Assembly (NCBI GenBank): GCA_038868075.1
Contig: JAWBXB010000002.1
Coordinates: 73,769 to 137,768 of the forward strand
DNA from: Candidatus Bathyarchaeia archaeon
GTDB lineage: Archaea > Thermoproteota > Bathyarchaeia > Bathyarchaeales > DTEX01
DNA: 64,000 nucleotides
Direction of reading: 5' to 3'
Positions 1-64,000 of the stretch are shown piece after piece. Made by a program: the position numbers and the translations under genes. The notes beneath the pieces are model-generated. The model made no database searches. It worked only from the letters and a program-made list of their open reading frames with translations, and was not told the DNA's origin. The number at the start of each line of letters is the position of its first letter. The first letter of the stretch is position 1.

Positions 1-2
1 AA

Positions 3-1082
3 TCATTAGACCTTGAAATGTATAATGAATCATCCACGGACTCATTTAATGTAGGAATCAATGAGATGCATAAAGAGAAATTTTTTGGCAATTACCTTCG
101 TGGAGTCGTAAATGTCCTCGTTAAGAGGGGATTTGCAGATAAACTTCGGGGCATGGATGTAACAATTAAAAGCAACATACCGATAGGTTCAGGATTAGCC
201 AGCAGCGCAGCGCTTGAGGTCGCCTTCACTGAGCTCTTAAACCATGCCTTTAATCTCGGGCTGAGTAGGAGGGATGTGGCTGAAATATCTTTTGCGGCTG
301 AGAATATAGAGGTTGGTATACCATGTGGTAGACTAGATCAATATGGCGTAGCATTCGGCGGCATAATAAAACTTGAGTGTAGGCCGCCGTTTAATGTTGA
401 AATGCTTCCATTTAAAAATTTAATATTTGCAATCATAGACTCTGGAATCAGACATTCGACGGGTGACATCCATCCAAAAAGGCAGATGGAAATAAATTCT
501 GGTCTAGAAACTTTAATGCGGAGTGAAATTGTTCCTAAAGAATTAAAGGTTAAACTCGGCTATAGATTTGATCAGCCGATATGGGAGAATATAAGCGAGG
601 AGGAGATCGAAGATTATCTCTCAATTTTAAGCATTACTTCGAGAAAAAGAATTTTATTCACCCTTAGAATGCATAGATTAACGATGATGGCACTTAAGGT
701 GCTCAATTTTGAAGAGGTTAATGCGGAAGAGTATATATCACTTTTAGGTGAAGATTCATGGAAAAAGATTCAAGAGGGCCCGAAAAGTGAATTAAGCTAT
801 AGGATAATAGGTGAAATAATGAATGCGCAGCATGCTTTATTAAGGGATTTTTATGATGTAAGTTTACCCAAAATTGAGCGCATATGTGAGGCTGCTTTAG
901 ACTCTGGTGCCTATGGCGCTAAAATATCTGGTGCTGGGATGGGGGGAAGTATAATAGCATTAGTTAAAGATGAAGAGGTTGGGAGAAGGGTTATTGAGGC
1001 ATGCCTATCAGCTGGTGCTAGAAGCGGCTGGGTTTCCAGTATTGGTGAAGGTGTAAGAGTAGAGAAGACAACAAAAATATAA
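3..1082 (+). CDS. GHMP kinase (galactokinase-like), 5'-truncated by the window edge
   Basis: PIGSGLASSAA ATP-binding motif, CGRLDQ, and C-terminal GAYGAKISGAGMGG. The frame is open back to base 3, so the true start is upstream. Confidence 0.8.
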   Translation, partial: SLDLEMYNESSTDSFNVGINEMHKEKFFGNYLRGVVNVLVKRGFADKLRGMDVTIKSNIPIGSGLASSAALEVAFTELLNHAFNLGLSRRDVAEISFAAENIEVGIPCGRLDQYGVAFGGIIKLECRPPFNVEMLPFKNLIFAIIDSGIRHSTGDIHPKRQMEINSGLETLMRSEIVPKELKVKLGYRFDQPIWENISEEEIEDYLSILSITSRKRILFTLRMHRLTMMALKVLNFEEVNAEEYISLLGEDSWKKIQEGPKSELSYRIIGEIMNAQHALLRDFYDVSLPKIERICEAALDSGAYGAKISGAGMGGSIIALVKDEEVGRRVIEACLSAGARSGWVSSIGEGVRVEKTTKI

Positions 1083-1121
1083 GGTTTTAAGAGGGAGTAA
1101 AAGTCATTTTAGGAGAGTAAA

Positions 1122-2294
1122 ATGGTTACAAATCTTCCAGCCGAGGCTAAAGCTAAGTGGGCTGAGGTTGTGGCCTGCCGCTCCATACCCGAAAAAATAA
1201 GACTTATGCGTGAATTTCTCTCATTAGTCCCAAAGCATAAAGGAACGAGCAAACTTATTGCAAATGTTAAGCATAGAATGGCTGAACTTGAGCGTGAACT
1301 TAAAAGATCCAAGACGCATAGAAAAGCTAGCGGTATTGGTTTTGCCATCCCCAAAGAAGGAGCTGGACAAATAGTCATTTTAGGTCCACCTAACGTTGGT
1401 AAAAGTAGCCTACTAGCTTCGGTAACCAATGCTAAACCTGAGATAAGCCCACTTCCATTCACAACCCGTAGGCCTATTCCAGGTATGCTTCAATATGAAG
1501 ATATACAGTTTCAACTTATTGAAGCGCCAGCAATGGTTGAGGGTGCAGCTGAGGGGAGAATGGGTGGTACACAAATTTTAAGTTTGGCGCGTAATGCTGA
1601 TGGTTTAATCCTAATGGTTGATTTATCAAATGACCCAGTGAAGCAGATTACCATGTTATTCTCGGAACTTGAGAGTGCTGGAATATTGGTTGAGAAACCC
1701 GAGGGGGAAGTTGAGATTATTAGGAGGGGTCATGGTGCTGGCATCCAAATTGTAGGTGGTGGTATATTGGTCGACTGTACTCTTGAGAGGGTTAAAGCTT
1801 TACTGAATAGTTATCGAATTACGTCAGCTTTAATTAAAATAACTGGTAGAGTGAGTTTAGATGATATCGAGAACTCATTATTCTCAAATAACGTCTATAA
1901 GCCAACATTAATTATCGCCAATAAATCTGATTCGCAAAATGCTAAGGCAAACCTTATGTTGCTAAAAAATGAGTTAGCGGGGCGTAAAATACCCATTATA
2001 GTGTCCTCGTGTGTAAATAATGAGGGGCTGAAGGATATTGGAGAAGCAATATTCAAGATGTTAAAGGTTGTGAGGGTTTATACAAAGGAGCCGTCATCTA
2101 AAGAGCCATCCAAAAAACCACTTGTAGTTAAAGAGGGAACAAGCGTAATCGAAGTCGCTAAAAAATTGCATAGCGAAATGTACAAAAACTTTAAATATGC
2201 CCGCATTTGGGGGCCAAGTGCGAAGTATCCGGGTGAAAAGGTTGGATCAAATCACATATTAATGGATGGCGATATTGTAGAGATTCACTATTAG
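1122..2294 (+). CDS. DRG/OBG-family GTPase with C-terminal TGS domain (Rbg1-like)
   Basis: GPPNVGKSS P-loop, PFTT, NKSD G4 motif, TGS-like C-terminus ending DGDIVEIH. Confidence 0.9.
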   Translation: MVTNLPAEAKAKWAEVVACRSIPEKIRLMREFLSLVPKHKGTSKLIANVKHRMAELERELKRSKTHRKASGIGFAIPKEGAGQIVILGPPNVGKSSLLASVTNAKPEISPLPFTTRRPIPGMLQYEDIQFQLIEAPAMVEGAAEGRMGGTQILSLARNADGLILMVDLSNDPVKQITMLFSELESAGILVEKPEGEVEIIRRGHGAGIQIVGGGILVDCTLERVKALLNSYRITSALIKITGRVSLDDIENSLFSNNVYKPTLIIANKSDSQNAKANLMLLKNELAGRKIPIIVSSCVNNEGLKDIGEAIFKMLKVVRVYTKEPSSKEPSKKPLVVKEGTSVIEVAKKLHSEMYKNFKYARIWGPSAKYPGEKVGSNHILMDGDIVEIHY

Positions 2295-2665
2295 ACGTAT
2301 TCTAAATTACTTATTGAGATCCCCAAGGACCTTAATATCATTTTACATCCTTCAAATGTAACTTTATCACCAACCATAACCTCTTCTCTCAATGGTTCAA
2401 TTATTAAACCCTTATAAAGCCCAGAGGGGTTCAATATGTAGAATGCTTGGATGACGAAAAGTAATAAATTTAAGTCTCTGCTTGAGAGTCCCTTTTCAAG
2501 GGCTCTGCGTTGAACCTTCGTTAAATAAACCCTTTTACTCAGAGACTCCATTATTCCCTCCTTATCTTCATCCATAACGCTTAGCAAATCATTTAGGGTT
2601 ATTCCCTGCTCTTTTAAATAATCTTTTAGAGCTTTCTTAAGTGGTATATAATCTTCCTCACCCAT
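2291..2665 (-). CDS. Hypothetical protein, 124 aa
   Basis: Fills the gap between flanking genes and overlaps the GTPase stop by 4 nt; no family recognised. Confidence 0.7.
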   Translation of the reverse strand: MGEEDYIPLKKALKDYLKEQGITLNDLLSVMDEDKEGIMESLSKRVYLTKVQRRALEKGLSSRDLNLLLFVIQAFYILNPSGLYKGLIIEPLREEVMVGDKVTFEGCKMILRSLGISISNLEYV

Positions 2666-2751
2666 ATTAACTTATAATATACAAATTTGTGTTGATTAAT
2701 TTTTATAGGAGTAAATGTCAAAAATATATTTAGCTCACTAAAGGTTAAGAT

Positions 2752-3678
2752 TTGATAAGGAGTATGGTCATGTTGGCAGGTTTAGAAGAAACCCGTATTC
2801 GATGCCCAAGCTGTGGTAAAAGTGTTCCAGCAATGAAATACTGCATTTACTGTGGCGCTCAATTACCAACATCTATACCCTCACAGCGTGTTGAGAGACC
2901 ACGTCCACTAGAGGTTCCCCCACCAGTCCCGCCATTAGTTCCTCCGCCTACACAGGCAGCTCAACCAAGTCCAGCTCCTCTAGCGGGGCTTGAGGGTGAG
3001 GTGGTAAGTTTAATGTCTAATATTTCAGCGCTTTATACGAGAAAGGTTGCTCTCTTTAAGCTTTTCCATTCAGGCGAAGTCTCAGAGGGAATATTTCTAA
3101 AGCTTTATAATGAGTATAGTGGTAAGCTAAGTGAACTCCTTAATACTCGTGTTCGTAGACTTGAAGATCTTAGGAGAAGGCTGGATGAGATCAATAGGCG
3201 CTTGAATGAGGTTGCCTTAAGCATTGAGGAATTAAGTGTCCGGCATAAAATTGGCGAAGTCGATTTAAATACTTTCTCACAAAAGTCTGAAAAACTGAAG
3301 ATTGAGCAGAGAGAGCTGGAGAATATTGCCAGGAACATTAGAGTTAATCTTGAGCGGCTTGAGAAGATTCTTGGGGATAAGTCTCCTAATGAAATAAAAG
3401 ATATGGAAAACAGTTTACAGTTAGCATATGAAGCCATAAAGAAGATGGTTGAGGATGGTAAAATCTCAAGCGCCGTGTTGAGCAGCGTTAAGGATGATGT
3501 TGAACAAACAATAGCCTTCTTAGGCTCGCTCATCAGAGATAGAAAGGAAAAGGAAAAGGTTCTAAGGGAAGAGCTTGAAGCTCTACAAGCCCGATATAAG
3601 ATTGGTGAGATAACAATAGAGGAATACGAGAAGAGAAAAAAGGAGCTACAGGAAGAAATCAATAAAGTCTGGTCATAG
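2752..3678 (+). CDS. Double zinc-ribbon, Pro-rich linker and CdvA-like coiled-coil protein
   Basis: CPSCGK...YCIYCG, then a PPPVPP linker, then a long coiled coil with repeated G(E/K)(I/V)...(F/Y) turns. The true start is probably ATG 2764 or 2770. Confidence 0.7.
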   Translation: MIRSMVMLAGLEETRIRCPSCGKSVPAMKYCIYCGAQLPTSIPSQRVERPRPLEVPPPVPPLVPPPTQAAQPSPAPLAGLEGEVVSLMSNISALYTRKVALFKLFHSGEVSEGIFLKLYNEYSGKLSELLNTRVRRLEDLRRRLDEINRRLNEVALSIEELSVRHKIGEVDLNTFSQKSEKLKIEQRELENIARNIRVNLERLEKILGDKSPNEIKDMENSLQLAYEAIKKMVEDGKISSAVLSSVKDDVEQTIAFLGSLIRDRKEKEKVLREELEALQARYKIGEITIEEYEKRKKELQEEINKVWS

Positions 3679-3745
3679 ATTTAGAAACTACTACTTAAAG
3701 TATTAGTTTATAATTCTAGCGAGGAAATTACGAGAGGATACTATT

Positions 3746-5422
3746 GTGGATTTCAGGTCGCTTGTTGAACTCTGTGAAAAGCTTGAGAAGACAGCTAAGC
3801 GCAATTTAATGGTTGAGTCCGTTGCATCTTTTTTGAGAGATTTAAGTGAAGATGAGATTGAGCCAGCTATATCGATGATGCTTGGCAGGGCTTTCCCAAA
3901 GTATGATCCTAGAACCCTAGATGTTAGCTGGGCGACTTTAAGCGGGATAATTAAGCGTTTATCCGGAGTTGATTGGGTAAGCTTTCATTCAGCATTTAGG
4001 AGTACGGGTGATGTTGGTGCGGCAACTCAACTAGTTCTTGAGAATAGAGTTCAAAAGCAATATACTCTTCTTGAAGCCGCGCTCACAATTCTTGAGGTCA
4101 GAAGAATATTTGAGCATATTGCGGAATCTAAGGGTCAGGGGTCTAGGGAGAGAAAAGAAAGACTTATAGAGGCGTTACTTAGTCGAGCCACACCCCTAGA
4201 GGCGAAATATCTCGTTAAAATAATTATTGGTGAAATGAGAACCGGTTTCCAAGAGGGTTTAATGGAGGCAGCTGTTTCAAGGGCTTTCTCGCTCCCCCTA
4301 AAAGAAGTTCAAACAGCTTCTATGTTGACTGGCAATATAGGCGAGGTTGCATATTTATGTAAGAAGTATGGTAAAGAAGGCATCTTAAATCTAGGTTTCA
4401 AAGTTTTTAGGCCGATTAAACCAATGTTGGCTCAGATGGCTGAGAGTCTTAAAGAAGTCTTTGAGGAGCATGGCGGTAGGACTGCGCTAGAGTATAAGTT
4501 TGATGGCGCTAGAATACAAATTCACATGTCAGATTGTGAGGTTAGAATTTTCAGCCGCAGGCTTACAGATGTTACTAAAAGTCTCCCAGAGATAATTGAT
4601 TTAACTCGCAGTGAGATTAAAGCTAAAGAAGCCATATTGGAGGGTGAACTCATAGCTGTTAGTGATGATAAAAAGCCTATGCCCTTCCAACACCTCATGC
4701 GTAGATTTAGGAGAATTCATGAGGTGGATAGAATTGCTGAAGATATTCCGGTTGAATTGTACCTTTTTGATATTCTCTATATTGACGGGAAAAGTCTAAT
4801 TAAAACGCCATATGTTGAGCGGCGGAGAAAGCTTGAAGAAATAGCGGGAAGTATACCCCTAGCGAAACAGATTATAACGAGTGATTTAAATGAAGCTGAA
4901 TCATTTTTAAGAGAAGCCATTAATGAAGGACATGAGGGGTTGATGGCTAAGAGGTTAGATAGCCCATATACTCCAGGTGTTAGGGGTAAACATTGGTTTA
5001 AAATCAAAGAGGTTCTGGCACCGTTAGATCTTGTTATAGTAGCTGCGGAATATGGTTATGGCAGGAGGCATAAATGGCTTTCAGATTATTATTTGGCGGC
5101 AAGGGATGGAGAAAAATTCACAATTATAGGTAAGACCTTTAAAGGATTAACTGATGACGAAATAGCTGAGATGACTGAAGCCCTCAAGAAGATATCTATT
5201 AGAGAGGAGGGGAATAAGGTTATAGTTATGCCTAAGATTGTTGTTGAGGTTGCTTATAACGAGATTCAACGAAGCCCAAAATATGAGTCTGGGATGGCTT
5301 TAAGATTCGCTAGAATAATAAGGATACGTGATGATAAAACGCCTGAAGAAGCCGATACGATAGAAACAGTACGTAAAATATATGAAAGCCAGTTTAAGAG
5401 GAAGGCTAAAATAGATTTTTAG
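3746..5422 (+). CDS. lig: ATP-dependent DNA ligase, second copy
   Basis: Motif I EYKFDGARIQIH, EGELI, EGLMAK, WFKIK, DLVIV, LRFARIIRIRDDK. Confidence 0.95.
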   Translation: MDFRSLVELCEKLEKTAKRNLMVESVASFLRDLSEDEIEPAISMMLGRAFPKYDPRTLDVSWATLSGIIKRLSGVDWVSFHSAFRSTGDVGAATQLVLENRVQKQYTLLEAALTILEVRRIFEHIAESKGQGSRERKERLIEALLSRATPLEAKYLVKIIIGEMRTGFQEGLMEAAVSRAFSLPLKEVQTASMLTGNIGEVAYLCKKYGKEGILNLGFKVFRPIKPMLAQMAESLKEVFEEHGGRTALEYKFDGARIQIHMSDCEVRIFSRRLTDVTKSLPEIIDLTRSEIKAKEAILEGELIAVSDDKKPMPFQHLMRRFRRIHEVDRIAEDIPVELYLFDILYIDGKSLIKTPYVERRRKLEEIAGSIPLAKQIITSDLNEAESFLREAINEGHEGLMAKRLDSPYTPGVRGKHWFKIKEVLAPLDLVIVAAEYGYGRRHKWLSDYYLAARDGEKFTIIGKTFKGLTDDEIAEMTEALKKISIREEGNKVIVMPKIVVEVAYNEIQRSPKYESGMALRFARIIRIRDDKTPEEADTIETVRKIYESQFKRKAKIDF

Positions 5423-5449
5423 GAATGAATTTTCAGGAGATAAGGATTA

Positions 5450-5739
5450 GTGAAGGTTTTTGTGAAAAGATCAGTTATTGATGGGATTTTAAGTTACGCT
5501 AAGATTTATCACCCGAAGGAGAGCATTTCTTCTTTTAAGAGGGAAGGTTAAGAGAGACACTGCTATGATTGAGGAGATTGAGATCCCGCCGCTGAGTATT
5601 CAAGGTGAAGGTTTCTCAACATTTCCATCACATATGCTTCCAATAGAGATCCATATAGATCTGAATCAGACTTGATAATTATTAATGGAAAAGCGAAAGA
5701 TTAAACTATGAAGTTAGTGAGGAATATTATGGGTCATAA
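5450..5739 (+). pseudogene. Mov34/MPN/JAMM metalloprotease pseudogene (frameshifted, catalytic motif deleted)
   Basis: After AGGAGA, GTG 5450 reads VKVFVKRSVIDGILSYAKIYHPKESI. An extra T near 5528 shifts to LLLRGKVKRDTAMIEEIEIPPLSIQGEGFSTFPSHMLPI, which jumps to a C-terminal-like PYRSESDLIIINGK. No HSHP...D motif is present. Confidence 0.75.
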
Positions 5740-5763
5740 TATGTTTAGATGAGGTACTGAAAA

Positions 5764-6378
5764 ATGGATAAGGTGTCTATAATTGCTGAGAGCTTAATGA
5801 GATCTGGAGCGCTGAAGTTTGGCAAATTTGTCTTAAAATCTGGAATCGTAAGCCCATATTATATTGACTTAACGTGGCTTCTCTCATCCCCGCATGATTT
5901 TGAGCGTATCACAGATATTATAGTGGATGAAATGCGGCAGATAGTTTTGGAAAGGAAAATAGATAAATTGGCAACCATCGAGCTTAAGGGCGCGTTAATA
6001 CTTCCTCATGTGGCAAGCATTCTTAAAGTTCCATGCATTATTGTGAGAAAAGAGGCAAAAAGTTACGGTTTAACTGGAAGGATAGTTGGTGGGGAAGTTG
6101 GGAGCGGTGAGCGTTTTCTATTCTTTGATGATGTTATAACTGATGGTAGATCAAAGATTGAGGGGATAAAGCCGATTGAGGATATGGGAGGTAAAGTTGA
6201 TACAATAATGGTCGTGATAGATAGAGAGCAGGGAGGGGTAGGGAATCTTGAATCGATGGGATATAGGGTTAAGGCAATAACATCTATTTCAGAAATTATA
6301 GATAGGCTTTTAGATATGGGGGCAATAGAGAGGGAAGAGGCGGAAAAAATAATGAAGTATGTCAGAGGGAAAGAGTAA
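5764..6378 (+). CDS. pyrE: Orotate phosphoribosyltransferase
   Basis: FVLKSGIVSPYYID, VRKEAKSYG, PRPP-binding FFDDVITDG. Confidence 0.9.
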   Translation: MDKVSIIAESLMRSGALKFGKFVLKSGIVSPYYIDLTWLLSSPHDFERITDIIVDEMRQIVLERKIDKLATIELKGALILPHVASILKVPCIIVRKEAKSYGLTGRIVGGEVGSGERFLFFDDVITDGRSKIEGIKPIEDMGGKVDTIMVVIDREQGGVGNLESMGYRVKAITSISEIIDRLLDMGAIEREEAEKIMKYVRGKE

Positions 6379-6456
6379 GATTATTGTCTCATCCATATCG
6401 ACAAAACTGTTAAATATGTGTTTTATGTGTTTTAATTGCACTCCTAATCTCTGGAG

Positions 6457-7041
6457 GTGAGAAAGGTGCTGGAGAAAGGACCTTATTCTATCAAAATAGC
6501 TGGAGTAGCGGGAATATATCCCTATAGGGTTAAAGTTGAGAGATATCTTAAGGATCTTCGAGATTATTTCCTCAATAAACAATTGGTTGAGAATATTCTT
6601 TCAAGGGGTGTAAACCCGCTAATCTACGTTGTTTATGAGGTAAACCGCAAAGCCGAAGGCGAATTTAATGTTGGATGCACAGTTATTTATCCGGGAAAAA
6701 TAGGTGACGAATACTATTTCACCAAGGGACATTTTCATGCTAAAGAGCCGACAAGCGAAGTTTATATTGGCATAAGTGGCGAGGGCGTGATCTTAATGCA
6801 GGATAGAAGTGGAAACACATTCGCTGAGAATATAGGTCCGGGAACAATTGTTTATATACCGCCTGGCTTCGCCCACCGCTCAGTGAATACCGGTAAGAGT
6901 GAACTTGTGTTCCTAGCAATTTATCCATCTGAAGCAGGGCATGATTATGAAACTATTATGAAAACTGGCTTCGCTAAACTAGTTGTTGAAAAAGATGGAA
7001 GACCAGTTTTAATTAATAACCCAAATTATAGGAGGATGTGA
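6457..7041 (+). CDS. pgiA: Cupin-type archaeal glucose-6-phosphate isomerase
   Basis: TVIYPGKIGDEYYFTKGHFH, EVY, YIPPGFAHRSVNTG, AGHDY. Confidence 0.9.
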   Translation: MRKVLEKGPYSIKIAGVAGIYPYRVKVERYLKDLRDYFLNKQLVENILSRGVNPLIYVVYEVNRKAEGEFNVGCTVIYPGKIGDEYYFTKGHFHAKEPTSEVYIGISGEGVILMQDRSGNTFAENIGPGTIVYIPPGFAHRSVNTGKSELVFLAIYPSEAGHDYETIMKTGFAKLVVEKDGRPVLINNPNYRRM

Positions 7042-7147
7042 AACAGCCTTTCAAATTATTAAGATTTTCACCATTCGTCAAGGCAACCCTAAGATTTTTG
7101 ACCACAAAAGATTAATAAGTTTAAGTATTTCTCTCCTTTGAGAGAGT

Positions 7148-8596
7148 ATGAGTTACATCCTAAAAGAGAATTGTGGTGTAGTAGGAATATTTTCGCTTAG
7201 TGGTCATAATGTAACTCCTCTTCTGGTCAGCTGTCTAGAAGCCTTACAGCATCGAGGACAAGAGTCTTGGGGGGTATCGGTTGCTGGCAATCCAACATTT
7301 AAGAGACCCGGTATAGTGGTTCAATCGGTTGAGACAGAGTATGAGGAAATTTCCAAAATTAATGGTGCCTCTGGAATAGGTCATGTGCGCTATTCAACAA
7401 CTGCCAAATCAACTCTTGAGCACGCTCACCCAATAGATATAGGAAAAAATGTGGATGAATATGGTTTTCGCATAGCGCATAATGGAACCCTCGAAAGGGA
7501 TCTTTTAATCGAGAATCTTAGGGATTTAGGTTTCTCTATACCTTACGGTATGACTGACACGGAGCTTATGGGCATAAGTCTTTACAAGCTTTTGAGGAAT
7601 GGTAAGAGTTGGGTTGAAGCATTTGAAGCATTAAACCCATACTTAAATGGATCATTCTCTCTAGTAATATTAACATCTAAGGGTGAACTTATAGCTGTCA
7701 GAGATGATAGAGGCTTTAGACCCCTATGTCTAGGGTGGCATGAGGAAACATCTTCTTACATAATAGCCTCTGAGAGTTGCGCCTTAGAGGCGGTTGGCGC
7801 ACGCTTTATAAGGGATATTGAGCCTGGTGAAGTAATAATAGTGAATAGTGATGGGCTGAAATCCGAATTTTTTGCACGTGAAAAAAGACATGCCCATTGC
7901 CCATTCGAGTATACTTATTTTGCTCATCCAAGCTCGAAAATAGAGGGGATTACTGTTTATAATGCTCGAAAAAATATTGGGCGTGTTTTAGCGGAGAAAT
8001 ATCCGCTTGAAGGCGACATAGTTATACCTGTTCCAGACTCAGCTAGGCCAGCTGCCCTAGGTTATTCTGAGGAAACTGGTATACCATTTGAGGAAGGGTT
8101 GCTAAAGGATCGCTATAAACGTAAGGGGGGATGGAGAAGCTTTATTGAACCTGAAAAAAGGGAAGCAATAGTTTCAAACATTATCGCCATAAAAGATGTC
8201 ATTGAAGGTAAAAGAGTAGTTCTTATAGATGACAGTATAGTTAGAGGGACTAGCTCAAGAATAATAGTTAGAGATAAGCTTAAGAGTGCCAAGAGTGTTT
8301 CCCTGCTTTTAACTTTCCCGCCAATAATATATCCATGTTACATGGGCATAGATTTTCCAAGTCAAGAGGAACTACTAGTGTATAGAGTATGTGGCACAAA
8401 CATGAATATTAATGAAATTAATGAGGCTGTAGCCAAGCATATAGGCGCATCACTTGTAGGTTATAATGACGTGGAAGGCTTGAGCAAAGGAATAGGTTTA
8501 CCAAAAGATCAAATGTGTTTGGCATGCACAACTGGAGATTACAGTTGCCTAAAATATAAACCAAAATTTAAAACTAGGGAAGAGATGAAGAGATAG
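7148..8596 (+). CDS. purF: Amidophosphoribosyltransferase
   Basis: ENCGVVG N-terminal nucleophile, LQHRGQESWG, GHVRYST, HNG, VPDSA, LIDDSIVRGT, CLAC. Confidence 0.95.
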   Translation: MSYILKENCGVVGIFSLSGHNVTPLLVSCLEALQHRGQESWGVSVAGNPTFKRPGIVVQSVETEYEEISKINGASGIGHVRYSTTAKSTLEHAHPIDIGKNVDEYGFRIAHNGTLERDLLIENLRDLGFSIPYGMTDTELMGISLYKLLRNGKSWVEAFEALNPYLNGSFSLVILTSKGELIAVRDDRGFRPLCLGWHEETSSYIIASESCALEAVGARFIRDIEPGEVIIVNSDGLKSEFFAREKRHAHCPFEYTYFAHPSSKIEGITVYNARKNIGRVLAEKYPLEGDIVIPVPDSARPAALGYSEETGIPFEEGLLKDRYKRKGGWRSFIEPEKREAIVSNIIAIKDVIEGKRVVLIDDSIVRGTSSRIIVRDKLKSAKSVSLLLTFPPIIYPCYMGIDFPSQEELLVYRVCGTNMNINEINEAVAKHIGASLVGYNDVEGLSKGIGLPKDQMCLACTTGDYSCLKYKPKFKTREEMKR

Positions 8597-8617
8597 ATCA
8601 AACTTTGATTAACAGGA

Positions 8618-9199
8618 TTATTGCATATCTTCAACTAAATCTCTTTCTTTAACTTTAGATTTAGATCTTTGCTCCATTTGGTTTTTAACGAGTCTAAGTA
8701 GAACATCACCTTCCTTATCTAGGTCAATTAAGGGCACATTAATCTCGCCTATCTCAGTTCTCTTTTTAGCTATAACCCCCGTGACAGCTAATACTGCCTC
8801 TGTTCCCTCCAGTGTTTTCATAAGATCCCAGTTATTTCTTGCCGTTATTATTTTTGGGATATCTTTTCTTCTAGCCGTGAGTGAGCGTAATCCTTCAATC
8901 AGTATTACATCTATATCTTCATCCCTAAAGAATTTAATTATTCTGTCCAGATCATTCGGACTCATTTCTTTCTTCTTAATTATTACTGTTTCTTTGGGTG
9001 CGAAGGCAACAGTTATTTTTGCTCCCGCATGCATATGTCTCCAGGTATCTGTGCCTTCAGTGTCGATTGAAAAGTCTTGGTGATAAATATGCTTTATTGA
9101 TCCAACTTTATATCCCTCCCTTGTAAGATTTGATGCTAGATATTCAATGGTTGTTGTTTTACCGGATTTACTCACTCCAACAACAGATATTATAAGCAT
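8618..9199 (-). CDS. mobB: Molybdopterin-guanine dinucleotide biosynthesis protein B
   Basis: GVSKSGKTT, IKHIYH, DTEGTDTWRH..AGA, DVILIEG. Confidence 0.85.
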   Translation of the reverse strand: MLIISVVGVSKSGKTTTIEYLASNLTREGYKVGSIKHIYHQDFSIDTEGTDTWRHMHAGAKITVAFAPKETVIIKKKEMSPNDLDRIIKFFRDEDIDVILIEGLRSLTARRKDIPKIITARNNWDLMKTLEGTEAVLAVTGVIAKKRTEIGEINVPLIDLDKEGDVLLRLVKNQMEQRSKSKVKERDLVEDMQ

Positions 9200-9524
9200 G
9201 CTTCCCTCTCCTTTGATAGGAGAATTTATTAAATTCTTTTGTTGAAGAGTATAATATTTGCTTTCCTTCTCATCTCCTTAAGATCTTTTCTAGGTTTGAA
9301 CTGGCATGAAACTATCAAAGTTTAAAAATCTATTATTTATTTTGATTCTCTTTTTCCTTAGAGATCATCAGGCGCTATTAGGAATCCCGTACTTCGGAGC
9401 ACTTTGGCTGGAGCCTAGCCCCCATCATCCCACGCATAACCCCCTAAAATCAAGCGGGATTGTATGGGCAGAATCGAAAGGAGAACAAGAATATAGACTC
9501 TCTTCACATCTTCAATCTCTAGGT

Positions 9525-10199
9525 TTAGTTAAGCAGCTTCTTCTTTGCTCTTTCATACTCCTCCTTAGTTATAACACCTTCATCCAGCAGTCTCTTTAAC
9601 CTCTCAAGCTCATCAATTAGTGTACCAGTAAGAGGTTTTCTCTCAAATGTCCTCTCTAGGAAGGTAGCTATCCTCTGCTGCTGGTAAACCTCACGCCACC
9701 CAGAAATATTCCCTATTAATATTTCACGAACCATATGCGGCTCCCTTACGTCCCAGAATCTCCCGCCCCTCCAAGGCACAAGCCTAGGTGTTGTTCCGCC
9801 TATTATTGCGCCTTTCCCAACACCAGCTCCAATATAGCCGACCTCTAAGCCTGATGATGTCACGAAGGCTACGGAGCCGCAGTTCATGGCTCTGGCGAGT
9901 ATTCCCTGCATGACGTGGACATCCCTTAACTGGTCGAAGGTCAGCTCCCTAGCATAGTTTCCGAAAACCCAGGACTTCTCAATCCTAATAGACTTATCAG
10001 TTATGTAATACGTGTATGCCCTCTTATTGAAGTAATAAAATATGAAGGCGACAAGTGAGAAAGCGACCCAAAGCAAAGTTGGCAACCAATGCACCAGTAA
10101 CAATAGGAGTGAAACTACAGTGAAAGTTATTAAAAACTTGATAATAGTCTTTTTGAGATAAGGTTTTCCCACCCACAAATATGACACAACCGCCACCAA
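9525..10199 (-). CDS. Membrane protein with bacterial PH-like (bPH_2) domain and C-terminal SHOCT domain
   Basis: Two N-terminal TM helices, YYITDKSIRIEK...ARAMNCGSV, and LERLKRLLDEGVITKEEYERAKKKLL. Confidence 0.8.
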   Translation of the reverse strand: MVAVVSYLWVGKPYLKKTIIKFLITFTVVSLLLLLVHWLPTLLWVAFSLVAFIFYYFNKRAYTYYITDKSIRIEKSWVFGNYARELTFDQLRDVHVMQGILARAMNCGSVAFVTSSGLEVGYIGAGVGKGAIIGGTTPRLVPWRGGRFWDVREPHMVREILIGNISGWREVYQQQRIATFLERTFERKPLTGTLIDELERLKRLLDEGVITKEEYERAKKKLLN

Positions 10200-10315
10200 A
10201 AATTATATTAAATGCACGGCTAATTAAATATTTTATTGTTTATTGAACTGAACGCACCCAGTAGGGGTTGCATGCGCCTTTAATACTGCTTGTCTTTCAT
10301 TAAATAAAGGCGATC

Positions 10316-11086
10316 TTGATGGTGAAGATTGTGGCTATTGTAGGTGGTAAACGTTCTGGAAAAACAACCATTATTCAGCATCTAACTCATGAGCTTAAGA
10401 ATAGAGGTTATAGAGTTGGATCTGTAAGGGAGATGCTGAACGTTAATTGGATTGATACTCCTGAGAGGGAAACTTGGAAATATGGTGAGGCTGGAGCTGA
10501 AATTGTGACTGGCGCCGCGATGAACGAGACAGCTATTTTCGTAAAAAGAAAGCTTAGCTTAAAGGAGTTAGTGACTTTACTCATAGATCTAGACTATCTT
10601 CTCCTAGAGGGTTTTGAGGATGAGAAGACTATAGCAAGAATAGTTACGGCAAATAATGCGGCTGAGGCGCAAGAATTCTATAATGATTTAACTATTGCGA
10701 TTTCGGGAATCATAACTGAACATAGAGAAGAGATGGAAAAAGCTTCAAAACTTGGGGTTCCAATCTTTAATTGTAGGGCAGAAATAGAAAAACTCGCCGA
10801 CCTGGTTGAGCATAAATCCTTTCCATTCCTTCCTAACTTGAATTGTGGGGAATGTGGATATGGTTCGTGTCATGAACTTGCGAAAGCTATAGTTGCCGGA
10901 TTCACCAATTTAAGGGAATGCCCGCTGTTTAGAAGGGAGGACATAATTTTAGAGGTAAACGGTAAGATTATACCCTTAAAGTCTTTCCCAGCTCTTATTA
11001 TAAAGAGGGCTTTAATTGGTATGGTTTCCTCCTTAAATGGCGTTGATCAGATAAGGGAGATTAAAATCATGGTTAAGGCGACCTAA
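10316..11086 (+). CDS. MobB-like protein fused to a C-terminal Fe-S domain
   Basis: GGKRSGKTT, DTPERETWKYGEAGA, DYLLLEGF, and NCGECGYGSC...ECP. Confidence 0.8.
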   Translation: MMVKIVAIVGGKRSGKTTIIQHLTHELKNRGYRVGSVREMLNVNWIDTPERETWKYGEAGAEIVTGAAMNETAIFVKRKLSLKELVTLLIDLDYLLLEGFEDEKTIARIVTANNAAEAQEFYNDLTIAISGIITEHREEMEKASKLGVPIFNCRAEIEKLADLVEHKSFPFLPNLNCGECGYGSCHELAKAIVAGFTNLRECPLFRREDIILEVNGKIIPLKSFPALIIKRALIGMVSSLNGVDQIREIKIMVKAT

Positions 11087-11912
11087 ACTTGGATCTCCCT
11101 TAAGTAAAGCCCTTCAAGGAACATGGAAAATCCTAAAGGAAGCAACAAAAAGAAAAATCCTGCCTGATAAAATTATTAGACTGGATTTCGCTGTCACTCA
11201 ATAGTAATTCTTCGGAGTCGCGATTAACGGTTCTATTTTAAGGAGAAATTTTAGTAGTTTTAGATTTCTGAGAATTTATGCATAATAAGTAGGCATTTCT
11301 ATGAGGGCTTCGCCAGACGAATAGGTTTCTAAACGCTGGAAGAAATAGCGCAGTTAATTAAGGCGGCTCTGAACATATAGATATTTACTACTCTTGGAGT
11401 ATGGAGGCTGTTAATTACAACTTATGGAGGAGGCTAATTTTTATGAAGGGTATTTTTAAATTTTATGGGATGTTGTATTATGTTTCGTGATGAAAATATA
11501 AGATACTTTGATGAGCCTGGTCCTCAAAAATGCTTAGCGTTAACGTTCTGATAATCTTTAAGGATAATAAGAACGCCAATGAGGGTTAAGGGGTAATTAT
11601 TGTGGGTGAAACAAGATCAGTTCTGAGCAAATAAATGAGATAAGAAAGACGATCGAGAATTTCCTGCGTTAACGTTAAGAGGAACATTCGGTAAACCCTC
11701 TCAAGCCCCAGTATTCTTCCTTAACCAATTTTGCTGCAGTTCTAAATTTGGAGAATCTTCCACTAAATCTAAGTTTAGCCTTTTTAAGGAAGTTGCTGAA
11801 GACCTCCGGAACCTTATTTTGGCCACTAAGTCTCTTGCAGGGCTAGTGGTTGCCTATAAGCAGCAAATAGCTTAACAAAACACTCTTAAATCAATTTATT
11901 ATAGATGTAATT

Positions 11913-12305
11913 ATGAGGAGCCGGGTTCATTTGGGTTTCATTAAGGTTAAATTTGGTGTTTTTAATCCGCTTTCTCCTGCAAAGATTACTGAGGTAGAGG
12001 GTATAGTTGATACAGGAGCAATATATAGCGTTATACCTAGAAGGAGACTTGAGGATCTGGATGTTAAGCCAATTAAGAGGAGAAGGTTTAGGGCTTTTGG
12101 CGGGTATGTTGAGAGGGATATAAGTGAGGTTGGAATGGAGATTATGGGAAGGAGGAGGACAGTAACCGTTATTGTGGGGGAGGAGGAAGATCAAATCATT
12201 TTAGGCGTAACAGCCCTAGAATCCTTCGGTTTAGAAGTCGACCCAGTAAAGGGAACGTTGAAAGAGGCGGAGCTCCTACTTCTTGCAGTTCCATCCCTCT
12301 GTTAA
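11913..12305 (+). CDS. Retropepsin-like (clan AA) aspartyl protease, AF0612-like
   Basis: IVDTGA catalytic motif and C-terminal ILGVTALESFGLEVDP. Confidence 0.85.
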   Translation: MRSRVHLGFIKVKFGVFNPLSPAKITEVEGIVDTGAIYSVIPRRRLEDLDVKPIKRRRFRAFGGYVERDISEVGMEIMGRRRTVTVIVGEEEDQIILGVTALESFGLEVDPVKGTLKEAELLLLAVPSLC

Positions 12306-12373
12306 GCTCCCCCTATAAATGAACAGTGTATTAATAACTTTTCCCTTTTGGTCCACCTAAGACTCTCACAACT

Positions 12374-12612
12374 CTAACTTTTGTTGAATTGAAGGCTGAC
12401 TCTTCGGCCATCTTTTCGAGCTTCATAAGTTACTATTGTATTTGGGTTTACCCCTAATATTGTTTCTATCAACAATCCTTCGAAGGCTAGATAATTGTAA
12501 AATGAGTATAGGGCTGAGAAATAATTCTCATCAACGGTCTTATATTTTGCTCCGCCCTCCACTATATGCTGAAGGCTTTGCTGGGAAAGAGCGAGTACAT
12601 CTTTAGAAGCGG
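12374..12612 (-). pseudogene. Fragment resembling the N-terminal SAM-like domain of a tyrosine recombinase
   Basis: Reads KYKTVDENYFSALYSFYNYLAFEGLL, like the KT(I/V)ENYFSALSSFYDYL.FEG segment of archaeal XerC-type integrases. It then decays and has no catalytic domain. Confidence 0.5.
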
Positions 12613-12613
12613 C

Positions 12614-12933
12614 AGCTTAGACCACTTTGCACAGAACTTTAAAAACAGAGGAAGCATGTAGCCGAAGATAACATGATAAATTTCAAGACCTTCGGCACTT
12701 CAAGGCAACAATGGGGTACCATAAGACTAAGGACATACTTTACGTTAAATAGCTATTGGGACATAAGGGCATCAGAAACACCCTGAAATACACTCACCTA
12801 GTTAAGTTTGAGTCCGATGAATGCGTCTGTAAGGTTGCTAGGACAACCCGAGGAGATATCAAGTTTGATTGAAGCGGGATTCGAGTACATATGTGAACAC
12901 GAAGGGCTGAAATTCTTTAGAAAGCGCAAGTAG
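12614..12933 (+). pseudogene. Tyrosine recombinase (integrase) C-terminal remnant
   Basis: Reassembled across frameshifts: SLDHFAQNF..KQRKHVA...FKTFRHFKATMGYHKTKDILYVK*LLGHKGIRNTLKYTHLVKFESDECVCKVART.EEISSLIEAGFEYICEHEGLKFFRKRK*. RH, LGH and the Tyr are retained. There is an in-frame TAG at 12750. It ends about 40 bp from the tRNA 3' end. Confidence 0.85.
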
Positions 12934-12971
12934 GAGGGCGCGGAATGCCTGGAGGAGTGAGGTTGCGTAAA

Positions 12972-13128
12972 TGGTGCGGGGGGTGGGATTCGAACCCACG
13001 AACCCCTTCGGGACGGGATACCCCATCCTTTTAGATCTTGAGTCTTACGCGCATATGGCGAAGGATAGCCATATACTCCGCGCATTAAGTCCAAATCTGC
13101 CTGTTTGACCTGGCTCTGCCACCCCCGC
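12972..13128 (-). tRNA. tRNA-Leu(CAA) with three introns (21/22: 13104-13086; 29/30: 13077-13045; 37/38: 13036-13020), CCA encoded
   Basis: Removing 19-, 33- and 17-nt introns gives GCGGGGG TG GCAGAGCCAGGTCAAATGC G CGGGA CT-CAA-GA TCCCG TCCCGAAGGGGTTC GTGGG TTCGAAT CCCAC CCCCCGC ACCA, with complete acceptor, D, anticodon, long variable and T arms. Each intron has a BHB motif. Confidence 0.92.
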
Positions 13129-13227
13129 ATCCTCATATATTAGCTTTATCGTTTTTCTGCGATAATTATATTTTGTGGTTTCATCTCTAGGATTATTGTT
13201 TCACGCTTTATTGCTGGAGGAAACTCT

Positions 13228-14154
13228 ATGAGTGAAGATAGGATTGTTGAGATGATTGAGGAGGCAAGCAAGAGTGTTGTTAACATTAATACTTTGAGAG
13301 TTTTTCATGACTTTTTATATCAGGTTGTTCCGGTGGAGGGGATTGGTTCAGGCTTCATCTTCGACGAAAGGGGCTATATTCTAACCAATTATCATGTTGT
13401 TGAGGGTGCGAGGAGAATTCTGGTAACACTGGTTGATGGGCGTACTTTTGAGGCCAGGTTTATTGGGGCTTATAGGGGTTTGGATATAGCGGTTTTGAAG
13501 ATAGATGCGGACAATCTAGCCGTAGCCAAGCTGGGCGATTCCGATAAACTGAGGGTTGGACAGAGGGTCTTTGCTATAGGAAACCCATTTGGATTGGCTG
13601 GTGGACCAACGGTTACGTCTGGTGTCATAAGCGCATTAAAGAGAACAATCCACTCTGAGAGGGGAATATTTAGGGATCTGGTTCAAACCGATGCTGCTAT
13701 AAACCCGGGTAACTCAGGCGGACCATTAGTTAACGTTAATGGGGAGGTTGTTGCGATAAATACGGCTATAATTCCATTTGCTCAGGGAATTGGCTTTGCG
13801 ATACCAATAAACGCTGCTAAGGAGGTTGCCAGAGAAATAATATTGTATGGTTCTTACACAAGACCGTGGCTTGGGATAGCTGGTGTTAGCGTGAATAGGC
13901 AGATTGCCGAATACTATGATTTGCCGGTTGAACATGGGGTGCTCGTTGCTAGAGTTACACCCGACAGCCCAGCCGATAAGGCTGGAATCGAGCGGGGTGA
14001 CATAATAATTGAGTTTGATGGTAAGCGTATTGATGGGATAGAAGAGTTACAGAAAATTTTGGCCGAGAAGAAGCATGGTTGCGAATGCGAAGCCATAATT
14101 TTAAAGGGATTGAGAAAGTTTAGAGTAAAAATTTTGTTGGAGCGGGAGCCATAA
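13228..14154 (+). CDS. HtrA/DegP-like serine protease with PDZ domain
   Basis: GSGFI, TNYHVV, DIAVLK, QTDAAINPGNSGGPL, followed by a PDZ domain. Confidence 0.93.
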   Translation: MSEDRIVEMIEEASKSVVNINTLRVFHDFLYQVVPVEGIGSGFIFDERGYILTNYHVVEGARRILVTLVDGRTFEARFIGAYRGLDIAVLKIDADNLAVAKLGDSDKLRVGQRVFAIGNPFGLAGGPTVTSGVISALKRTIHSERGIFRDLVQTDAAINPGNSGGPLVNVNGEVVAINTAIIPFAQGIGFAIPINAAKEVAREIILYGSYTRPWLGIAGVSVNRQIAEYYDLPVEHGVLVARVTPDSPADKAGIERGDIIIEFDGKRIDGIEELQKILAEKKHGCECEAIILKGLRKFRVKILLEREP

Positions 14155-14209
14155 AACCACAAACATTAATAAATCTTAAACCCTATTAATGCTTTTGTGG
14201 TGATGCTCA

Positions 14210-14524
14210 ATGCCTATAGACCCAGACTTTCAGAAGAAGAGGAAGATTGTCGATACTCATAGGGGGCATGCTGTCTGGGGTCCGGTTGAGCCTCCGACAA
14301 AGCTTGGAATTCATGGAACAAATGTCGCTGTTGATTGGGATGTATGTGAGGGTTGTGGAACATGCATTGATGTATGTCCAGTAGGCTTATATGAGTGGGC
14401 TGAGACACCTGACCATCCGGTTTCAGAGAAGAAGTCTGACCCGGTTAGGGAGTCTGAGTGCATACAGTGCTTGGCATGCGAGACCCAATGTCCAACACAA
14501 GCGATAAAAATCACCCCACCATAA
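14210..14524 (+). CDS. Zinc-containing ferredoxin (Zfx-like), 2x[4Fe-4S]
   Basis: N-terminal extension with H17, H20, H35 and D77 matching the Sulfolobales Zn site, plus two CxxCxxCxxxCP motifs. Confidence 0.88.
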   Translation: MPIDPDFQKKRKIVDTHRGHAVWGPVEPPTKLGIHGTNVAVDWDVCEGCGTCIDVCPVGLYEWAETPDHPVSEKKSDPVRESECIQCLACETQCPTQAIKITPP

Positions 14525-14624
14525 TCACCCCTCATTTTCTTTTTAAGAGGCCACCACTAATCCACATTAATCCATGCCCTCTCAGTGATGTCGAGATTCT
14601 TAGTCATGATGATGTGAGACTGAT

Positions 14625-15491
14625 ATGCTAGAGGATGTTAATAAGATAATATTAGCCGCCCAGAAGAATGAGGTTACCGAGCACTATATTTATAGGAGAC
14701 TGGCTCAATCAGTAAAGGACTCTAATAATAGGGATGTTCTGAGACATATATCGGTTAAGGAGCTTGAACACTACAATTTTTGGAGAGAGTACACCCGCAA
14801 GGATGTTAAACCAAGTAGGCTTAGGATTTGGAAATACCTCTTAATCTCCAAGATTTTTGGGATAACTTTCGGAATAAAGCTCATGGAGAGAGGGGAAGAA
14901 AGGGCCAAAATTATATATGAAAAGATATCCAAGCAGATTCCGGAGGCTTCCAGAATAATTGAGGATGAGGATTCACATGAGAAGGAGCTTATCGGCTTAA
15001 TTGATGAGGAGAAACTCAGATATGTTAGTTCCATAGTTTTGGGGTTGAATGATGCTCTCGTTGAGCTTACAGGAGCGCTTGCTGGTTTCACTCTAGCCTT
15101 CCAAGAAGCGCGTTTAGTTGCAATGACGGGACTAATTACTGGGATTGCAGGAGCATTATCAATGGCCACATCAGAGTATTTATCAACTAAATCCGAGGGA
15201 GACTCTAGGAGTCCGCTTAAGGCAGCTGCTTATACTGGCATAACCTATATCTTCACCATTCTATTTCTGATATTGCCATACATTTTCTTAGCCGAAATTT
15301 ATGCATGCATAATCTTAACGTTAATAAACGCAGTAATACTCATTTTCTTGTTTACCTTCTACGTCTCTATAGCAAAGGACCTGCCCTTTAAGAGAAGATT
15401 CCTAGAGATGATTACAGTAAGCCTTGGAATAGCGTGCCTAACCTTCTTCATAGGTTTTCTTGTAAAGATATTTCTAAACATAGAGATGTAA
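14625..15491 (+). CDS. Ferritin/rubrerythrin-like domain plus VIT1/CCC1 iron transporter (MbfA-like)
   Basis: ExxH-type di-iron motifs (ELEH, EDSH), then VLGLNDALVE...AMATSEYLS and TM helices. Confidence 0.85.
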   Translation: MLEDVNKIILAAQKNEVTEHYIYRRLAQSVKDSNNRDVLRHISVKELEHYNFWREYTRKDVKPSRLRIWKYLLISKIFGITFGIKLMERGEERAKIIYEKISKQIPEASRIIEDEDSHEKELIGLIDEEKLRYVSSIVLGLNDALVELTGALAGFTLAFQEARLVAMTGLITGIAGALSMATSEYLSTKSEGDSRSPLKAAAYTGITYIFTILFLILPYIFLAEIYACIILTLINAVILIFLFTFYVSIAKDLPFKRRFLEMITVSLGIACLTFFIGFLVKIFLNIEM

Positions 15492-15609
15492 GATTGAGAA
15501 GTTAGACATAAAGATAAGAGAGTCTCTGTGAAAATTTAGAATGGCTTAAAGATTACTGAAAGAAAAAAGGGGAGTGGAGGTGATGTTCTGGTATGCTGCT
15601 GAGAGACTC

Positions 15610-16272
15610 TTACTCTATCTTCTTATAGCATAACCACCAATCTAGGCACTTTATTTCTCCAGCCTTCTCCTGCTCTTTTCTCTTCTGAATCATTTCCACG
15701 GTGTTCGCTGGCGGGACAATCACATTGTCGCCAATTATCTCATTATTAGGCCAGTTGGCTGGTATAGCATAGCCTTTATCGGCAATCTGTAGCGCCCTTA
15801 CCATTCGGAGTATTTCATCCATGTTTCTGCCAAGTTCCATTGGATAATAAAGTATAGCCCTAACAATACCCTTAGGGTCAACTATAAAGACCGCCCTCAC
15901 GGTTTGAGTTCCGGCAGCCTGCTTATGGCGCATGCCTAATCTTGCGGATATTTCGCCAGTATTATCCGCAATTATCGGGAACTGTATCTCCACGCCGAGT
16001 CTCTCTTTAATCCACTCCTCCCACTTTAAATGCGCGAAAACCTGATCTATGCTCAGCCCAATTAACTCACAATTTAGCTTCTTAAATTCTTCATATCTCT
16101 TCTGGAATGCAACAAACTCGGTTGTGCATACTGGAGTGAAGTCCGCTGGATGGCTGAAGAGAATAAACCATTTACCACTATAATCATCTGGAAGCTTGAT
16201 TATACCTTTGGTGGTTCTAACCTCCATCTGAGGAAATCTATCGCCTATTAATGGCATTCTGTATTCTTCCAT
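15610..16272 (-). CDS. Peroxiredoxin (archaeal Prx6-type)
   Basis: [24 protein letters not shown]-terminal CLDWWLC. Confidence 0.93.
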
Positions 16273-16514
16273 AAAATATCACCAATCAATTTTTTATAAG
16301 CCAAAAATATAATATTTTTCTACGATTTTCGGCTTAAAATAGAAGTTAATATTCACATTTTCGCAATTTTATCATAGATTCCTTCAGAATTCAGTAAATT
16401 CTAATGTAGTTAAATCATAATTAAAAGTAGATTATGTTCCACAAAAACCTACAAAATAATTAAGAGTAGGATTTCACATTTTTATATTTTGAATTTATAT
16501 TCCATTGGGAAAAT

Positions 16515-18341
16515 CTACAGTATGAGTTCTTTCACCTTCCTCACTATGCCGCCCGCGTCTATCCCCTGTTCCGCCAAAAGTTCTTCTGGTTTTCCGGAGT
16601 GAGGCATCTTCCTAACAGCTAATATATGTGGTTTTAGTCCCAATGATGCTACCGCCTCACCGAGCCCGCCCTCTGGATAATGATCCTCAACAGTTATTAT
16701 GTGCTTTGTCTCCTTAGAGGCCTTGATTAAGGTTTCTGCGTCCAAAGGTTTTACCGAGTAACAGTCTATAACTCTAATATTTATCCCATCAGCTTTTAGC
16801 TTCTCGTAGGCTTTTAGAGCTTCATGAACGGTTACTCCAGCCGCTACAACCGTTACTTCATCATTTGCGCTGCATCTGAGAGCCTTTGAGCCACCAACAT
16901 GAAATTCTTCATCATTACTGTATATAACTGGAGTTTTAGGTCTTGTTGTTCTAATGTAGGATATGCCCTCATAATTTGCCATTGCGCAGGTGAGTTTCTC
17001 AGCGCTTACAGCATCACAGGGATAAAGGACAATGCTTCCGAAGACCGCGCGAAACAGTGCTAGATCCTCCAACCCCATTTGGGATGGCCCATCCTCTCCT
17101 ATTGATACCCCTGCATGTGAACCAGCTATCTTCAGGTTAGCCCTAGAGTAAGAAGCCATTCTTATCTGGTCGTATGCCCTTGATAGAAAGCATGCAAACG
17201 ATGATAAGAATACGTCAAAGCCTTGTGATTGAAGCCCAACGGCTACTCCAACCATATTTTGTTCAGCGATGTAACACTGTAGGCTCCTCTCTGGGAACTT
17301 ATTGAAGAAATATATGGTGAATGTTGAGTTCTTTACATCACCATCTAAAACGACCATTCTCTCATTTTGCTCACCTAGCTTAACAAGGGCTCTTCCAAAT
17401 GCCTCCCTAGTTGCAATCATATCGCCAATCTTATAATCTGTCTTAATAGAGTACTTCTTTCTCGGCTCTATTGAGATTTTGGCTTCTATAAAATTGCTCG
17501 GTTGAAACTTAATCTCTTTTATTTTTGGCAGTATTTCGCTCTCAGCCCGCTTAAGCTCCTCCTCGCTTAGGGCTGTTCCATGCCTACCCTCAATGTTCTC
17601 AAGAAAACTAATGCCCTTGCCCTTAGTGGTCTTAGCAATTATAAAGAACGGTTTATCGGATTTTCTGGCCTCCTCAAAAGCTCTCAATAAATCCTTAACA
17701 TCATGCCCATTACATATAGTGGTGTTCCAGCCGAATGCCTCGACCCTTCTGGCATATGCCTCTCCATCCCACTGAAACATTGTTGGTTCACTCTGACCTA
17801 ATCTATTCATGTCCAATATAGCTATGAGATTTGACACCTTAAGCTTGCCTGCCAAATTTATTGCTTCCCAAACTGAGCCCTCAGCAACTTCTCCATCGCC
17901 GAGTAGAACGTAAACCCGCCTATTTATGCCTAAAAGTCTCTTAGCGTAAGCCATGCCTAAACCTATAGATAAGCCTTGACCAAGCGAGCCAGTTGCAACT
18001 CTTATACCCTTAACTCTGGGAACAGGATGCCCTTCAAGCTCTGAGTCAAACTGCCTTAAAGTCATAAGTTTTTCTCTGGGGAAAACACCGATCTCAGCTA
18101 GAGCTGCATATAAAACTGGAGCAGCATGACCCTTAGATAAAATAAACTCGTCATTATCTAAATAATCAATATGTTTCGGATCCACATTCATCACGTTAAA
18201 GAATAAAGTTGCTACAATTTCAGCGCTTGAGAGACAACTAGTTGGATGACCAGACTTAGCTTTAGTCGTAGGTCTAATACTGTGCAACCTTAGGATATTT
18301 GCAACATTTTCAAGACATTCTATAATATTTTCATCAATCAT
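16515..18341 (-). CDS. tkt: Transketolase, single-chain
   Basis: SGHPTSC, ATGSLGQG, ThDP motif GDGE..EGSVWEA...N, IAEQNMV, SHAGVSIGEDGPSQM, TVEDHY. Confidence 0.93.
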   Translation of the reverse strand: MIDENIIECLENVANILRLHSIRPTTKAKSGHPTSCLSSAEIVATLFFNVMNVDPKHIDYLDNDEFILSKGHAAPVLYAALAEIGVFPREKLMTLRQFDSELEGHPVPRVKGIRVATGSLGQGLSIGLGMAYAKRLLGINRRVYVLLGDGEVAEGSVWEAINLAGKLKVSNLIAILDMNRLGQSEPTMFQWDGEAYARRVEAFGWNTTICNGHDVKDLLRAFEEARKSDKPFFIIAKTTKGKGISFLENIEGRHGTALSEEELKRAESEILPKIKEIKFQPSNFIEAKISIEPRKKYSIKTDYKIGDMIATREAFGRALVKLGEQNERMVVLDGDVKNSTFTIYFFNKFPERSLQCYIAEQNMVGVAVGLQSQGFDVFLSSFACFLSRAYDQIRMASYSRANLKIAGSHAGVSIGEDGPSQMGLEDLALFRAVFGSIVLYPCDAVSAEKLTCAMANYEGISYIRTTRPKTPVIYSNDEEFHVGGSKALRCSANDEVTVVAAGVTVHEALKAYEKLKADGINIRVIDCYSVKPLDAETLIKASKETKHIITVEDHYPEGGLGEAVASLGLKPHILAVRKMPHSGKPEELLAEQGIDAGGIVRKVKELIL

Positions 18342-18505
18342 ATGAGCACCACACCAGACTAACTAATAGGTATTTTAAGGTTTATTTATTTTGCCTCAAT
18401 ATTTAGTTATCCCTAAAATTCCCTCACTTAAAATTATCTTCACATTAAAGAAAGCATATATTTCATAAATTATTAAAACACTCTAAGAAGTGTAAGGGGA
18501 GTTTT

Positions 18506-19426
18506 ATGGAAGAAATTTATGACGTGATAATTATTGGCTGCGGACCAGCTGGACTAACGGCTGCCATATATACTTCGCGGATGAGCTTAAAAACGCTGAT
18601 CTTAGAAAGAGGTGTGCCAGGAGGAAGAGCTTCTGAAGCATATCTAATAGAGAATTTTCCGGGTTTCCCCGATGGAATTTCGGGTACCGATCTTATTGAA
18701 AGAATGCTTAAGCAAGCCGAGCGCTTCGGAGCGGAGATAAAATTTCCGGAGGAGGTTCTTGACATGGATCTTTCAGCTACCGTTAAAACTGTTAAAACTA
18801 GGTACGGTGAATATCGGGGTTACAGTATTATAATTGCAACTGGGACTCAGAGAAAAAAGATGATTGTTCCGGGAGAGACGGAGTTTCTTGGTCGCGGCGT
18901 ATCATATTGTGCAGTTTGTGATGCGCCATTCTTTAGAGATAAAGTTGTGGCGACAATCGGCTTCAATAATGAGGCTCTAGAAGATGCGCTCTACATATCT
19001 GGATTCGCGAAAAAAGTCATTTTAATATCTCACGGCGAAAAAGATGAGATTGAGGAAGATTTACTCCGGAAGGTGTATGAAAAGCAAAACATAGAGTTTA
19101 TGGATGCAAGAGTTATGTCAGTGAATGGTGAAGTATACGTTAAATCTATTACTGTAATGGATCAGAATGGCATTAAGGAAATCCCGGTTGACGGTGTCTT
19201 CATAGTTTTGGGTAGCGTTCCTGTTACGAACATTGTTAGGAAAGCTGGAATTGCAGTTGATGAGAGGGGATGTATAAAGGTTGATAGAGCACAATCAACT
19301 AACATTGAAGGAGTTTTCGCAGCTGGCGACTGCACATGTGGTGGGATGCAAGTGGCAACAGCTGTCGGTGAGGGAGCTATGGCAGCTTTACAAGCATATA
19401 GATACGTTAAGAGAATTAAAAAGTAA
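18506..19426 (+). CDS. trxB: Thioredoxin reductase
   Basis: GCGPAGLTAA, GRGVSYCAVCD, VFAAGD. Confidence 0.92.
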   Translation: MEEIYDVIIIGCGPAGLTAAIYTSRMSLKTLILERGVPGGRASEAYLIENFPGFPDGISGTDLIERMLKQAERFGAEIKFPEEVLDMDLSATVKTVKTRYGEYRGYSIIIATGTQRKKMIVPGETEFLGRGVSYCAVCDAPFFRDKVVATIGFNNEALEDALYISGFAKKVILISHGEKDEIEEDLLRKVYEKQNIEFMDARVMSVNGEVYVKSITVMDQNGIKEIPVDGVFIVLGSVPVTNIVRKAGIAVDERGCIKVDRAQSTNIEGVFAAGDCTCGGMQVATAVGEGAMAALQAYRYVKRIKK

Positions 19427-19511
19427 AATCAGTAGTCAGATAAAGCTTAGAAGTTAAAATCTTAAATACTTACAGCGTGTCTATAATTAGTGTATTGGAG
19501 GTTGAAAGAGA

Positions 19512-19634
19512 ATGAAATGTCCAGTCTGTGGTCAAGAGGCAAATCTTGTGAAAGAGTGGGATTTAGGTCCTAGGGTTCACATAAAACTTTATGAGCACTG
19601 CGGCAAGAAGTTTCGTGAATATATAAAGAAGTAG
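19512..19634 (+). CDS. Small Cren7-like zinc-finger protein, 40 aa (absent from the ORF track)
   Basis: MKCPVCGQEANLVKEWDLGPRVHIKLYEHCGKKFREYIKK. GGAGGT RBS at about 19497 and a TATA-like CTTAAATA at about 19461. Confidence 0.8.
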   Translation: MKCPVCGQEANLVKEWDLGPRVHIKLYEHCGKKFREYIKK

Positions 19635-19730
19635 GTGGCAAGAATCAACTGTTTTTAATGAGATTATCCATGGAAAACCCCTCTATTTTTCTACCATTAC
19701 AAAAACCGTATATCTTTTCCCTCAGAATAG

Positions 19731-20597
19731 GTGAATAAAGTGGATGCCGGAGATTCATTTCATAGGATTTCAATATTAGAGATACTGGATAGATCGTTTT
19801 CTTTTTATATTGATAGGATAGAGAATTTTTTCCCAATTTTTCTGCTCTTAAACGTAGCCAATATATTTCTTGTGTATACCGCAAGATTTGTTATGCCCAA
19901 ATTTAATCCACCATATGGTTCCTTAAATGATCTTCTTATTTGGCTAATTAACTACGGGTCTTTTACCGCAGCTATTCTATCCATACTCTTCCTAGCAACA
20001 TGGATTATAACAAATATAGGTAATAGCATGGTTATTGGGTATGCACTAGACGTCTTTGAGGGTAGAAGAGCGAGTATAAGAGAAAGCATCACCCTAATAT
20101 CGCATCTTCTTTGGAAAGTTCTAGCTATAAGTTTAATAACTGGGATATTAATAGCGTTAGGATTTCTTCTCCTGATTCTTCCAGGGATAATTATGATGGT
20201 TATTTTTAGTTTATCTATTCCAGCACTAATATACGAACAAACAAGCGTTTTCAGTAGTTTGCGAAGAAGCAAAGAGCTGACTAATAATAGATGGTGGAGG
20301 GTATTCCTATTATTACTGGCAATATTCATAATATTCGCAGTGATCTATTTACTTATAGAAGTCCTCACAATCCCGTTTAACCAAATTAATCAGCATTTCC
20401 TTATAAAAGAAATTATTAGAGTCATAATTATTTCGTTAATTGAACCCATCTATCCTGTAAACATGGCTTATCTCTATTATTATCTCAGGGAACAAAAAAT
20501 TTATCCACCGAGGGAAGTGAAGTTCTGCTATATTTGTGGACAGATTCTGCCCTATGATGCGATATACTGTCCGAACTGCGGAAGAAGAATAAGCTAA
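19731..20597 (+). CDS. Multi-pass membrane protein with C-terminal zinc ribbon
   Basis: About 5-6 TM helices, including a GFLLLILPGII...SLRRSKELT segment, and terminal CYICG...YCPNCG. Confidence 0.75.
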   Translation: MNKVDAGDSFHRISILEILDRSFSFYIDRIENFFPIFLLLNVANIFLVYTARFVMPKFNPPYGSLNDLLIWLINYGSFTAAILSILFLATWIITNIGNSMVIGYALDVFEGRRASIRESITLISHLLWKVLAISLITGILIALGFLLLILPGIIMMVIFSLSIPALIYEQTSVFSSLRRSKELTNNRWWRVFLLLLAIFIIFAVIYLLIEVLTIPFNQINQHFLIKEIIRVIIISLIEPIYPVNMAYLYYYLREQKIYPPREVKFCYICGQILPYDAIYCPNCGRRIS

Positions 20598-20631
20598 GGC
20601 GTTAGTCTAATAGCCTAAAAATAAAACGATC

Positions 20632-20718
20632 TTGAGGGTGGAGATGGGTTACCGAACTCATTATAACACACATAGCCTATTGTATATTAATGCTTCTCTT
20701 CCCCATCTCCACCCTCAA
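20632..20718. repeat. Perfect 17-bp inverted repeat with a 53-bp spacer
   Basis: TTGAGGGTGGAGATGGG (20632-20648) and CCCATCTCCACCCTCAA (20702-20718). Confidence 0.9.
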
Positions 20719-20876
20719 TAAATAAGTTTCCCTATTCTCCAAATAAGATTTTCTATTGATTGTCATGCCGCAATATATCTTTTTATTAGGTCATTGAGTG
20801 TATTGTTGAAGTTAAAGTTAAATGAGCGCTATCCTAAAAATATCTTGTGACATAGGAGACTAGGTGATGCCCGATA

Positions 20877-22640
20877 ATGGATTACTCGTTAGTTACTGAA
20901 ACATACGAAAGGATTGAGAGTACAACTAAAAGACTTGAAATGACAGATTATCTAGTTGAATTCTTTAAAATGACGCCTAAGAATGTTATTGATAAAGTTG
21001 TTTATTTAACTCAGGGTAAACTGTATCCTGATTTTATGGGCATAGAGATCGGTGTGGCGGAGAAACTCGCAATAAAGGCTATTGCCAAGGCCTCTGGATG
21101 TAAGGAGAGTGAAATTGAGGAGGACTTAGCGAAGACCGGTGATTTAGGTGAGACAGCGCAGAGATTCCTTCAAAAGAGACGTCAGGTTTCCTTCTTTCAG
21201 AGACCATTAACTGTGGAGAGGGTTTATCAGACTCTTGACAAAATTGCGAGGGCTTCAGGTGATGGCTCAGTAGACTTGAAGATCAATCTTCTAGCCGGGC
21301 TCCTAACTGATGCATCTCCTAAGGATGCAAAATATATTATTAGGACGGTTACTGGCAAGCTCCGTCTTGGAATAGCCGATATGACTGTCCTTGATGCTTT
21401 GGCAATAGCTTACGGTGGAGGGAAGAATGCGAGAGAGATGATTGAGAGAGCCTACAATATATCTTCTGATCTGGGTAAAGTTGCGAAGGCTGTTGCTGAA
21501 GGTGGGATTGAAGCCATTAAAAACTTTAAAATATCGCTTGGCAATCCGATTAGACCTATGCTTGCTGAAAGGCTTAGTTCGCCCGCAGAGATACTTGAAA
21601 AATTGAGTGGAAAATGTATCGCTGAATATAAATATGATGGGGAGAGGATTCAAGCTCATAAAGATGGGGATAAAGTAATATTATTCTCTAGAAGGATGGA
21701 GAACATAACCAGTCAATATCCGGACGCCGTGGAACTTATTAAAGCACATGTTAAAGCTAAAGAAGCCATTATAGAGGCTGAGTGTGTTGCTGTGAACCTA
21801 GATAGTGGCGAGATGATGCCTTTCCAAGAGCTTATGCATAGAAGACGTAAGTATGATATTGCGAAAGCTGCAAGTGAATATCCAGTTTCACTCTTTGTGT
21901 TTGACGTATTATATGTGGATGGAAGGGATTTGACACTTGAGCCTTACCCTGTTAGGCACGAAGTTCTTGAGAGGATAATTGAGAGGAGCGATAGATTTCA
22001 GCTGGCGAAATATATGGTCGTTGATAACGCTGAGGATATGGAAAGATTTTTTGAGGAGGCGGTTGAAGCTGGATGTGAAGGTTTAGTTTGTAAATCGCTG
22101 AACAGTGATGCAATATATCAGGCTGGAGCTAGAGGTTGGCTCTGGATTAAGTATAAGCGGGATTATAAGAGCGAGATGACTGATACAGTTGACCTAGTGG
22201 TTGTGGGGGCATTCTACGGTAGAGGCAGAAGGGCTGGAACATATGGAGCGCTCCTCTTAGCAGCCTACAATCACGAAAACGATGTATTTGAAACTATATG
22301 TAAGTGTGGCTCAGGCTTCACGGATGAAGACCTACAAAACCTCCCAAAAATGCTCGAATCATACAAAATAGGACATAAGCATCCAAGAGTTAACTCAAAT
22401 CTAGAGGCAGACGTATGGTTCTTACCTAAAATGGTTATAGAGGTAATTGGCGCAGAGATAACTCTAAGCCCAATCCATACATGTGCAAAAGACCTAATAA
22501 GAAAAGGAAGCGGACTCGCAATAAGGTTCCCGAGGTTCACTGGAAGATATCGTACAGATAAATCAGCGGAAGACGCGACAAGGGTGGACGAGATAGTAGA
22601 AATGTATAGAAGACAACTGAAGAAAATAGAAACTGAATAA
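20877..22640 (+). CDS. lig: ATP-dependent DNA ligase (canonical crenarchaeal type)
   Basis: EYKYDGERIQAH, EGLVCK, YQAGARGWLWIKYKRDY, AIRFPRFTG. Confidence 0.96.
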   Translation: MDYSLVTETYERIESTTKRLEMTDYLVEFFKMTPKNVIDKVVYLTQGKLYPDFMGIEIGVAEKLAIKAIAKASGCKESEIEEDLAKTGDLGETAQRFLQKRRQVSFFQRPLTVERVYQTLDKIARASGDGSVDLKINLLAGLLTDASPKDAKYIIRTVTGKLRLGIADMTVLDALAIAYGGGKNAREMIERAYNISSDLGKVAKAVAEGGIEAIKNFKISLGNPIRPMLAERLSSPAEILEKLSGKCIAEYKYDGERIQAHKDGDKVILFSRRMENITSQYPDAVELIKAHVKAKEAIIEAECVAVNLDSGEMMPFQELMHRRRKYDIAKAASEYPVSLFVFDVLYVDGRDLTLEPYPVRHEVLERIIERSDRFQLAKYMVVDNAEDMERFFEEAVEAGCEGLVCKSLNSDAIYQAGARGWLWIKYKRDYKSEMTDTVDLVVVGAFYGRGRRAGTYGALLLAAYNHENDVFETICKCGSGFTDEDLQNLPKMLESYKIGHKHPRVNSNLEADVWFLPKMVIEVIGAEITLSPIHTCAKDLIRKGSGLAIRFPRFTGRYRTDKSAEDATRVDEIVEMYRRQLKKIETE

Positions 22641-22661
22641 GTAATTTCATAGAGCTCAGAA

Positions 22662-22797
22662 GCCAAGCCGGGTCTAAGCCTTAAGTACTGTCCGGCCCGT
22701 TTAAGCAAAGTCTTTATCGCATGCCAGCCTTCAGCCGTTTCAGCTGGCATGCTCTTTGCTTAAACGCAGTACTTAAAGCCTACTTCCCGGCTTAGGC
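22662..22797 (-). ncRNA. Candidate rod-like structured ncRNA (unclassified)
   Basis: Four nested helices (8, 16, 13 and 10 bp). G-U pairs extend the helices only on the minus strand. CTTATATA plus a purine-rich BRE lies 24 nt upstream on the minus strand. Confidence 0.6.
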
Positions 22798-22820
22798 AAA
22801 AGCTATTTTATCATTAATTC

Positions 22821-22836
22821 TATATAAGACTTTTGC
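22821..22836 (-). promoter_or_regulatory. Putative BRE-TATA promoter for the candidate ncRNA
   Basis: The minus strand reads GCAAAAGT-CTTATATA, about 24 nt before the first G of the hairpin. Confidence 0.5.
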
Positions 22837-22875
22837 ACAAATTTTTAAATTTAAAAATTTAATATTTTTTGGGTT

Positions 22876-23529
22876 GTGGTGTTGGAGAAGTCTGTTGAGC
22901 GGTTTGAGGAAGATTTGGAGCTTATTGTTAATAGGCTTTGTAGTAGTGAGAGTGATAGGGTTTGTCAGCAGATTTTGAGGTTAAGAGATAAACTTATTCT
23001 TCTCTATAGGAGGAATGCTGTTAAAATCAATCATTCCATTATGGAGTTGATATGTGCTAAATATCTTATTTTATCTGGATACTATGTTGATTTAGAGTAT
23101 ACTTTAGATGGGATATCATGTGATATTTATGCATTAAAGGGGTTGGGTAGTTTAATAGTTGAGGTTGAGACAGGATATGTCCCGCCCGATCATGCTGTTG
23201 ATCCAATAACTTATTGTAAGGCTAGAGTAACAAGTAAAATAACTAGGTATAGTGTTTACGCTGAGAAGTTTGCCCTGGCAACTCCACCATACTATACATT
23301 ATGGTTTCCGCCAGCATTAATTAAGCCTCCGCGCTATCGGACAAGCAGCGAGATTAAGGAGATTAAATCTCTATGCGACTTATACTATAGTAATCCGCCA
23401 GTTAGTTTTGAAGAGATAAGGAACGCCCGGATACACGCAATATATATAATTGATGTTGATAACGGAGTGGTTAGAGAGACCGATCCAAACACCTATTTAG
23501 AGAGAACTCAACAATTTTGTGAGTGGTGA
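22876..23529 (+). CDS. Conserved hypothetical protein with a PD-(D/E)xK-like motif
   Basis: CDIYA...LIVEVETG resembles a restriction-endonuclease-fold active site; function unknown. Confidence 0.6.
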   Translation: MVLEKSVERFEEDLELIVNRLCSSESDRVCQQILRLRDKLILLYRRNAVKINHSIMELICAKYLILSGYYVDLEYTLDGISCDIYALKGLGSLIVEVETGYVPPDHAVDPITYCKARVTSKITRYSVYAEKFALATPPYYTLWFPPALIKPPRYRTSSEIKEIKSLCDLYYSNPPVSFEEIRNARIHAIYIIDVDNGVVRETDPNTYLERTQQFCEW

Positions 23530-23568
23530 TACGCTCTGAAGAAAACTTTACTACTAATCATATTCTGC

Positions 23569-24183
23569 ATGCTTGCAACAGCTTTTTCTCTAGCTCTTGA
23601 TGAGAACCCGATAGTTAAAGCACTATATTTTAGCGGCGAAAACCTTACAAGGGGATACTTTTGGACTCTAGTAACAGCCCTATTTATACATGTAAACCCA
23701 GCGCATCTTGTTGGGAACATAATATTTCTATATATTTTTGGAAGCACTCTGGAGAGGGAGATCGGATCAGCCAAAATGCTGGTAGCCTTCTTTACAGGGG
23801 GAATTCTATCCTTCATTCTAAGCCTACATTTTTATGGATTCAATGTCGTTATGGTCGGGGCTTCGGCAGCTATATTCACATTAGTAGCAATGGTTATGCT
23901 TATTAAGCCGCTTAAATTTTCTTGGCTGTTCCTTATGCCATTGGGACTTGTTGCAATAATATATTTTCTCTATAATGTTTTCGCAGTTTACTTTGGTATT
24001 GGCGAATTGAGCGTGGGTTATTGGGGGCATATAATAGGCTTTTTAATTGGTGTATTCTTCGGTATCTCATGGAGTCGTGGGAGATGGAAGAGAAATTTAT
24101 TGATAACAATAATTCTTCTCATCCTATACCTACTTTTGGCACACTTAGCTCGCGCCTTAATTTCTTATGGCGGTTTTCCATAA
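23569..24183 (+). CDS. Rhomboid intramembrane serine protease
   Basis: FIHVNPAHLVGN, catalytic GAS(A), distal GHIIG. Confidence 0.9.
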   Translation: MLATAFSLALDENPIVKALYFSGENLTRGYFWTLVTALFIHVNPAHLVGNIIFLYIFGSTLEREIGSAKMLVAFFTGGILSFILSLHFYGFNVVMVGASAAIFTLVAMVMLIKPLKFSWLFLMPLGLVAIIYFLYNVFAVYFGIGELSVGYWGHIIGFLIGVFFGISWSRGRWKRNLLITIILLILYLLLAHLARALISYGGFP

Positions 24184-24279
24184 ATGTTAAGTAATGAATA
24201 GAATAATGAAATTATTTTTGGGATTAAACACGTACTTAATTATGTCAATTGAACTCTTTGAGAGAGGATCGGTTTCACT

Positions 24280-25470
24280 ATGAGGATCTACTTTGGTGTC
24301 TGCGGTATTGGACTTGGACATGCTGGACGTTGTATACCAATAGCTAATAGGCTTAGGGAGATGGGTGCTGAAATATTGTTCTCAACTTATAGAGATGCCG
24401 TCAAATATGTTGAGGAAGAGGGATATAGCGTGGTTGAGCCGCCATCGATGAGCGCAATGGTTAAACCTGATGGAACAATAGATTTTAGGCAAACCCTTGT
24501 TAATCCAGGTCCCTTCTTGGCGTCCTTCATATTTACAAGACAGGTTGAGACCGAAATTAGATTTATGAGATCCTTTAAACCTGACGTTGTTGTTTCAGAC
24601 TCTCGTGTTTCGCCAATATTAGCTGCTAAAGCGCTTAATATTCCAAGTTTATGTATAGTTAATCAGTTTCAAATAATAATACCTAGAAAGAAGAGGCTTC
24701 TCAGACTTGCGAAGATTGTGGATACTGGGGAATTAGCAATAATAGGTAGAATATGGATTAGTGGAACAGTGCCCCTAATGATCCCAGATTTTCCACCACC
24801 ATATACTATATCAGCTGGGAATCTTAGAATGCCGATGGCTTACTATAGGCATGTGAATTTTGTTGGACCAATCCTGCCAACTTACCCTGATGAACTGCCA
24901 AGTAAGGAGGAGATAAGGGAAAAACTAGGTTTAGATGCTGAGAAACCATTAATATTTGCGCCTATAAGCGGACCTTTAAAGGAGCGGGCTTACATAATTG
25001 AGGTTCTAAAGAGAATATTCATGAAGTTTCCAGATGATTATCAGATTGTTATGTCTACTGGTAGCCCAGGTAACCCGATTGAAGTAACTAAATGTAGATG
25101 TCATTTTACATTATATAATTGGGTTCCAAATAGATTCGAGTACTTGAAGGCGTCTGATTTAGTAATTTCTAGGGCGGGGCATGGAACTTTAACGCAGAGC
25201 ATATATTATGGTAAACCTATGATACTCATACCAACACCGAGTCACACTGAGCAGATAAATAATGCTAAGAGAGTAAAGGAGATGGGCATAGCTGAAACAA
25301 TAGAACAAAGCGATGTAAATGTAAAAAGCCTTCTAAAGATGGTGAATAATATTCTATCGGATGAATTATATAGAAATAGAGTTGAGGAGATAAGAAAGAA
25401 GGTTACAAAAGTAAATGGATTAAAAGCCATAGTAGATGCAATCTTAAATATCACTAAGAGAAGAAATTGA
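24280..25470 (+). CDS. GT-B glycosyltransferase (GT28/MurG-like)
   Basis: GIGLGHAGR, VVVSDSR, VISRAGHGT, HTEQINNA. Confidence 0.85.
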   Translation: MRIYFGVCGIGLGHAGRCIPIANRLREMGAEILFSTYRDAVKYVEEEGYSVVEPPSMSAMVKPDGTIDFRQTLVNPGPFLASFIFTRQVETEIRFMRSFKPDVVVSDSRVSPILAAKALNIPSLCIVNQFQIIIPRKKRLLRLAKIVDTGELAIIGRIWISGTVPLMIPDFPPPYTISAGNLRMPMAYYRHVNFVGPILPTYPDELPSKEEIREKLGLDAEKPLIFAPISGPLKERAYIIEVLKRIFMKFPDDYQIVMSTGSPGNPIEVTKCRCHFTLYNWVPNRFEYLKASDLVISRAGHGTLTQSIYYGKPMILIPTPSHTEQINNAKRVKEMGIAETIEQSDVNVKSLLKMVNNILSDELYRNRVEEIRKKVTKVNGLKAIVDAILNITKRRN

Positions 25471-25482
25471 TGGCGCTGACGG

Positions 25483-26103
25483 TTATATAGTGGAGGGAGC
25501 CCTGTAATTCATCCCAAGTATATATATTTCAGCGCTTTCTTTTCTACTGGCTTCAGGTTTTATAATCCTAACTTGATTGAAATACGTTTTAACTTTATTT
25601 AAAAATTGGTCGAAGAGGTCGCCTTGAAAGACTTTTGTAAAGAAGTTTCCACCAACCCTAAGTGTTGAGAGCGCTATCTGTAGGGAGAATTCCGCTAGCT
25701 CTATTTGCCTAGCATGATCTAGTTCCCAGACTCCTGAAACATTTGGTGAAACATCAGATATTACAACATCCGCTGGACGTGGCAGGATGGTTTTAATCCT
25801 CTTTAATGTGTCAGGCTCTCTAATATCGCCGATAATTGTATAAACATTTTCATATTTTAGAGGCTCAATCTCCCTAATATCTACACCTAAAACAAAACCC
25901 CTATCTCCCACAACTTGTCTAGCAACCTGCAGCCACCCACCAGGCGCCGCACCTAGGTCAACAACTACATCGCCAGGTTTAATGAATCCATACTTCTTTA
26001 TAGCTTGTATAAGTTTATATGCTGCGCGCGATCTATAATTTTCTTCTTTAGCCCTCCTATAATAATAGTCTCTTCTCCGTTTTGCAAGCCACTCCTTAGA
26101 CAA
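25483..26103 (-). CDS. rlmE: 23S rRNA 2'-O-methyltransferase RlmE/FtsJ
   Basis: YRSRAAYKL, VDLGAAPGGW, SDVSP, KVFQG, KPEASRKESAE. Confidence 0.95.
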   Translation of the reverse strand: MSKEWLAKRRRDYYYRRAKEENYRSRAAYKLIQAIKKYGFIKPGDVVVDLGAAPGGWLQVARQVVGDRGFVLGVDIREIEPLKYENVYTIIGDIREPDTLKRIKTILPRPADVVISDVSPNVSGVWELDHARQIELAEFSLQIALSTLRVGGNFFTKVFQGDLFDQFLNKVKTYFNQVRIIKPEASRKESAEIYILGMNYRAPSTI

Positions 26104-26130
26104 AACGATTATTCACCACTAATTATATGC

Positions 26131-26484
26131 CTATTTCTGGTCAGTCTCAAGAATCCACTGCGTTAGTTTTTCGCAGTGGTTAGGGGAAAGTTTACCGCCA
26201 GCACCGCACTTCGAGTTCTCCTCGCAGGATATACATGGGCAGTCAATTATCGAGTCTATTGAAACCATTTGGCGTTTTGAATAAAGCCTATAGGTCCACC
26301 GTCCTCTTGAGAGCTCTCGTTCACGATAAATTAATCCCTTACTCTCAAGTCTCATGGATATTCTGGAGCCCTCTCTGCTGGTAGCATTTATTTCTCGCCA
26401 TAGATCAGACTGCAATATGCCTTTCTCACCCATCCTCATTATTATATCAAGCGCTTTCTGCTCAAGATCATTCTGCTTAGGCAT
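26131..26484 (-). CDS. tfeB: Transcription factor E beta subunit (RPC34-like wHTH plus Fe-S domain)
   Basis: wHTH (GILQSDLW...SREGSRI..RLESKGLI.RE) and C-terminal PCISC.....C.......P.HC..LTQW. Confidence 0.8.
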   Translation of the reverse strand: MPKQNDLEQKALDIIMRMGEKGILQSDLWREINATSREGSRISMRLESKGLIYRERELSRGRWTYRLYSKRQMVSIDSIIDCPCISCEENSKCGAGGKLSPNHCEKLTQWILETDQK

Positions 26485-26580
26485 ATACTCCCCTCATTTA
26501 TCACCTAATTTACCCAGCATCACTAAATAGTATATGTTTTCTCGCCCATAAAAACATATTGAACAAACAGTATAACTTAA

Positions 26581-27648
<1,068 letters not shown>

Positions 27649-27663
27649 TTTCGTCTTGTTGGA

Positions 27664-28314
27664 GTGTTGATTATTTTGGGTACTTTAATAAAAAAGGGAG
27701 CCGAGGCAAGCATATATCTTGAGGAATGGTGTGGTCGAAAAGTTATTTTCAAAAAACGCCACTCAAAGAATTATCGAATCCATGAACTTGATAGGATTAT
27801 TCAGATACAAAGGACGAAGCATGAGCCTCTAATGATTCACAAGGCTAAAGAGGCTGGTGTTCCAACACCGATAATATTCATGGTTAACCTTGAGGAGGCA
27901 ACAATAATCATGGAGTTTGTAGAGGGAAAGCAGATAAAACAGGTACTTAATGATATGCCGGATGATGAAAGAATTAAATTATGCTATGATATCGGTAAAC
28001 TTATAGGTAGACTACATAAAAACGGCATAATACATGGTGATCTTACAACGTCAAATATGATTTTAACACCGCATGGAAATATTGTTCTCATAGATTTTGG
28101 GTTAAGCGAACAGAGCACAGAGCTTGAAGCTAGAGGTGTAGACCTCCATTTAATGAAGAGAGCTTTTGCGAGTACACATTACAAGTATGCTGAGGAATGT
28201 TTTAACGCTGTTATTAAGGGATATGAGGAAGTAATGGGTAGCGATATTACAAGGGATGTTTTAAATAGAATTAAGGAAATAGAGAAAAGAGGCCGCTATA
28301 TAGCGGAGAGGTGA
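27664..28314 (+). CDS. bud32: KEOPS kinase Bud32
   Basis: KKGAEA, HGDLTTSN, LIDFGL, GVDLHL; adjacent to kae1. Confidence 0.95.
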   Translation: MLIILGTLIKKGAEASIYLEEWCGRKVIFKKRHSKNYRIHELDRIIQIQRTKHEPLMIHKAKEAGVPTPIIFMVNLEEATIIMEFVEGKQIKQVLNDMPDDERIKLCYDIGKLIGRLHKNGIIHGDLTTSNMILTPHGNIVLIDFGLSEQSTELEARGVDLHLMKRAFASTHYKYAEECFNAVIKGYEEVMGSDITRDVLNRIKEIEKRGRYIAER

Positions 28315-28322
28315 ATTAGAGA

Positions 28323-28919
28323 TTGCTGAAGGATGCTTTTCCATATGGTAAACTAATATTTTTTGCGACCGGAAACATAAATAAGTTTAATGAGGCTAGG
28401 AGAATTCTGGCTGAATATAATATAGCCGTAGCAATGCTTAAAGTAAAAACTCTCGAAGTTCAAGACGATAATATAGAGAATATTGCTAAAATAAGCGTTT
28501 TAAATATTTCCCGCGAAATTAACTTACCTGTGATTGTTGAAGATGCTGGGCTTTTTATAGAGGCTTTAAATGGTTTTCCAGGACCCTACTCCTCATATGT
28601 TTATAGAACGATTGGCATAAATGGAATACTTAAACTTATGAGTGGAGTCAAAAACCGCAGAGCGCAGTTCAAGTCCACGGTCGCCTTCTGTGATTTAAAT
28701 GGTAATGTAAGATGCTTTAATGGTGTGTCTAACGGCAGGATAGCTGAGAGCCCTAGGGGTAACATGGGTTTTGGCTTTGACCCAATATTTGAGCCGGAAG
28801 AGGAACCTAACAAAACATTCGGTGAAATGACAATTGAAGAAAAGAATGTTTTCTCGCATCGTGCAAGAGCTCTGAAGATGTTCGCTGAATGGTATAAGGG
28901 GTGGCGAAGCTCGAAATGA
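28323..28919 (+). CDS. rdgB: Non-canonical purine NTP pyrophosphatase (RdgB/HAM1)
   Basis: ATGNINKF, VEDAGL, GFPGPYS, GFGFDPIF, SHRARA. Confidence 0.93.
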   Translation: MLKDAFPYGKLIFFATGNINKFNEARRILAEYNIAVAMLKVKTLEVQDDNIENIAKISVLNISREINLPVIVEDAGLFIEALNGFPGPYSSYVYRTIGINGILKLMSGVKNRRAQFKSTVAFCDLNGNVRCFNGVSNGRIAESPRGNMGFGFDPIFEPEEEPNKTFGEMTIEEKNVFSHRARALKMFAEWYKGWRSSK

Positions 28920-28979
28920 CCAAAAAGTATATTTTCTAGATTCTAATCCTTTTGATCAATAGTTTGAGGATTGATGGTA

Positions 28980-29141
28980 ATGCCGATAGTTGATCCATTG
29001 AAGAGAAGTATAGCTCAGAGAAAGAGACTCTACATGAAAATATGTAGAGATTGTGGAGTTAGGAATGCTCTAACCGCTGAAAAATGTAGAAAATGTAGAA
29101 GCAGAAATTTGAGATGGAAGAAACGTGAAAAGACGAGGTAA
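28980..29141 (+). CDS. rpl40e: 50S ribosomal protein L40e (absent from the ORF track)
   Basis: MPIVDPLKRSIAQRKRLYMKICRDCGVRNALTAEKCRKCRSRNLRWKKREKTR; an alternative in-frame ATG is at 28974. Confidence 0.92.
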   Translation: MPIVDPLKRSIAQRKRLYMKICRDCGVRNALTAEKCRKCRSRNLRWKKREKTR

Positions 29142-29203
29142 AATATTAGTTTCAGCGTATTTAGTGCACCTAGTATTCGTATCCCTTAATGATACTTGTA
29201 CTT

Positions 29204-29959
29204 TTAACTTAGTTTAAGAATTATTTCAATTGGGCAGTCAGGTGGAACTTTAATCTTTCTCATCCACTTATCTCCGACTGCTATCATTGCGAATATTCCT
29301 GCAACTTCAGACTTTGCTTTATAAACGAGGTTGAGTAATGCATTCTGGGAGTCTCCGCTCTTTATTATGTCATCAACTATCAGAACACTGTCGCGCTTCT
29401 TGATCGAATCCCTTGGAATATAAAGTGTTAAAGTGTAACCTGAATCACTCAAAATATAGGTTTCCTCGAGGAATGAGGAGACCCCCACCTCCTTTGTAGT
29501 CTTTGCAATAACCAAATTAACGCCTAAGGCATTGGCAACCATCGTTGCAAGCGGGATACCGTCAACAGCTGAAGTTAAAACTTTGGTTATTCTTTTTCCA
29601 GCAAATTTAGCTATTGCATAATTTGCAGCCTGCCTAAGGAGAGTTATGTCCCCTATGAGGAGCGTATTATCAAAGTATCCGCTATCATCAAATTTTAATC
29701 TTCTCCTAAACTCATTCTCTAACCCAACTATCTTTGATAAAACTTCCCAAAGCTGGCGTGCTCTATCCTTATTTGGTAGAACATGTCCTTTTGCATATCT
29801 GCTTAGAACAGTTACTGGTAGATCTGTTTTAGCAGACAGATCTCTATAGGTAAAATATTTTTTTGCTGTCCGTAAGAGTTCGACTGTTGCTAAACGAAAT
29901 TTCAAATCTTCAGCGTGAGTTAGAGCCTTAATTTCTTCAGATGTTAATTCGTGCAGCAT
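29204..29959 (-). CDS. HTH plus phosphoribosyltransferase-fold protein (PurR/APRT-like regulator)
   Basis: N-terminal HTH (TYRDLS..TDLPVTVLSRY) and PRPP-binding LIVDDIIKSG. Confidence 0.8.
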   Translation of the reverse strand: MLHELTSEEIKALTHAEDLKFRLATVELLRTAKKYFTYRDLSAKTDLPVTVLSRYAKGHVLPNKDRARQLWEVLSKIVGLENEFRRRLKFDDSGYFDNTLLIGDITLLRQAANYAIAKFAGKRITKVLTSAVDGIPLATMVANALGVNLVIAKTTKEVGVSSFLEETYILSDSGYTLTLYIPRDSIKKRDSVLIVDDIIKSGDSQNALLNLVYKAKSEVAGIFAMIAVGDKWMRKIKVPPDCPIEIILKLS

Positions 29960-30338
29960 TAGATACCATCTCCTAGGCGAAATTATCTTACTTAATTAAC
30001 TAAGCAGAGGAGATTAACAATTTTATTTTCTGTATCCCTTATAATAGTTCGAAAACAATTCCTGTAAAATGGGACGTAAATAATTGAGAAAAAACTATTA
30101 ATGAGGCATTTTAAGTTTCGTTTTACAGCCGGGGCAATAACATGTAATATTCAGCTTAAAAATAAATAAAAAAGGTTTCTTTATATTTTGGAATGCGCAA
30201 CTTAAAGATCGCCAAATAATTATGAGGATATATTTGGACATGTTTATTAAGTGCGTCTTCAAGAGAAAATTTAAAGAAGTATGTTTTCACCACAATTAAC
30301 TTAGGTAACTTCAATATGGGAGAAATAATTTAGTCAAG

Positions 30339-30794
30339 ATGGAAGGTGCGGGTAATCTTATGGGTAGCGAAGAGGGTTCGAAAAGAAGGAGTCGCGTGAA
30401 AATCCTGTATAAACCACCTAAAGAAATAGTTATACTCGATTATTTTCAGTTCTCTAGGGATGCTTTGGATCAAATGTTTGCTCGGCTAATTCACTCTGGA
30501 CTACCAGTTATAGCGCAGTGGGCTGAGGGACTGATTTTCATTTATTTTCCACTAGCGCCGGATACTGATGAATTAATGGAAAATTATCTTAAGGGAAGGA
30601 TCTTTTGGAACTCTGTTAGCTTTGCTTTAATGCCAAAGTATTCTCCATCAATCAAGGTTGGTGGATTAGAGATACCGGTTCTGGATGTTTCAAGCCATCC
30701 GGTTCTAGTGGAGGTTGCAAGATGGCTGAAAAAGCACGCTAAGCCTGAGGTAAAAACAGAGGCTGGTATCATAAGAGGAAACCAGGTAACATAG
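30339..30794 (+). CDS. Conserved hypothetical protein upstream of aor
   Basis: Clean 151-aa ORF co-oriented with AOR; family not recognised. Confidence 0.65.
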   Translation: MEGAGNLMGSEEGSKRRSRVKILYKPPKEIVILDYFQFSRDALDQMFARLIHSGLPVIAQWAEGLIFIYFPLAPDTDELMENYLKGRIFWNSVSFALMPKYSPSIKVGGLEIPVLDVSSHPVLVEVARWLKKHAKPEVKTEAGIIRGNQVT

Positions 30795-30871
30795 GTTCTT
30801 ACGGAAAACAGAATAACGGATAAATATGGGTTTTTATACTTTTTCTTTAATTCCCCTTAGGAGGAAAAATC

Positions 30872-32725
30872 TTGTTTGGTTATGCTGGTAGGATTTTAAG
30901 GGTGAATTTATCAACAGGAAAAACTATGAATGAGCCATTAAAGGAGGAAATGGCCAAGAAATACATTGGTGGTATAGGTTTAGGAATACGCTTGTTAATT
31001 GATAATTCTAAGCCTGGTATAGATCCATTAAGTCCAGAGAACCCTCTAATACTTGTGACTGGACCATTTAGTGGAACAGTTGCGCCTACAGGCGGTAATG
31101 GACATGCTTTTGTCGCTAAGTCTCCGCTGACCAATGGTGTCGGCGAGGCTAAGTCGCATGGTTTCTTTGGTGCCGAGCTTAAGAGGGCCGGATATGATGC
31201 AGTTATATTTGAGGGTAAATCTGAGAAGCCTGTTTACGTCTGGATAGATGATGATAGCGTCCAGATTATGGATGCAAAGCACCTATGGGGTAAGTCACCG
31301 CAGGAGACTGAGGATGTTATTAGGGAGGAGCTGGGTGACTACTACATCCGCGTAGCAGCAATAGGTTTGGCTGGTGAAAAGCTCTCGAGGATTGCTTGCA
31401 TAATTAATGATAAGACTAGGGCTGCTGGAAGATGCGGTTTAGGCGCTGTTATGGGCTCAAAGAATCTTAAGGCTATAGCCGTTAGGGGAACTAAGGATGT
31501 TCCAGTAGCTAAGCCAGAGGAATTCCTCGAATTCGTTAAGGTTCTACATGAGAGGATGAAGGGTCCGGCAACGGTTAAGTATAGGACTCTCGGAACCCCA
31601 CAGAACGTTTTGGTCCACAATTCACTTGGCTGTTTACCAACAAGAAACTTCACGAGCGCCGTCTTTGAGGGGGCTGAAAAGGTTAGCGGCGAATACCTAA
31701 ACATGCATTTTGTTACAAAGATTATTGGTTGCTCCTCATGCGCTATGAGATGCGAGCACATAGCGGTTGTGCCGGAGGGACCGTATAAGGGGACTATGGC
31801 TAGGGTTGAGTATGAGCCGCTTTGGGCTTTTGGTCCCCACTGTGGCGTTGATCGCATGGATGCCATAATTAAAGCCATAGACTTATGCAACTATTATGGC
31901 ATGGACTCTATATCTGCCGGTAATATTGTTGGTTTTGCAATGGACTGTTATGAGCATGGAATATTAACTAAGGATGATACTGGCGGATTAGACTTAAGGT
32001 TCGGTAATGCTGAGGCTATGATTAAGTTAACTGAGATGATGGGTAGGCGTGAGGGGCTGGGTAATATATTGGCTGAGGGTGTTAAGAGGGCTGCTGAAAT
32101 GATTGGGAAGGGCGCTGAGAAATTTGCTAATCACATTAAAGGTCTTGAGATGACTGGTTATGATATTAGGGGGCTGAAGACGGCGGCAGTTGGATACGCA
32201 GTCTCATTCCGTGGAGCGGACCATAACAGGCATGGAGCATACGCCCTAGACATAGCTGGAAAGGTTGATAGATTCAAGTTTGAGAAGGGAAGGTCTAAGC
32301 TCGTTATTGAGATAGAAGACCTGTATATGATAATTGATTCGCTTATCGTCTGCAAATTCTCGAGGGGGGTCTACTATAAGGGATTCGAGGACCTAGCCAA
32401 ATACTACACGCTTGTAACTGGAATCGATATGACGGCTGAGGAATTAAGGAGGACGGGTGAGAGGCTGAGCAATCTGGCAAGACTATACAATGTTAGGGAG
32501 GGCTTAACGAGAAAGGATGATCATTTGCCAATCAAGGTTATGACAACACCAATTCCAGATGAAACTGTATCAAAGGGAAGCTACATAACACAGGAGGAGC
32601 TGGACTTCATGCTTGACGATTACTATGCGCATAGGGGTTGGACGAGGAATGGTGTCCCAACGATTGAGAAGGTTACCGAGCTGGGCTTAGAGGATTTAGC
32701 CCATATAGTTAGGGGTAAGCTTTAA
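30872..32725 (+). CDS. aor: Tungsten-dependent aldehyde:ferredoxin oxidoreductase family protein
   Basis: GYAGRILRVNLS, KSPLT, AAGRCGLGAVMGSKNLKA, CSSCAMRC, GMDSISAG, CKFS. Confidence 0.92.
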   Translation: MFGYAGRILRVNLSTGKTMNEPLKEEMAKKYIGGIGLGIRLLIDNSKPGIDPLSPENPLILVTGPFSGTVAPTGGNGHAFVAKSPLTNGVGEAKSHGFFGAELKRAGYDAVIFEGKSEKPVYVWIDDDSVQIMDAKHLWGKSPQETEDVIREELGDYYIRVAAIGLAGEKLSRIACIINDKTRAAGRCGLGAVMGSKNLKAIAVRGTKDVPVAKPEEFLEFVKVLHERMKGPATVKYRTLGTPQNVLVHNSLGCLPTRNFTSAVFEGAEKVSGEYLNMHFVTKIIGCSSCAMRCEHIAVVPEGPYKGTMARVEYEPLWAFGPHCGVDRMDAIIKAIDLCNYYGMDSISAGNIVGFAMDCYEHGILTKDDTGGLDLRFGNAEAMIKLTEMMGRREGLGNILAEGVKRAAEMIGKGAEKFANHIKGLEMTGYDIRGLKTAAVGYAVSFRGADHNRHGAYALDIAGKVDRFKFEKGRSKLVIEIEDLYMIIDSLIVCKFSRGVYYKGFEDLAKYYTLVTGIDMTAEELRRTGERLSNLARLYNVREGLTRKDDHLPIKVMTTPIPDETVSKGSYITQEELDFMLDDYYAHRGWTRNGVPTIEKVTELGLEDLAHIVRGKL

Positions 32726-32772
32726 TAACGGCGTTAACAAACTGAAGAATAAGTTAATGGAGGGAAAATAAG

Positions 32773-33261
32773 ATGTCACATATACATATGAGAAAGTTCG
32801 TTTCAGCAGATCCTGATAAATGTGTTGGATGCAGCGTCTGTGAATATATATGCTCGTTCGAAAAGGAGAAAGTGTTTAATCCATTAAAATCACGTATAAG
32901 GGTTGTCCGATTAGATACAATTGTGAACATGTCCCTTTCATGCAGACTTTGTGAGGATGCTCCTTGTGTAGCAGCATGCCCACGTGATGCATTAAAGCAG
33001 TCTGAGACTACCGGCATAATAATGGTTGATGAGGATAAATGTAATGGTTGCGGATGGTGTATCGAAGCATGTGATTATGGAGCCATAATGCTCCATCCGG
33101 AGAAAAAAGTTGTGTTTGTATGTGATACATGTAATGGCAGCCCGAAGTGTGTAGAGTGGTGCCCTGAAAAAGCCCTAGACTTCATAACCAAAGATGTCCT
33201 AGCACAGAAATCTAGAATATCAGCGGTCAAAAAGTTATTCCAAGAAGTCTTAAAAACTTAA
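32773..33261 (+). CDS. 4Fe-4S dicluster electron-transfer subunit (DmsB/HycB-like)
   Basis: Four Cys clusters (CVGCSVC, CRLCEDAPCVAACP, CNGCGWC, CDTC...C...CP), directly after aor. Confidence 0.9.
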   Translation: MSHIHMRKFVSADPDKCVGCSVCEYICSFEKEKVFNPLKSRIRVVRLDTIVNMSLSCRLCEDAPCVAACPRDALKQSETTGIIMVDEDKCNGCGWCIEACDYGAIMLHPEKKVVFVCDTCNGSPKCVEWCPEKALDFITKDVLAQKSRISAVKKLFQEVLKT

Positions 33262-33629
33262 GATTGGCAGACATTTCCTTCAATTCATATTTAGTTTTTG
33301 TGGAGAACACCTTTTATATTAATTACTGTCCTCTTACATCTACTTCCAGATAATGAAGACTGAATAATAAGCCTACTACAATTGAATGCACCATGGAAAA
33401 ATTTTTCCGTGAACCGACAACTGTAGTCAGCTAACAAAGTAACCCTAGATTTCTAGGGTAACCCAAGCGGTTTCCAGCCGACTGAGAACCCTATGCCCCC
33501 GGAAAAAGAGTCTATAAGCCATCCTAAGAGAACAATTCTTAGCCCCAAAGGGTTTAACCCTAATCCACAAATCTCTGCTCTCCTATAAAAACCAATTTTA
33601 AGCCTTTTTCAAAATTATGGAAAGAAGAT

Positions 33630-33707
33630 TGGTGCTCCGGGCGGGATTTGAACCCGCGTCTCCGGCTCGAAAGGCCGGAATACTTGACCGGTCTATACTA
33701 CCGGAGC
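33630..33707 (-). tRNA. tRNA-Glu(UUC), intronless, CCA encoded
   Basis: GCTCCGG TA GTATAGACCGGTCAAGTAT T CCGGC CT-TTC-GA GCCGG AGAC GCGGG TTCAAAT CCCGC CCGGAGC ACCA. Confidence 0.96.
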
Positions 33708-33736
33708 CCTTAAAATTGTTATTTATGTGCTTATTT

Positions 33737-33943
33737 TTATGCTTCTCCCATGAGGAAGCGCATTTGCGCCAGTCTATCCATTACTTCAACTATGGCTCTC
33801 TCAATATCATGTCTCTTGTTTTTATAGGTTTCTTCATCTATCTTTCCCCTTTTATATTGTTCGTCTAGATTTTTTAGCTCCTTTAAGAGCTGGTCACGTT
33901 GCTTTTCTAAGCTTTTTGTGGTTGCGCTTATCTCATCATACAT
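33737..33943 (-). CDS. Small coiled-coil protein with SHOCT/CdvA-like turn
   Basis: LLKELKNLDEQYKRGKIDEETYKNKRHDIE. Confidence 0.7.
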   Translation of the reverse strand: MYDEISATTKSLEKQRDQLLKELKNLDEQYKRGKIDEETYKNKRHDIERAIVEVMDRLAQMRFLMGEA

Positions 33944-34032
33944 ATTTCACACCGAATCTTTTCTAGAGCGGAATTAAATTTAAAAAGTTTACTCATCCCC
34001 TAATTTAATAAGGTTTTCCAGCAGATACTGTT

Positions 34033-34419
34033 TTGGTGAGTGATGAAATGAGTATATCTAGGGTGCCAATAAAAATAGATGTTGAGGGATTAGGTGAAGC
34101 AAAAGCAATTTTAATACGCATCCTCTCGCCTAGAACTGTAGACGCGATCACCAGACTGCTGCCAATAGAGGGTAGAGCCGCCATATGGCAGAGCCAGATA
34201 TACTTTGAAATTCCAATAAAGCTTGGTATTGAAAAGCCCAGAGAAACAGTTAAGAAGGGGGATTTAGCCTACTGGCCATTTGGGAAAGCCTTCTGCATAT
34301 TCTTTGAGGATATGCGTCCCTATAGCCCAGTAAACCTAATTGGGCAGGTTACAGAGAATATTGATCTATTCAACAAAGTAAAAAGTGGAATGAAAATAGA
34401 AGTAGAAAGAATTCTTTAA
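34033..34419 (+). CDS. Cyclophilin-like fold protein (DUF369/TM1367-like)
   Basis: PRTVDAI...IYFEIP...GDLAYWP.GKAFCIFF...PVN. Confidence 0.8.
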   Translation: MVSDEMSISRVPIKIDVEGLGEAKAILIRILSPRTVDAITRLLPIEGRAAIWQSQIYFEIPIKLGIEKPRETVKKGDLAYWPFGKAFCIFFEDMRPYSPVNLIGQVTENIDLFNKVKSGMKIEVERIL

Positions 34420-34422
34420 GGT

Positions 34423-35934
34423 TTATTTCCTACCGAGTATTTTTCCAAATGTTATGATTATAATTAGCGCCAGTAGGGGTATAATTATTGGATACTCTGG
34501 AATTACACCTGCCCCCTCAATTACTATTGTTCTCATGCCTTGAGCGAAGGTGAAATAGAGATAGACTGCTTCATCGCCAGGAAACTCTCTATAATTATCT
34601 ATCTCAACATCATCAACCCTTATCTTCCAGCCATCATCAGCCCAAATTAATCTACTCAAAATCATCACCCTACAGAAGCCCACAGCCCCCTCAGGACTAG
34701 TAGCCTTAAAAGATATGAAAGGCCCCTCTTCAGGATTGAAATGAAAATCCGATATAGTTGAATTGCTTACAACAATCGCATTATACTCTATTCCATACCA
34801 TGTCCCAGCATAAAACAGTTTAACTGGAGCCATAAGCGGATACCTATCAACTATTTGACCATCAATATGGGGTGTGTCACCTATCCCATCCGCACCAGTC
34901 ACATTTTGATATGAACCACTGTATAGGTCAACTCCACGATAATTTTCCCAATAGTTTCCGCCGACGGGATAACCTTTATCAAAATAATTTTGATCTCCAT
35001 CCTCAATTATTACATCTGCACCATTTTTAAGGAAGCAGTTACCGCAGATAGTGTTATCTCTGGCTTGATATATGCGTATTCCGAAGGAATTCTCCTCTAT
35101 AATATTTGCCTCAAATATATTCAGAATAGATCCCTCATAAATGTCTATTCCGGCAAAACTATTCAGGGTAATATTGTTTCCAAAGATGGTATTAGATACC
35201 GCATAGGATAGTTCTATACCAGTGGCAAAGAGGGAAATAGAATTCCCAGTAACCTTATTGTCTGAGCAGGAAGTGATTACTATGCCTGTCGATAACATAG
35301 TTAAGTTACCCTCAATCCTATTCCAGGATATAATATTATTGTTGGAAGACGAGTCTAGAATTATGCCGCAAGTCGAAGTTTTAATAATATTTTGGGAGAT
35401 TAGATTATTCCCTGAATAATCGGTCAACTTTATTTCATAAAAGTTGCCCCTAAACACGTTATTGAATATATTATTATATGCCGAGCGGTAACCTATTAAA
35501 CCAACCTGATTCTCCTCAACCTCATTACCCGCTACGTTATTAAATGAACTATTCGATAGATAGATACCGAAGGCAAAACCCTTAACCTTCAGATTCTTAA
35601 CAGTTACGTTCTCTCTCCCACTAATATCTACTCCACGCGTATCAAACGGGGCGCTGGAACCCTGAATTGTGAACCCGCGGCCATCAATCACAATGTTATT
35701 CCTCTCAACAATGAGTCCATGATTAAATCCATTGACGGAAATATTACCCGTCAGAAAATATGTTATTTTGTCGGCTGTGGTTACTGGAGCTCCAGAAGGC
35801 TCTATACTGCCATCGCTCCTAATATAGATAGTGCCACTCCATGCTTCAGCGATGCTTGTCTTGAACTCTAGTCCTAAAATCATGATTACTAGTGGGAAGA
35901 GCAAGAGTGATAAGATAATACATCTTTTTAACAT
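34423..35934 (-). CDS. Secreted NosD/parallel beta-helix protein with PEF-CTERM-like sorting tail
   Basis: Signal peptide, repeated N..I..N...GI.L beta-helix turns, GGNYW..Y.G.D...DGIGDTP..D.YPL, and C-terminal VIPEYP plus TM helix plus GRK. Confidence 0.85.
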   Translation of the reverse strand: MLKRCIILSLLLFPLVIMILGLEFKTSIAEAWSGTIYIRSDGSIEPSGAPVTTADKITYFLTGNISVNGFNHGLIVERNNIVIDGRGFTIQGSSAPFDTRGVDISGRENVTVKNLKVKGFAFGIYLSNSSFNNVAGNEVEENQVGLIGYRSAYNNIFNNVFRGNFYEIKLTDYSGNNLISQNIIKTSTCGIILDSSSNNNIISWNRIEGNLTMLSTGIVITSCSDNKVTGNSISLFATGIELSYAVSNTIFGNNITLNSFAGIDIYEGSILNIFEANIIEENSFGIRIYQARDNTICGNCFLKNGADVIIEDGDQNYFDKGYPVGGNYWENYRGVDLYSGSYQNVTGADGIGDTPHIDGQIVDRYPLMAPVKLFYAGTWYGIEYNAIVVSNSTISDFHFNPEEGPFISFKATSPEGAVGFCRVMILSRLIWADDGWKIRVDDVEIDNYREFPGDEAVYLYFTFAQGMRTIVIEGAGVIPEYPIIIPLLALIIIITFGKILGRK

Positions 35935-36082
35935 ACCTTCTCCCCACCTTAATTTTAAAGGTAAGAGATCTACGCATTATGTTGGATCTTGATTTTAAAC
36001 CTTTTGCTCTCTTCTTAAAAATAGAGATAAATAGGACTCTAGATTAGGAGAACAATGGTGAGCCCAGTGGTCGTGTAATAGA

Positions 36083-37111
36083 ATGCTAGGTGTAATTGTA
36101 CCAGCAGAGAAAATAAAGAATCTTTTTTCATTACTCACTAGGCTGGAGAAGGCATTAAATGAGATTGACCATGCTGTAGTAATCGTAGGTAACAAGTCCC
36201 TAAAAATCATGATTGACGGGATGAATAAAGGTTTTATTCACCTACTTACAAGATCTAGGGGGCAGAGTGTAGCATCGGCTATAATTGATGGAATGAAATA
36301 TTGTGCTGATACTCTTAGTGCTGATATTATCGCCGTGATTAATGCTGAAGATGAAGTGGAGAAGCTACCATTAATGCTCAATAAGATTGAGGAGGGCTAC
36401 AATTTAGTGGTGGAAGCTTACACATTTATGAAGAAGGGACAGCCTTTTGGTCAAAAAATTAGAGCGCTAATTGGCGAAAGTATCAATTTGCTGATGAAAA
36501 TATTGCTTCCACGCGTCAGACATTCACCCATCATGTATGGAGAAACCTTCGCGATGAGGACTGAAGTAATTAAAGGTGTAGAAATGAAGCCAAGAGGCTC
36601 CAACATTTTACTGGGAATAATTGAGTATGGCAACTGGAATAAAGTCGCGGTAATTCCCTACATAATTGGGTATAACGTTGGAGAGAAGCCAAAAATTAAT
36701 GTTAGAGCAGCTCTAGGTTTCCTTTTTTCCCTACTATTAGTTTCACCGTTGATTCCAATTCTAATCGCGGGTATCTCTGGAATTATTGTTAACTTATTTA
36801 TACTTTGGCTGCTGCTTCACTTCATACCATTTATGGAATATTATATATCCTCAGTTATAGCGATTGAGATATCAGTAATTAATAATTTTATAATTTCAGA
36901 CCTTTTTCTTTGCAATAAGAGAATAGTTCCAAGAATAATGGGTTTAGTTATGTATCACGGTATTGTTGCAATAAGCATTATAACACAATATGGAACAGCT
37001 AACATACTCCATTATCTACTACATATTAATCCTATCACCTCACAATTTACAGGAATACTGCTAGGCTTCTTTATGACTTATCTGCTCAGCACAGAAAAAA
37101 TTTGGAGATAA
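36083..37111 (+). CDS. Degenerate GT2 (Dol-P-mannose synthase-like) domain fused to GtrA-like membrane domain
   Basis: VIVP, SAIIDG, GYNLVV and C-terminal AIEISVINNFIISDLF. The DxD position reads NAE. Confidence 0.7.
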   Translation: MLGVIVPAEKIKNLFSLLTRLEKALNEIDHAVVIVGNKSLKIMIDGMNKGFIHLLTRSRGQSVASAIIDGMKYCADTLSADIIAVINAEDEVEKLPLMLNKIEEGYNLVVEAYTFMKKGQPFGQKIRALIGESINLLMKILLPRVRHSPIMYGETFAMRTEVIKGVEMKPRGSNILLGIIEYGNWNKVAVIPYIIGYNVGEKPKINVRAALGFLFSLLLVSPLIPILIAGISGIIVNLFILWLLLHFIPFMEYYISSVIAIEISVINNFIISDLFLCNKRIVPRIMGLVMYHGIVAISIITQYGTANILHYLLHINPITSQFTGILLGFFMTYLLSTEKIWR

Positions 37112-37229
37112 TCAATTAGCAGCGTCCCCAAATCACCAATAAATTTATTACTGAAAACATAAATCTTTTCTTCTTATCTCCTTACAATAGTTTAATACGT
37201 TCAACTCAGATTCACTGGATCGGACTATA

Positions 37230-38258
37230 ATGATGAGACTACTAAATATTCTAGCGAGAATGATGAGAGGCAGAATCCTAAATATTATGCAACTATCTAA
37301 TCTAATAAAAATTCTATTTATTCTTTCTTTCACAACATCCTTTTTAATATTATATTTTTTGTATCCAGGATCTTATGAGAGAACATGGAAGGGTAGAATG
37401 TATTACCTCTTCTTTATATGGCTGATATCGCTTGAACTTGCGTTGAACTGGAAGAGAATCGATGTGAAGGTTCAGAGAATTATATCTAAGCGTTTCATAG
37501 CGTTAGCTATCGTAATGCTGCTTCCCATAACATACATTTTAATCGCAAATTTTTCCGGTCTAAACATGCTGATAATGGAGTTATCCCCAAAACATTATGG
37601 ATTAGATTGGTGGTCAATATTCATGCCCCTCACAATAGAATACCTCGTATTCACAGTACTCTCACCGCTAATGGTTATATTAGCTTATGGAACCAGTGGT
37701 CTAAGATATTTCATTCTTCCAATAACCCTAATAGGGGTTGTCGGCTTAATATTCCTCATAGATAACCTCTACCCCTTCGGAGAATTCACGCCATTCCAAA
37801 TAATAGTTCCCTCCGCGGCCATACTTGCATCAAACCTCTTAACCCTATTAGGCTATAGAACTAAACTCGAAGGACAAATTTACGGGACACCAGTTTTAAG
37901 GGTTCAAGGAGAGAAGGGTGAGGCATCCTTTGGCGTAGCTTGGCCATGCTCCGGCATAGACAGTCTCATAATATATTCAATTATAACGATACTATTCCTG
38001 AGAGATGAGGCGGCGACATGGAAGCGGAAAATAGCCTATTTTCTTATAGGCGCCATAATCACATACTTTATAAACATTTTAAGAATAACCAAAATATTTA
38101 TACTAGCAATAGAATACGGCGTCGCATCACTAGAGGTCCAGCGCTTCCACGACCATTACGGTCCATTATTATCTATAACTTGGATTATAACCTACCAGTT
38201 AATAATAATTGGAGTGCGGTCCATCTTAAGGAAAAAGCATGTTAATAAAGGCTTATAA
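37230..38258 (+). CDS. Archaeosortase/exosortase family transpeptidase
   Basis: Multi-TM protein with WPCSG (Cys), INILRI (Arg) and FHD (His) in the family order. Confidence 0.88.
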   Translation: MMRLLNILARMMRGRILNIMQLSNLIKILFILSFTTSFLILYFLYPGSYERTWKGRMYYLFFIWLISLELALNWKRIDVKVQRIISKRFIALAIVMLLPITYILIANFSGLNMLIMELSPKHYGLDWWSIFMPLTIEYLVFTVLSPLMVILAYGTSGLRYFILPITLIGVVGLIFLIDNLYPFGEFTPFQIIVPSAAILASNLLTLLGYRTKLEGQIYGTPVLRVQGEKGEASFGVAWPCSGIDSLIIYSIITILFLRDEAATWKRKIAYFLIGAIITYFINILRITKIFILAIEYGVASLEVQRFHDHYGPLLSITWIITYQLIIIGVRSILRKKHVNKGL

Positions 38259-38278
38259 GTTAAGAGATTAACATATTT

Positions 38279-39313
38279 TTGGGTGAAAGAATGAAATATA
38301 AAATGCTCATATTACTTTTGGCTCTATTTATGTTGGCAATTATTGTATCAGGAAAAAGTGTTCTGGGCATTAATAATAACGTAGAAGTTCCAACCAATCT
38401 CATAGAAAACGTCAGCGTTTCTGTTAATTGCACATCAGCTGAGCTTAGCGTCTTATGCACGGTATCCTCAAGTAATACGTCACTGGTACACTTCCCACCC
38501 CAAGTAGACATGAATAGGGATGAGCTGGTTAACGCTGCCGCTATTATAGCTAGTTTTTCGAGATTCACTTCTGGGCTACTCTTCACCTTTGATAATGTTG
38601 ACACCGAAACAGCCAAATCTCTTGCAGATGCCGTTAAGGGATCGTTAGAGGAGGCATTTGATACGATGTTTACATGGAATTCCACAGAGGTTACAGAAGA
38701 GGGATGCATTGTTACCTATATTAGCTCCGGAAAGGATGACTTACCCAAGTATTTAAGTTGGCTTATGGAGACATGTCTAGCCCCAGATTTAGGCGGCTTC
38801 ACGCTAACGTTTATTCCAGTAATCAATGAAGAAAATGCCTTTATTGAAATTAGCGCTATTAAGGAGGGCGGAGGATTCAACTGGACGTATTCTATGGGAG
38901 TAGGGTACTTTACCACTATGCCAACCGGAGCAGGCCCGCATGAAATAGATTTTCTAGACCTGCTCAATGTTGAGTCGCTTTCACCCTCGAAGTACGCATC
39001 CCAGAATGGTTGGTTCATATCATCAATGGTTATGCTTACTATTGTTTCTAGTGAAAATGTTTCCTATGTGTCCTCTGAGCCTGATACTGTAAATTCACTA
39101 ATCCGAAGAGGCTGGTACATTAACCCCATGACTCAGCCACCTGTACAATTGCAAGCATTATTCAGTTTTGCAGATAACCCAACGCCCATTACTGAGCTCT
39201 TATTCACCTTCAGTGGAATGGTTATACCAGAATTTCCCGCATCAATCTTAATAGCGGCATTGATATCAATAACCCTAGTTATAATTATCGCTAAAAGAAA
39301 ATTCCCCCATTAG
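38279..39313 (+). CDS. Surface protein with PEF-CTERM sorting signal
   Basis: N-terminal signal peptide and C-terminal VIPEFP, TM helix, KRK. Confidence 0.82.
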   Translation: MGERMKYKMLILLLALFMLAIIVSGKSVLGINNNVEVPTNLIENVSVSVNCTSAELSVLCTVSSSNTSLVHFPPQVDMNRDELVNAAAIIASFSRFTSGLLFTFDNVDTETAKSLADAVKGSLEEAFDTMFTWNSTEVTEEGCIVTYISSGKDDLPKYLSWLMETCLAPDLGGFTLTFIPVINEENAFIEISAIKEGGGFNWTYSMGVGYFTTMPTGAGPHEIDFLDLLNVESLSPSKYASQNGWFISSMVMLTIVSSENVSYVSSEPDTVNSLIRRGWYINPMTQPPVQLQALFSFADNPTPITELLFTFSGMVIPEFPASILIAALISITLVIIIAKRKFPH

Positions 39314-39336
39314 AGAGAAAACCCTAAAATATTTAG

Positions 39337-39663
39337 TTATGCAGGACTATAAATTTTCACATGCTTCCCGCTTGAAACATGATTGATTAAGCCTTGTCGA
39401 CATAGATCTTCTAGGAAGTCTTTTGCAATGCTTAGGCGTAGGTTAAAGCGTGAGGCAATCGTGTAGGGTGTTATAACCTTCATCTTCTGTATCTCTTTTA
39501 TAATCTTCTCATCTCTAGGATTGGGTGGAATTATTCCGGTAACCTTTTTCTCTACACGTGCAGTCTCTTTAGGTTTAGCCTCCTTCTTTCCCTCCTTCTT
39601 TTGAGCTTCTCTCATTAATGCCTTCTCGGCCTGCGATAATGTCAATTTCTTCTTTCCACCCAT
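39337..39663 (-). CDS. rps25e: 30S ribosomal protein S25e
   Basis: Basic N-terminus and KVITPYTIASRFNLRLSIAK..LEDL...GLI wHTH. Confidence 0.9.
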   Translation of the reverse strand: MGGKKKLTLSQAEKALMREAQKKEGKKEAKPKETARVEKKVTGIIPPNPRDEKIIKEIQKMKVITPYTIASRFNLRLSIAKDFLEDLCRQGLINHVSSGKHVKIYSPA

Positions 39664-39726
39664 ACTATTACACCTTCCTTTTTAGAGAAAGAAAAATTAG
39701 ATGTGAAATTTATAGGTTTCTCCCCT

Positions 39727-41217
39727 CTATACGATTGCACTTAGTTCAGCCCTATATTTTGCTACCCACTCATCAACTGGTATCCCCAACGTCTTCTCAA
39801 TAAGTGGTCTATGTATAGAGTTCATTGTACAGAATGGGATTATACGCCCATCAAGCGTTGCATAGTGTATGACACAACGTTGAACCCTTTCTAAATCAAA
39901 ATTGTATGGATCCATGAAGTGCATGGCTGATATCATAAGCATCTTCCTATGTAAGTCTCCTAAAGCCTTATAGCTTCCTGTCTTCAAAACTGGCCATATA
40001 TACTTCCTAAGCATACTAAATTTTACATGGCGCAGTGCTCCCACAAGATACATTTTCGCTCTCGTACTATGCCCCTTCTCAGCTTCCTCATAAACTCTTC
40101 TCATAGATTCAATAAACTTATCAACATTCGCATACTCTGTTATTGGCACAATACGTCCATTCTCAACGAATACGTATGTTGCCATCCCACAGTGCGGGTG
40201 CGCTGTAAATTCAACATAATGCTTATTTTTAATTGCGCCAACAGCCCGCGAAACTGGGACAACCGTTGGCACCGGATAAAAGTCTGTTACTTTTATTTGA
40301 CCATTCGTTTGCTCTTCAACAAGCTTCATCCAGTCAGGTATTGTTATGCGCATTGACATGCGCTCCTGCGCTGGTATCCTACCACATAAAGAGACCGGTT
40401 GAAAGTTTACGCATCTGACAACATCAAAGTTCTCTACAGCAAACCTTATTATATCGCCAACCTGGCGATCATTAACTCCCCTTATAAGTGTGCATACTAA
40501 AACCACGCTATCAATACCAGCTTTTCTACAGTTCTCAATAACTCTCTTTTTAACATCAACTAGGTCAACGCCCCTAGTAAACTTATAAACCTCAGGAGAA
40601 ACACCATCAAATTGTAGGTAAATTGTGCTTACACCCGCCTCCTCAAGGTAGCGGCAGAAATTCACATCTGAAGCCATCCTTAAGCCATTAGTGTTAACTT
40701 CAACATGTTTAAAGCCTAATTCTTTCGCCATTCTAATTATTTCCGGAAGATCCTTTCTAATTGTTGGTTCGCCACCCGATAATTGTAGCGCATCCGCCGG
40801 AACAGGTTTATTACTGCGTAAATTAATCAGCATACTCTTTATTTCTTCTAGCGTTGGCTCATAGACATAGCCTGTTGTTCCAGCCGTCGCGAAACATACT
40901 GGACAGCGGAGATTACAGCGGTTCGTTACATCTATTATTGCGAGTACTGTATGTGATTTATGCTGCGGACAGATTCCACAATCATAGGGGCAACCATTTA
41001 TTGTAGTTGTTCTGGGATTTTCAAGCCCGTTGCCAACATAATCAAACTTCTTAGCCCGCTCGTAAATCTCGTAATCAGACCAATAGACATCTTGAAAGAA
41101 ACCGTGTTCCGGACATTCCTTCTTAATATATACGACATTATTCTCTTCAAATACTACTGCATCTAGAACCCTCAAGCATTCTGGGCATATGCTCTTAGTA
41201 TCCTTTGTTTTCCTCAT
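39727..41217 (-). CDS. tes: Tetraether lipid synthase (GDGT macrocyclase, MJ0619-like radical SAM)
   Basis: SICPEC...CPEHG, GCPYDCGIC..H, CNLRCPVC, HPHCG, MHFMD.YNFD..RV.RC.IHYAT...IPFCT. Confidence 0.88.
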   Translation of the reverse strand: MRKTKDTKSICPECLRVLDAVVFEENNVVYIKKECPEHGFFQDVYWSDYEIYERAKKFDYVGNGLENPRTTTINGCPYDCGICPQHKSHTVLAIIDVTNRCNLRCPVCFATAGTTGYVYEPTLEEIKSMLINLRSNKPVPADALQLSGGEPTIRKDLPEIIRMAKELGFKHVEVNTNGLRMASDVNFCRYLEEAGVSTIYLQFDGVSPEVYKFTRGVDLVDVKKRVIENCRKAGIDSVVLVCTLIRGVNDRQVGDIIRFAVENFDVVRCVNFQPVSLCGRIPAQERMSMRITIPDWMKLVEEQTNGQIKVTDFYPVPTVVPVSRAVGAIKNKHYVEFTAHPHCGMATYVFVENGRIVPITEYANVDKFIESMRRVYEEAEKGHSTRAKMYLVGALRHVKFSMLRKYIWPVLKTGSYKALGDLHRKMLMISAMHFMDPYNFDLERVQRCVIHYATLDGRIIPFCTMNSIHRPLIEKTLGIPVDEWVAKYRAELSAIV

Positions 41218-41269
41218 TTATTCACCACTGTTACGGGTATACTTGATATTAAAATAAGTTATTCGGATA

Positions 41270-42061
41270 ATGGTATATAAGAATTTTCAAACCTTTCATA
41301 AGGTGAAAGGTATGAGTGAAGTTGTGAGTGGAGAGACAAAAATGATGCTTAAGGAGATGGGTTTAACAGATTATGAGATTAGAGCCTATTTGTATCTCTT
41401 AAGCGCTGGGCTTTCAACAGCAAGCCAAATAAGTGAAAGCGCAAACATACCCTACTCAAAAATTTATGAAGTCTTAAACTCCCTAGAGCGTAAAGGCTGG
41501 ATAAAAAGTCAAGAAGGCAGACCTAGACTCTATTATCCTAAATCACCTAGAGAAGCCCTTGAGGAAACTAGACTACGTATAGAGGATAAGATTAGAATAT
41601 GGCAGAAAATAGTCCTCTCAGATCTCCAGCCAGTTTATGAGAAACGGGGATCAAAAGAGAAACCTGACATATGGATATTCCGAAGCATGCCAGATGCAAT
41701 TGCAAAGATTAAGGAGATGCTCAATAACGTTAAAAGCGAGATTTTGGTGGCCGCGCCAGAAATAATGATGCCATTGATTAATGTTCTTTCTTCAATGTTA
41801 AAAGATATGAATACTTCACGTATCAAAATATTGATAATGTTATCCAGCAGCATTAAAGATTCAGGGGACCTAATGCTGCTTGGTGAAGTTAGATTTAGAG
41901 ATGAAATGTTCGGTGGCGGAATAATTGTGGATGGACGTGAGGTTATGCTTATACTTGGTGAAGTTAAACCTTCAATAATACTTTGGTCAAATCACCTAGA
42001 TTTAGTTAGGTTCGCGAAGGAGTATTTTCAGCACCTTTGGGAAAGCGCGTATAGAGCTTAA
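41270..42061 (+). CDS. TrmB family transcriptional regulator
   Basis: GLTDYEIRAY..L, IPYSKIYEVLNSLERKGW, PLD-like C-terminal domain. Confidence 0.9.
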   Translation: MVYKNFQTFHKVKGMSEVVSGETKMMLKEMGLTDYEIRAYLYLLSAGLSTASQISESANIPYSKIYEVLNSLERKGWIKSQEGRPRLYYPKSPREALEETRLRIEDKIRIWQKIVLSDLQPVYEKRGSKEKPDIWIFRSMPDAIAKIKEMLNNVKSEILVAAPEIMMPLINVLSSMLKDMNTSRIKILIMLSSSIKDSGDLMLLGEVRFRDEMFGGGIIVDGREVMLILGEVKPSIILWSNHLDLVRFAKEYFQHLWESAYRA

Positions 42062-42984
42062 TTTAAATTAAAAATGCCTTCTATAGTCTTTCTTATGCTT
42101 TCAGCCCCAAGATAAAAGATTCTTCTTTCCTCCTCCTCGAGATCCCACTCAAATATCTCTTCAACACCATTCTTGCTAAGCATTACTGGTACCCCTATAC
42201 TTATGTCCTTGAGTCCATACTCTCCATCTAGAATAGCTGAGCATATGCAGGTTTTCCTCTCATCTTTGAGAATAACTTCAATCATATTAACTGTGTTACT
42301 TGCTGGAGCATATACCGTTGCCCCCTTCTTTGATATGACTTTTAGAGCTAAGTGTTTAAGCTCATCCATTATTCCTTTCTTCTCTATTTCTGTGAACTTT
42401 TTAATCTCATTTCTTATCTTCACTTTGCTAAATACTGGCACTTGATTCTCACCATGCTCCCCTATCACATATGCTTCAACATCCAAGACTGGAACACCAT
42501 ACCTTTTGCTAAGAACCTGCCTGAATCTAGCTGAATCCAGCATGCCAGCGCTACCAATAACCCTCTCACGTGGTAGACCAGTATACTTCCATAAAAGGTA
42601 ATTCATTATATCAACTGGGTTAGTTAATGTTATTACAATTGGTTCTCCCCGTATACTCTTAATTTTTTGGGCTACATCCCCTATTATTCTCTTATTGATT
42701 TCAAGCAGTTCGAGTCTAGACTTCATTTCAGGCGTTCTAGGTTTACCAGCAGCCACGACGATGACATGTGAACCTTCAATATCACCGTAATCTCCTGAGT
42801 ATATTTCGGTATTATTTCTAAAAGCGACCGCTTGCTCTATATCAATAGCGTTTCCCTCAGCTAGGTCTTTAAGAATATCTATGAGCACGATCTCATCAAC
42901 TAAACCTCTATTGGCTATTTCATACGCTATACATGAACCTAAATTACCAACACCGATAACGCCGACTTTAAACCTCCTACGCAT
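42058..42984 (-). CDS. mdh: Malate/lactate dehydrogenase (LDH-like MDH)
   Basis: GVGNLG, AAGKPRTPEMKSRLEL, TNPVD, LDSARF, GEHG. Confidence 0.88.
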   Translation of the reverse strand: MRRRFKVGVIGVGNLGSCIAYEIANRGLVDEIVLIDILKDLAEGNAIDIEQAVAFRNNTEIYSGDYGDIEGSHVIVVAAGKPRTPEMKSRLELLEINKRIIGDVAQKIKSIRGEPIVITLTNPVDIMNYLLWKYTGLPRERVIGSAGMLDSARFRQVLSKRYGVPVLDVEAYVIGEHGENQVPVFSKVKIRNEIKKFTEIEKKGIMDELKHLALKVISKKGATVYAPASNTVNMIEVILKDERKTCICSAILDGEYGLKDISIGVPVMLSKNGVEEIFEWDLEEEERRIFYLGAESIRKTIEGIFNLN

Positions 42985-43073
42985 AACTTATTTTAGGAGA
43001 AAATGATCTTAAATACCTTTTACTAACAAACAATTATAAATTTAACAATTTTTGAGAGAAATTATTAGGGGAG

Positions 43074-43463
43074 GTGTCTAGATTGAAGAAAATTAGGATT
43101 ATAAGTGATAGAATTGGCGTAGTTGAGGCTGAGCTTCTGGAAGAGAAAAATCCGAAAACAGTTGCAGCCATCTGGGAGAAGCTTCCATTTGAATCTAGAG
43201 CGAACAGATGGGGCGACGAAGTATACTTCACCATACCAGTTGAGATGGGTGAGGAGAACTCTCAAGAAATAGTTGATGTAGGGGATATAGGATACTGGCC
43301 TCCTGGAAAAGGCTTCTGTATATTCTTCGGTCCAACCCCAATAAGCCGTGGCAACGAAATTAGGCCAGCGGATCCAGTAAATGTTTTTGGAAGAATAATT
43401 GGTGATCCAAAGGTGTTTAAGAAGATTAGGAGTGGAGATAAAATTAGAGTTGAAAGAGCGTGA
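43074..43463 (+). CDS. Cyclophilin-like fold protein (DUF369/TM1367-like), second copy
   Basis: NPKTV..IW..LP...WGDEVYF.IP...GDIGYWPPGKGFCIFFGPTP. Confidence 0.85.
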   Translation: MSRLKKIRIISDRIGVVEAELLEEKNPKTVAAIWEKLPFESRANRWGDEVYFTIPVEMGEENSQEIVDVGDIGYWPPGKGFCIFFGPTPISRGNEIRPADPVNVFGRIIGDPKVFKKIRSGDKIRVERA

Positions 43464-43516
43464 AAACCTAGTAGTAACCCTGAATATTTCAGCTTTATCC
43501 CGTTACCTTTTTCCTT

Positions 43517-43795
43517 CTATGGTCCCTCCGCAATTTCATATGGTAATAGTTCTGTTAGTCCCTCAAAGTATGCTAAAACTCTCTTACCCTTTTCCGTTAT
43601 AAAGTATTCCTTTCTCTTGCTTGATGAATTCTCTCTTAAGAGGTCTTGTGAAATTAGAAATTCAAGAATCTCTTGTAATGGCACCCAGGATAAATTGGTT
43701 TTATACATTATCCTAGTTGGTTTACTCTCACCTTTATTTACAACACGTAAAACTTCCAAGTAAACCTCCAACTTAGATCGTTTTTTCCTGACCAT
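43517..43795 (-). CDS. Small winged-helix regulator (HTH_45/COG3432-like)
   Basis: RSKLEVYLEVL...KPTRIMYKTNLSW...ITEKG. Confidence 0.85.
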   Translation of the reverse strand: MVRKKRSKLEVYLEVLRVVNKGESKPTRIMYKTNLSWVPLQEILEFLISQDLLRENSSSKRKEYFITEKGKRVLAYFEGLTELLPYEIAEGP

Positions 43796-43804
43796 ATTCT
43801 ATCA

Positions 43805-43963
43805 ATGGAAAATATCTATTTATTATCGATATTTAAGATTTATGAATTCAATACACTATTTCTCCAAAATGGAAAATCAAATGATATTTTTCCATTATAC
43901 GCAAAAATAATTTTGCTTTCCAAATAATGGAAAATTCTGAATTAAATTTACTCAGATGGAAAA
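43805..43963. promoter_or_regulatory. Cluster of ATGGAAAA sites between the divergent wHTH genes (putative operators)
   Basis: Direct copies at 43805, 43869, 43927 and 43956; an inverted copy TTTTCCAT at 43888. Confidence 0.6.
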
Positions 43964-44061
43964 TTTTTAGTTGTTTTTTACTTTTATCGTTTTTTATTGC
44001 CTATTTTGGCTAGAAAGATTTAAATTATCCTTTTTTATTTGATACTTCAGGTGAAGTAAAA

Positions 44062-44340
44062 GTGTTAAGTAAGAATGTTACTGGATACATGAATTCCAGA
44101 AGAAGCCGAACCGAGATAATTGCTGAAATACTCCGCATAGCTAAAGGTGGAGCTAGAAAGACTCGCATAGTTTACGGTGCAAATATAAACTTCAAGCTCC
44201 TAAGCGAGTATCTAAAGAAGCTTGAAAAAGCTGGACTAATCATTGAGGAATCTGGCAAAAATAGCATCATAAGGACTACGGAGAAGGGCATAGAATACTT
44301 ACGTCAATACGAGAATCTTGAGAGTATTGGAATATTATAG
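44062..44340 (+). CDS. Small winged-helix regulator (HTH_45/COG3432-like), divergent paralog
   Basis: RRSRTEIIAEIL...KTRIVYGANINF...TTEKG. Confidence 0.85.
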   Translation: MLSKNVTGYMNSRRSRTEIIAEILRIAKGGARKTRIVYGANINFKLLSEYLKKLEKAGLIIEESGKNSIIRTTEKGIEYLRQYENLESIGIL

Positions 44341-44352
44341 GAGGTGAACATT

Positions 44353-44481
44353 ATGCTCGGCATACCTTATATCATTCTTACAGCGCTTATATTAATCCTA
44401 ACGGCTGCGGGATTAGGTAAAGCTCTAAGAATAATTATTAAAGGAAGCAGAGAGGGCACGTCAATTGAAATATATGAGTAA
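44353..44481 (+). CDS. Small single-pass membrane peptide, 42 aa (absent from the ORF track)
   Basis: GGAGGTG RBS overlapping the upstream stop; MLGIPYIILTALILILTAAGLGKALRIIIKGSREGTSIEIYE. Confidence 0.6.
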   Translation: MLGIPYIILTALILILTAAGLGKALRIIIKGSREGTSIEIYE

Positions 44482-44582
44482 TAGTTTAGAACTATATTTT
44501 GTTCCATAAATAGTGGTTTTCAGCAACCTAATTCCCTTCGATCATATTAATTAAATTCTTAAGAAATCATGGGAAGCATATT

Positions 44583-45560
44583 TCAAGTTTTTAGTTCAGA
44601 AATTAATGCAGCTATCATAAGCGGTAGCACTACTGTTGCATCGCCTTCGATAGTTACATGCTTTGCTGCTTCTTTAACCTTACCCCAAGAAATTGCTTCA
44701 CGAACCCTTGCTCCAGAAAGACTACCGTCCCACTCAACAGCAGTCGTTATATAAATAGCGTAGTCTAATCCTCCCCTAAATTGATTCCACCATATAACAT
44801 GATGCTTCGAGATTCCACCGCCAATAATTAAAGCACCTGTCCTCTTTGCATTGAATATTAAGTCATTAAGCTCCTGTTCATCCTTAAGTAAATCTATCCT
44901 AAGTTCATGATCCTGTGAGAAAAGCCATATTTGATAACCAACGGCACCGTCCATTATGCCTGGAACATAAACGGGTATATTGTTTTTTGCAGCCCAATAA
45001 AGTATTGAATCCTCATTACAAAGTCTTAGACCTATCTCCCAACTAATCTCTCGGCTTGAAATTTCTTTAACCCCTTCGCTCCAGAGCGCTGATAAAAGTT
45101 CCTGCATCTTCTTCTCAATTATAATACCATAGCTTTCATTTGGAATGAGTATATTTCCAAGCCTATTTATACCCATTCTATGAAGCTTCCTATCATCTAA
45201 ATCAAATGATCCGCGATAATAATTCTTCCAGCATCTTGCTAAATCATGATCTAAAGTCCCACATGTAGTTACAATAACATCTACAAGTCGGCGCTTAACG
45301 ATTTCTTTTAAAACACCTCTTGTTCCAGAAGCTACAATACACGCCGGGAAAGACAGAAACTTTAGGCATTCACTATCAGAGATCATCCTCGCCAATATAT
45401 CTATTCCAGTAACAATTTTCCCCGCGGTAAAGCCCCATGCTCCTCTCATTTGAGCAATAAGATCCTTAACACTCATACCCTCATAAAGTACATAATCTTT
45501 AATGCTCTCATCTTCACTCATAATATTCTCCTCCATCATTAAGAATCTGGCACAAACCAT
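44583..45560 (-). CDS. dys: Deoxyhypusine synthase
   Basis: GFTAG, VTTCG.L.HDL, GGGISKH, DGSLSGA..REAISWGK. The true start is probably a downstream ATG. Confidence 0.93.
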   Translation of the reverse strand: MVCARFLMMEENIMSEDESIKDYVLYEGMSVKDLIAQMRGAWGFTAGKIVTGIDILARMISDSECLKFLSFPACIVASGTRGVLKEIVKRRLVDVIVTTCGTLDHDLARCWKNYYRGSFDLDDRKLHRMGINRLGNILIPNESYGIIIEKKMQELLSALWSEGVKEISSREISWEIGLRLCNEDSILYWAAKNNIPVYVPGIMDGAVGYQIWLFSQDHELRIDLLKDEQELNDLIFNAKRTGALIIGGGISKHHVIWWNQFRGGLDYAIYITTAVEWDGSLSGARVREAISWGKVKEAAKHVTIEGDATVVLPLMIAALISELKT

Positions 45561-46429
45561 TATCGTTGTTTAAGTCCATTCAAAAAATTAAGTATGCATT
45601 TCGGTAAATCCTTTCCGTATCCACCTTCAAGCACAGCGAATATATTTCTATTCAATTCGGCAATCATACGCCCTATTGCGGCATACGATTCAATACTCAA
45701 ACCTAGACTACAAACAGGATCATAAACATATGTATCAAAGCCAGCGGAAACAGCTATCAAGTCTGGGTCAAAATTTTCAATTTCTTTAAGGGCGCTGCTC
45801 AAGGTTTTTATATATTCTTTGTCACCAACAGGATGCGTGAAAGGATAATTTAGACAATTTTTTAACGATCTCTCTCCAGTTCCAGGATAAACTCCACCAT
45901 ACCTATGGAGCGAGACGAATAGCACCTCCGAGCTTCCAAAAAATATTTCTTGTGTTCCATTACCATGATGACAGTCTATGTCAATTATTGCAATCCTATT
46001 AACTTTCCGAAGAGCCCTTTTACATGCAATGGCAACATTATTAAAATAACAGAATCCAAGTGACGGTGCCCCAAGCGCTCTTCCATTAACTCCAACATGA
46101 TGCCCTGGCGGTCTCATTAATGAAAAAGCCTTTTCCCCCTCTAGGGCTATTTCCATACTTTTTATTGCTGAGCCAGCTGCAAGCCTAGCATACTCATATA
46201 TACCTGGAAGGTTAGGGGTATCTGGATCATAAAATGTCTCCTTTCTTATCATTTCAACATACTCTCTACTGTGAACTAGCAGTAAGTCCCCCTCACTACA
46301 TGGCTCAGCCTCAATAAAGGAAAAGCCAGCTTCTTTAAGAAGCTTGTATGCGCGATAAACTCTATCTGGTGATTCTGGATGCCCAGGCTCCCAATACTCT
46401 AAACATTTTTCTGAAAAGACAATGTACAT
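45560..46429 (-). CDS. Histone deacetylase-family amidohydrolase
   Basis: HPESPDR, RPPGHH, GFCYFNN, DIDCHHGNGTQ, SAGFD, LEGGY. Confidence 0.92.
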   Translation of the reverse strand: MYIVFSEKCLEYWEPGHPESPDRVYRAYKLLKEAGFSFIEAEPCSEGDLLLVHSREYVEMIRKETFYDPDTPNLPGIYEYARLAAGSAIKSMEIALEGEKAFSLMRPPGHHVGVNGRALGAPSLGFCYFNNVAIACKRALRKVNRIAIIDIDCHHGNGTQEIFFGSSEVLFVSLHRYGGVYPGTGERSLKNCLNYPFTHPVGDKEYIKTLSSALKEIENFDPDLIAVSAGFDTYVYDPVCSLGLSIESYAAIGRMIAELNRNIFAVLEGGYGKDLPKCILNFLNGLKQR

Positions 46430-46506
46430 TTTTCTTTACACTTCCTGAAGATTAAATTTAAAGGATGCCATAATAATATTTTACGGATTTAAGGGAGATA
46501 GTTAAA

Positions 46507-47505
46507 GTGTTAGATAAGAAAATTGAGAAAGTTAGGGTATCCGTGGGTTCAGCTATAGTTCTAGGCTTAATTAGGGGCGTTGTTGATGCTGAACCTACAA
46601 CGCTATATTTACTCACTTATACTGAGGGACGATGCTTAGCGAACTGCGCATTCTGTCCTCAAGCAAGAACAAGTACAGCGCGAACAGACATGCTTTCAAG
46701 GGTTATATGGCCAGCCTTTAATGTTATGGATGTTATTAGATGCATCAATAAAGTCTTTGGTGAGGGAAAAATAAAACGTGTATGTATTCAAGCGTTGAAT
46801 TATCCAGGTGTGCAGGATGACATAATTTATTTAGCGGCTAGAATTCGTTCCGAATCCAATGTTCCAATATCCGTTTCATGCCAACCTATTAAACGTGAAG
46901 AAATGGTTACCCTAGCTAAAATTGGCGTTGAAAGGATCGGCATAGCCTTAGATGCTGTTACAGAAGAAATTTTTTCTAAGGTTAAGGGTGAAATGGCTAA
47001 TGGACCATATAGATGGAGCCTTCACTTAAACGCGTTAAAAGATGCTATTGAGATTTTTGGAAGAGGAAAAGTTACCACACACCTCATAGCTGGTTTAGGA
47101 GAAAACGATGAAGAATTTATTTCAATGATGCAAAGATGCGTGGACATGGGCATTTATCCAGCGGTTTTTGCATTTACACCTATATCTAGAACAAGAATGG
47201 CTGCTCATCCAAAACCCTCCATAGAATATTACCGTAGAATTCAAGTAGCCCACTACTTGATAACACATGGCATAAAACGTTTTGAGGATATGAAATTTAG
47301 GGATGGACAAATAATTGATTTCGGTCTCTCAAGGGATGAGCTAAAGAGAATAATTCTTTCAGGTGAACCATTTATGACTTCTGGATGTCCGGGTTGTAAT
47401 AGACCCTACTATAATGAGGATCCTAAAGGTCCAATCTACAATTATCCTCGAAAACCCACCCTAAAAGAAATATCTGAGATCCAAAGGCAAATGGGTATGG
47501 TTTGA
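46507..47505 (+). CDS. lipS2: Radical SAM protein, probable archaeal lipoyl synthase component LipS2
   Basis: CLANCAFC plus C-terminal TSGCPGCNRP, matching the TxGCPxC(N/D)RP signature of Thermococcus LipS2. Confidence 0.65.
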   Translation: MLDKKIEKVRVSVGSAIVLGLIRGVVDAEPTTLYLLTYTEGRCLANCAFCPQARTSTARTDMLSRVIWPAFNVMDVIRCINKVFGEGKIKRVCIQALNYPGVQDDIIYLAARIRSESNVPISVSCQPIKREEMVTLAKIGVERIGIALDAVTEEIFSKVKGEMANGPYRWSLHLNALKDAIEIFGRGKVTTHLIAGLGENDEEFISMMQRCVDMGIYPAVFAFTPISRTRMAAHPKPSIEYYRRIQVAHYLITHGIKRFEDMKFRDGQIIDFGLSRDELKRIILSGEPFMTSGCPGCNRPYYNEDPKGPIYNYPRKPTLKEISEIQRQMGMV

Positions 47506-47608
47506 AGACTCAATTTCATTATCCATATTTCAAGATGAAAAGATAAAACATTTATTCCTATTGCATCCACTCGATTGAAATAGTGTCTAAAAAGGTGGGT
47601 TTAACGAA

Positions 47609-48175
47609 TTGAGTCCAAAAATTAGTAGTGATGAGGGTGAGAAAGAGGCAATTCTTACAGTTGCAAGACTTATGCAGGTTGCCGCAAAAACGGCTCCGAA
47701 GGCATTGGGTGCGGATGATGTTCTCACGCTACTAATCTATGGGGAAGAAAAGAATGCCGTAGCCGAGGAGATGAATAAAATCGCCAGCGAAAGAAATGCT
47801 GACCTATTTAGGCGTGACGCCAAGAATGTTATGGATTCAGACGCTATTCTTCTAATAGGTGTTAGGGGAGGAAAAAGCCTTGGAACAAACTGCGGTGCAT
47901 GCGGATATGGAAGCTGTAAAGAATTTGAGGAGACTCAGAAAAAACGTGGACAGGACTTTATAGGTCCAACATGCATCTTTAAAGCTTTAGAGCTTGGGAT
48001 ATCCTTGGGCTCAGCGGTAAAGATAGCTAGCATACTAAACGTTGACAATAGGATAATGTATAGGATCGGTGCGGCAGCGATGAGGATGGGATTGATTCCT
48101 GAAGCAACAGTTATCATGGGCATACCGCTCTCAGCGAAGAGCAAAAACATATATTTTGATAGAAGATGGCCATGA
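47609..48175 (+). CDS. DUF2148 (nitroreductase-fold, Fe-S) protein
   Basis: AAKTAPK, NCGACGYGSC, GPTC, LGISLGSA, VDNRIMYRIG. Confidence 0.8.
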   Translation: MSPKISSDEGEKEAILTVARLMQVAAKTAPKALGADDVLTLLIYGEEKNAVAEEMNKIASERNADLFRRDAKNVMDSDAILLIGVRGGKSLGTNCGACGYGSCKEFEETQKKRGQDFIGPTCIFKALELGISLGSAVKIASILNVDNRIMYRIGAAAMRMGLIPEATVIMGIPLSAKSKNIYFDRRWP

Positions 48176-48308
48176 TATCTCATCTTCTAAAATTCCCCTC
48201 TTCCAATATTTTATGTAATCCTTTTTAATTTATGGCTGTTGTGAGAATATAACTCCCAAAATTTATTTTTATATTCGGACAAGAATCTTCTTATATGGAG
48301 GTGGTTTA

Positions 48309-49211
48309 TTGAAGATTTTTATTGACTCTGCTGAAATTGAGGAGATTAAGCGGGCTTGTGAGTGGGGTATTATAGATGGTGCCACAACTAATCCATCATT
48401 GATTAAGAAAGCGGTTGATAAGAGGCATGGAAAAATCACTATGGAAGACTATATTAAGGAGATTCTTAGGACTGTTCCCGGACCAGTAAGCTTGGAAGTT
48501 ATTGCGGTTAAAGCTGACGAGATGGTTGAGCAGGCTAAATTACTTTACGAAAAGTTCAGTCCATATGGTGAGGTCGTTATTAAAATACCAGTGAACCCAA
48601 GCTTGGGAGATGATGGATTAGATTTCGATGGATTAAGAGCTATAAAACAATTAAGTAAGCAAGGTATACCAGTAAACTGTACATTAGTTATGACTCCGGA
48701 GCAGGCGCTTTTAGCGGCTAAGGCTGGAGCAACATATGTAAGCCCGTTCGCTGGCAGAATAGATGATTACATTAGAACAAAGATGGGTATGAGAATAGGT
48801 GTAGATTTTAAGAAAGGAGACTACTTCGACTATGATTTAATTTGTAAAATAAGAGATTTGAAGCTAAATGAAACCATATTAGGGCATAAATCAATATCCG
48901 AAACCTACAAAAATCAAGATGTAATGAGCATAATTCATACAAGCCAAGATAACGGTATTATTAGTGGAGTAGATTTAGTTGCGAAAATAGTTAAAATCTA
49001 TAGGAATTATGGATATAAGACGCAAGTCATCGCATCCAGTATTAGGAACGCTAGGCAGGTTAGAGAGATCGCCGAAGTCGGCGTGGATATAGCGACCTTA
49101 CCATTTGAAGTAATATTAGAGATGGTCAGACATTATAAGACGCTAGAGGGAATGCGCGACTTCATGGCGGACGTTGTACCCCAATATGAAGAGATATTTA
49201 AACGCAAATAA
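48309..49211 (+). CDS. tal: Transaldolase/fructose-6-phosphate aldolase with an internal insertion
   Basis: FIDSA, GATTNPSLI, VIKIP, VNCTLV, YVSPFAGRIDD, ASSIR. Confidence 0.88.
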   Translation: MKIFIDSAEIEEIKRACEWGIIDGATTNPSLIKKAVDKRHGKITMEDYIKEILRTVPGPVSLEVIAVKADEMVEQAKLLYEKFSPYGEVVIKIPVNPSLGDDGLDFDGLRAIKQLSKQGIPVNCTLVMTPEQALLAAKAGATYVSPFAGRIDDYIRTKMGMRIGVDFKKGDYFDYDLICKIRDLKLNETILGHKSISETYKNQDVMSIIHTSQDNGIISGVDLVAKIVKIYRNYGYKTQVIASSIRNARQVREIAEVGVDIATLPFEVILEMVRHYKTLEGMRDFMADVVPQYEEIFKRK

Positions 49212-49479
49212 TACGACCACCCAATTAGATAGAAAACTCACCTATTTTTTGAAAAGGTCACACTTCAGGAAGCCTCCATATTTTTTGTTGGCGATTTTTC
49301 CAGCCACTGGACTCTTGAGAAGCCTACCGTCCTTGTCTCAGACATAAAAAATGTCTAAAAGATTGGCGAAGAAGCGTTACGCCAATAAGTTCTCTTAGGT
49401 CAAAGGATAATAAATTGATCTATCTTCATAGGTAGCCAAAAATAATGGATACAAAAGCATCGACAAATATAGATAGCAT

Positions 49480-51909
49480 CTATCCTTTTCTTTCCAGCAT
49501 ACGTTCTAGATATGGACGTGACTTCTCGTTCTCAGCCATTATTCTATCCCGCCCTATCTCTTCAAGCTTAGCAGCCATCTCCTTAATTATCTGCGCGAAC
49601 TTTACGCCTTCAGCTGCCGAAACATATTCAACCCTAAATCTATCAGGTGTTAAGCCAAGTTTCTCTAGGGCTTTAGCAAGAGCATCCATCCTAACCCTCA
49701 TCTTAAGGTTTCCATCAATATAGTGGCAGTCGTATGGGTGACATGCACCTACAAGGACCATTCCAGCACCTTTCTTGAAGGCGTAAAGTATGAAGTCTCT
49801 GTCGACGCGACCGGAACACATGACCTTAACAATCCTTATATTAGGCGGATACTCAAAGCGGCTCGTCCCAGCAAGATCAGCGCCAGCATAAGCACACCAA
49901 TTACAGCATATCCCCAAAATTTTATCCTCCGGATTATTCTCTAAGGCAGCATCTATCTGGGCCAGTATCTGCGCATCAGTGAAGTGCATCTGCGTTATCG
50001 CATCAGCCGGGCACTCAGCTCCACATGTTCCGCAACCATGGCACATGGCCGCTATAACCTGTGCTGGCATACCCGGCTCAGCCTTTATAGCACCATATGG
50101 GCATTTCATTGAGCATATACCGCACTTAACCTTAGTGTTCCTACACTTCTCCGGATCAACGACGGAAACTATCGGCTCAATTGTGACCAATGGTTTCGAG
50201 AGTATTGTTGCAGCTCTAGCTGCAGCCCCGCAACCCTGGGCGACGCTGTATGGAATATCCTTTGGTCCTTGGCATGCTCCGGCCAGAAATATCCCGTCGA
50301 CTGGTGTATCTAATGGCTTGAGCTTCGGATGGCTCTCCATGAAGAATCCATCAGCGCCCCTAGTTATGTTTAGGATTCTTGCAATCTCTTCTGAGCCCTT
50401 AGCTGGTATGGCGGCTGTTGCCAGAACAACCATCTCAGCTTCGAGTTCTATGGGCTCCCCAAGCAATGTATCCTCAGCGTGTATTATTAGGTTCTTTGTC
50501 TTCGGGTCTTCCTCAATCTTCGAGACCCTTCCCCTAATGAAGTTCACACCCATCTCCCTGGCCCTCTGATAGAATTCCTCGTATCCCTTGAAGTGGCTGC
50601 GTAAATCCATATAGAAAACGTAGACCTCAACATCATCTCCATAATGCTCCTTAAGCTGTATTGTGTGCTTAAGCGTATACATGCAGCAGAAGTTTGAGCA
50701 GTAAGGATACTTGTTCACGTCCCTTGAGCCAACACACTGAATGAATGCAACAACCTTAGGTCTCTTGCCATCAGATGCCCTAACAACATGACCACCAGTG
50801 GGACCAGCCGCTAGTATAAGTCTCTCAAACTCTAGGCTTGTTATAACATTACTATATTTGCCATAGCCGTAGAGGTTGCCTTCTTTAGGCAAATAAATAT
50901 CATATCCGGTTGCAACAATTATCGCGCCAACCTTAAGCTCGATCTCCTCGGGCTTCTGGTCGAAGTCTATTGCTTGGCGTGGGCCACAGGCATCAACACA
51001 CTTATAGCATTCTATACAATAGTCCCGGTTTATCCTGTAAACGAGTGGAACAGCTTGCGGGAATGGAACAGATATAGCCTTCCTAACGCCTAAGTTCATA
51101 TCCCAGTCATTAGGATATTCTATTGGGCATACTGGCGAGCACTCACCGCATCCAGTGCACTTATCCTCCAGAACATAGCGCGGGTTCTTTCTAATAACAA
51201 CCCTAAAGTTGCCAATATAACCCTCAACCTTCACCAAATCGGCGAAGGAAATTATTTCAATATTTGGATGACGGGCAACATCAACCATTTTAGGTCCTTC
51301 AATACAGATCGAGCAGTCAAGCGTCGGGAACGTCTTATCTAATTGGGCCATATGCCCGCCTATGCTCTCCTTCTTCTCCAGTAAGTAGACTTTAAAGCCC
51401 ATCTCAGCTAAATCTAGAGCTGCATTTATGCCAGCTATTCCCCCGCCTATTACTAGGGCCGTAGGCGTCACTGGAACTTTTATTGGCTCTAGGGGGACTA
51501 GGAGCCTAGCCTTAGCGACAGCCATCTTAACCAATTCCTTAGCCTTCTCAGTCGCCTCCTTAGGATGGCTTGGGTGAGCCCAGGAGCAGTGTTCCCTAAT
51601 ATTTGCCATCTCAAATAAGTATGGGTTTAAGCCAGCCTCAGCAACACATCTCCTAAACGTGAACTCATGCATTCTAGGCGAGCATGCTGCAACAACAACA
51701 CGGTTAAGATTATAATCTTTTATTGCCTTTTTAATCTCCTCTTGTCCAGGATCGGAGCAAGTATACCTATTATCCACGGCGAAGACGACGTCTGGTAGTG
51801 TGCGCGCATACTCAACAACCTCCTTAACATTCACCACCCCAGCTATGTTTAAGCCGCAGTGACAGACAAAGACGCCTATTCTCACATCTCCAGGTTTTGA
51901 TTCGCTCAT
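49480..51909 (-). CDS. hdrA: Heterodisulfide reductase subunit A fused to MvhD/FlpD
   Basis: GVFVCHCG, VVAACSPR, GGGIAG, KTFPTLDCSICI, CVGSR..YCSNFCC, ferredoxin inserts, and a C-terminal CCNWCAYAGAD...MCSGRV..CHPYDCHY MvhD domain. Confidence 0.93.
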   Translation of the reverse strand: MSESKPGDVRIGVFVCHCGLNIAGVVNVKEVVEYARTLPDVVFAVDNRYTCSDPGQEEIKKAIKDYNLNRVVVAACSPRMHEFTFRRCVAEAGLNPYLFEMANIREHCSWAHPSHPKEATEKAKELVKMAVAKARLLVPLEPIKVPVTPTALVIGGGIAGINAALDLAEMGFKVYLLEKKESIGGHMAQLDKTFPTLDCSICIEGPKMVDVARHPNIEIISFADLVKVEGYIGNFRVVIRKNPRYVLEDKCTGCGECSPVCPIEYPNDWDMNLGVRKAISVPFPQAVPLVYRINRDYCIECYKCVDACGPRQAIDFDQKPEEIELKVGAIIVATGYDIYLPKEGNLYGYGKYSNVITSLEFERLILAAGPTGGHVVRASDGKRPKVVAFIQCVGSRDVNKYPYCSNFCCMYTLKHTIQLKEHYGDDVEVYVFYMDLRSHFKGYEEFYQRAREMGVNFIRGRVSKIEEDPKTKNLIIHAEDTLLGEPIELEAEMVVLATAAIPAKGSEEIARILNITRGADGFFMESHPKLKPLDTPVDGIFLAGACQGPKDIPYSVAQGCGAAARAATILSKPLVTIEPIVSVVDPEKCRNTKVKCGICSMKCPYGAIKAEPGMPAQVIAAMCHGCGTCGAECPADAITQMHFTDAQILAQIDAALENNPEDKILGICCNWCAYAGADLAGTSRFEYPPNIRIVKVMCSGRVDRDFILYAFKKGAGMVLVGACHPYDCHYIDGNLKMRVRMDALAKALEKLGLTPDRFRVEYVSAAEGVKFAQIIKEMAAKLEEIGRDRIMAENEKSRPYLERMLERKG

Positions 51910-52796
51910 CTCCTAACCCGACCTCCTAACCGAAGTCTTCTAACAGAATCATAAGTTCTTTGCGCGGATTTACTGCGGATTTCCTTAGCCATATTTAATG
52001 TTGAGGTTAACCTTTCTAGGGCTTTATTCCAAGCCCCAGATTTAACGGGGGCATGATGGAAGGATACTCTCCTAATCTCTATTGCACCCTTAATAGGGCA
52101 GACATTCACACACGCGCCGCAATAAACACAGAACAAATCGTTGACACCAACCCTTCCATTATCAGAAAGGAATAAAACGCTTGGTATGGGGCATGCGTTA
52201 ACACATTCTCTGCATCCCTCAGGACATAATGCATTATTCACCCCTATCGTTCCAGATATAATCTTCCTGGTATGTATCGCGTTATATGGGCATTTAACCT
52301 CGCATATTCGGCAGCCGGGACAATGCTTCCTATCCACATCAACCTTAACTCTATTATTCGCCTCATCGAAGCTGACCTTAATTAGGTTTAGTGGGCATGC
52401 CTCCTCACATACTTTACAACCAACTGGACATTTGCTCTCTTCAACCTTAACTTCATGAATTATCTTTGGAAAACTCTCACTTTCTAAAACCGGAATATGT
52501 TCCTCACCATTTATACTTTGTTTGAAGGCACCGAAGATGCATATTTCGCTGCATATTCCACAGAAATTACACTTATCCTCTAAAACAGTCACTGTTATTC
52601 TTTTCGGCGGCTCCTCAATTTCCTTGAAATCAGATGGCTTAACAATTTTTATTGCCTCTTTTGGACAGGCTGCTTCGCAGAGCTCACAGCCGACGCATCT
52701 GCTTCTATTAAGTGACAATGTATAACGCTTAGTATACATTATTCTCTCTAGGAGAAGCGATTTTCCATCCTCAATTTTAACGAGTTTTACTGGCAA
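51906..52796 (-). CDS. Polyferredoxin (FwdF/MvhB-like)
   Basis: Six ferredoxin-type Cys motifs; overlaps the hdrA start by 4 nt. Confidence 0.88.
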   Translation of the reverse strand: MPVKLVKIEDGKSLLLERIMYTKRYTLSLNRSRCVGCELCEAACPKEAIKIVKPSDFKEIEEPPKRITVTVLEDKCNFCGICSEICIFGAFKQSINGEEHIPVLESESFPKIIHEVKVEESKCPVGCKVCEEACPLNLIKVSFDEANNRVKVDVDRKHCPGCRICEVKCPYNAIHTRKIISGTIGVNNALCPEGCRECVNACPIPSVLFLSDNGRVGVNDLFCVYCGACVNVCPIKGAIEIRRVSFHHAPVKSGAWNKALERLTSTLNMAKEIRSKSAQRTYDSVRRLRLGGRVRR

Positions 52797-52945
52797 TTCT
52801 CCTCAACCTGCATGAATTTTACAGCTATAAGATTATGGAAAATAAGAACTTTACGTTAAATTTACCTTAATAATGTTGTTTAAGCCGAAATACTTTATAG
52901 GGGCATTTAAGCTATCTCTTTAAGTTTAAAGCATAAGACTACTAG

Positions 52946-54250
52946 GTGCATTACATGTCAACTCAGATGAGAGCTGCGAAAGAGGGACGAGAGACCGAAG
53001 AGATGCGAATAGTCGCTGCTGATGAGGGTGAAACTCCGGAGAATATACGTAAGCGGGTTGCGGAAGGAACAGTTATAATAGCTAGAAACATTCAGCGCGA
53101 TAATAGCCATCCGATAGGTATAGGGAAAGGTCTAAGGATAAAGGTTAACGCTAACATTGGGACAAGTCAAGACATATGCGACCTAAACCTGGAGATCGAG
53201 AAGGCTAAGATTGCCATTAGATATGGTGCTGATACAATAATGGATCTAAGTACTGGTGGAGACTTAGATGAAATACGAAGGGCAATAATTAAAGCTGTTA
53301 ATGTTCCAGTTGGAACCGTCCCAATATATCAGGCTGCCATAGAAGCTGCCATAAAGAGGGGTTCAATCGTTCACATGACTGAGGACGACATATTTAACAC
53401 GATAGAGAAGCACGCTAAAGACGGCGTAGACTTTATGACAGTTCACTGTGGGGTCACAAAAGATGTTGTGAAGAAGCTTGCGAAGCAGCCGCGTCTAATG
53501 GGCATAGTGAGCAGGGGCGGGGTCTTCTTAGCCGCTTGGATGCTCCATAATGATGAGGAAAACCCACTCTATAAAAACTATGATTATCTGCTTGAGTTAG
53601 CCTCAAAATATGATTTCACATTAAGCCTAGGAGATGGGCTTAGACCAGGATGCATATTCGATTCAACAGACTACTATCAAATTCAGGAGCTGCTAACAAT
53701 AGGCGGACTCGTTGAGAAGGCTAGGGAAACTGGTGTCCAAGCTATGGTTGAGGGCCCAGGTCATTTACCGCTAAATCATGTTGAAGCAAATGTTAAACTT
53801 GCGAAATCAATCTGTAAAGACGCCCCCTTCTATGTTCTTGGACCAGTTGTGACGGAGATAGCCCCAGGATACGATCATATTGTAGGCGCGATTGGGGGAG
53901 CGCTAGCTGGATTGGCTGGAGCGGACTTCTTATGCTATGTAACCCCAGCTGAACATCTTGGGTTACCATCCTTAGAGGATGTTAGGGAGGGGGTTATAGC
54001 CGCTAGGATAGCTGCGCATGTAGCCGACATAGTTAGGCTTGGAGAGAAAGCTACATTAAGAGACTTTGAGATGGCCAGAGCTAGGGCAAATTTAGACTGG
54101 AGGCGACAGATAGAGAATGCCATAGATCCGGAGAAAGCGATAAAAATTCGCGGAAGATCTAGACTTAAAAGTCCGGAGGCTTGTTCAATGTGCTCCGAAT
54201 ATTGCGCAATAAAGATGCTGAGGGAAGCGTTAAAATCTCAATGCTTTTGA
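52946..54250 (+). CDS. thiC: Phosphomethylpyrimidine synthase
   Basis: [45 protein letters not shown]. Confidence 0.96.
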
Positions 54251-54293
54251 TATCAATGAGCCTACAATCTTAAGAGAATGAGGCTTAAGGATT

Positions 54294-55670
54294 ATGTTTG
54301 GAATAATTGGAGATTTGAGAAAAGTTCCAGTAGCAATAACTATCGCTGGTAGCGACTCGGGTGGAGGCGCTGGAGTACAAGCTGATTTAAAAACCTTTGC
54401 TGCGCTTGGTGTTCACGGCACAACAGCAATAACGTGTATAACAGCCCAAAACACCTATTCTATAACATCTATAGAATGCGCTAAACCGGAGATTGTGAGA
54501 GAACAAATTAGACAAGTAGCTGAAGATATGGGAATAAATGCAGGAAAAACTGGTATGCTGTATACTGAGGAGATTATCAGAGCTGTTTCCGAAGAAATAT
54601 CAAAGTATGGTTTCCCATTGATCGTTGACCCCGTTATGGTCGCCAAGTCTGGGGCTCCCTTGCTGAAGCCAGAGGCTGAGGCTGCATTAAAAAGGTATCT
54701 CCTCCCTTTAGCAACAATCTTAACACCTAATAGGTTTGAAGCTGAGAGACTTATTGGCGGGAAGGTTAGGAGCATTGAAGATGCCAAAAGGGCGGCTAAA
54801 GAGATATGTTCTATGGGACCGAAAGCCGTTATTATTAAAGGTGGACACTTAGATGTTCCAAAAGAAGCAGTTGATGTTCTCTATTATATGGGTGAATACA
54901 AGATATTTAAAGCGCCAAGATTAGATGCGAGGACAACTCATGGAACTGGCTGTAGTTTCTCAGCGGCTATAACAGCATTCATAGCGAAGGGTGAAGACAT
55001 ATTATCAGCGATTAAACATGCGAAGGATTTCATTATAGAGGCGATAAAATTTGGTTTAGCTATCGGTAAGGGTGCTGGACCAGTTAATCCGCTAGCCCCA
55101 TTGTATCGTGAGGCTGCAAAATATAGCGTTTTAAAAAGTGTTGATGAGGCTAGAAAGATTCTTGAATCTTCACCCCATATCGCTGAGCTGGCACCTGAAG
55201 TTGGAATAAACGTTGCAATGGCGCTTCCCTATGCTGAGAGCATTAAGGACGTGGTGGCCATCCCCGGAAGATTAATGAAAGCCTTTAACAGCGTTAAATC
55301 CTCCTCTCCACCTGAGTTTGGGGCTTCAAGCCATTTAGCTCGATATCTGCTTGAGTTAATGAAATACGACCCTGAAAAAAAGGCCGCAATTAATATAAAA
55401 TTTTCAACGAAGATAATCGAGATACTTAGGGAAATGGGTCTGAAAATATCATTTTATGATAGAAAGGAGGAGCCTCCTGAAGTTAAATACGCTGAGGGCA
55501 TGACTATACCATGGGGTGTTAGGCAAGCCATCTCAAGAATAAGCGGGGTTCCCGACGTCATATATCATATGGGGGATTTTGGGAAGGAACCAATGATAGT
55601 TATCTTTGGAAAGGATGCCGCTGAACTGGCAAGAAAAATTGCTGAGATACCATCTAAACTATTCCGGTAG
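54294..55670 (+). CDS. thiDN: Bifunctional HMP/HMP-P kinase and thiamine-phosphate synthase
   Basis: [20 protein letters not shown], followed by a ThiN domain ([17 protein letters not shown]). Confidence 0.93.
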
Positions 55671-55799
55671 CCGAGTTACAAGTATCACTGTAAAGCGAAG
55701 AGACCAGTTTAGAGGCGCCAAGTAGGGAACTAAAGCAACTTTAAATAATAGGAATTAAAGAAATTATCAGTAAAGATTGCTAAAATTGGTGTTAAAATA

Positions 55800-56438
55800 A
55801 TGAGGATAAAATTTCCAAGGATGCGCCTTCCCTTGATTATTTTTGTAATACTTGTTTTGTCCCTCTTAACCTCCGGGCTTATAATAATTAACTCTGTTTT
55901 AACTAGCAATTTAACTGAGGATGGATGTATATATTTTAAGACTGATCTTATTGAGTTTAAGTTCCCAAGAAACTGGTCCGCTGGTAAGTGGAAATATGAA
56001 AATGGAAGCAAGTACTTGTTCGGCGTGAGTATAACAAATATTGATAGTAGCGCATATATCTGCTTAGCGTTTCATAATGAGGAAAGTACTCGTGAAATAA
56101 TGGAGAAATACAATCTTGCCAATGAGATGGAAATCACATTATTTGAGGTTAAATTAACTTACGAGGGACTGAATAAGAGTAGTGGGCAGGCGGTTTTACA
56201 TTTTATGGAGAATGGAACGATAACCCTCTCATTCGGCCAAGCTTATTACAGAATTATATTTATAGAAAATGCGCTTAAACGCGGCGATATTTCATATAAT
56301 TTCACTGGAATGTTTGCGTCTGTATTAATAAAGGATCGCCTCCTTGAAATTTTCTCATATGATCTAAAAGGCACTTGGAATGAAACAAGAAGGGTTCTCC
56401 AGATAATTTTAGATTCTTTAGTGGTGAAAGAAGAATGA
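55800..56438 (+). CDS. Hypothetical protein with N-terminal membrane anchor (PsbP-like motif FKFPRNW)
   Basis: N-terminal hydrophobic helix; family uncertain. Confidence 0.6.
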   Translation: MRIKFPRMRLPLIIFVILVLSLLTSGLIIINSVLTSNLTEDGCIYFKTDLIEFKFPRNWSAGKWKYENGSKYLFGVSITNIDSSAYICLAFHNEESTREIMEKYNLANEMEITLFEVKLTYEGLNKSSGQAVLHFMENGTITLSFGQAYYRIIFIENALKRGDISYNFTGMFASVLIKDRLLEIFSYDLKGTWNETRRVLQIILDSLVVKEE

Positions 56439-56439
56439 G

Positions 56440-56901
56440 GTGGAAAGAATGGAATTCGGTCGAATATTAAATCTAATAATAGGGGGAGCAATCTGTCTTT
56501 TCATCTTCCTTATACTTGAGGAGGCAATACGACAATTTTTCATATCCTCAAATATTCTTGGTATATTAATTTTTGATGAAGCGCGATTAGCTTATAATCT
56601 TATTAAAATCGGATGCGCTTATTTACCAGCTGGATTTTTAGGTGGATTATTTGTTGGATATAGGGATAAGGAGAATCTTAAAATAATTCTTCTCTTTCCC
56701 AGTATAATTGGCTTTATATTCTGGGCGATTTTAAATTACTTCTTTGGTTATTGGGGATTTATACCAGTAGATTATTTAAACATGGTTATTATGCCGCTGT
56801 TCTCACTGACGGCTGGCGCATATTTAGGCGGCTACACTGTTAATTGGCCTACTGAGAGAAAACCTAAAGAGGAAAGAGTGAGTCTCATATTTAAGGAATA
56901 A
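56440..56901 (+). CDS. Hypothetical four-TM membrane protein
   Basis: Hydrophobic helices; starts 1 nt after the upstream stop. Confidence 0.65.
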   Translation: MERMEFGRILNLIIGGAICLFIFLILEEAIRQFFISSNILGILIFDEARLAYNLIKIGCAYLPAGFLGGLFVGYRDKENLKIILLFPSIIGFIFWAILNYFFGYWGFIPVDYLNMVIMPLFSLTAGAYLGGYTVNWPTERKPKEERVSLIFKE

Positions 56902-56902
56902 G

Positions 56903-58288
56903 TTATAGGATTACCAGTATTGATATGTCATTCACGTTAGTTCCGGTGGGACCAGTATAAATTAGGTCTCGCAACTCCTTAAAGAAGGAATAGGAATCAT
57001 TATTGTATAGGTACTCTTTAGCATTAAGTCCCATCATCTCTGAGCGATATACCGTGTTTCCATCAACTATTGCTCCTGCAGCATCGGTTGGCCCATCGAT
57101 ACCATCTGTACTCACTGAAGCTAAAGCCACGCCTCCTAATCCAGATATATTTAGTGCTGAAGCTAAAGCTATCTCCTGATTTCTGCCACCAATGCCTCTG
57201 CCCACTACTGTAACAGTTGTTTCTCCCCCTATAACTATGCCTGCAGGTCTTGGTATCGGATTACCTGAAGAAATAATTTCTTTAGCTATAGCACCAATAA
57301 ATAAGCCAATATTCCGAGCTTCACCCTCAGCGTATGATGTTAATAGCAGGGTATTTAGCCCAATACTTTTTAACTCATTTACCGCTGAAAGACACGCAAT
57401 TCTATTGCCCCCTACAATAAAATTGTGGGTTCTCTCAAAACATGGGTCGCCCTGTTTCGGCGTCTCTTTAATCAATCCTTTCTCACCATCCTGAAGAAGT
57501 TTTTTAATAGATTCTGGGGCACTATCCCAAAGATTATATCTTTTTAGAATGCTAATTGCATCTTTGAACGTTGTTGAATCAGGAACCGTTGGACCAGAAG
57601 CTATTGCATCTAGTGGATCGCCTATTACATCTGAAAGCAATAATCCAATTAATGTCGCTGGATAAGCGCTTCTCGCCAATTGTCCGCCCTTAAATTTTGA
57701 CAAATGCTTCCTGACAACATTTATCTCATTAATCGTCGCCCCAGATTTCAAAAGTGCTTCTGTAATCCTTCTTTTATCCTCAAGAGAAATTTTTTCATGC
57801 GGATAAGCCATGAGACTTGATCCTCCCCCAGATATTAAGCATATTATTAGATCTGATTCCTCGGCTTTTTCAGCAATCTCCATAATCTTTTTTGCGCCAC
57901 TCACGCTATTTTGATCTGGAACCGGATGACTTGCCTCATGAATCTTTATTATACTAGTTTTAAACTTATTTGAAGTTCCGTAAGGAACAACTACTATTCC
58001 ATCACTTATTCTTTCCCCTAAAATTTCCTCAATAGCTTCAGCCATATATCCACTTGCCTTTCCACCACCAATCACAAATATTCTCCTAAAACGTCTGAGG
58101 TCAAAGGATTTATTGTCTATTACGAGCTTTTCCTCAAATATCCTAACTTTCGAATAAATGAGAGCTTTCGGATTCACTGATTCCATAACTTTCTCAACAA
58201 CATCTAAAACTATTTTTCTAGCTTTCCAGTCGACATCGGAAAGAGCATTGCTAAGTAGTGTTTCCTTATTCTTGATTTTAACGCTCAT
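56903..58288 (-). CDS. gck: Glycerate 2-kinase (MOFRL family)
   Basis: GGGKA, EASHPVPD, LISGGGSSL, SDVIGDP..IASGPT, GGETTV, GGRNQE, TDGIDG, TGTNVND. Confidence 0.93.
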   Translation of the reverse strand: MSVKIKNKETLLSNALSDVDWKARKIVLDVVEKVMESVNPKALIYSKVRIFEEKLVIDNKSFDLRRFRRIFVIGGGKASGYMAEAIEEILGERISDGIVVVPYGTSNKFKTSIIKIHEASHPVPDQNSVSGAKKIMEIAEKAEESDLIICLISGGGSSLMAYPHEKISLEDKRRITEALLKSGATINEINVVRKHLSKFKGGQLARSAYPATLIGLLLSDVIGDPLDAIASGPTVPDSTTFKDAISILKRYNLWDSAPESIKKLLQDGEKGLIKETPKQGDPCFERTHNFIVGGNRIACLSAVNELKSIGLNTLLLTSYAEGEARNIGLFIGAIAKEIISSGNPIPRPAGIVIGGETTVTVVGRGIGGRNQEIALASALNISGLGGVALASVSTDGIDGPTDAAGAIVDGNTVYRSEMMGLNAKEYLYNNDSYSFFKELRDLIYTGPTGTNVNDISILVIL

Positions 58289-58460
58289 GCAATATCACCA
58301 GAGATACTAGGTTATTGTTATTAGTTTTTGATAGTGATAAAAAGAGTTCTACCGATTATTATTACTAATGCTTCATAAAATACTTTATGCTGGTGACTTA
58401 ATTCCTACGTATTTAGCACCAAGCTAGAAAATTATTTTTCTCAGAGTATCATTTTCTTTT

Positions 58461-59531
58461 GTGGGAGAGTATTTGGGAACATTAATCAATTTACCTAATA
58501 TTCGTGAATCAATCTTCTATAATAAGACCTCTGGTGAGAATGTTGAATGCATACTATGCGAGCGAAGATGCGTGATTCCCTCGGGAAGATATGGATTTTG
58601 TAGAACGCGATTAAATATTGATGGTAAACTTTATACAGTGGTTTATGGCGCCTTAAGCGCTATAGAAAGCAGGCCGATAGAGATTAAACCCTTCTTCCAC
58701 TATTGGCCAGGCTCAACAGCCCTTACATTCTCTACATGGTCATGTAATTTTAATTGTCCATGGTGCCAGAATTGGAGCTTATCAAAGACTTCGCCAAACC
58801 CGGAGAGCATGGAATATTATGAGCCGTTTGATATTGTTGACTTAGCTCTCCAGTCTGGTGATGAGGGATTATGCGCAAGCTTTCAGGAGCCCACGCTACT
58901 AACCGATTGGAATATTGATACCTTTAAGATTGGGCGCGAGAGAGGTTTGTATGCATGCTATGTTTCAAATGGATATATGACGCTTGAGGTCTTGAGAGTC
59001 CTTCGGGAGTCTGGTATGGATGGGCTAAAGATCGACATTAAGGGGGATTCCGAGGTTTACGAAAAATTCTGTGGTGGGATAGAATTAGAGAAGGTTTGGA
59101 GAAATGTCAGGGAGGCGAAGAAAATGGGTTTCCACATTGAATTAGTTAACCTTGTGATCACTGATGTTAATGATGATGAGGAGTGTTTGAGGGAGATTAT
59201 TGAAAGAGCGCTTAAAGAGACTGGTCCAGATACACCAATTCACTTCACAAGATATTATCCAGCATATAAATTTGATAAGCCAGCAACCAGCATAAAGACC
59301 CTAGAGAAAGCCTACGAGATGGCTAGGAGCATGGGTATGTTATATCCATATATAGGCAATGTTCCAGGGCATAGATATGAGCATACGTACTGCCCGAACT
59401 GCAATGAGCCGCTTATAAAAAGGTATGGTTTCAGTGTCGTGCGCTATAATGTCACAAAGGATAATAAGTGTCCGAAGTGTGGCGCCAGCATAAATATACA
59501 TGGAAGATACGTTAGGAAGGGGCACATCTAG
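58461..59531 (+). CDS. AmmeMemoRadiSam-type (PflA-like) radical SAM enzyme
   Basis: CILCERRC..C, IEIKPFFH, CNFNCPWCQNW, HFTRYYP, CPNC...CPKC. Confidence 0.88.
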   Translation: MGEYLGTLINLPNIRESIFYNKTSGENVECILCERRCVIPSGRYGFCRTRLNIDGKLYTVVYGALSAIESRPIEIKPFFHYWPGSTALTFSTWSCNFNCPWCQNWSLSKTSPNPESMEYYEPFDIVDLALQSGDEGLCASFQEPTLLTDWNIDTFKIGRERGLYACYVSNGYMTLEVLRVLRESGMDGLKIDIKGDSEVYEKFCGGIELEKVWRNVREAKKMGFHIELVNLVITDVNDDEECLREIIERALKETGPDTPIHFTRYYPAYKFDKPATSIKTLEKAYEMARSMGMLYPYIGNVPGHRYEHTYCPNCNEPLIKRYGFSVVRYNVTKDNKCPKCGASINIHGRYVRKGHI

Positions 59532-59550
59532 CATATTATTGGGGGATGAT

Positions 59551-60669
59551 CTATTCCACTGGCACTAAGCGCTCCTCTCCATAATCGACTATTACCCTCA
59601 TATAACCCCTCAGCTTCCGATCAACTTCAGGGTCTCCAGTATCAACTCTAAGTTTTCTCAGACCCTTCATTTTCTGCTTTGTTGCTACAATAATTATATT
59701 CTCCACGCCAACTTTACTAATGACTCTTGGGCTTATCTGCTGGTTTCCTCTACCAAATATAAAGCCCTGTCCGCCTATCGGCGTGACAACTATTTTAGCT
59801 CTCCTATTATCTATACTCTCAAGTATTTCAGCCTCATTAACGTCACGCTTTATTATCTTCCCATTAAGCAATAGATCCACTCCAAGAAGGGTTTTTTCCT
59901 CACTTAGAAGCGCTACTATTGCCCTTAACGTTGTTCCCGGACCGAGAATATATACCGTATCTGGTTCCATGATATTATCAATAAAGTGAATTGCAATTGC
60001 CGCCTGATTATGTAGTTCATCATCGGTTAATATCGTGGACTCTTTAATTCCCTGAATTATCTCGGGCTCATAGGGAACTAGTATGTATCCATATAGCCTA
60101 GATGAGAGACGACCCTCCCTAAAAGATTCCTCATCAACATCCATAACTTCAGCTTCTCTAACTGGCAACCCCTCATTAAAGAAGCGAGCGGCTAACTCTG
60201 CCGCAGCCTCCGGATTAATTGCAAAGACTGCACTGTGCATCTTCACACCGCTTGGAACCCCAAGTACTGGCAGATTTAATCCGACAACATCCATAATATC
60301 TCTTGCAGTTCCATCTCCACCACAGAATACGAGCAAATTAATCTTCTCCTCCATCATTCTTTTAGCGATTTCTTTCGTATCCTCAGATGTCGTCTCATTC
60401 TTTCTCTGACCTATGGTGGTATGCTCAAGACCTACGTTTTGAGCCTCAAATTCCCCCATCCAGCCTGCTCCAACAAGAAGGTTAATCTCTTTACTTAAGT
60501 GCTTTATATGTGAGAGAAAGATTTCAGCTCTCTGCGGCGCAACTGGCTTAGCGCCCATTTTTATTGCTTTCTCTAATATTTCCTTACCATCCGTCCCTTT
60601 AAGGCCCACAGAACCCCCCATTCCAGCTATTGGATTAACAATTAACCCTAAACTTTTCTTCTTATCCAA
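59551..60669 (-). CDS. ATP-NAD kinase family protein
   Basis: NPIAGMGG.VGLKGTDG, GGDGTARD, GVKMHS, TPIGGQGF.FGRGNQQ. Confidence 0.85.
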   Translation of the reverse strand: MDKKKSLGLIVNPIAGMGGSVGLKGTDGKEILEKAIKMGAKPVAPQRAEIFLSHIKHLSKEINLLVGAGWMGEFEAQNVGLEHTTIGQRKNETTSEDTKEIAKRMMEEKINLLVFCGGDGTARDIMDVVGLNLPVLGVPSGVKMHSAVFAINPEAAAELAARFFNEGLPVREAEVMDVDEESFREGRLSSRLYGYILVPYEPEIIQGIKESTILTDDELHNQAAIAIHFIDNIMEPDTVYILGPGTTLRAIVALLSEEKTLLGVDLLLNGKIIKRDVNEAEILESIDNRRAKIVVTPIGGQGFIFGRGNQQISPRVISKVGVENIIIVATKQKMKGLRKLRVDTGDPEVDRKLRGYMRVIVDYGEERLVPVE

Positions 60670-61428
60670 GATGATGCTTCACCACATTCTTAGAAGTGTT
60701 ATATTCCCCTATAGGCTTGAAATATTTAAGTCTCTCTGCCTTGGACAAAAATGGTTAAAAAATATTCAATCGCCGATTTTATAAAAGAGGAGAGAAAATC
60801 AGATATTTTTGGACCAAAATTAAATCCTTAAATTAAAAGGTCTTGAACACCAATACTTGAGAATTTCTCAGATATGGAAGGGTTATAAATATTGGTGATT
60901 TTCATCATTATTCTCCAATATATATAAGGTCAAGAATGGATCTTCTAAATTTTTGGAAGTTTTATTGACATAAAAATTGGCCATTAAGGTCAAAAAGGAT
61001 GTGCTTAAATCTATCTCAATTCTGGACTAATTTTATAGCTATTAAATAGCAATAATCTATATCTCCCGATGCTCTGGAAAATAATCTTTTGCGAAGATAA
61101 AAATCACAATCTCACAGCTGCATATCAACAGCTGACGTTTTTGTTTCTTATTAGTGAAGCCCAACATCCATCATTTCTAGACTAGTTGTTTTATTCTGGG
61201 GCTTCTTATACGCTAGGAAATGGACTGATTTTTTATCTCACTAAACTAGTAAGGACATGTTATCTTAATCTTTTGGATAGAATATTTATCCCATTTACAT
61301 GAAGGAACTTTGCTAAGCACTGTTTTCTCTTGGAACCTGTATCTAATTTTCAGGAGACTTCACGAAAGATATGGATGTCTAGCTTTCGGATAGGAAAAAT
61401 GTCCCATAATAGATAAAGACATTTACAG

Positions 61429-61887
61429 TTAGCATTTTATTACTTCAAGCCTTATGTTACTCTCCTCATCTTTATGGATAGAGTAATCATCAATGCTTTC
61501 TATTCTCTTGAAGACCCATTTGTAAGGGAATTTAGCCGCTAAAATAGCTAGTTTAACCAGATATATCTCAAACATATTTAAGAAATCAAATAGCTTCTTT
61601 ACTTGGTCTTTTGAGAAGTATGCTCTCTCAGCGTTCGGTGCCTTAACCTCAAAGGCTAGCACGCAATCCCCTTTAGTTGCGAAGACATCTGGCAGTGGCT
61701 CATTACTTGGCGCTGAGACTGGAACCCTAACTGACTTAAAGCCCATCTCACGGAGTCTCTTGACTAGGTCCCTCTCAGCCTGATATCCCCGCTTCTTTAT
61801 CCGCCTGATCTCCTTTACCGTTAGGATTCTACCGCGCCTACCCTTACCCTTCCGCTTACTCTTTGCGGCTAACTCTCTCAAAGACAT
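61429..61887 (-). CDS. hjc: Holliday junction resolvase Hjc
   Basis: RGYQAERDL...PDVFA...FEVK. The start is placed at ATG 61887 because the longer ORF overlaps the upstream gene. Confidence 0.85.
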   Translation of the reverse strand: MSLRELAAKSKRKGKGRRGRILTVKEIRRIKKRGYQAERDLVKRLREMGFKSVRVPVSAPSNEPLPDVFATKGDCVLAFEVKAPNAERAYFSKDQVKKLFDFLNMFEIYLVKLAILAAKFPYKWVFKRIESIDDYSIHKDEESNIRLEVIKC

Positions 61888-61919
61888 TTTCAGCACCCTT
61901 TCCCTCTTATTAGTAATTC

Positions 61920-62219
61920 CTACCTTCTTTCTTCTAGGGGTCTTATAGCCAATCTTATTAAATCCATAAGCCAATCTGAGAAGGTTCTGGCATTAGCATA
62001 CTTTTGATACTTCTTCTTATATGGAACTTTAGATATCATGTGCATCTCAAGCATCTTCCTTACGTAATATTTTGCTGTTGAGCGTGGTATGCCAGCCTCT
62101 TTCGCTAGGTCACCGCTCGTGAACACCATGCTTAGGCGCGAGTAAGCCTTTATAACTTCTGCTGGAAAGGGCATGGACGCATTCACTATCCTAATTATCT
62201 CTTCGCTTAATTGGGACAT
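61920..62219 (-). CDS. Small winged-helix protein
   Basis: FTSGDLAKEAGIPRSTAKYYVRKM HTH. Confidence 0.7.
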   Translation of the reverse strand: MSQLSEEIIRIVNASMPFPAEVIKAYSRLSMVFTSGDLAKEAGIPRSTAKYYVRKMLEMHMISKVPYKKKYQKYANARTFSDWLMDLIRLAIRPLEERR

Positions 62220-62498
62220 TTTTCAGCCCCCATTTTGGATTAAAAAAATTACCTTAAGAGAACTAATAAAACTTCCGCAAGTAGAATGAGAAAAGTAAAA
62301 CCCTTTTATATGTCAGTTTAATCTCAGAAAAATATTAAATCACCACTCTTTTTATGTCCTCATCTTCGATTTTTGGAGAGATAGCCCTTCTTCTGTTTTA
62401 TGGACTATTTAATTAACCAAGAAATTCATCTCAGGTTTAGAATTTATCGTGTCTATTTCGGTCTTATTTACTATCTATTTTATGCATTGTTAAACACG

Positions 62499-63236
62499 TC
62501 AAACGTAAATGATGTGAAAATTGTTTACTTCATTAAGGTGAACTATGATATTTTGGAGAAAGTCTCTGAGCTGTAGTACTGGGACTATCGGAGTTTTCTC
62601 ATAGAATTTTTGCTGGGCTGGTAGGAGCGACAATATTATTGGCACAAAGTATGCATGTTCCCATCCGGTAATACCAATCTTATCCCTCATTTTTCTTGAG
62701 GCCTCGGCAAGAGCTTTAGTTCTCTCAATTTGGCTTTTTGCGGCTTTAACGCTTGCAGAACCACTCCACTTCTGATGCCAATGCTTGCAATCCGCTGATA
62801 TTACAAGCGGCTTCTTAAGTCCAATTACGTCTATCTCCCATCTCTTTCTCAGCCAAGCAAAGTGGAAATTCCTCTTAACATTAAAGCCATTTGTCTCAAA
62901 GGCCAGTACGGAAAAATCCTCGAACTCAGACCACGTGAGAAGTCTAGCCACCCTTTCAATATCGGAACCTAAATTTATAGCTCTAATCGCGATTTTAAGC
63001 CGATTACCTCCACCAACAATAACCTTATCGTCCGTGAGCTCTAGGAGACCTTCGCTACGAAGTCCCTCTAAAATGTTTCTGGTCAACGAGAGCGGTATGC
63101 GGGCTTCTTCGCTTATATCCTCTACTCTAGTGTCGCTACGCTCTAGTGTTCTTTTCAGGACCGTTACTAAAACCTCTCTTCCAATAGGCATAATATGAAA
63201 TAAGTTTGACGATTTTGTTGATGTTTTTGTATCCAC
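62499..63236 (-). CDS. wHTH plus Mrr-like PD-(D/E)xK nuclease-domain protein
   Basis: N-terminal HTH; WSEFE...EIDVIG...ADCKHW. Confidence 0.75.
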   Translation of the reverse strand: MDTKTSTKSSNLFHIMPIGREVLVTVLKRTLERSDTRVEDISEEARIPLSLTRNILEGLRSEGLLELTDDKVIVGGGNRLKIAIRAINLGSDIERVARLLTWSEFEDFSVLAFETNGFNVKRNFHFAWLRKRWEIDVIGLKKPLVISADCKHWHQKWSGSASVKAAKSQIERTKALAEASRKMRDKIGITGWEHAYFVPIILSLLPAQQKFYEKTPIVPVLQLRDFLQNIIVHLNEVNNFHIIYV

Positions 63237-63237
63237 T

Positions 63238-64000
63238 CTATGCCTCTCTTATATGACCGCGTCCAAGGATGAAGTATTTTATGCTTGTTAGATGCTGGAC
63301 GCTCATGGGTCCACGTGCATGTAGCTTCTGCGTGCTTATCCCTATCTCGGCTCCAAGCCCATATTGGTTTCCATCAGTGAATCTTGTCGAGGCATTCCAG
63401 TAGACCGCTGCGGAATCAACATCCCTAATAAAGCGCAGAGCCTTATTGAAGTCTGATGTTATTATGGCGTCCGAATGCTTAGTTCCATACTTGTTTATGT
63501 GGGCTATAGCCTCATCCAATCCGCTAACAACCTTAACGCCTATTATCAAGTCCAGATACTCCGTATACCAGTCCTCCTCGGTTGCCGGCTTAACATCAGG
63601 CACAATCCTACGGGTCTCTTCGCAGCCCCTAACCTCAACACCGTGAGCGCGTAGCGCGCTGATAACCCTCGGAAGGAATATTTGGGCTATATCCTTATGG
63701 ACTAGGAGCTTCTCGGCCGCATTGCATGTTCCGGGCCTCTGGCACTTAGCATTAATAATCACCTTTATAGCCATGTCTAGGTCGGCGTCGCTCTCAACAT
63801 AGATGTGGCAGTTTCCAGTCCCAGTCTCAATTACGGGAACCCTAGCATTCTCAATCACAGCCCTAATGAGTTCGGCGCCACCCCTAGGTATAAGCACATC
63901 AACGTAATCTCTCATCTTCATGAGCTCTATGGCTGCGCTCCTATCGGTTACCGGAACAACCTGTATTGCACCGTCTGGTATGCCAGATTTAACAGCAGCA
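63238..64000 (-). CDS. proA: Gamma-glutamyl phosphate reductase, 5'-truncated by the window edge
   Basis: DVLIPRGG, ETGTGNCH, CNAAE, HSDAI, NASTRFTDG, GISTQKLHARGP. The frame is open to the window end. Confidence 0.96.
   Translation of the reverse strand, partial: AAVKSGIPDGAIQVVPVTDRSAAIELMKMRDYVDVLIPRGGAELIRAVIENARVPVIETGTGNCHIYVESDADLDMAIKVIINAKCQRPGTCNAAEKLLVHKDIAQIFLPRVISALRAHGVEVRGCEETRRIVPDVKPATEEDWYTEYLDLIIGVKVVSGLDEAIAHINKYGTKHSDAIITSDFNKALRFIRDVDSAAVYWNASTRFTDGNQYGLGAEIGISTQKLHARGPMSVQHLTSIKYFILGRGHIREA

Follow-up and report, generated by a model that had tools for sequence, protein, structure and literature searches.

A tRNA-Leu(CAA) gene with three predicted bulge-helix-bulge introns in a Bathyarchaeia archaeon, and relatives that carry one, two or three of them

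We find that a 157-nt unit on the minus strand of the window (the whole stretch of DNA analysed, 64,000 nucleotides) is very probably a real tRNA-Leu(CAA) gene with three bulge-helix-bulge (BHB) introns spliced by EndA and RtcB; its transcription, cleavage and ligation in vivo we infer from sequence. The unit occupies window positions 12972-13128, which correspond to C2:86740-86896 in G000, the window's own genome (C-numbers are contigs, L-numbers orthologous loci from relatives). It starts with GCGGGGGTGGCAGAGCCAGGTCAA, ends with GTGGGTTCGAATCCCACCCCCCGCACCA and lies 13 kb into the window, on a 138-kb contig. Deletion of 19, 33 and 17 nt at tRNA positions 21/22, 29/30 and 37/38 leaves an 88-nt tRNA-Leu(CAA) with encoded CCA. 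ARAGORN calls this product tRNA-Leu(caa) with a full cloverleaf, and the call survives 115% stringency. The acceptor stem has 7 bp and the anticodon stem 5 bp, the variable arm is long, the T-loop reads TTCGAAT, and the only mismatch in the complete cloverleaf is G13-A22 in the D stem. Variable region TCCCGAAGGGGTTC, A73 and anticodon CAA mark the product as a class II tRNA-Leu, and the claim of the first-pass annotation that removal of all three introns gives a textbook Leu tRNA thus holds by ARAGORN. The 3′ half of the gene shares about 96-97% identity with the remaining Leu genes in G000. Exons and introns are arranged as follows, in the order of transcription.

13105-13128, minus strand: exon 1, 24 nt, tRNA positions 1-21, GCGGGGGTGGCAGAGCCAGGTCAA; acceptor 5′ strand, D-stem 5′ strand and D-loop
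13086-13104, minus strand: intron 1, 19 nt, at the D-loop/D-stem junction 21/22; central helix 13110-13107 with 13091-13088
13078-13085, minus strand: exon 2, 8 nt, positions 22-29, ATGCGCGG; D-stem 3′ strand, G26 and anticodon-stem bases 1-3
13045-13077, minus strand: intron 2, 33 nt, in the anticodon stem at 29/30; central helix 13083-13080 with 13050-13047
13037-13044, minus strand: exon 3, 8 nt, positions 30-37, GACTCAAG; anticodon CAA (ARAGORN: caa)
13020-13036, minus strand: intron 3, 17 nt, at the canonical site 37/38; central helix 13042-13039 with 13025-13022
12972-13019, minus strand: exon 4, 48 nt, positions 38-76; anticodon-stem 3′ strand, long variable arm and T arm
12974-12972, minus strand: encoded CCA at the 3′ end of exon 4, preceded by the acceptor 3′ strand and discriminator A73

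A split or permuted tRNA gene is ruled out, since the four exons are collinear within 157 nt. The intron of Haloferax tRNA-Trp is a box C/D guide RNA, with box C (RUGAUGA) and box D (CUGA) inside it; both boxes are absent from all three introns of the present gene (17-33 nt), as read directly in the sequence.

All three introns lie in BHB motifs with 4 of 4 central pairs between 3-nt bulges. The motif of intron 1 consists of the central helix GGTC/GACT, the bulges AA^A and TA^A and the inner stem CAGG/TTTG, with four inner and two outer pairs. Intron 3 has the central helix CTCA/TGGG, the bulges AG^A and GT^A and the inner stem TCT/GGA, giving three inner pairs and two outer pairs, the latter rising to five after removal of intron 2. 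Intron 2 has the central helix GCGC/GCGT and the bulges GG^A and AA^G; with a single outer pair it forms a relaxed motif, so that at least two pairs in both flanking helices are present for introns 1 and 3 and not for intron 2. These helices, bulges and cut sites agree with those read initially, except for the inner stem of intron 2, which had been given as 8 bp and in fact comprises 9 bp (13076-13068 paired with 13059-13051). Because of a repeated A, sequence alone leaves the positions of the intron 1 and intron 3 junctions ambiguous by one base; a symmetric cut after the second bulge base places them at 21/22 and 37/38, and the junction of intron 2 is unambiguous.

Splicing solutions were enumerated with a SPLITS-like program that requires a 4-bp central helix, 3-nt bulges and a flanking helix and considers sets of up to three removals, filtered by ARAGORN at rising stringency together with a motif score. 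In a relaxed enumeration of 398 candidate motifs and 111,798 combinations, the three-intron solution ranked first by ARAGORN stringency and motif score. ARAGORN as the sole filter of splice combinations was rejected as too permissive, as it returned 5,699 "solutions". When the introns were shuffled in place (100,000 trials), an equal or better motif at the true junctions arose at frequencies of 6e-4, 1e-5 and 8.5e-4 for introns 1, 2 and 3, respectively.

The junctions can be read from relatives. Searching 40 related genomes at the DNA level and scanning public genomes with a pattern yielded 27 distinct Leu(CAA) genes, and three further genomes (G013, G030, G036) were read by hand in addition. 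Six of the eight possible intron combinations occur among the 27 distinct orthologues (digits stand for introns 1, 2 and 3; 1 = present).

Pattern 111: nine distinct orthologues, and the hand-added G013
Pattern 011: six distinct orthologues
Pattern 101: two distinct orthologues
Pattern 001: two distinct orthologues
Pattern 110: five distinct orthologues
Pattern 100: three distinct orthologues, and the hand-added G030 and G036

Intron 1 is exactly missing in L010, L014, L015, L016 and L018, intron 2 in L017, L018, L021, L031, L061, L074 and L098, and intron 3 in L019, L020, L021, L031, L038, L046, L065 and L074. The joins in intron-less orthologues are always the predicted ones (GGTCAA to ATGCG, GCGCGG to GACTC and CTCAAG to ATCCC), which fixes the boundaries independently of any motif. 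A survey of Bathyarchaeia Leu(CAA) genes had been proposed as a check on the gene, and in these 27 orthologues the introns are indeed present or absent exactly at the predicted junctions. The exons are almost invariant across the set, and the introns diverge freely. Exon 1 is near-identical, with differences confined to position 9 and the D-loop; exon 2 is almost invariant (its final base is A in L065); exon 3 is invariant in 27 of 27.

Pairing within the motifs was evaluated in anchored alignments in which the variable loop was replaced by AAAA. The central helix is paired in 95.8% of cells for intron 1 (18 orthologues), in 100% for intron 2 and in 100% for intron 3 (17 orthologues). The central helices vary on one side, in line with expectation, given that one of their strands belongs to an exon. 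The inner stem of intron 2 shows compensatory two-sided changes in five of the seven pairs tested and is paired in 96.4% of cells, a level that was reached by 0 of 500 shuffles, and slid controls collapse. Introns 1 and 3 have short inner stems, in which the first one or two pairs persist, with some compensation. Taken together, exact presence or absence in orthologues and conserved or compensated helices uphold the initial assignment of three BHB introns to 21/22, 29/30 and 37/38.

Three more distant Bathyarchaeia genes carry the middle intron shifted by one or three bases, at 30/31 (L084, L095) and at 32/33 (L065). Each shifted intron has a well-formed motif of its own and leaves the mature sequence unchanged; either intron sliding or independent insertion would account for these positions. 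As a separate observation, Leu genes with other anticodons and the same 5′ exon also have an intron at the same D-loop site, between GGTCAA and ATGCGC (L041, L058, L070, L082, L096, L100, L107, L114, L118 and L129). The records of these loci are labelled Woesearchaeota, Micrarchaeia, Nanoarchaeia and Methanosarcinales, DPANN-labelled genomes included. Some of these Leu genes carry T-loop introns as well, and up to three introns are found in one gene (L100, L107).

The enzymes that would process such a transcript are encoded in G000, a draft assembly of 1.58 Mb in 41 contigs that is 97% complete. It contains two EndA paralogues, located around C3:75128-75373 and C1:136622-136876, each with both Pfam domains (PF01974/PF02778), and RtcB (PF01139, 585 bits). 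The EndA alpha subunit (188 aa) keeps the catalytic Tyr/His/Lys and has 2cv8, 3p1z_B and 3ajv_B as best PDB matches. Together with 2zyz_B, these place it nearest to the catalytic subunits of the heterotetramers from Sulfolobus tokodaii, Aeropyrum pernix and Pyrobaculum. In alignment, its loop YGKPLGIPKPKSP corresponds to the specificity loop of crenarchaeal enzymes (IPKPKS against VEKPRG), with Lys residues opposite K44 and R46 of the Aeropyrum pernix enzyme. In the second paralogue, which is full length (196 aa), Ser replaces the catalytic His; it is nearest to the Methanocaldococcus homotetramer enzyme and not to the shorter crenarchaeal beta subunits. The crenarchaeal specificity loop confers cleavage of D-loop and relaxed introns (PMC3241643), and a catalytic EndA with this loop, a non-catalytic paralogue and RtcB form the enzyme set that accompanies non-canonical introns (PMC4090602, PMC5829648). 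The set in G000 is thus predicted to be of the broad-specificity alpha2-beta2 EndA type, with putative assembly into a heterotetramer. Having one outer pair only, intron 2 would need a broad-specificity enzyme, an activity to which these features point.

We propose that transcription of the gene yields a precursor of about 157 nt, with exons of 24, 8, 8 and 48 nt alternating with the three short introns. Each intron, together with upstream exon bases, would form a BHB module closed by a stem internal to the intron, the three modules standing side by side with single bases between them. A heterotetramer-type EndA, composed of the catalytic alpha subunit and its His-less partner, would cut after the second base of each bulge; RtcB would join the exon ends, and the introns would probably be circularised. 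The end product would be the 88-nt class II tRNA with A73 and encoded CCA. As exons 2 and 3 are only 8 nt each, stepwise cycles of cutting and joining seem likelier than all six cuts at once: with six cuts before ligation, exon 3 would be held by just two base pairs. Three abutting modules and two 8-nt exons make this precursor a demanding substrate for testing the order and coupling of EndA and RtcB.

It is unlikely, by our estimate, that the gene is real and spliced with at least one junction or the mechanism differing from this scheme, be it that intron 1 or 3 is cut one base aside, that intron 1 is removed through a relaxed motif or after removal of another intron, or that an obligatory order starts from intron 2. 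The one-base ambiguity of introns 1 and 3 in sequence leaves room for a different cut, but the mature sequence is identical with either one. An obligatory order would agree with RNAfold predictions for the whole precursor, in which the intron-2 module is the only one to appear in the ensemble (probability about 0.55), introns 1 and 3 staying at about 0 at 37 and 70 °C and in every intermediate. It would also agree with the competition for G46, shared by the outer helices of intron 1 (C17-G46) and intron 2 (G46-U82), and with the anticodon stem that closes intron 3, which lengthens from 2 to 5 bp upon removal of intron 2. The authors of tRNAscan-SE 2.0 state that some multi-intron genes need one intron removed before the next motif can form (PMC8450103). 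However, all three can coexist, as there is no overlap between the core modules (precursor positions 19-44, 46-85 and 87-110). Moreover, single-intron orthologues, with intron 3 only or intron 1 only, show equally low folding probabilities (the canonical intron is likewise at about 0 in orthologues with no other intron), and folding therefore says little on order. The low values for introns 1 and 3 reflect either an energy model unsuited to short motifs or a need for protein binding or folding of the tRNA body.

Much less probable still is a tRNA pseudogene in decay, interrupted by accumulated insertions and left unprocessed, with UUG read by tRNA-Leu(UAA). A tRNA-Leu(TAA) gene is indeed present at C7:106535-106652, and the region just downstream of the locus is ORF-poor and looks degraded. 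Decay is, however, difficult to reconcile with exons that are almost invariant among 27 orthologues with freely diverging introns, with splicing helices maintained through compensatory changes, with insertions located exactly at sites that form BHB motifs, and with a spliced cloverleaf that is complete apart from G13-A22. The locus is also the sole Leu(CAA) gene found in the 97%-complete assembly. Blastn with the spliced sequence revealed no second Leu(CAA) gene in its 41 contigs; matches were limited to exons 1 and 4 of the locus and to the 3′ halves that other Leu genes have in common with it, and no further CAA anticodon arm was found in a tRNA context in G000. An intact, uninterrupted Leu(CAA) gene elsewhere, which the first-pass annotation had named, coupled with an untranscribed locus here, as evidence against its reading, was thus looked for in this assembly and not found. 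An interruption created by assembly or binning of the metagenome-assembled genome is the least probable explanation, and we consider it negligible. The genome is a draft in 41 contigs, and several contigs of relatives end at or near the gene; yet at least ten assemblies from the genus, independent of one another (G000, G001, G003, G006, G008, G009, G011, G013, G014 and G019), share the three-intron layout with diverged introns, and the locus lies in the interior of its 138-kb contig.

Given a real three-intron gene, we analysed how the introns are distributed within the genus. The upstream HtrA-like neighbour of the gene is syntenic in only a subset of the three-intron genomes, and RtcB was used for the tree instead; several forks of this single-gene tree are unresolved. 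Within the genus, its early branches all have pattern 111, and the 011 and 001 genomes fall in a derived clade. All outgroups in the order carry intron 1, and its absence in G002, G012, G016, G022 and G007 is therefore a loss, which may have occurred only once in the genus. G007 (001) is nested among 011 genomes, indicating an additional loss of intron 2. Intron 3 is present in the genus and its sister G038 and is absent from the 110 and 100 lineages. A tentative reading, which we put at slightly under an even chance, is that a single Bathyarchaeia genus holds a graded series from three to two to one intron, in which 111 is ancestral and introns 1 and 2 were deleted base-exactly in derived species. 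If true, an active and precise route of intron loss would exist, e.g. gene conversion or recombination with a reverse-transcribed copy of the spliced tRNA, and the locus would be a natural test bed for archaeal tRNA intron loss. It would then also test if 8-nt micro-exons force an ordered, coupled cut-and-join pathway.

Interrupted tRNA genes are not confined to this locus. ARAGORN in intron mode and a scan anchored on the T arm detected many long tRNA precursors in G000. A custom solver predicted about 32 introns in about 44 tRNA genes (0.73 per gene) and resolved about 20 interrupted genes, to which the following entries belong.

C2:39416-39569, plus strand: tRNA-Ser(GGA), three predicted introns of 23 nt in the D-loop, 26 nt at 29/30 and 16 nt at 37/38
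C6:77324-77518, minus strand: tRNA-Trp(CCA), three predicted introns of about 30, 31 and 61 nt
Six genes with two predicted introns: Val(GAC), Val(TAC) (two genes), Lys(CTT), Arg(TCT) and Asn(GTT)
Eleven other genes with one predicted intron

The tRNA-Ser(GGA) gene lies 34 kb before the window and shares two of three intron positions with Leu(CAA); the tRNA-Trp(CCA) unit, at 195 nt, is the longest tRNA precursor in G000. With the strict 3-4-3 motif, the solver gave no resolution for the D-loop intron of Leu(TAA) (C7:106535) or for a 122-nt precursor at C8:69246-69367. Extra tRNA 3′ halves with no recognised adjacent 5′ half were seen at C28:431, C4:32233 and C1:134087, one of them Thr(TGT)-like, one Gly(TCC)-like and one ending in GTGGGTTCAAATCCCACCGGGTCCGCCA; they may be att-type duplications or further interrupted genes.

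The expectation that standard scans would miss or mis-call the Leu(CAA) gene proved true for ARAGORN, which missed it in default mode and in intron mode called it Phe(aaa) with a single 68-nt intron. Rfam RF00005 barely detects it (32.5 bits, threshold 29). It recognises the T arm and acceptor of exon 4 and misplaces the anticodon arm: 67 nt are put in the D region and part of intron 3 becomes the 3′ strand of the anticodon stem. In a whole-genome Rfam search the locus was absent among the matches listed. tRNAscan-SE 2.0 iterates intron removal (PMC8450103); in Asgard archaea, it reportedly overlooks inserts in the D arm (bioRxiv 10.64898/2026.10.13.758758). By default scans, the genome and its relatives would seem to be without tRNA-Leu(CAA) and about ten other tRNAs. 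Such gaps distort estimates of completeness and codon usage for Bathyarchaeia, which are among the most abundant archaeal groups of sediments and hot springs.

The surroundings of the gene were inspected on both sides. On the 5′ side we note one element.

13159-13179, minus strand: A/T-rich box ACCACAAAATATAATTATCGC, 31-51 nt upstream of the tRNA 5′ end; candidate BRE/TATA promoter

In L004, L006, L009 and L013 this box (CCAYAAAAYATAAYTAYCGC) is preserved within an otherwise diverging spacer, and in most of the other orthologues an ATAAT-type box is located about as far upstream; the assignment as a promoter is putative. The HtrA-like protease gene, in divergent orientation, starts at 13228. 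Directly 3′ of the tRNA, window 11090-12933 is ORF-poor, with about 1.8 kb without intact genes. Within it, a stop-to-stop frame on the plus strand at 12753-12872, LLGHKGIRNTLKYTH, resembles the C-terminus of a tyrosine recombinase, and ORF 11913-12305 gives a weak match to retropepsin-like aspartyl protease (23.9 bits, just below the cut-off). Pfam gave no match for either putative integrase fragment, the frame at 12753-12872 or the stretch at 12374-12616 (minus strand). A 112-aa ORF at 12798-13136 (minus strand) was rejected as a protein gene; it overlaps the whole tRNA, is a translation artefact and would be a false call.

Contigs of relatives often end inside the gene or a few hundred bases away from it (L005, L006, L010, L011, L013, L016, L018, L186 and L187), which fits a variable or repeated region, such as an integration hotspot, on the 3′ side. 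In L006, L010, L013, L016, L018 and L021, a conserved palindromic motif, TTTACCGGTAAAAATTTATAT, comes immediately after the CCA of Leu(CAA), and in G000 it comes after that of Leu(TAA) (C7:106653 onward); in the window, TTTACGCAACCTCACTCC stands in its place after the CCA of Leu(CAA).

Knowledge of archaeal tRNA genes carrying up to three introns goes back to 2007-2008 (PMC4033280), in particular from Thermoproteales such as Pyrobaculum, Thermofilum and Caldivirga (Sugahara et al. 2007/2008, cited in PMC4033280 and PMC8450103). The statement made with the initial annotation, that triple-intron tRNAs are rare and described mainly from Thermoproteales, is out of date, as multi-intron tRNA genes abound in Thaumarchaeota and Asgard archaea, too (PMC8450103, PMC11291895). 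A limited literature search found no paper linking Bathyarchaeia with tRNA introns. The three-intron Leu(CAA) is thus a known archaeal phenomenon in a further lineage, whose close relatives carry one, two or three introns, and it leaves the known principle of archaeal tRNA splicing unchanged.

Like Thermoproteales, G000 has an EndA with the crenarchaeal specificity loop, predicted in G000 to be heterotetrameric, and the intron load is similar (0.84 per tRNA gene in Thermoproteales, PMC8450103, and about 0.73 in G000). However, G000 belongs to another class, Bathyarchaeia, and its non-catalytic EndA paralogue is full length (196 aa), unlike the shorter crenarchaeal beta subunits. Whereas Thermoproteales show intron transposition between tRNA genes, a search for copies of intron 1 elsewhere in G000 gave only chance-level matches among the matches listed. 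The closest biochemical parallel in our comparison is pre-tRNA-Thr(UGU) of Aeropyrum pernix, in which a D-loop BHB intron is cut by the alpha2-beta2 EndA with a requirement for K44 of the specificity loop (PMC3241643); the EndA alpha of G000 has the equivalent Lys. That case concerns a single, biochemically tested intron, whereas the present gene has three predicted ones. In Asgard archaea, most tRNA genes are interrupted and more than half carry several introns, introns in the D arm occur frequently and often escape standard annotation, and gains and losses recur along the tree, all of which resembles the situation in G000. Asgard archaea are another lineage with a higher load, above two introns per gene, and in the present Bathyarchaeia genus the clearest signal is exact loss, not gain. 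The added value here is this within-genus series of exact intron losses, which, with exact junctions for three introns, complements the gain-centred picture drawn from Thermoproteales and Asgard archaea.

Follow-up and report, generated by a model that had tools for sequence, protein, structure and literature searches.

A modular RNA family of Bathyarchaeia built around a covarying loop-bulge pseudoknot

Results

A hairpin with a promoter-like block between a DNA ligase gene and ORF217

The window analysed here is a 64,000-nt stretch of contig JAWBXB010000002.1 from a Candidatus Bathyarchaeia archaeon. On its minus strand, positions 22662-22797 form a 136-nt hairpin with a 51-bp structure, which lies between the gene for an ATP-dependent DNA ligase (20877-22640, plus strand) and an uncharacterised reading frame of 217 aa, ORF217 (22876-23529, plus strand). 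The ligase stop codon precedes the hairpin by 22 nt. RNA and ligase gene are convergent in the home genus, the RNA running towards the ligase 3′ end; ORF217 is divergent from the RNA and about 80 nt away from it. The 1.58-Mb genome (97% complete) holds a single copy. The interval 22662-22836 delimited in the first-pass annotation also takes in the promoter, and we use 22662-22797 for the RNA proper. When compared with 200 dinucleotide shuffles of a 201-nt stretch, the minus strand folds with a minimum free energy of -83.6 kcal/mol versus -52.5 ± 3.9 for the shuffles (z = -8.0; 0/200 as good), and the plus strand folds more weakly (-69.6, z = -7.5).

Read 5′ to 3′ on the minus strand, the RNA opens with the 5′ strand of the closing stem (GCCUAAGCCGGG, nt 1-12, 22786-22797), which pairs with 22662-22672, and passes through the 5′ junction AAG (nt 13-15, 22783-22785) into the 5′ strands of helix S1 (UAGGCUUUAAGUACUG, nt 16-31, 22767-22782) and the 13-bp helix S2 (CGUUUAAGCAAAG, nt 32-44, 22754-22766). 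A single unpaired A (nt 45, 22753) precedes the 5′ strand of the 11-bp helix S3 (GCAUGCCAGCU, nt 46-56, 22742-22752), and the terminal loop GAAACGGCUGAA (nt 57-68, 22730-22741) follows, composed of NAAA, the tetramer CGGC (22737-22734) and KRAA. The returning strand carries the 3′ strand of S3 (GGCUGGCAUGC, nt 69-79, 22719-22729), paired with its 5′ strand, and an 8-nt bulge that faces the unpaired A (GAUAAAGA, nt 80-87, 22711-22718; consensus GNNNAAGA) and that we call the hinge bulge on geometric grounds. Next come the 3′ strand of S2 (CUUUGCUUAAACG, nt 88-100, 22698-22710), paired with its 5′ strand, the 7-nt bulge GGCCGGA (nt 101-107, 22691-22697), the 3′ strand of S1 (CAGUACUUAAGGCUUA, nt 108-123, 22675-22690), the 3′ junction GA (nt 124-125, 22673-22674) and the 3′ strand of the closing stem (CCCGGCUUGGC, nt 126-136, 22662-22672), likely the 3′ end region.

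Upstream, a promoter-like block occupies 22820-22836 (minus strand), with a BRE-like GCAAAAG at 22836-22830 and a TATA-like TCTTATATAG at 22829-22820, the latter ~27 nt 5′ of the first paired base, 22797. This block (TTGTGCAAAAGnnTTATATA) is kept across the genus and in family-level homologues. Among 108 distinct loci, 47 have a TATA-like box at the fixed distance, 46-55 nt before the first module and ~25-30 nt before the closing stem; on the opposite strand, the corresponding position has one in 1 of the 108. The box is also found upstream of the Methanolinea and Thorarchaeota RNA genes described below, and a downstream T-tract shows no enrichment over the control strand in the same 108 loci. 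The first-pass annotation, which described four helices with G-U pairs, two bulges on the 3′ side and a BRE/TATA block upstream, was accurate on all of these elements.

Covariation supports the fold, the strand and a loop-bulge pseudoknot

Two alignments underlie the comparative analysis: A1, with 24 full-length single-module RNAs, and A5, with 140 distinct modules from named genomes. In A1, 94.9% of the cells are paired and compensatory double changes occur in 36 of the 56 pairs, a result that none of 500 shuffles equals; when the register is slid, pairing drops to 25-51%. In A5, 39 of the 41 pairs are compensatory. Such changes are seen in 8 of 11 pairs of the closing stem (24 single-module RNAs), 10 of 13 pairs of S2 in A1 and 12 of 13 in A5, and 11 of 11 pairs of S3, and S1 contains covarying pairs as well. 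Covariation among homologues, which the first-pass annotation had named as a check on its candidate RNA, is present in these helices. Cells with G.U or U.G number 88 versus 20 with A.C or C.A, an asymmetry that identifies the minus strand as the RNA strand, as had been proposed and as the one-sided occurrence of the TATA-like box also indicates.

Several unpaired or junctional elements are conserved. The 5′ junction lies in a G-R-G-Y-A-N-G-C element, carried by the closing region and common to the Bathyarchaeia, Thorarchaeota and Methanolinea forms, and the 3′ side of the closing region carries AGGCUUAGAC in Bathyarchaeia and Thorarchaeota. The 3′ strand of S1 contains a conserved AGGCUUA, GGCUUAGAC is invariant among the Bathyarchaeia homologues, and the 3′ junction GA is invariant in A1. 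In a consensus of 143 modules, the unpaired A opposite the hinge bulge is conserved in at least 90% of modules, and G1, A5, A6 and A8 of the hinge bulge are highly conserved.

The loop tetramer CGGC (22737-22734) is complementary to GCCG (22696-22693) in the 7-nt bulge, which gives a 4-bp pseudoknot. Among the 140 distinct modules, 557 of 560 cells are paired and all four pairs have compensatory double changes; the pseudoknot was absent from the covariance model used for the alignments. The central pair (A5 columns 57-109) is AU in 66 modules, GC in 65 and GU in 9, with no mismatch. Columns 56-110 hold CG 128, AU 8, GU 1 and other 3, columns 58-108 hold GC 133, GU 6 and AU 1, and columns 59-107 hold CG 133, UA 5 and UG 2. 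The loop and bulge tetramers change together, as CAGC/GCUG (67), CGGC/GCCG (40), AGGC/GCCU (8) and CGGU/ACCG (5), with rare single cases such as CGAC/GUCG; in a 44-module set the pairing also holds, there including UGGC/GCCA, CAAC/GUUG and AGAC/GUCU. Shifting the register by one column leaves 46% of cells paired and no compensatory changes. An unbiased MI-APC scan places the pseudoknot pairs within the top 21, all 21 of which belong to the proposed structure. A fifth pair (U.G) is unsupported, with 60 of 140 cells paired.

In multi-module RNAs with differing modules, the loop fits the bulge of its own module better than that of the neighbouring module in 60 of 64 informative comparisons, so the loop-bulge contact belongs to the module. 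Judged from the alignments, the pseudoknot is a covariation-supported contact whose pairing would fit cis or trans alike. We further observe that the central pseudoknot pair covaries with the loop-closing pair of S3 (A5 columns 57 and 67; nt 62 and nt 69 of the window RNA). The combinations are GG in 67 modules and AA in 50, with a G-C or A-U pseudoknot pair and a C-G or U-A closing pair of S3. This could reflect stacking or a base triple between pseudoknot and S3, or lineage correlation alone.

Comparative sequence evidence shows 22662-22797 (minus strand) to be a free-standing structured ncRNA gene with its own predicted archaeal promoter and a putative transcript of ~136 nt. That the locus is a real structured RNA gene with a pseudoknot we consider highly probable.

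The closing stem encloses one to three modules

Across the family, between one and three modules of ~100 nt stand in tandem within the closing stem. The 108 distinct loci comprise 67 one-, 32 two- and 9 three-module forms, and the RNAs range in size from 136 to 330 nt, the window RNA being the shortest, one-module form. Each module runs in the order S1, S2 (13 bp), A, S3 (11 bp), 12-nt loop (NAAA-NNNN-KRAA) and S3′, and its 3′ half continues from S3′ through the 8-nt bulge (GNNNAAGA), S2′ and the 7-nt bulge (G-GCNG-RA) to S1′. Among 143 modules, S2 has 13 bp in 133 and S3 has 11 bp in 137, the bulge between them has 8 nt and the 5′ spacer of the loop 4 nt in all 143, the terminal loop has 12 nt in 121 and the pseudoknot bulge 7 nt in 136. 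The length of S1 varies between modules, from 4 to 15 nt.

These dimensions constrain how the pseudoknot can form. If S2 and S3 stack coaxially, the loop lies ~24 bp away from its bulge partner, which leaves either a fold-back at the 8-nt bulge or pairing between two antiparallel molecules. Since S2 and S3 have near-equal, almost invariant lengths and the 8-nt bulge is invariant, the module most likely folds back at the bulge; from this geometry we judge fold-back to be the probable arrangement and pairing between molecules the less probable one. In the folded-back form, S3 (11 bp) and the 4-nt spacer would lie alongside S2 (13 bp), with a postulated sharp bend at the 8-nt bulge. With the pseudoknot closing its distal end, the module would be a compact domain of two helices, not a rod.

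This geometry changes how the bulges are to be read. The first-pass annotation had taken GGCCGGA (22697-22691) and GAUAAAGA (22718-22711) as periodic decoration of a rod. Both bulges, and the 13-bp helix between them, are in place, but one is the partner of a pseudoknot and the other a hinge of invariant length. Its suggestion of a rigid rod or nucleic-acid mimic is at odds with the strong covariation between the GGCCGGA bulge and the terminal loop; rather than being a simple rod, the long hairpin is most likely bent back on itself at the 8-nt bulge, the alternative being that it pairs with another copy of the RNA.

Distribution across Bathyarchaeia and beyond

All 22 genomes of the genus carry the RNA, with one copy each at the same site and 77-92% identity. 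Homologues are also present in most of the family's genomes and in part of the wider order, and a module-level covariance model finds the RNA in 128 of 301 genomes of this bathyarchaeial order, spread over six families. Among 401 genomes sampled across the phylum, all carriers belong to the class. Named carriers identified by a pattern scan include Bathyarchaeia B23, B26-1 and B26-2 and Ca. Bathyarchaeum tardum M17C-01, a cultivated archaeon with a complete genome. Outside Bathyarchaeia, the covariance model confirms the RNA in several independent Methanolinea/Methanoregulaceae MAGs and in one Thorarchaeota MAG. Of 81 Methanoregulaceae genomes sampled, 27 have the RNA, almost all of them with a single, three-module locus, which indicates stable inheritance there and not contamination. 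Pattern matches in bacteria (Patescibacteria, Clostridia and others) fail the covariance model and are attributed to chance, and viral contigs, phage records and plasmids gave no matches to the RNA.

Some carriers have more than one copy. Two one-module genes of Ca. Bathyarchaeum tardum (CP122380.1, ~729.9-740.3 kb; locus L069, 3450-3574 and 13661-13785) are 98% identical over exactly 125 nt, inverted and transcribed outwards, with unrelated flanks; with two further loci, the genome carries the RNA at ~275.5, 730.0, 740.2 and 1,993.9 kb. The pair brackets a 10-kb cell-surface glycan cluster (RmlA/B/C/D, UDP-GlcNAc 2-epimerase, an Ig-like surface protein and UbiA) and could reflect gene conversion or serve as a substrate for inversion. 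In the Asgard MAG Thorarchaeota OWC2 (L145, PRDH01000081.1), two one-module paralogues (2233-2327 and 6640-6734) lie 4.4 kb apart on the same strand. Together with the Methanolinea clade, the Thorarchaeota paralogues imply either that the RNA gene has moved from phylum to phylum or that it is very ancient. One MAG labelled Limnocylindrales has the RNA on one contig (L103, DATHCJ010000034.1; 72.6 bits) and ORF217 on another (309 bits), and probably contains mis-binned Bathyarchaeia contigs.

Genomic neighbourhood and ORF217

Clustering of 1,620 flanking ORFs from 131 distinct loci revealed neither a universal protein neighbour nor a consistently downstream gene. The neighbours met most often are the ligase gene, at 34 loci, and ORF217, at 32, which belong to one synteny block; the blocks of other lineages are quite different. 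The functions of the neighbours are mixed and include transporters, HypD/HypE, TrmO, FtsJ, DUF5591, an aminotransferase and a GDSL lipase. Among the distant loci (L178, L024, L152 and L123), RNA-modification genes recur beside the RNA in separate lineages, namely TrmO, FtsJ/RlmE and, in Methanolinea, DUF5591 and a 2-thiouracil desulfurase, but too sparsely to carry an interpretation.

ORF217 represents a large family of Bathyarchaeia-specific hypothetical proteins with 1,729 relatives, which appears uncharacterised; Pfam and NCBIfam gave no match. Three acidic residues, D83, E96 and E98, do not vary. The structure predicted by AF2 (pLDDT 91) has a weak resemblance to PD-(D/E)xK nucleases (E about 5e-3, TM 0.3-0.5), with XisH, SfsA, FokI and the R2 endonuclease as structural matches. 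Within the order, ORF217 is present in 123 of 128 RNA-bearing genomes versus 52 of 173 without the RNA, raw counts that ignore phylogeny. The two genes are head-to-head in five families of the order. In most lineages they are far apart, and in most genomes of families f7 and f10 ORF217 is either on a different contig or at a distance of 23 kb to 1.2 Mb. All six RNA-bearing Methanolinea/Methanoregulaceae genomes and the Thorarchaeota carrier are without ORF217, and an obligate partnership is therefore rejected. ORF217 is thus a candidate partner, not an established one, within Bathyarchaeia only.

Relation to known RNA classes

The Rfam scan proposed in the first-pass annotation matched no family. 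The best Rfam 15 hit of the window RNA, ssnA, scores 13.4 bits (gathering threshold 37.3; E = 3.1) and is a chance match, and a gathering-threshold scan of the whole window gave no match at the locus. The two- and three-module homologues from Bathyarchaeia, Methanolinea and Thorarchaeota likewise have no Rfam 15 match at E <= 1, and literature searches by taxon, topic and sequence strings found no description of the RNA. Elsewhere in the window, at 12975-13128 (minus strand), Rfam gives a 154-nt tRNA match of 32.5 bits without a corresponding ARAGORN call; a tRNA gene interrupted by a long intron is the probable explanation.

Individual classes can be set aside on structural grounds. Archaeal SRP (7S) RNA has Alu and S domains and about 300 nt, and the canonical one is encoded elsewhere in this genome (contig 12, 170.7 bits). 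Box C/D sRNAs have box C (RUGAUGA) and box D (CUGA) near their ends; the upstream AAUGAUAA and downstream CUGA at this locus are not kept in homologues. Box H/ACA sRNAs combine a two-sided pseudouridylation pocket with a 3′ ACA box, whereas the bulges here are one-sided (1 versus 8 nt; 0 versus 7) and no conserved ACA stands 3′ of the hairpin. In a K-turn, a 3-nt bulge is followed by tandem sheared G.A/A.G pairs. The register that covariation fixes at the 8-nt bulge is incompatible with such tandem pairs, and with an L7Ae-binding K-turn there: the G of the candidate A.G pair instead forms a Watson-Crick pair with a C that hardly varies (GC 130/140), and the next pair covaries (AU 38, UA 35, CG 20 and others). 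A 6S-like promoter mimic is rejected on the lack of a two-sided bubble, the pseudoknotting of one bulge to the loop and the lack of a Rfam 6S match. A cis riboswitch does not agree with convergence on the ligase gene in the home genus, nor with the differing downstream genes elsewhere, which are often on the opposite strand. A type III toxin-antitoxin RNA (ToxI-like) is disfavoured by the lack of a conserved same-strand gene after the RNA and by the enclosure of the modules within a closing stem. The 8-nt GGCUUAGA, shared with the GTPase-centre loop of 23S rRNA, is probably a chance identity, several 8-mer matches being expected between a 136-nt RNA and ~4.5 kb of rRNA.

Some known RNAs resemble the family in part. 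Riboswitch aptamers such as SAM-I have a kinked hairpin whose terminal loop forms a short covarying pseudoknot (4 bp in the present family) in a compact fold; in the P2 K-turn and L2-J3/4 contact of SAM-I, as here, a helix with an asymmetric bulge lets its loop pair with a single strand near the helix base. In the present family, however, the hinge is not a K-turn, there is neither a four-way junction nor a Rfam match, the RNA is not upstream of regulated genes, and its modules stand in tandem inside a closing stem. OLE, ROOL, GOLLD and raiA are likewise widespread, strongly covarying, free-standing structured RNAs of orphan function, in which covariation between loop and junction may be quaternary and not tertiary, but they are ornate and bacterial, whereas the RNA described here is much smaller (136-330 nt), archaeal and modular with a variable number of copies and shares no sequence or model similarity with them in Rfam. 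In phi29-type pRNA, which is phage-encoded, a bulge loop and a hairpin loop have complementary, covarying 4-nt sequences and engage in intermolecular loop-loop pairing; the present RNA is chromosomal, without viral, phage or plasmid matches and without a Rfam match. CsrB/RsmZ, 6S and Y RNA are stand-alone, stable, trans-acting RNAs with repeated or defined protein-binding units whose variable number is tolerated. In contrast, the units here are archaeal, and each is a large, pseudoknotted folded domain rather than a short GGA hairpin or an open-promoter bubble. Within the knowledge and libraries compared, this is a new structured RNA family without a known relative, in agreement with the undescribed conserved RNA that had been suspected at the locus.

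Discussion

If not an RNA gene, the hairpin could be an element acting in DNA or at an mRNA 3′ end, such as a ligase terminator or 3′-UTR hairpin, a palindrome used in recombination or replication, or a MITE. Such a reading could appeal to its position 22 nt past the ligase stop codon and to the plus strand, which also folds well (z = -7.5). We regard this reading as effectively refuted. A ligase terminator, intrinsic or archaeal, is inconsistent with the size of the element (136 nt, 51 bp), its location away from the ligase gene in most lineages, where it stands beside unrelated genes, and the opposite strand signal of the wobble pairs, and the first-pass annotation had rightly dismissed a terminator and the known RNA classes. 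A covarying pseudoknot and tandem modules within a closing stem would make no sense in a palindrome or terminator. Many genomic copies, which that annotation had named as the mark of a MITE, are not found: the element is single-copy and its site syntenic across the genus, and the lack of viral, phage or plasmid matches speaks against a dispersed repeat or mobile element in general.

Concerning function, the modules are autonomous, their number varies from one to three by lineage, and the RNA stands alone, with a conserved TATA/BRE-like block upstream and no consistent downstream gene, which makes a scaffold or decoy acting in trans the most likely role. The purine-rich linkers of each module (NAAA, KRAA, GNNNAAGA and GG..RA) would form one putative protein-binding site, and the number of modules would set the valency of the scaffold or decoy. 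We give roughly even chances to the full explanation, in which the window RNA is the one-module member of a modular, pseudoknotted family acting as scaffold or decoy. Taken on its own, the multivalent protein scaffold or decoy is a tentative proposal that we hold with somewhat less than even confidence, by analogy with other orphan structured RNAs and from the variable module number.

The main structural alternative is a self-assembling RNA, in which loop-bulge pairs would form between molecules. Antiparallel rods would each place their loop on the bulge of the other, 24 bp off, and multi-module RNAs would build larger RNA-only assemblies, networks or cages, as for OLE, ROOL and GOLLD. We consider this unlikely, though several observations are compatible with it: the covariation fits trans pairing equally well, a coaxial S2 and S3 stack without a bend keeps the loop ~24 bp from its partner, and the preference of the loop for its own type of module bulge would also suit homotypic pairing in trans. 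There is also precedent: in ROOL and GOLLD, covarying loop-junction pairs that had initially been taken for tertiary contacts were later found to link separate molecules (bioRxiv 10.1101/2024.12.08.627333). Against it, a dimer would constrain only the sum of the arms, whereas the 8-nt bulge keeps an invariant place between arms of 13 and 11 bp, and the invariant 4-nt spacers flanking the loop tetramer suit a closed intramolecular circuit.

The RNA might also be the partner or substrate of the PD-(D/E)xK-like ORF217, the two forming one unit expressed from a bidirectional promoter region that they share. In five families the genes keep their head-to-head order, ~80 nt from each other, and the protein is enriched in RNA-bearing genomes; both observations speak for such a unit, as do the high conservation of the protein, its invariant acidic residues and its predicted nuclease-like fold. 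Even so, we find it improbable: the co-occurrence counts ignore phylogeny, the structural matches are weak, in most genomes of f7 and f10 the gene is remote from the RNA, the protein occurs in 52 genomes with no RNA detected, and the six Methanolinea/Methanoregulaceae carriers and the Thorarchaeota carrier have the RNA without the protein. Quite improbable, in our estimate, is a ligand-sensing RNA whose module would be an aptamer for a small molecule or ion, acting in trans like riboswitch-containing sRNAs. The compact pseudoknotted module, its invariant linker nucleotides and the tandem arrangement, which recalls some riboswitch aptamers, are consistent with it. However, neighbourhoods offer neither a consistent same-strand downstream gene nor a shared metabolic theme, the RNA converges on the ligase 3′ end in the home genus, and tertiary packing alone can explain the conserved adenines.

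To our knowledge, very few widespread structured RNAs are found in archaea besides rRNA, tRNA, RNase P, SRP RNA and guide sRNAs. The family described here is conserved across much of Bathyarchaeia, which are among the most abundant archaeal groups of sediments and soils, and it recurs in Methanolinea and Thorarchaeota. Its architecture is unusual in that an autonomous pseudoknot domain, likely a fold-back, is copied one to three times in a single closing stem. It is also tractable: the window RNA has only 136 nt and a testable pseudoknot, the three-module form, ~330 nt in Methanolinea, is big enough for cryo-EM, and one carrier, Ca. Bathyarchaeum tardum, is in culture. Should self-assembly prove true, archaea would have in this family their first counterpart to the RNA-only quaternary assemblies of OLE, ROOL and GOLLD, with protein-free antiparallel dimers of one-module RNAs, networks or cages of two- and three-module RNAs, and a valency tuned by module number. 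The family points to an undescribed archaeal RNP, sensor or RNA assembly.

Follow-up and report, generated by a model that had tools for sequence, protein, structure and literature searches.

Gene content of the locus

We identified four adjoining genes in a 64,000-nucleotide window (the whole stretch of DNA analyzed) from the genome of an uncultured Bathyarchaeia archaeon (1.58 Mb, 97% complete, not closed). These genes encode a NosD-like beta-helix protein (BH503), a protein resembling Dol-P-Man synthase (DPMS-like), an archaeosortase and an orphan protein (U344). An earlier note on this DNA had described the four open reading frames, the Cys/Arg/His archaeosortase and two VIPE[FY]P-transmembrane-basic tails, and our analysis confirmed all of them.

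The archaeosortase (342 amino acids, positions 37230-38258, plus strand) is a genuine member of its superfamily, as that note had called it. It scores above the cut-offs of two superfamily models (TIGR04178, 54.3 bits with a cut-off of 23; Pfam accession PF09721, 54.4 bits with a cut-off of 25.7), and a genome-wide search of the 97% complete genome identified it as the single archaeosortase gene. The putative catalytic residues of the superfamily, Cys240 (in WPCSGID), Arg285 (in NILRI) and His307 (in RFHDHYG), do not vary among the 24 sortase homologues that we aligned. The best curated subfamily model is thaumarchaeosortase (TIGR04297, 62.2 bits against a cut-off of 250), which is also the best model for all 24 homologues, each of them far under the cut-off (best E-value 9.7e-23). 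ArtC (TIGR03762) follows with 41.2 bits against a cut-off of 100. From these comparisons we assign the enzyme to an uncatalogued Bathyarchaeia subfamily, the closest curated relatives of which are two subfamilies with PEF-type signals. A profile search of PDB sequences with the sortase found nothing. The conserved neighbors recovered by a neighbor search for the wider sortase family are replication and translation genes, with no conserved cargo or glycosylation genes among them.

U344 (344 amino acids, positions 38279-39313, plus strand) follows the sortase gene. The sequence and a family alignment point to the ATG at 38291 as the likely true start (340 amino acids). An SD-like GGTGA motif (38282-38286), 4 nucleotides before this ATG and 24 nucleotides past the sortase stop codon, was counted as a signal of coupling between the two genes. 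The protein had been noted as lacking a recognizable family, and this was borne out: U344 matches no Pfam or NCBIfam family, a profile search of PDB sequences found nothing, and its own family is small: a word search found 36 clusters, and 72 are counted at 50% identity among 1.84 billion representatives. The AlphaFold2 model of U344 (pLDDT 88.8, pTM 0.81) has no structural neighbor in the PDB or BFVD. The top structural matches (Fenna-Matthews-Olson protein, inter-alpha-inhibitor heavy chain, Ost1 and GFP) were rejected as homologues because their TM-scores are 0.25 or lower. Four N-glycosylation sequons (N50, N105, N134 and N258) are conserved in the family alignment, and two cysteines (C51 and C166) are invariant. 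Pfam scans of longer U344 relatives gave no functional clue: the only matches are to Ig-like or CarboxypepD_reg surface domains in one protein and to a fragment of Peptidase_C39 in a second.

BH503 (503 amino acids, positions 34423-35934, minus strand) is a NosD-like right-handed beta-helix protein (Pfam accessions PF05048, 100.8 bits, and PF13229, 67.3 bits) with an N-terminal signal-like segment. It contains seven N-glycosylation sequons, or 1.39 per 100 amino acids, compared to a genome median of 0.33.

The DPMS-like protein (342 amino acids, positions 36083-37111, plus strand) had been described as a GT2-GtrA protein, and the second half of that description stands. Its GtrA-like membrane domain is intact and is the only domain detected with Pfam (PF04138, 59 bits); the GT2 models of Pfam give no match at E≤1. 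Residues 3-341 nevertheless align to residues 26-372 of the type-III DPMS of Pyrococcus furiosus (PDB accession 5MLZ_A, E-value 3e-24), and the two proteins share a full-length architecture of a GT-A domain followed by a GtrA-like four-helix membrane domain. What had been called the GT2 part is a DPMS-like domain in degenerate form. The metal- and donor-site motif DADLQH reads NAE--D, with changes of Asp89 to Asn and His94 to Asp and the deletion of Gln93, while Asp91 is conserved as Glu; Tyr10 is also deleted and Glu12 is changed to Lys. Measured against the functional roles of DPMS residues (PMC5526996), the nucleotide- and Dol-P-binding residues Asp39 (to Asn), Arg117 (to Thr), Ser135 (to Gly), Lys178 (to Asn) and Arg202 (to Asn) are replaced, as is Phe177 (to Ser), whereas Arg131 and Lys208 are kept. 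The closest homologues of the DPMS-like protein, at 30-35% identity, retain the motifs.

The DPMS-like protein is thus probably not a working glycosyltransferase. Because most catalytic residues of the family are lost, the proposed link between the locus and glycosylation through this gene is not supported, and nothing was found that ties the gene to the sorting system. A moonlighting flippase role has recently been proposed for the GtrA-like domain of the P. furiosus enzyme (PMC12992685). By analogy, the DPMS-like protein, with its intact GtrA-like domain, could possibly flip a lipid-linked sugar on its own.

Sorting tails in the genome

BH503 and U344 both end in a tripartite tail. The tail of BH503 (34426-34509, minus strand) reads GVIPEYP-IIIPLLALIIIITFG-KILGRK, and the tail of U344 (39221-39310, plus strand) reads MVIPEFP-ASILIAALISITLVIIIA-KRKFPH, with an 18-residue hydrophobic helix. 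Both score below the PEF-CTERM cut-off (TIGR03024; 13.3 bits for BH503 and 13.2 bits for U344, cut-off 23). The U344 tail is also below the PEFG-CTERM cut-off (TIGR04296; 14.9 bits, cut-off 25), and the BH503 tail does not match this model. None of the 36 U344-family tails or the four other tails of the genome has a glycine after PEF; Thr, Ala, Pro, Asn or Ser occupies this position. The earlier note had assigned the locus to the PEF-CTERM systems. By curated cut-offs, this assignment does not hold: the sortase falls outside both ArtC and thaumarchaeosortase, and the tails cannot be classed as PEF-CTERM or as PEFG-CTERM.

Because the isolated tails are sub-threshold in the curated models, we built a custom tail profile. 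Searched against all six-frame open reading frames of the genome, this profile yields exactly five matches at 24-48 bits (U344, 47.6 bits; BH503, 27.6 bits), with the next best at 8 bits. A regular-expression count returned four tails; it missed the fifth, on a 460-amino acid protein (C4), because the basic tail of C4 is longer than the pattern allowed. The tail carriers are U344, three NosD-type beta-helix proteins (one of them BH503) and a beta-propeller-like protein. All five have a high density of N-glycosylation sequons (1.1-2.0 per 100 amino acids; over the whole genome, the median is 0.33 and the 95th percentile is 1.16). Two of the five tails lie within 3.5 kb of the sortase gene, an arrangement with a chance probability of approximately 2e-4, so the match first noticed between the tails of the two flanking proteins exceeds chance. 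The locus is not self-contained, as had been proposed, since the three remaining tail-bearing proteins are encoded on other contigs.

The glutamate of the motif is invariant, both in the U344 family (Glu318, 36 of 36 members) and in the four other tails of the genome. Proline is present in 30 of 36 U344-family members (replaced by Ser in five and by Gln in one), Phe or Tyr is present in 31, and a TFSG sequence upstream of the motif is nearly invariant. The failure of the tails against every curated CTERM model and the replacement of proline in six relatives would fit plain C-terminal membrane anchors that share the motif by descent or chance, with the sortase acting on something else. We consider this reading highly improbable. 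The motif is common to three unrelated folds (U344, beta-helix and propeller-like), its glutamate does not vary, and it is missing from 43 further C-termini of the genome that combine a helix with basic residues. The distribution of tails and sortase among related genomes, described below, also argues against it.

Conservation among relatives

Across 61 genomes, tails and sortase co-occur (both in 19 genomes, sortase only in 4, tails only in 4, neither in 34; Fisher p=1.8e-8), as expected of tripartite C-terminal signals and their enzyme and in agreement with the earlier claim that the tails are cognate to this sortase. Because the tails fall under all curated CTERM cut-offs and the sortase under all curated subfamily cut-offs, we infer the specificity of the sortase for these tails from co-occurrence only. 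The genomes with tails and no detected close sortase are G014 (85% complete), G056 (69% complete), G043 (76% complete), which encodes a distant sortase-like 694-amino acid open reading frame, and G041. G041 is the one tails-only genome to which neither caveat, of completeness or of a distant sortase, applies.

Intact U344 shows a similar association, with the sortase also present in 13 of 15 U344-encoding genomes (p=1.2e-5). U344 is encoded directly 3' of the sortase on the same strand in G003, G006, G008, G011, G015, G021, G022 and GCA_030055465.1, and the genes flanking the pair differ among these genomes. The eight sortases that are part of such a pair all belong to a single 11-member clade (support 100/98). 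Six genomes (G001, G008, G011, G017, G021 and G022) have exactly one tail, which belongs to U344; in G017, the sortase and U344 are on separate contigs. Where the sortase is missing, U344 decays: it is a frameshifted pseudogene in the 100% complete genome G002, and only a 52-amino acid remnant of its tail is left in G007. These sequence features and associations suggest that the sortase has U344, an exported glycoprotein without known family, as its conserved and dedicated cargo.

The other two genes do not share this conservation. No BH503 orthologue is located beside the sortase in 25 relatives, and no DPMS-like counterpart is located there in 60 relatives. At the same genomic site, S25e directly adjoins a cyclophilin-like gene in G002. 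In G006, the site contains the sortase and U344 without the beta-helix and DPMS-like genes, and in the present genome (G000) it contains all four. The beta-helix and DPMS-like genes are genome-specific insertions between the cyclophilin-like gene and the sortase-U344 cassette. In an alignment of three genomes, the DNA upstream of the sortase is too divergent to place the insertion borders. BH503 is likely a second cargo that lies beside the sortase only in this genome.

These comparisons bear on the idea that the locus works as a single self-contained, operon-like unit of four genes, with a glycosyltransferase that is transcribed together with the sortase and glycosylates both flanking cargos. 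The genes do adjoin, a gap of 118 bp separates the DPMS-like gene from the sortase gene on a common strand, and N-glycosylation sequons are frequent in the cargo proteins. However, the only genes that stay together in relatives are the sortase and U344, the glycosyltransferase domain is degenerate as described above, and three further cargo genes lie elsewhere in the genome. The 118-bp gap is A/T-rich and contains a TATA-like TTTAATA and no SD-like motif, a composition that fits a separate promoter for the sortase. We therefore regard a four-gene operon as improbable. The locus illustrates that adjacent ‘glycosylation’ and beta-helix genes need comparison with relatives before they are counted as parts of a system.

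The distribution also bears on the suggestion that U344 makes up the S-layer of the lineage or is otherwise a major and essential component of its envelope. Predicted export and glycosylation, a sorting tail like that of the Haloferax S-layer protein and a dedicated sortase would accord with such a role, and the envelopes of Bathyarchaeia are uncharacterized (PMC5744192). U344 nevertheless lacks the lineage-wide presence that such a protein should have. The sortase and intact U344 are missing from approximately half of 22 congeners, several of which are 93-100% complete, and from all other genera of the family; in 9 of the 22 congeneric genomes, U344 has no match below an E-value of 1e-30. This patchy distribution and the decay of the gene in some relatives argue against an S-layer or main envelope role. 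U344 is also short for an S-layer protein, its family is very small, and the genome encodes larger C-terminal-helix-anchored proteins without the motif. An S-layer role is, in our assessment, very improbable.

Proposed function and comparison with known systems

The sole archaeosortase of the genome adjoins an orphan surface glycoprotein that accompanies it among relatives. The locus therefore represents a new branch, so far uncatalogued, within an established type of protein-anchoring system; the type itself is not new. We put at roughly three in four the probability that the conserved unit is a two-gene cassette, consisting of an archaeosortase of an uncatalogued subfamily and a downstream, probably co-transcribed orphan surface glycoprotein. 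In the proposed mechanism, U344 would be exported via its N-terminal signal peptide, N-glycosylated at its conserved sequons and retained in the membrane through its C-terminal helix. The sortase would recognize [VI][IV]PE[FY] at the outer end of this helix, and Cys240, aided by Arg285 and His307, would cleave at the motif. The sortase would then hand U344 to another acceptor, which in Haloferax is a membrane lipid. The same enzyme probably serves the four additional tailed proteins, three of the NosD-type beta-helix class and one beta-propeller-like.

Cleavage could also occur without lipid-anchoring, leading to release or to transfer onto an acceptor other than a lipid, for example a glycan or a second protein. 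To our knowledge, ArtA is the sole archaeosortase that has been studied experimentally. In Haloferax, ArtA-dependent lipidation and processing requires PssA and PssD (PMC7157517), and a search with one Pfam family found no phosphatidylserine decarboxylase (PssD) homologue in this genome, so a Haloferax-type lipid route is not evident here. Against this, other routes to an amine-bearing lipid may exist, a single Pfam family was searched, and the genome is 97% complete and not closed. We consider cleavage without lipid-anchoring unlikely.

A more tentative extension of the two-gene reading is that the sortase and U344 constitute a horizontally mobile, self-sufficient surface-decoration cassette with a new-fold cargo. 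Such a cassette might have been gained and lost among close Bathyarchaeia and then have recruited resident surface proteins that acquired a VIPEF tail, for which the five tails of the present genome would be an example.

Bathyarchaeia are uncultured archaea that occur in great abundance in sediments and soils, with a cell envelope about which there is no experimental knowledge. The sortase subfamily and the [VI][IV]PE[FY]-helix-K/R motif defined here are missed by current curated models, and with them the surface proteomes of Bathyarchaeia become predictable. The minimal pair of an enzyme and a single cargo provides the simplest test system for an archaeosortase other than ArtA. U344 itself is a confidently folding orphan surface protein without a structural relative in the libraries searched.

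Among known systems, the thaumarchaeosortase/PEFG-CTERM pair of Nitrososphaeria is similar in several respects. The sortase aligns over positions 7-297 of the 307-position thaumarchaeosortase model, and among curated tail models PEFG-CTERM scores best for U344. The layout is also shared: P-E-F opens the C-terminal helix, and basic residues follow. However, both sortase and tail stay under the cut-offs, the Bathyarchaeia tails lack the glycine after PEF, and the clade described here belongs to a different class and has one adjacent dedicated cargo.

The ArtC/PEF-CTERM system has been predicted in Euryarchaeota and, as here, has several surface proteins per genome (PMC5244752). ArtC provides the second-best sortase model and has a PEF-type motif, but the scores of sortase (41 bits against 100) and tails (13 bits against 23) separate the two systems. 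We know of no experimental study of ArtC.

Haloferax volcanii ArtA, which has PGF-CTERM substrates, is the mechanistic template used here. The C-terminal helix of the S-layer glycoprotein is removed at the PGF motif, and the protein is lipid-modified (PMC5744192; PMC7157517). ArtA differs from the present sortase in its motif (PGF as opposed to PEF), in its many substrates, which include an essential S-layer protein, and in its dependence on PssA and PssD, the latter without a detected homologue in this genome.

Finally, the pairing of one sortase-family enzyme with a single tailed partner resembles the dedicated exosortase cassettes of bacteria. In one example, XrtG has one adjacent partner bearing a Firmicu-CTERM tail, and the two move as a unit. 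The tail in these bacterial cassettes is of another kind, and a GT2 polysaccharide synthase is associated with them. In the Bathyarchaeia cassette, by contrast, an orphan globular glycoprotein takes the place of the partner, and the glycosyltransferase-like neighbor is degenerate and not conserved.

Genes of the archaeosortase locus

The locus belongs to a Bathyarchaeia genome of 1.58 Mb in 41 contigs (G000; completeness 97.4%, contamination 0.95%), in which the window spans C2:73769-137768. Proteins closely related to those of G000 carry the label Bathyarchaeia or Bathyarchaeota. The interval 34423-39313 contains four open reading frames that match the account in the earlier note. BH503 (34423-35934, minus strand) is a NosD-type right-handed beta-helix protein of 503 aa (PF05048, 100.8 bits; PF13229, 67.3 bits) with a signal-like N-terminus (MLKRC-IILSLLLFPLVIMILGL-...SIAEA) and the C-terminus VIPEYP-IIIPLLALIIIITFG-KILGRK. 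The GT-GtrA gene (36083-37111, plus strand) encodes a protein whose sole Pfam match is a GtrA-like membrane domain (PF04138, 59 bits). The archaeosortase gene (37230-38258, plus strand) scores 54.3 bits with TIGR04178 (cut-off 23) and 54.4 bits with PF09721. It is followed by the gene for U344 (38279-39313, plus strand), a 344-aa protein that is predicted to be exported and ends in VIPEFP-ASILIAALISITLVIIIA-KRKFPH. U344 had been described as lacking a recognised family, and Pfam and NCBIfam scans were indeed both empty. The locus is flanked by a cyclophilin-like gene (PF04126, 34033-34419) and a ribosomal protein S25e gene (39337-39663, minus strand).

The archaeosortase is the sole member of its family in the 97.4% complete genome. 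Aligned with 23 homologues (44-68% identity), it shows no variation at the putative catalytic residues Cys240, Arg285 and His307. The top curated subfamily is thaumarchaeosortase (TIGR04297), matched over model positions 7-297 of 307 with 62 bits where the cut-off is 250, followed by ArtC (TIGR03762) at 41 bits against 100; these two are the subfamilies linked with PEF-type signals. All 24 aligned sortases score alike, with a best TIGR04297 E-value of 9.7e-23. The archaeosortase call of the earlier note thus holds, and the enzyme is a true archaeosortase outside all curated subfamilies. The family profile matched no solved structure. The family is large, with 714 proteins in a word-based search and relatives in 259 genomes when one genome per species was scanned; the best 80 of these 259 carry labels that are nearly all Bathyarchaeia or Bathyarchaeota. 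In seven related genomes (G006, G029, G037, G038, G039, G043 and G057) ORFs of 675-714 aa contain a domain that distantly resembles archaeosortases (E 1e-4 to 1e-8), and other genera of the same family have small sortase-like proteins of 176-204 aa. Both seem to be additional sortase forms of the order that are not yet catalogued.

The GT-GtrA protein aligns over its full length to the type-III dolichol-phosphate-mannose synthase of Pyrococcus furiosus (PfDPMS; 5MLZ, E 3e-24), and no GT2 model in Pfam matched it. Most of the functional residues named in the PfDPMS structure paper are altered (PMC5526996). Tyr10 (donor-ribose contact) and Gln93 (metal coordination) are deleted. Asparagine replaces Asp39 (guanine-base binding), Asp89 and Lys178 (mannosyl-group contacts) and Arg202 (GDP alpha-phosphate binding). 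The remaining substitutions are Glu12 (acceptor-loop lock) to Lys, Asp91 (metal coordination) to Glu, His94 (mannosyl-group contact) to Asp, Arg117 (mannose and Dol-P positioning) to Thr, Ser135 (Dol-P phosphate docking) to Gly and Phe177 (donor-pocket gate) to Ser; Arg131 (Dol-P docking aid) and Lys208 (contact in the acceptor loop) are kept. The nearest homologues keep the motifs PTYNE, DDNSPD, DADLQHPPE and SGFF and match GT2 models. Conservation is good in the membrane domain, which has invariant Gly, Asn and Ser positions (PF04138). In the name GT2-GtrA used previously, the GT2 part stands for a degenerate DPMS-like domain. The GtrA-like domain of PfDPMS has been proposed as a possible translocator of the enzyme's product (PMC12992685); by analogy, the GT-GtrA protein could possibly act as a flippase only. 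Its best relatives in a 61-genome search (28-30% identity) lie elsewhere in their respective genomes, and a large protein collection yielded one near-identical sequence and only five homologues at 25-35% identity. The gene is tied to the sortase by its position in G000 and by nothing else.

Sorting tails and the U344 family

The tails of BH503 and U344 each consist of a VIPE[FY]-type motif, a hydrophobic helix and a C-terminal basic cluster. Their assignment to PEF-CTERM in the earlier note fails at the curated cut-offs: in isolation both tails score 13 bits against 23 for PEF-CTERM, and the U344 tail scores 14.9 bits against 25 for PEFG-CTERM. Among six-frame ORFs of G000, 48 in total end in a helix and basic residues, and four tails match the regular expression [VI][IV]PE[FY]. 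A profile made from U344-family tails together with those of the beta-helix proteins gave five matches (47.6, 39.5, 31.5, 27.6 and 24.0 bits), the next falling to 8 bits. By this count the locus is not self-contained: two tails, on the orphan glycoprotein U344 and on BH503, lie within it and three lie on other contigs. The latter belong to a beta-helix fragment at the end of C9 (VIPEFP tail preceded by DUF7743), a 355-aa NosD beta-helix protein on C18 (IVPEFS tail) and a 460-aa propeller-like protein on C4 (NVIPEYS tail). The five tails thus sit on three unrelated folds. Two of the five genes are less than 3.5 kb from the single sortase gene (chance probability ~2e-4). In each of the five proteins the density of N-glycosylation sequons lies within 1.1-2.0 per 100 residues (genome median 0.33, 95th percentile 1.16), which fits extracellular glycoproteins.

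A 772-aa paralogue of BH503 is encoded on C38 (383-2699, minus strand). It has the N-terminus in common with BH503 (signal peptide and first beta-helix turns) and runs on into a metallophosphoesterase-like region, without a sorting tail. Different proteins reuse the leader and cap module that the two have in common.

U344 belongs to a small family, with 36 clusters in a word search and only 72 clusters at 50% identity when 1.84 billion representatives were searched exhaustively with a profile, all named 'hypothetical protein'. The family alignment shows a signal peptide, a ~280-residue ectodomain with invariant Cys51 and Cys166, conserved sequons (N50 in 33/36, N105 in 28/36, N258 in 27/36, N134 in 25/36) and a C-terminus of TFSG-x-[VI]-[IV]-P-E-F, helix and K/R, in which Glu318 is invariant. 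An AlphaFold2 model with this alignment as input (pLDDT 88.8, pTM 0.81) predicts a mixed alpha/beta ectodomain. Foldseek searches of the model against PDB and BFVD found nothing above a TM-score of 0.25, and a profile search of PDB sequences was empty. To judge from the alignment and from a GGTGA that precedes it by 4 nt, the ATG at 38291 is the likely start codon. It lies 32 nt past the sortase stop, a spacing that would fit coupled expression.

Distant U344 relatives (40-43% identity; loci L041-L044) have no adjacent sortase. In these loci a Thioredoxin_9 gene follows downstream after a 2-nt gap, which would fit a disulfide bond joining Cys51 and Cys166. A sugar-phosphate nucleotidyltransferase gene lies upstream.

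Sortase and cargo in related genomes

The sortase, U344, the GT-GtrA protein and the tail profile served as queries against 61 genomes (own, genus, family and order), and BH503 as a query against a 26-genome subset. Of the 23 genomes of the genus, G000 included, 12 have a close sortase orthologue, and such orthologues are also present in several further families within the order; the family's other genera yielded none, only the distant 176-204-aa relatives. Counting tails at a profile E <= 1e-4 in ORFs >= 100 aa, 19 genomes have both tails and sortase, four the sortase only, four tails only and 34 neither (p = 1.8e-8). Two of the tails-only genomes are 69-85% complete, and one has a distant sortase-like 694-aa ORF. 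Intact U344 is found in 15 genomes, 13 of which have the sortase (p = 1.2e-5), and is the only tail protein in six (G001, G008, G011, G017, G021 and G022). In essence, the system of this genus pairs an enzyme with one dedicated cargo, and the five tails of G000 are an expansion. Genomes of other families of the order (G037, G045, G052 and G060) have 7-18 tails.

U344 lies immediately 3' of the sortase on the same strand in seven relatives (G003, G006, G008, G011, G015, G021 and G022) and likewise in GCA_030055465.1, there next to phosphate-transport genes. A maximum-likelihood tree groups all eight cassette-bearing sortases in a single 11-member clade (support 100/98). Contig ends cut two of its three remaining members, and in the third, from G017, U344 lies elsewhere. 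Among the best 80 sortase loci from different species, U344 or any tail ORF within 5 kb is confined to this closest clade. The cassette lies apart from the S25e/radical-SAM region in G008, G011, G021 and G022, and in G002 S25e adjoins the cyclophilin-like gene with no cassette in between. The cassette of sortase and U344 has a single origin and a variable genomic context.

In G006 the gene order matches that of the window (cyclophilin-like, sortase, U344, S25e, radical-SAM, TrmB-like, malate dehydrogenase), and the gap between the cyclophilin-like gene and the sortase is only ~120 bp. The 2.8 kb that hold BH503 and the GT-GtrA gene are therefore an addition in G000. Within the 26-genome subset no BH503 orthologue lies next to a sortase. 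A self-contained four-gene system that includes a glycosyltransferase, as first proposed, is thus not borne out.

In 62 of 66 loci of a larger sister clade the sortase has a GINS-like gene and the gene for the primase small subunit as neighbours. This is a stable housekeeping context without cargo, surprisingly fixed for a surface-sorting enzyme. In these loci (L062-L129) the sortase gene is head-to-tail-opposed to the two replication-type neighbours, with L44e, aIF2-alpha and often MCM on the other side; a ~565-aa many-helix membrane protein is encoded ~1.9 kb from the sortase in 29 loci.

Enzyme and cargo have also been lost together. G002 (100% complete) has no sortase, and its U344 gene is split by frameshifts, with the basic cluster gone; in G007 a 52-aa tail remnant is all that remains of U344. 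Next to the G002 pseudogene (L034 4214-4874, on its contig C18) are part of an integrase and a PIN-domain toxin-antitoxin pair, surroundings that hint at arrival of the cassette on a mobile element. The patchy distribution of sortase and U344 makes it unlikely that U344 forms the S-layer or is a major envelope protein, as had been suggested. Six large ORFs of G000 (647-880 aa; C7, C15, C31, C35, C33 and C6) have a hydrophobic helix and basic end without VIPEF and are better candidates than U344 for main envelope proteins.

Proposed mechanism and known systems

A single enzyme of the archaeosortase family with an invariant triad accompanies five tails, and the two partners co-occur, adjoin and are lost together. 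By the example of Haloferax ArtA (PMC5744192; PMC7157517), the cargo would be exported by Sec and N-glycosylated, the sortase would recognise VIPEF at the helix's outer end and cleave via a Cys240 thioester, and the cargo would then pass to some new anchor. The Haloferax sortase system uses an ethanolamine-type lipid acceptor, whereas a route to such a lipid is not evident in G000: its 97.4% complete genome has no homologue of phosphatidylserine decarboxylase (PF02666), which the same search detected in the controls Haloferax, Methanosarcina and Methanocaldococcus.

The way of working, as deduced from genes on the Bathyarchaeia side, appears to be like that of the ArtA/PGF-CTERM system and of the predicted ArtC/PEF-CTERM and thaumarchaeosortase/PEFG-CTERM systems. 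The Bathyarchaeia sortase and tails miss the curated thresholds of all named subfamilies and signals. The system is of a known kind and forms a new, uncatalogued branch of it. In the sortase clade of G000 it is reduced to a dedicated enzyme-cargo cassette that resembles the dedicated exosortase cassettes of bacteria.
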